From contig DUFS01000077.1 in the NCBI GenBank assembly GCA_013331805.1, positions 716 to 11,018 of the forward strand: 10,303 bases of DNA. Reading direction: 5' to 3'. The stretch comes from Candidatus Micrarchaeota archaeon. GTDB lineage: Archaea > Micrarchaeota > Micrarchaeia > Anstonellales > Anstonellaceae. Of the stretch, positions 1-10,303 are shown in pieces (position 1 is the first letter of the stretch; every line of letters begins with the position of its first letter). Position numbers and translations under genes: made by a program. Below the pieces are notes generated by a model. The model was not told where the DNA came from and did no database searches. It saw only the letters and a program-made list of their open reading frames with translations.

Positions 1-158
1 GAGTCCTCGTCCACGTCGGGAACCGACTTTTCGGATACGCCCAGGCCCTTCTTGATGCGTTCCGCCTCCTCGCCCCAGACCCGCGCGATTTCCTCCACCT
101 TTATCCTGTACTTGGGCACGCAGGAGCCGTATCCGACAATCCCGACTGAGTGAAGCAT
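1..158 (-). CDS. Archaeal hydroxymethylglutaryl-CoA synthase, N-terminal 52 codons (gene runs off the window edge)
   Basis: Manual translation from ATG at 158-156 gives [52 protein letters not shown]. This matches the archaeal HMG-CoA synthase N-terminus pattern [24 protein letters not shown]...EKSVPxxDED. Not in the ORF track because it is truncated. Confidence 0.9.
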
Positions 159-173
159 GACAATCAACAAACC

Positions 174-221
174 CTATCCGTTCTCATTCCCCTTCGCTCC
201 TTTTCCGGCCGAGTGAAGCAT
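174..221 (-). other. 15-codon mini-ORF (MLHSAGKGAKGNENG*) beginning with a duplicate of the HMG-CoA synthase start
   Basis: ATG at 221-219 is preceded by SD-like AGGTG, and TAG is at 176-174. The 12-bp direct repeat gagtgaagcatg occurs at 148-159 and 211-222. The ORF is in frame with the HMGS ATG 63 nt downstream. Translation is not demonstrated. Confidence 0.4.
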
Positions 222-236
222 GCAAAAAGCACCTGG

Positions 237-920
237 CTAGATCTTGTTCAGAGCCTCCTTTATCTTCCCCAGGTCCATGTTGGTCGTTATCACTGGGATC
301 TGCTCGCGCTCGGCGATCTTTATTGCCAGCGGATCGACCTCCTTTATGCCGTGCAGCACCACCACCGAGGGCTTCATGGGAGTCACCCTTATGACCACCA
401 TGGGCGAGCGGCCTGTGGAAACCTGCGTGAAAAGGAATGCCCTCTCGCTCATGCTTCCGTAAAGCTTGGGGAACTGGTTGAAGGGCATCTCAAGGATTAT
501 TTTCAGGCTCTCCATGAGCGTGTAGCCATAGAGCTTTTTCACCTTCATGAGGTCCTCGTTTGCGACAACCGTGCCGCCCACCATTTTCTGAAAGTCCACT
601 GCCGAAATGGAAGTGGCGAACTCGTGGAGCTCGAAATACTGTTCGGTCTTTTCCACCCCCTGCTGCAGCTTGGAGAGAATGGGGTTGCCCCGCTCGTTGT
701 CAATGGTCACAAGAGCGTTCACGAACCTTTTTATCACGCCAGATCCTGGGGACTTTCTCCTGTTGCCCTCGTAGTCCGAAATGGTCGAGGGGGAGATCTT
801 GAGAACCCCGGCAAGCTCTGCCTGGGTGATTGCGAATATCTCCCGCCACTTTTTCATGGTGGAGCCTGGCGTAGAAGAAAGCGTGATTTCGCCTGCCATT
901 TCATGCTTGATTTTCTCCAT
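237..920 (-). CDS. XRE-family HTH transcriptional regulator with C-terminal DRTGG-like domain (COG1709-like)
   Basis: HTH segment MKKWREIFAITQAELAGVLKISPSTISDYEGNRRKSPG. C-terminal TGRSPMVVIRV..KPSVVVLHG...DPLAIKIAEREQIPVITT is typical of this archaeal family. ATG at 920 is preferred over the ORF-track GTG at 947, which lies too close to the TATA-like element at ~954-961. Confidence 0.85.
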   Translation of the reverse strand: MEKIKHEMAGEITLSSTPGSTMKKWREIFAITQAELAGVLKISPSTISDYEGNRRKSPGSGVIKRFVNALVTIDNERGNPILSKLQQGVEKTEQYFELHEFATSISAVDFQKMVGGTVVANEDLMKVKKLYGYTLMESLKIILEMPFNQFPKLYGSMSERAFLFTQVSTGRSPMVVIRVTPMKPSVVVLHGIKEVDPLAIKIAEREQIPVITTNMDLGKIKEALNKI

Positions 921-953
921 GGTAATGCCTTCGCAATTCTTACCCACCGAACA

Positions 954-961
954 CTTTTAAA
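954..961 (-). promoter_or_regulatory. Putative TATA box for the regulator/HMG-CoA synthase transcript
   Basis: TTTAAAAG-like element on the minus strand, ~35-40 nt upstream of ATG 920, in a divergent intergenic region. Confidence 0.45.
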
Positions 962-1012
962 GGCTATTGGAGCGCCGTATGCCTATTGGACAAAAGACGA
1001 ATTCTATGAATA

Positions 1013-1027
1013 GAAAACGTTTATATG
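1013..1027 (+). promoter_or_regulatory. Putative BRE + TATA box for dcd (leaderless or near-leaderless transcript)
   Basis: Purine-rich gaaaacg followed by TTTATATG (1020-1027), ending 22 nt before ATG 1050. No SD motif before the start. Confidence 0.6.
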
Positions 1028-1049
1028 ATTTGGCGCAGTTTCACATTGC

Positions 1050-1571
1050 ATGGTGCTTTCGGACAATGACATACGAAAGTGGATTGCTTCTGGCAAGCTC
1101 AGATTCGAGCCTGCCATATCCGACTCGCAGATAGGACCTGCTTCCGTGGACCTCACGCTTGACTCGCGCTTTTGGGTTTTCAAGAAACGCTTCATTGGGA
1201 AAAGGCCGGTCGACCTGTCCAAGGTGGACTTCACAAAAGCGACTGAGGAAAAGAAAGCTGCTTCAATTACGCTCCCCCGGGGCGGAATGTGCCTGGGGAT
1301 AACAAGGGAGAAAATTCTCATGCCTTCTGACCTCATTGGCACGCTGGAGGGAAGGAGCCGCTATGCCCGCATGGGATTGGCAGTGCATGTGACTTCGGCA
1401 CTGGTGCAGCCAGGCTCGGAAAACCACCAGGTGCTGGAAATAGTGAACTTCGCGCCCTTCCCAGTCACCATCCGCGAAGGCATGCGCATAAGCCAGATAG
1501 TCTTCGAAAGGCTGGACAGCCCCACAGGAAAGCCCTACAATAAATTCGGGGAGATTGCAAGAAGGCAGTAG
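1050..1571 (+). CDS. dcd: dCTP deaminase family protein (trimeric dUTPase-like fold), atypical QPGS motif
   Basis: Motifs LSDxDI, IGPASVDLTL, GRSRYARMGLAVHVT, PG...LEIVN, GMRISQIVFERL..P..KPY. Ser, Arg, His and Glu are in register with E. coli Dcd S111/R115/H121/E138. Confidence 0.85.
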   Translation: MVLSDNDIRKWIASGKLRFEPAISDSQIGPASVDLTLDSRFWVFKKRFIGKRPVDLSKVDFTKATEEKKAASITLPRGGMCLGITREKILMPSDLIGTLEGRSRYARMGLAVHVTSALVQPGSENHQVLEIVNFAPFPVTIREGMRISQIVFERLDSPTGKPYNKFGEIARRQ

Positions 1572-1605
1572 AACTTCCCACTCTGCGATTGGAGATTATG
1601 CGGCT

Positions 1606-1923
1606 TTACCCACTTTCCAACATCATCAATCTGTCGCAAAGCCTGCGATAGACTTCCTTTCTTTTTTCTTGGCTCAGCGTAAACAGCCTTTTTACGACAG
1701 CTTCCTCCGAAATAGTGAATATGTAGTTCAATTTGATGACACTTTCTTTAATTGCCCCTTCTGCCCGCGTCAGAGGGACACCTTTCATATTTGGGTTGCT
1801 GGTTATTCCTGCGACCACGGCATTTCCAAGCTCCTCGAAAAGGACCAGCGCTGGCCGCTGTTTCACTCCTGGCGTGTCAGCGAACTGTATTTTTGCCAGA
1901 ACAATTTCCCCGGCTTTAAACAT
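1606..1923 (-). CDS. Type II toxin, MazF/PemK family endoribonuclease
   Basis: MFKAGEIVLAKIQFAD...KQRPALVL...VVAGITS is the PemK/MazF pattern, with catalytic Arg and Thr retained. ATG 1923 overlaps the upstream gene's end by 8 nt and is preferred over 1944. Confidence 0.88.
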   Translation of the reverse strand: MFKAGEIVLAKIQFADTPGVKQRPALVLFEELGNAVVAGITSNPNMKGVPLTRAEGAIKESVIKLNYIFTISEEAVVKRLFTLSQEKRKEVYRRLCDRLMMLESG

Positions 1924-2140
1924 GTTCCCATGCCTCGTCAGCATCGTTGTCCCAGAGCTCCTTCATCTTCTTTTTCTGGATGTTGTGAAGGTATTCGTCA
2001 TATTGGTCCATTTTGCTGCCCTTTCTTCCTTTGACGAGGCTGGAGATGACTTCATTGTAGCTTTGCCTAGGATGCTGCTTCATCCTCCCCAAGAGGGATA
2101 GCAACCGCCTCTCGACCTGTATTGTAGTGAAATCGCCCAT
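1916..2140 (-). CDS. Cognate antitoxin: ribbon-helix-helix-like N-terminus, acidic WDNxxDEAW C-terminus
   Basis: 74 aa gene directly upstream of and overlapping the toxin. TTIQV..L...L..MK.HPRQSYNEVI..L is RHH-like, and the tail is KELWDNDADEAWEHV. SD AGGTGG precedes ATG 2140. Confidence 0.8.
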   Translation of the reverse strand: MGDFTTIQVERRLLSLLGRMKQHPRQSYNEVISSLVKGRKGSKMDQYDEYLHNIQKKKMKELWDNDADEAWEHV

Positions 2141-2180
2141 TATAGCCACCTATAGCTTGTTATAGTAAAATATAATAAAG
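2141..2180 (-). promoter_or_regulatory. TA promoter/operator with four 10-bp-phased TATA(G/A) boxes
   Basis: The plus strand reads tatagccacc tatagcttgt tatagtaaaa tataataaag, with units starting at 2141, 2151, 2161 and 2171. Confidence 0.6.
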
Positions 2181-2191
2181 CTTTCTCTTTT

Positions 2192-3973
2192 CTAAATCAG
2201 CCTTCTGTCGGTTATCGCAAGTATTTCCCCGAGCGCGGCCTTCCCGTCCTCCCCCAATCCGTCAGCGCAGCAGGAGAGGAGCTCATCCGACTCCTTCCTT
2301 GTTATGTGAGTGAAAAGGAAATCGCCTTCTGAAAAGGACTTTCCGCACACCGCGCCTTCCACTGAAATCGCAAGCTGATCGCCCCTGTTCGCCTCGCTTA
2401 TTCCCTTTCCCTCTTTTTGTATTTCGCGCACCTCGCCGATTATTTCGCCCTTGGCGCTTATCAGCCGCACGCCCTTCCTCAGCTTGCCCAGGATTATCTC
2501 TACCCCGAATATTGCGGGCTTGCTTGCCCTGAAGGTGTGCCCTGGAAGCGCAAGTATTTTTGCAGGAAGGGGGAGCCTCTCTGCAGCCGACTCCGAGCTT
2601 TTTTTCTTCTGCTCAATAACCCAGGCCGCATAGTCGTCGCAAAGCGAGTAGATTACTTTCGAGCTGAATATCTTCACCCCTGACCTTGCAGCCTCCTCGG
2701 CAGCGTCATCCGCCACTGCCACGTTGAAGGAGAGCACCACGCCCTTGAGAGGCTCGGACTGCGCGACCACAGAGGCGTCCACAACGTCCTTTTTTCCAAC
2801 AGGCCCGATGCTCGCCCGCTTGATGTCCACTTCCTGGGAGGCAAGGAGCTTTTGGAGCGCCTCAAGCGAACCCAGCGTGTCCGCCTTGACTATAACGCCG
2901 TTTTTCTCGGACTCGAAGATGATTTTCCGGATTATGTCCTGCATTTCCGCAAGCTCGTCTGTGTTGGGGTTGCCGTCCTCAACCAGGAGCGGCGAGCCTG
3001 AAAGCGCGCCCTCCAGGCCGGGCGCGTATATCTTCACTCCGGACGCAGCGTGCACTTCGTCCACATACTCGTACTTGTCGCCCTCGCTGCTCCCCATGGG
3101 CCTGGGCTTGAGAAGGCCCCGCACCCTCACCTTTGCCGACCCGTTCATTGTCCCGAAAATTATCTCGTCGTTCTTGCGGAGCACTCCGTCGTAAATTATG
3201 ACATCGATAGTGGTCCCGAGCCCCTTTTCCTCCTTTACTTCAAGCACGCTGCCCCTGCCTGCAGACGCCTCTTCGGTTTTCAGCTCCTTTTCCAGGAATT
3301 TCTGGGAAAGCCCTGCAATGGAAAGGAGCAGCTCGGGCAGCCCCTCGCCAGTCTTTGCCGAAACAGGGATTATGGCGATCTGCTTGGTGAAGTCAGTCAC
3401 CCTGTCGAACCTTTCGGACTCCAGCCCCAGCTCGTGCATCTTGCCCACCAGGTTGTACAGCAACTCGTCCAGCCTGGACTGCACCTCTGGCTTTTGCGCA
3501 TCCACGCTGGAAATTATGCCGCACTGCCCCTCCGAGCCTGCTGGCGGGCTTTTCCAGCCCTGTACAAGATCCATCTTGTTTGCGGCAAGCACAAAGGGCG
3601 TCTTGAACTCGCGGAGAATGCGGATGGACTCCAGCGTCTGGGGCTGGAAGCCCTGGGCAATGTCCACCACCAAAACCGCAATGTCCGCAATGCTTCCTCC
3701 CCGCTCGCGAAGATGCGTGAAGCTCTCGTGCCCCGGCGTGTCGATGAAAAGAAGCCCTGGAATCGTGAAGGATAACTTGCTTCTTGCCAGCACCATGGAG
3801 CAGGTCTCCTTAATGGAATCCAGCGAGACTTCAGACGCGCCGATGTGCTGCGTGATTGCGCCTGCCTCCTTTTTCGCAACAGATGTGCTTCGTATGGAAT
3901 CCAATAAACTGGTCTTCCCGTGGTCAACGTGTCCGAGCAATACGACAATCGGCTGTCTAATTTTTTTCTCCAT
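2192..3973 (-). CDS. infB: Translation initiation factor IF-2 (aIF5B)
   Basis: RQPIVVLLGHVDHGKT (G1), EAGAITQHIGA (G2), IDTPGHE (G3), NKMD (G4), SAKTGEG (G5) and VIVKADTLGSLEAL. 593 aa, the size of intein-free archaeal aIF5B. Confidence 0.97.
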   Translation of the reverse strand: MEKKIRQPIVVLLGHVDHGKTSLLDSIRSTSVAKKEAGAITQHIGASEVSLDSIKETCSMVLARSKLSFTIPGLLFIDTPGHESFTHLRERGGSIADIAVLVVDIAQGFQPQTLESIRILREFKTPFVLAANKMDLVQGWKSPPAGSEGQCGIISSVDAQKPEVQSRLDELLYNLVGKMHELGLESERFDRVTDFTKQIAIIPVSAKTGEGLPELLLSIAGLSQKFLEKELKTEEASAGRGSVLEVKEEKGLGTTIDVIIYDGVLRKNDEIIFGTMNGSAKVRVRGLLKPRPMGSSEGDKYEYVDEVHAASGVKIYAPGLEGALSGSPLLVEDGNPNTDELAEMQDIIRKIIFESEKNGVIVKADTLGSLEALQKLLASQEVDIKRASIGPVGKKDVVDASVVAQSEPLKGVVLSFNVAVADDAAEEAARSGVKIFSSKVIYSLCDDYAAWVIEQKKKSSESAAERLPLPAKILALPGHTFRASKPAIFGVEIILGKLRKGVRLISAKGEIIGEVREIQKEGKGISEANRGDQLAISVEGAVCGKSFSEGDFLFTHITRKESDELLSCCADGLGEDGKAALGEILAITDRRLI

Positions 3974-5344
3974 TCACTCAACCATTTGCTGTTTTATCTG
4001 TTCATATTCTTCAAGTTTCCGAACCCCTTTATCTGTTAGGGCATAAATAAATGCATTGCTCCTCTTTCTTTTCTTTAGATATCCACCCGTCCTCAATTTT
4101 TGTAAAAAGGCCCGACTGCCGATTACCGATATGCCTAGAACGTCTGCAATTTGCTGCGACGTCAAATTTCCACCCTTAACTACTGCCAAATACTCGGCAG
4201 GACGGGTATTCCTCATTCCAAAAAATAATTTTAGTAATTTTTCTTTTCTTTTTGCATGCGTGATTGCATTGCTGGCCAGTAATTTTTTATAGTTCTCATG
4301 TCCAAATATATTGACGTTCCAAAAACCCTTTATGCCTGGGATAAACCGTTCCCTCCCACATTCGACGCCGATTTTTTTGCAAATCTTCCTGAAGAAAATT
4401 GCATTTTCTTGGTTTTCAGTTGTATATGATATGTTCGCTACACTTCCACCACGTTTAGAGACGCAGATATCCCCCCTCGAAAGACCTCTAAAAAAGCTGA
4501 GCGCGTGATGTTTATTACTTGTTGCCAACCGTTTTGCAATTTTTAATAACTCGTAGAAGAGTTCGCCAATAGCGACCCCGTTTATCGTCAATAAGCAGAT
4601 TCCTTTTTCGGACTTAACGCTGTTATTTTCATAGAAGTTGATCTTATCTTCTGAAAAATCATGCGATGACCAAAACTCCTTAAGAAGTTCCTGATTCTGT
4701 GTTTCATTATGTAGGATTTTCACACTAAAGTCCTTTTTTGAAAAACCAAATCGTTTCAATGACTCGGCAAACCACAAAATTTGTTCCGGATCCCCGTTGC
4801 TAAAGATCATTGAGTCGAGATTCTTCCCATGTTTTCTAGATTTTTTACCTTCACAGTGAAACGCACCCATCAGCTCAAAGAAATCAAAATTTGGTTGAGG
4901 TTTGATGGGGATGAATCTGTTGAGGATAAACCCTTTCGAACCACGACTATACACCCAGATGTAAACCTTTTCACCTAGATCAAACACGTAAAATGGTTGG
5001 CCTTGTTTCGTCCGATTCTTAATATTCGTGAGCAAATCGATTTGTTGTTTAGGTGACGAAATCTTTCTTACCCTTTTCGCGACCTTAATAAGTTCAAAGT
5101 CGGATTTTTTCTTATTAATTACATCGCCAATGCTCCGCGGAATTGTAAATGCATAAGTAAAGCTGCTCCTTGCTTTGTGCTTATGAAAAACGGTAGGAAA
5201 AAGGGTATTCTTGAACTTAAGGAGAAGAGCGTCGTCTTCTTCAAATCCGAATTCCTTGGCAGCTTCACGATGCACAAAACATTTGTAAGAATAGGACTTG
5301 GCTGGGCCCTTCCCCATCTTAAGTAAACTGCCGGATATCTTCAT
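3974..5344 (-). CDS. Free-standing double-motif LAGLIDADG homing endonuclease-like protein with C-terminal winged HTH and possible AbrB-like N-terminus
   Basis: Motif 1 LMGAFHCEG (4873-4847) is followed by MIFSNGDPEQILWF. Motif 2 FRGLSRGDI (4492-4466) is followed by ISYTTENQENAIFFRKICKKIGV. The wHTH is LTSQQIADVLGISVIGSRAFLQKLRTGGYL...IYALTDKG. Three hand-counted 60-nt lines gave 35-37% GC versus 62-63% in two lines of mid-infB. Confidence 0.72.
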   Translation of the reverse strand: MKISGSLLKMGKGPAKSYSYKCFVHREAAKEFGFEEDDALLLKFKNTLFPTVFHKHKARSSFTYAFTIPRSIGDVINKKKSDFELIKVAKRVRKISSPKQQIDLLTNIKNRTKQGQPFYVFDLGEKVYIWVYSRGSKGFILNRFIPIKPQPNFDFFELMGAFHCEGKKSRKHGKNLDSMIFSNGDPEQILWFAESLKRFGFSKKDFSVKILHNETQNQELLKEFWSSHDFSEDKINFYENNSVKSEKGICLLTINGVAIGELFYELLKIAKRLATSNKHHALSFFRGLSRGDICVSKRGGSVANISYTTENQENAIFFRKICKKIGVECGRERFIPGIKGFWNVNIFGHENYKKLLASNAITHAKRKEKLLKLFFGMRNTRPAEYLAVVKGGNLTSQQIADVLGISVIGSRAFLQKLRTGGYLKKRKRSNAFIYALTDKGVRKLEEYEQIKQQMVE

Positions 5345-5364
5345 AATTATATTTTACCATAATC

Positions 5365-5372
5365 ATTTATAA
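5365..5372 (-). promoter_or_regulatory. Putative TATA box of the LAGLIDADG-wHTH gene (leaderless)
   Basis: TTATAAAT on the minus strand, 21-28 nt upstream of ATG 5344, preceded by purine-rich gaaagatagcg. Confidence 0.6.
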
Positions 5373-5420
5373 CGCTATCTTTCACTATATCTTTACCCCA
5401 TAAAAATACTGTCTTTTACT

Positions 5421-5912
5421 TTACCTGTTCTCCCCTTTGTACTTTCCCTCGTAGCCTTTTTCCGCCTTTGCCTCCATCCTGACGAACACCAGCTGCATGA
5501 CCTTTGCGTTCTTGTGAAGCACTATGCCTTTCGGATTGTGCACCAGGAGAAGCGACTCGCTCCTTCCGTGGTAGCCAGGGTCCCAGACCGCGCACCTCAC
5601 ATCAGCCCCGCAGCGCAGGAGAGAGGAGCGCGGGAAGCCGAATGCAGCCGCATAGAGCGGGATTTCCACGTACTCGTTGTAGATTATCTTGTAGCAGCCA
5701 GGGGGAAGGCGGATTTTTCCCTCGGCATCAAATCCCATTGCGCTTGCCTTGCTGATTCTCCGCCTGGAGTTGTCAAAGTCGATTTCCCCTTCCTCTTCCA
5801 ATCTCTGCACTTCCTTGAGCGTAAGGTCTATGCCCGCAGGCTGCACCTGGCTTGCGTTGACAATGTCCGCCACGCACTTTGCCTGCAACACAATGGATCC
5901 CGGAATGACCAT
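5421..5912 (-). CDS. dut: Archaeal-type dUTPase (deoxyuridine 5'-triphosphate nucleotidohydrolase)
   Basis: Motifs QVQPAGIDLTL, IDFDN, FPRSSLLRCG, AVWDPGYHGRSESLLLVHN, QLVF and GYEGKYKGEN. SD GGGAGG lies upstream. Confidence 0.9.
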   Translation of the reverse strand: MVIPGSIVLQAKCVADIVNASQVQPAGIDLTLKEVQRLEEEGEIDFDNSRRRISKASAMGFDAEGKIRLPPGCYKIIYNEYVEIPLYAAAFGFPRSSLLRCGADVRCAVWDPGYHGRSESLLLVHNPKGIVLHKNAKVMQLVFVRMEAKAEKGYEGKYKGENR

Positions 5913-5948
5913 CAGATTTCCCTCCCGAAAAATTCTCCTGAAAGAGTA

Positions 5949-6512
5949 TTAAAAGCCTGCACCCGAAACCAGCCGGAAAGCCACCACGCACACCACCGCG
6001 ATAATCAGATTGTCGTCAATGTGGGATTCGAACGATTCGGCGATTGCCGCGAGAGCTGCCACAATCAGGGCGGGCCAGCCGGCAAAATACAGGGCTGGCA
6101 GGCAGAAAAGGAAGAATGCTGCCGTGCCCCCGTATGTCTTGTTCCTGCTCCAGGGAAGCCTTCTCTTGCTGCGCGTTCCGACCAGGGTGCTTCCAGCATC
6201 CCCGAATCCCAGGATGCAAAGCGAAGCCAGGATTTGGCCCGGATTGGAAAGAAGCGTGAGGCAGGCGAGAGTTCCTGCTGCAAGAGTCATGGCTCCGTAG
6301 CCCGGGGTCACGCCAGGCCGCTCGAAGCGCTCCAGGGGCTTTTCCAGCGCGCCCAAGCGCATGCGGGAAATCTTCATGTGCACCAGAATCACTCCTAGAA
6401 TCAGTATGGCGCTGATTGCGTAGGAGGCAAGCTGCACGCCCAGGAACAACACCAGGAGTATGGCGCAAAGCCCGAGGAAAATGTGGAACAGCTGCCTTTC
6501 GTCCTCGTTCAT
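5949..6512 (-). CDS. Dolichol/phytol kinase family membrane protein (CTP-dependent polyprenol kinase, COG0170-like)
   Basis: ERQLFHI, GFGDAGSTLVG, LPWSRNKTYGGTAAF and AES...IDDNL motifs, plus several hydrophobic helices. SD AGGTGA before ATG 6512 favours it over GTG 6521. Confidence 0.85.
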   Translation of the reverse strand: MNEDERQLFHIFLGLCAILLVLFLGVQLASYAISAILILGVILVHMKISRMRLGALEKPLERFERPGVTPGYGAMTLAAGTLACLTLLSNPGQILASLCILGFGDAGSTLVGTRSKRRLPWSRNKTYGGTAAFFLFCLPALYFAGWPALIVAALAAIAESFESHIDDNLIIAVVCVVAFRLVSGAGF

Positions 6513-6517
6513 TTTTT

Positions 6518-7087
6518 TCACCTGTCAATTGGGCTTTTTCCGAAGCTGTGCGGCAGCCTGCCTATGTCATGCCTGATGTGCACAGCCTGCGGCACCTCAA
6601 GGCGCATCAGCCTGAAGCAAAGCTCGGCAAGCACGCAGGCGAAAAAGGCAAGCGAAAGACCGGCTGCCACTTCCGTAATGGTATGGACTCCGAGATAGAC
6701 GCGGGAAAACGCGATGAAAAGTGCGTAAATGAGGTAAATTGGAAAGGAGCGGTTCCCGATTGCGATAATGCAAAGGGTGAATGCCCCCAGAGCATGCATG
6801 GAGGGAAGGGAAAAGTCAGTTGGGCAGTCAATCTTCGAGGGCGCATTTGCGCAAGGCCGCTCCTCCTGCAGGAAGGACTTGAAGCCGATTCCAAGAAGAA
6901 GCGCAATCAAGACAGCGCCTGCAAGGAAGGGGAGCTTCCTCTGCTCCTGGAAAAGGATTGAAGTGGCAATCACCAGGCAAAAGCTGAACAGGACCACAAA
7001 AAAAGGGTCATTGAACAGGATGGAGGATTCCCGGACCAAGGGGCGCACCAGCCCGAAAATCGAAAGGAAAACCTCTTCCAATGGCAT
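6518..7087 (-). CDS. PAP2 family membrane phosphatase
   Basis: C1 KSFLQEERP (K-x6-RP), C2 PSMH (PSGH variant), C3 SRVYLGVHTITEV, plus transmembrane segments. Confidence 0.88.
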   Translation of the reverse strand: MPLEEVFLSIFGLVRPLVRESSILFNDPFFVVLFSFCLVIATSILFQEQRKLPFLAGAVLIALLLGIGFKSFLQEERPCANAPSKIDCPTDFSLPSMHALGAFTLCIIAIGNRSFPIYLIYALFIAFSRVYLGVHTITEVAAGLSLAFFACVLAELCFRLMRLEVPQAVHIRHDIGRLPHSFGKSPIDR

Positions 7088-7144
7088 GCTAAGGTTCCCG
7101 ACTTACCTATTTTATTCTTTGCCCTCGAAACTTGGAAAGATTGA

Positions 7145-8296
7145 ATGGTTCCTGAAAAGAAGCAAAAAAGCCGCCAGGCAAGCCTCACTGAGCCGGCTGA
7201 GGACAAGCCGGACAGCATAGACAGGACGGTTGCCCAGGCATTTGACTCTGACCCGAAAGTCAGGCTCAAGGTGGCAGAGGAGCTTGGGAAGATCGACGAC
7301 CCCAGGGCGATATTCGCGCTAATCGAGCTTTCCTCGGACAAGGATGAACCGGTAAAGAGCACAGCCCTGCGCTCGCTTGGCAAGTTCAAGGAAGAAGAGC
7401 AGGAGGCGATTGGTTCATTGGAGAAGCTTTTTGCCGAAAGGAAGGAAATGAAAAAGCCAGAGGAGCTCCCGCAGGTTTCCCAGAGAATGATGCCTTCCAT
7501 TGAGAAGCTTTTTTCCCATTACGACCCCAAGAAGCGCGAATCTGCCAGGAGAAAGCTGATGCCCTCGCTTGAGAAGCTTTTTGGCATACGGAGTGCGCCT
7601 GCCCAGGACCCGCTCCACGGAGTGGAGAAGATTTCCTCCGCACCCCATCAGCCTTCAGCACTGCCTGACTCGCCAAGGCAGGTTGAGCAGGAGGAAATAC
7701 CCAGGCAGAACGCAACGAACTTCCCATTTGGCCAAAAAAAGGAACCTGCCCTTCCCCAGAAATCCGACTACATTGCAATCGAGGAGGACGACCGGGAATT
7801 CGCCTCAGAGGAGGAGGAGCGGGAAATCGGCGAGGAAGAGCTGCAGGTGCAAAACAAGTACTACGACCTTGCCTACCGGATTGCCACCACGCCCGGCATG
7901 GGCAAGGGCGAGCTCAAGCGCGAGCAGAACCGGCTGGTCTCCAACTTCAAAAAAGAGGTGGGCATGGCATTCAAGATGGCTGAGGAGAGGGCAAAAGAGG
8001 AAGGTTTCGTGTCCTTTTCCAACCTCAAGCCAGGGATGAAGAACCTATCCTTTTCCGAAATGCAGATAACCGGAATGTCCGACATTGGCTTTGGGGCGAG
8101 GAAAAAGCCCTTTGCAAAGATCAGGCTGACAGACGGGAAAAGGGAAATCTCGGTGCTCATCCCATCCGAGCGCGCCTCAGGGATAACGATGAACGACCGG
8201 CTTTCGCTCAAGGGAGTGTCTGCAGACTTCCTGGTGGAGTCAAGCGAGGTAGTGCTGGTCGTGAAGAACAAAAGCAAGATCATCGTGGTGAAGTAG
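7145..8296 (+). CDS. HEAT-repeat protein with low-complexity linker and probable C-terminal OB-fold
   Basis: Two PBS-lyase-like HEAT units: DSDPKVRLKVAEELGKIDDPRAIFALIELSSDKDEPVKSTALRSLGKF. The middle is Pro/Glu-rich. The C-terminus FSNLKPGMKNL...KIRLTDGKREISVLI...ITMNDRLSLKG resembles an RPA/SSB OB-fold. Confidence 0.7.
   Translation: MVPEKKQKSRQASLTEPAEDKPDSIDRTVAQAFDSDPKVRLKVAEELGKIDDPRAIFALIELSSDKDEPVKSTALRSLGKFKEEEQEAIGSLEKLFAERKEMKKPEELPQVSQRMMPSIEKLFSHYDPKKRESARRKLMPSLEKLFGIRSAPAQDPLHGVEKISSAPHQPSALPDSPRQVEQEEIPRQNATNFPFGQKKEPALPQKSDYIAIEEDDREFASEEEEREIGEEELQVQNKYYDLAYRIATTPGMGKGELKREQNRLVSNFKKEVGMAFKMAEERAKEEGFVSFSNLKPGMKNLSFSEMQITGMSDIGFGARKKPFAKIRLTDGKREISVLIPSERASGITMNDRLSLKGVSADFLVESSEVVLVVKNKSKIIVVK
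7415..7582 (+). repeat. Three intragenic copies of S[LI]EKLF (DNA core gagaagcttttt)
   Basis: Copies at 7415-7432 (SLEKLF), 7496-7513 (MP-SIEKLF) and 7565-7582 (MP-SLEKLF). Confidence 0.8.
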
Positions 8297-8298
8297 GC

Positions 8299-8793
8299 TC
8301 ATCTTTTTTTGCTGATTTCAAGCTTCAGGTAAGGCTTTATCCAGTCGTAGAAGTCCTCCGAGATTATCGCGAGCTTGCCCCTTTCCTTTTTCACGCGGAA
8401 TCCTAAGCGGAGGAGGACAATCTCGTCCGTTTTGTCGCCGATAAGGTAGGGTATGTCCATGCCTGAAACCGAGCCTGCAAAGCCGCCCCTGGCATCGAAA
8501 ACGCCTGCAAAGTAGCTTGCTGCAAACTCGTTCTTGTGCTTCAGCCTTTCCTCCCGCTTAACAAATTCTGAATCCAGCCAGGATCGCACCGAGGAGTTGT
8601 AGAAATAGCACTTGAAAATCGGGCCTTCAATGTATTTCACCTTGTCCGGCAGGCAGAGCTTTTCATCCAGGCAAAGCTTCAGGAATGCCTCGCAAAGCTC
8701 GCGGTGCCCCTCCACGCCAACTCCTTCCTTGGTCCTGCGCGACTTCCAAAGCCCGAGAAGGTATGCCCTGGCAGGCGACATCGTGTATTTCAT
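8299..8793 (-). CDS. Compact degenerate double-LAGLIDADG-like protein, probably nuclease-dead
   Basis: MSPARAYLLGLWKSRR resembles the S.ELAY.LG entry into motif 1, and SYFAGVFDARGG resembles motif 2. The C-terminal FYDWIKPYLK resembles the F...I.PY ending of these domains. The start could be 8793 or 8781. Confidence 0.6.
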   Translation of the reverse strand: MKYTMSPARAYLLGLWKSRRTKEGVGVEGHRELCEAFLKLCLDEKLCLPDKVKYIEGPIFKCYFYNSSVRSWLDSEFVKREERLKHKNEFAASYFAGVFDARGGFAGSVSGMDIPYLIGDKTDEIVLLRLGFRVKKERGKLAIISEDFYDWIKPYLKLEISKKR

Positions 8794-8829
8794 GGTGCAA
8801 ATTCCGCACAGCAGCTTAATTTAGGTTCC

Positions 8830-9720
8830 TTAAGTGCCGAATCTCGGGCCTGCCATGAAGCGCGCTGTGGCAGGCTCTGCGTGAACCAGCACCTCCTTCA
8901 CTTCAGGGAATTGTTTGAAAATGGCCTGTTTTACCATTTCTGTTATTGCATGGGAACGAAAGAGCGGCATCTGGGGGTCAAGGTGTATGTGCACGTCCAG
9001 GCGCACCTCGCCCGAAGCCATCCTGGCGCGCATCTTGTGGAAGGACTTCACGCCCTTCACTGACAGGATCTCCGCCCCGTATTCCTCGAGCTTTTCCTGA
9101 GAAGGGCTTTCATCGGTAAGCTCGCCGAATGCGCCCCTGCCCACCCCGAACACCACCCGCATCATGAGCACCGAGACCACCAATGCCGCAATGGGGTCAG
9201 CTGCTGCGAAGCCGACCATTGCGGAAAAAAGCCCCACAAGCACGAGCGAATTCTGCATTATGTCCGATGTGTAGTTCCCTATGCTTGCCTTTATCGCAAG
9301 GCTGTCCTGGTCCGCGTTCTTCTTCAGGTAGGCAACTATCCCCACATCGACCAGGACCGTGAACGACATTATTGCCAGATCCGCAAGCGTTATATTCAGC
9401 GCAATCGGGCTTGCAAGCCTGCGAAGCGCCTCGCCAATAATTAGTATTGCGGCCGCAGCGATGAGCGCGACCTGCGCAATCGAAGAGACGCTTTCATACT
9501 TCCGATGCCCGTACAGGTGGTTGGAGTCAGGGGGCTCTGATCCTTTCTTCACCCCCGCATATGCGATGAGCGAGCCCACCAGGTCAAAAAGCGAGTCAAC
9601 CAGCACTGCCAAAACCGCAATGCTCCCGGTGAGGACGACTACAATGAGCTTGGCGGCAATGAGAAGAAGGTTGGCCGTGACGACCAGCTTTGTCGCGCGG
9701 ATGCTGCCCCCCTGTTCCAT
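8830..9720 (-). CDS. Cation diffusion facilitator (FieF/YiiP-like) metal transporter
   Basis: TGSIAVLA..VDSLFD, PPDSNHLYGHRKYE, ADPIAALVVS, FHKMRAR, DVHIHLDP, SHAI and EVLVHAEP. About six hydrophobic helices plus a cytoplasmic dimerisation domain. Confidence 0.93.
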   Translation of the reverse strand: MEQGGSIRATKLVVTANLLLIAAKLIVVVLTGSIAVLAVLVDSLFDLVGSLIAYAGVKKGSEPPDSNHLYGHRKYESVSSIAQVALIAAAAILIIGEALRRLASPIALNITLADLAIMSFTVLVDVGIVAYLKKNADQDSLAIKASIGNYTSDIMQNSLVLVGLFSAMVGFAAADPIAALVVSVLMMRVVFGVGRGAFGELTDESPSQEKLEEYGAEILSVKGVKSFHKMRARMASGEVRLDVHIHLDPQMPLFRSHAITEMVKQAIFKQFPEVKEVLVHAEPATARFMAGPRFGT

Positions 9721-9741
9721 GGGATTAAATCGCCTTGAGCA

Positions 9742-9750
9742 CTTTAAATA
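9742..9750 (-). promoter_or_regulatory. Putative TATA box of the CDF gene (leaderless)
   Basis: TATTTAAAG on the minus strand, 22-30 nt upstream of ATG 9720. Confidence 0.55.
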
Positions 9751-9760
9751 TCATTCTTTA

Positions 9761-10243
9761 TCAGACCGTGAGCTTCTTTCCGCCCTTGATTGCAAGGACT
9801 ATTCCGCCGTCTGCCACGTGCGAGATTGAGATTTTCCCGGACTCCTTCGCCTTTTCGTGCGACTTGTCCCTGTAGACCTCGGAAATTCCTTCCTTGCTCA
9901 CCTTGTACGCAGTCCAGCGAGCGTGCCTGCCTTTGTCAAGCGTGTAGTCGGTGTGCTCCTCAAGCACGAACACCCCGTACTTGGAGTCCGCGCTCATTGC
10001 CATGTGCGTGATGCAGAAATTGTAATTCGAGGAAAGCCCCTCGATCATCTGCATCGCCTTCTGGTTTGCCAGGGCGCCCTTTTTCTTTTCCTCGAGGTAC
10101 TTGTCCGCAAGGAAGGCAAGGCTTTTTTCCGAGCCCAGCGTCTCATCCACGCCCAATGCCTCGAGCGCGCCGTAAAGAAGGTCGGTCTCTTTCTCGTTCA
10201 GGTCGCCGATTTTCAGCTGCCTCAGGTTGTCAGGAAATGCCAT
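9761..10243 (-). CDS. Hypothetical protein (160 aa)
   Basis: Non-overlapping ORF with host-like codon usage. SD-like GGTGGT precedes the ATG, and TATATATA lies at 10278-10285. No family recognised. Confidence 0.7.
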   Translation of the reverse strand: MAFPDNLRQLKIGDLNEKETDLLYGALEALGVDETLGSEKSLAFLADKYLEEKKKGALANQKAMQMIEGLSSNYNFCITHMAMSADSKYGVFVLEEHTDYTLDKGRHARWTAYKVSKEGISEVYRDKSHEKAKESGKISISHVADGGIVLAIKGGKKLTV

Positions 10244-10303
10244 CAGACCACCAGTGGGGAGGTATACTCGTTTTCAGTATATATAGATTTCGGCAGGGGA
10301 AGG

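Follow-up and report, generated by a model that had tools for sequence, protein, structure and literature searches.

A gene of 456 codons lying between dut and infB in the genome G000 of a Candidatus Micrarchaeota archaeon, which we call gene X, is likely to be a cassette that moves by intronless homing and targets the DNA encoding the P-loop of infB. The reading builds on the fold of the X protein, its retained motif acids, its patchy distribution, empty sites in relatives, a recombination junction within infB, the invariable position of X beside infB and the decay of one copy. From these we infer cleavage, the exact target, the immunity of the resident allele and the passage of DNA between cells. 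The window analysed here is a 10,303-nucleotide stretch of this genome, which occurs in groundwater communities.

Gene X (3974..5344, reverse strand), delimited from the ORF list, an AF2 model and fold matches, has its own ATG and TGA. Its neighbours on the same strand are dut (5421..5912), an archaeal dUTPase gene recognized by NF002598 (188 bits) and by synteny, and infB (2192..3973), which encodes an unbroken aIF5B of 593 amino acids. The TGA of X (3976-3974) is followed by the infB ATG (3973) with no gap, as a sequence-only reading of this DNA had described. That reading put the GC content of X at ~36%; we measured 0.392, compared with 0.565 for infB, 0.557 for dut and 0.541 for the remaining window, and GC3 was 0.41 in X versus 0.70-0.71 in the surroundings. 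The spacer between dut and X (5345..5420, reverse strand; GC 0.24) is conserved between G000 and a second carrier genome, G021, and belongs to the proposed cassette. It contains a TATA-like TTATAAAT (5365-5372, reverse strand), some 21-28 nt upstream of the start codon of X, which is present in G322 too and may be the promoter of X. infB is continuous and full length (NF003078, 757 bits; Pfam domains), and its GHVDHGKT motif occupies residues 14-21; the K|T junction therefore falls at 3914/3913, where it had been placed before. Also in agreement with that reading, which saw no intein splicing motifs and an uninterrupted infB, Pfam detected no Hint or intein domain in X. Gene X is thus not part of an intein, being a separate ORF without a Hint domain beside a continuous infB. 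Contigs assembled from sequencing runs of other studies span infB-X-dut, and no joint skipping X was found in the contigs of four DNA runs; no empty allele was seen among near-identical strains.

LAGLIDADG homing endonucleases have two alpha/beta domains packed through two helices, with an acidic residue ending each motif. Two LAGLIDADG domains had been proposed for X from its sequence, and both were recovered in the AF2 model (pLDDT 84.2), in which they pack through LAGLIDADG helices at residues 155-169 and 278-288. The core (~residues 146-380; 4205..4909, reverse strand; delimited by VIA-align and hhalign) aligned best with PI-PfuI (VIA-align Z 15.1, rmsd 3.4, 186 residues aligned), followed by the TliVMA intein (Z 14.6), WhiA (13.3), I-Tsp061I (13.2) and I-DmoI (12.8), and Foldseek gave the same enzymes as best matches. 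The N-terminal beta-barrel (~residues 1-95; 5060..5344, reverse strand; domain model pLDDT 85.8) had middling scores with its top structure matches 2d9r (Z 8.2) and 2glw (Z 7.7), and members of the wider X family match MazE_antitoxin, DUF1905 and B3 in Pfam; this domain is probably DNA-binding and AbrB/DUF1905/B3-like. At the C-terminus follows a MarR/ArsR-like winged helix (~residues 381-456; 3977..4204, reverse strand) with VIA Z scores of 13-14 to MexR, MarR and SlyA and weak Pfam wHTH matches. In the model, X thus folds as a LAGLIDADG endonuclease that has both domains in one chain, with a beta-barrel added at the N-terminus and a winged helix at the C-terminus. A profile-against-PDB sequence search with X found the wHTH alone (AspA, E 2e-4). 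Scans of X itself against Pfam, NCBIfam and PHROGs gave weak wHTH matches and no LAGLIDADG match above threshold, and therefore the LAGLIDADG assignment rests on structure and on relatives. An exhaustive profile search collected 274 relatives at E<=1e-3; LAGLIDADG_3 (PF14528) was present at E<=0.01 in 48 of the 66 relatives scanned, and P0020, from the subfamily of X, scored 28.1 bits, above the cut-off of 22.5. No relatives were found in viral contigs.

The two LAGLIDADG-like motifs named in the sequence-only reading keep the acidic position, as it had stated. Motif 1 is LMGAFHCEG (residues 158-166; 4847..4873, reverse strand) with E165, and motif 2 is FRGLSRGDI (residues 285-293; 4466..4492, reverse strand) with D292. 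In an alignment of 20 subfamily sequences (30-70% identity), which has 22 invariant and 29 nearly invariant columns, R286, G287, R290, G291 and D292 of motif 2 are invariant, and E165 and G166 of motif 1 nearly so. A paralogue has a canonical motif (...GLFDGDGS...) that aligns with motif 2 of X, and E165 and D292 align with its E and D. The motifs are genuine, as judged from the alignments, because they match the canonical motifs of the paralogue and are conserved in 20 sequences. Motif 2 of X lacks the canonical Gly9, which is replaced, and is 2 residues shorter than that of the paralogue, so that X might have a changed activity, such as nicking, or none at all.

WhiA of Gram-positive bacteria is a transcription factor derived from LAGLIDADG enzymes, vertically conserved and without the catalytic acids. 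Like WhiA, X joins a LAGLIDADG scaffold to a helix-turn-helix domain at its C-terminal end; unlike WhiA, it keeps the acids and is patchy. That this layout is also the one of a regulator is an observation that speaks against homing.

Among the 20 genus genomes with infB, X is present in two, G000 and G021, which are not sisters. In the other 18, dut is followed directly or after a gap by infB, and these are the empty alleles that had been predicted for relatives. The gene occurs in 2 of 61 order-level genomes, and a full-length copy in 3 of 401 phylum genomes, with one further copy lacking the LAGLIDADG core. The genomes G063 and G105 had weak partial matches, not beside infB in the loci retrieved, and were excluded as other family members. 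The dut-infB gaps of G019 (455 nt) and G017 (735 nt) contain ORFs unrelated to X, and we rejected them as X remnants. In the host tree, G021 falls within a clade supported at 99/100 together with five X-free genomes, and G000 is placed elsewhere; TyrRS identities agree with this separation. The distribution of X hence conflicts with the host tree, as had been expected of a homing gene, and X is mobile rather than vertically inherited. The X copies of G000 and G021 are 70% identical and their infB genes 72% identical, and therefore there is no sign of a recent transfer between the two; X may have resided in the genus for long and been lost in places.

In all ten loci with assessable flanks, X lies at the 5' end of infB (in L040-L042, outside this set, the sequence ends inside X). 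The idea that homologues would sit beside infB thus held, whatever the gene on the far side, which is of at least six kinds (dut, another dUTPase, a HEAT protein, Trm1, AICARFT and PhoU). The GC content of X was 6-18 points below that of the neighbour in 9/9 loci, and its ORF is intact in nine loci. In G342 the LAGLIDADG core has been deleted from the X copy and the intron in infB, described below, is retained. Gene X is free-standing, in that it lies outside any intron or intein and adjoins a conserved gene.

The start of infB differs between carriers and cassette-free genomes. Carriers have M-x-[KS]-[KR]-I-R...[LIV]-L-[GA]-H, compared with ...V-M-G-H in 17/17 cassette-free alleles of the genus, and in the window the cassette-linked version of codons 1-14, defined by aligning carriers with cassette-free genomes, spans 3932..3973 (reverse strand). 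Compared with its sister clade, G021 infB has an identity of 0.51 at nt 1-30 and of 0.83-0.91 from nt 46 on, with no identity drop at the dut 3' end. Foreign DNA in G021 thus ends at about nt 40-45 of infB, codons ~14-15, which encode the Gly-His of the P-loop; such a carrier-specific start with a junction is the mark of co-conversion. The position of this junction, together with mini-introns at the same place in relatives, suggests that the target lies in the 5' region of infB. We place the candidate target of X in the P-loop DNA at codons ~11-21, covering GHVDHGKT (3911..3943, reverse strand); it includes His15 (3929-3931, reverse strand), which is equivalent to the mini-intron site of the relatives.

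We propose that a cassette of ~1.5 kb, made up of X, the AT-rich upstream spacer and infB codons 1-~14, arrived exactly between dut and infB via homologous recombination. X would most likely cut a cassette-free infB in the P-loop-coding DNA (codons ~11-20). Repair from a cassette-bearing copy would then transfer X together with the adjoining infB start, and the element would spread by intronless homing with co-conversion. The resident infB would presumably be spared because codons 11-14 differ (CTC GGA CAC versus ATG GGC CAT in empty alleles). The G021 allele differs from empty alleles by only ~6 nt before GGC CAT, which is little on which to base immunity. A predicted bulge-helix-bulge mini-intron of 29-32 nt occupies this position of infB in other lineages, and once fixed the X gene could decay.

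Five of the ten X loci have such an insert of 29-32 nt in infB, within the His codon (GH^VDHGKT), and the MFE fold of all four distinct inserts is a bulge-helix-bulge. The genome of the window also encodes a paralogue of X, Y, which sits before tyrS, and the HIGH motif of this tyrS carries a similar insert of 19 nt. A stricter bulge-helix-bulge script missed the tyrS insert of G021 on account of a bulge in the inner helix; when this insert is constrained to a bulge-helix-bulge, its energy differs from the MFE by 0.1 kcal/mol. The window genome has a splicing endonuclease gene, whose product, together with the ligase RtcB, could process such introns. A shuffle control was weak, with 0-12% of shuffles and two of six real inserts satisfying loose criteria, and the prediction that the inserts are bulge-helix-bulge mini-introns is drawn from six concordant cases and not from this control. 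We rejected ribosome hopping of the gene 60 type (in tyrS, GGA then TAG) because the sole matching landing codons would delete HIGH or P-loop residues. A split protein was thought unlikely for infB, as it would leave a 13-residue fragment with half a P-loop. An insert that could protect the target is thus present in half of the relatives' loci and in the Y/tyrS pair, and absent from infB of the window. The earlier suggestion that the element spreads without splicing holds for the window, where infB is unbroken, but not for half of the related cassettes, which rely on a predicted spliced mini-intron. Codons 13-15 of the window infB keep TCGG and ACA, the half that the exon contributes to the intron helix and bulge, as in L036 and L071. 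A broader proposal, which we hold tentatively, is that X-family cassettes plant tRNA-type (bulge-helix-bulge) mini-introns in archaeal protein genes and that the infB P-loop is a three-way hot spot for inteins at K|T, endonuclease-plus-mini-intron cassettes at the His codon and intron-free cassettes. Since the exon half persists in the window allele, this would be a cassette from which the intron has been lost.

We weighed three other explanations of X. The gene could be an inactive relic of a cassette that once homed, carried along in the dut-infB operon and no longer cutting. The missing Gly9 of motif 2, the 70% identity of the two genus copies, which suggests long residence, the lack of presence/absence polymorphism among near-identical strains and the existence of a decayed relative are in line with this. 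We nevertheless consider it unlikely, as the ORF is intact in nine loci, the motif acids are among the invariant or nearly invariant columns, and the unusual motif 2 is itself conserved throughout the subfamily, a sign of selection on function. Somewhat less probable still is that X is a domesticated, WhiA-like LAGLIDADG DNA-binding protein that regulates infB or the dut-infB operon and does not cut. WhiA is among the best structure matches (Z 13.3), X begins with an AbrB-like barrel and ends in a wHTH, its motif 2 is non-canonical yet strictly conserved, and it always adjoins infB. A gene of the WhiA type, with lost acids and vertical inheritance, would however not be expected to keep both motif acids and to be confined to 2/61 and 3/401 related genomes while infB is universal. 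The foreign GC content in 9/9 loci, the decayed copy in G342, the recombination junction within infB and the same arrangement of paralogue Y before tyrS also count against a regulator.

An old vertical gene of the genus that was lost many times would explain why X divergence roughly parallels that of infB and why X has an identical position in G000 and G021. This would require at least 4-6 losses on the host tree, each of which must also have restored the ...VMGH start of infB (17/17 empty alleles), and it leaves a GC3 of X that is still 0.41 versus 0.70 and a sharp junction between G021 and its sister clade; we regard it as very improbable.

Free-standing homing endonucleases that cut a neighbouring conserved gene are textbook knowledge for T-even phages. 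As in T4 seg/mob (for mobE, PMC2790892), X is an intergenic gene with a neighbouring conserved gene of endonuclease-free genomes as the presumed target, and would spread by gene conversion with co-conversion of flanks. The phage enzymes are of the GIY-YIG or HNH type and spread in phage co-infections, whereas X is a LAGLIDADG protein in cellular DPANN genomes. A closer parallel is MobA with the 50-nt gene 60 bypass insert in a T4-type phage (Bonocora et al. 2011, as summarized in bioRxiv 10.1101/2022.08.31.505936). As far as that summary goes, both systems have a free-standing endonuclease gene just upstream of a conserved target gene, with flanking target DNA co-transferred, and for the X relatives and Y alike, the target gene contains a short non-coding insert at the presumed recognition site or close to it. 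By the same summary, MobA is a phage HNH nickase whose insert is skipped by the ribosome, unlike X with its LAGLIDADG fold on an archaeal chromosome; the inserts of X relatives fold as bulge-helix-bulge introns, and infB of the window has none.

Inteins provide a second comparison. The claim that IF-2 inteins insert at the P-loop K|T was borne out in all 10 parseable of 14 intein-bearing aIF5B proteins (GHVDHGK, or GHVDSGK in P0251, | C...HN | T), and the match of infB to the intein-type model NF011418 picks up again at residue 21. These inteins occur in Micrarchaeia, including in a protein 72% identical to the window infB. They share gene and P-loop with the X cassettes, K|T lying 15-17 nt from the mini-intron site, and their endonuclease domain (LAGLIDADG_3) is homologous to the second domain of X (hhalign Prob 97.6, E 4.7e-12). 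Unlike them, X has its own start and stop, lacks a Hint domain and sits outside infB, and no inteins were among the best 150 matches of the X family profile. X also resembles I-DmoI and I-Tsp061I in its single-chain two-domain fold (Z 12.8-13.2), archaeal host and link to bulge-helix-bulge introns. The ORFs of these enzymes are contained in large rRNA introns. X, in contrast, is encoded outside the gene that it is predicted to target, which is protein-coding, and has two extra, probably DNA-binding domains. The cbf5 pre-mRNA of Crenarchaeota carries a bulge-helix-bulge intron (PMC2738675), and infB of X relatives and tyrS of the window genome would be further archaeal protein genes with a tRNA-type intron. 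The part of that paper considered here mentions no linked endonuclease gene for cbf5, whereas the introns of X relatives co-occur with an upstream LAGLIDADG gene.

Our literature search found no description of free-standing, neighbour-cutting homing endonucleases on archaeal chromosomes or of such LAGLIDADG enzymes aimed at protein-coding genes, and, besides cbf5, no case of tRNA-type introns entering archaeal protein genes. The locus offers a natural experiment: one genus has both filled and empty sites, the recombination junction is mapped, one copy has decayed, and sister cassettes bear mini-introns in one and the same codon. It also predicts what a LAGLIDADG enzyme of new specificity would recognize, namely a site of ~20-30 bp in a universally conserved GTPase motif. 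For annotators, an essential gene of a DPANN genome that looks split or frameshifted, like tyrS of the window genome, may bear an intron rather than be broken. The locus suggests a route for tRNA-type introns into archaeal protein genes, and three kinds of selfish element converge on the same few aIF5B codons. If the broader proposal is true, these loci would represent a complete cycle in which a free-standing endonuclease drives the gain, decay and loss of introns in archaeal protein genes.

X, the low-GC free-standing LAGLIDADG gene (3974-5344, 456 codons), lies between dut (5421-5912) and infB (2192-3973) on the minus strand of the window, which corresponds to positions 716-11018 of contig C51 in a genome (G000) of 1.19 Mb and 91.5% completeness. 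In minus-strand order, a PAP2-family membrane protein gene comes first, then a gene for a 190-aa membrane protein and dut; downstream of infB, which encodes aIF5B (593 aa; NF003078, 757 bits), are a minus-strand MazF-type toxin-antitoxin pair (1606-2149) and, beyond it, dcd on the plus strand. The TGA of X (3976-3974) directly abuts the infB ATG (3973), and infB is full length, with the P-loop GHVDHGKT at residues 14-21 and the K|T junction at 3914/3913. The coordinates in the sequence-only reading were all correct on re-checking; its GC content of ~36% for X was slightly too low, the measured value being 0.392 (GC3 0.41), compared with 0.565 (0.70) for infB, 0.557 (0.71) for dut and 0.24 for the 76-nt dut-X spacer. 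The toxin-antitoxin pair, a MazF/PemK toxin of 112 aa and a small VapB-like antitoxin of 77 aa, was found at none of 20 other loci of the genus (tblastn, E ≤ 1e-5) and is therefore a second strain-specific insertion beside infB. Two LAGLIDADG-looking strings also occur in a 164-aa ORF (8299-8793, minus strand) with genome-typical GC and no family match; in contrast to the patchy X, it was found in 39 of 41 relatives and is a conserved core gene.

X had no LAGLIDADG profile match in Pfam, NCBIfam or PHROGs, and weak winged-helix models matched residues ~383-455. A word-indexed search returned five relatives and an exhaustive profile search 274 with E ≤ 1e-3 (108 with E ≤ 1e-10, 27 with E ≤ 1e-30), most of them 350-570 aa long. 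A Pfam scan covering 66 of 149 newly returned proteins found LAGLIDADG_3 (E ≤ 0.01) in 48, aligned to motif 2 of X, and N-terminal MazE/AbrB, DUF1905 or B3 matches and C-terminal winged helices in several; within X's own subfamily, LAGLIDADG_3 was found at this E-value in 5 of 15 scanned proteins, protein P0020 alone exceeding the cut-off. The canonical motifs of Y, the paralogue of X in the same genome, align column for column with LMGAFHCEG and FRGLSRGDI of X (identity 23% over the matched segment and 22% over the whole alignment). The earlier proposal of two motifs that keep the acidic position was borne out by a subfamily alignment of 20 sequences (30-70% identity), in which R286, G287, R290, G291 and D292 are invariant and C164, E165 and G166 nearly so. 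Compared with that of Y, motif 2 of X is two residues shorter, and Gly9, normally present in this motif, is absent. The AlphaFold model (pLDDT 84.2, pTM 0.79) showed the anticipated LAGLIDADG fold, its core (146-380) superposing on PI-PfuI (Z 15.1, rmsd 3.4, 186 residues), the TliVMA intein endonuclease (Z 14.6), WhiA (13.3), I-Tsp061I (13.2) and I-DmoI (12.8). The tail (375-456) matched MarR-type winged helices (Z 13-14). The N-terminal ~90 residues, modelled separately (pLDDT 85.8), best matched the small beta-barrel proteins 2d9r (Z 8.2) and 2glw (Z 7.7), and with these middling Z scores the predicted domain is tentatively of the small beta-barrel type. Fold matches, family and motifs therefore make X a predicted single-chain LAGLIDADG enzyme with two extra modules, which are probably DNA-binding.

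The expectation that homologues sit beside infB held in all 10 loci with usable flanks, namely the window, genomes G021 and G322, the fetched loci L028, L029 and L036-L039 (L037 and L039 have an identical junction sequence) and a decayed copy in genome G342; three more metagenome matches end inside X and fall outside this count. X was always at the infB 5' end, on the same strand and 0-32 nt upstream in 9 of the 10 loci, and divergent in L028. Its far-side neighbours are archaeal dut, a PF00692 dUTPase, a HEAT-repeat protein, Trm1 (twice), AICARFT/IMPCHase, PhoU (twice) and, in L038, an ORF without a Pfam match. The GC content of X was below that of its neighbour by 6-18 points in all nine intact loci. 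Downstream of the Woesearchaeota homologue in L029, infB (5434-7200) has the P-loop GNVDSGKT instead of GHVDHGKT, which may be another route to an altered target site.

We detected infB in 20 of 23 genomes of the genus, and only G000 and G021 have X between dut and infB, the X stop abutting the infB start in both. The other 18 have dut then infB without X, providing the empty alleles that the sequence-only reading had proposed to look for. Between dut and infB, 16 of these have 1-110 nt, and G019 and G017 have 455 and 735 nt that contain unrelated ORFs (124 aa, and 232 aa on the opposite strand, respectively) and no remnants of X; the dut-infB junction is thus a hot spot for insertions. In a host tree built from infB (VDHGKT onward), dut and dcd, G021 grouped with five X-free genomes (support 99/100) and G000 was placed elsewhere, so that the predicted conflict with the host tree was found in the distribution of X; TyrRS, an unlinked marker, agreed (G021 85-88% identical to the five, 77% to G000). 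X was present in 2 of 61 order-level genomes with a single-protein query, and a subfamily profile found three full copies (G000, G021, G322) and the decayed one among 401 genomes of the phylum; weak partial matches in G063 and G105 did not adjoin infB in the loci fetched. Contigs from four public DNA runs (four studies; one run may be the source of the window DNA) span infB-X-dut at ≥99% identity, so the junctions are not an assembly artefact, and none of them skips X. X is inserted at this locus rather than vertically inherited.

Empty infB alleles of the genus (17 readable) start M-x-[LI]-R-Q-P-I-V-[VA]-V-M-G-H-V-D-H-G-K-T, except in G020, whose called start has two more residues (MVMPIRQP...); in the three Micrarchaeota carriers the start is two residues longer and reads ...[LIV]-L-[GA]-H... 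Identity between G021 and its sister clade was 0.51 over infB nt 1-30, 0.67 over nt 16-45, 0.75 over nt 31-60 and 0.83-0.91 from nt 46 on, where most windows matched the level within the clade itself; in dut, identity did not fall over the final 30 nt (0.81). The dut-X spacer is kept between G000 and G021, and a TTATAAAT box ~21-28 nt upstream of the X ATG, also present in G322, is presumably the cassette's own TATA-type promoter. From the identity profile, the dut end and the conserved spacer, the transferred unit therefore starts immediately past the stop codon of dut and reaches approximately codon 14-15 of infB (window ~5420 to ~3930).

In half of the 10 loci (L036, L037, L039, L038 and G342), an insert of 29-32 nt splits the His codon of the infB P-loop (GH^VDHGKT) and brings a stop or frameshift. 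Each of the four distinct inserts has a predicted archaeal bulge-helix-bulge motif as its minimum-energy fold, in the order outer helix, first strand of a 4-bp helix, 3-nt bulge (ACA, or ACT in L038), hairpin, second strand of the 4-bp helix, 3-nt bulge (AAA) and outer helix. The 4-bp helix covaries (TCGG/CCGA, TTGG/CCAG, TTGG/CCAA), and the hairpin sequences are unrelated. Excision between the bulges would regain frame and P-loop. Motifs of this type are cleaved behind nucleotide 2 of the bulge, and cleavage one nucleotide further on would leave the protein identical. The insert pattern matched one of 401 phylum genomes, G342, in which the LAGLIDADG core of X (about residues 189-361) is deleted and the intron retained. 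The window infB has no insert but retains TCGG+ACA over codons 13-15, a sequence shared with L036 and G342. Genes for the tRNA-splicing endonuclease and RtcB are present in G000; RtcB (contig C72, 27-2753) has two matching pieces ~1.4 kb apart in one 960-aa frame without stops and looks intein-bearing.

Intein-bearing aIF5B proteins are common, and one has a Micrarchaeia record name. Among 14 proteins examined, all 10 that could be parsed have the intein at K|T of the P-loop, the position given in the sequence-only reading, and this is 15-17 nt to the 3' side of the mini-intron site. P0156, a partial aIF5B record starting inside an intein with LAGLIDADG_3, is 72% identical to the aIF5B of the window; therefore, the same lineage hosts the intein form of invasion too. 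Profile alignment (hhalign Prob 97.6, E 4.7e-12, 119 columns) indicates that the second domain of X is homologous to the intein endonuclease domain. Because the best 150 of the 274 family matches include no inteins, X has not recently escaped from the aIF5B intein.

Y (467 aa, canonical LAGLIDADG; G000 and G021 copies 58% identical) lies directly upstream of tyrS (NF006330, 375 bits; contig C19 of G000, locus L002:1342-3851; locus L004 in G021), where it is inserted behind a membrane-protein gene in both genomes, and was found in no others of 61 searched. The TyrRS start is intact in all 20 Y-free genomes of the genus, 19 of which have the membrane-protein gene upstream. Both tyrS genes with Y carry a frame-shifting insert just before the HIGH motif (EISG^...HLGSG), with bulge-helix-bulge conformers that have two AUA bulges, would excise 19 nt (G000) and 29 nt (G021) and lie 1.9 and 0.1 kcal/mol, respectively, above the minimum-energy fold. 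Excision regained the frame in G000 by script and in G021 as judged by eye and a constrained fold. X and Y thus share a layout, each pointing at a nucleotide-binding motif, which is hard to explain by anything other than targeting.

We consider it likely that the X locus is an intronless-homing cassette with putative cleavage of empty infB. Three observations count against homing: motif 2 is atypical, the two X genes of the genus have diverged as far as their hosts (70% vs 72% between G000 and G021), and near the site only ~6 nt separate the G021 allele from empty ones. X could be an inactive relic, and the core is indeed lost in G342; with D292 invariant in the subfamily, we regard this as improbable for X. 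Slightly less probable still is a WhiA-like regulator, WhiA being among the structural matches of the core together with PI-PfuI and I-DmoI. Vertical inheritance of an ancient gene that was lost many times would accord with the matching divergence of X and hosts; set beside the host tree and the 18 X-free genomes, it is very improbable.

In the homing reading, X would cut empty infB alleles in P-loop DNA, and repair would copy X along with the start of infB. Altered codons in the window, and the mini-intron in other loci, would protect the resident allele, and once fixed, the X gene would decay, as may have happened in G342. The MobA/gene 60 cassette (bioRxiv 10.1101/2022.08.31.505936) may be an analogue, and an intron in cbf5 has been described (PMC2738675). 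In a full-text literature search, no account turned up of LAGLIDADG genes that stand free next to protein genes of archaea, or of infB or tyrS introns. What gives the X locus its special value is that a single genus offers both filled and empty sites, together with a mapped junction and overlap with an intein hot spot.
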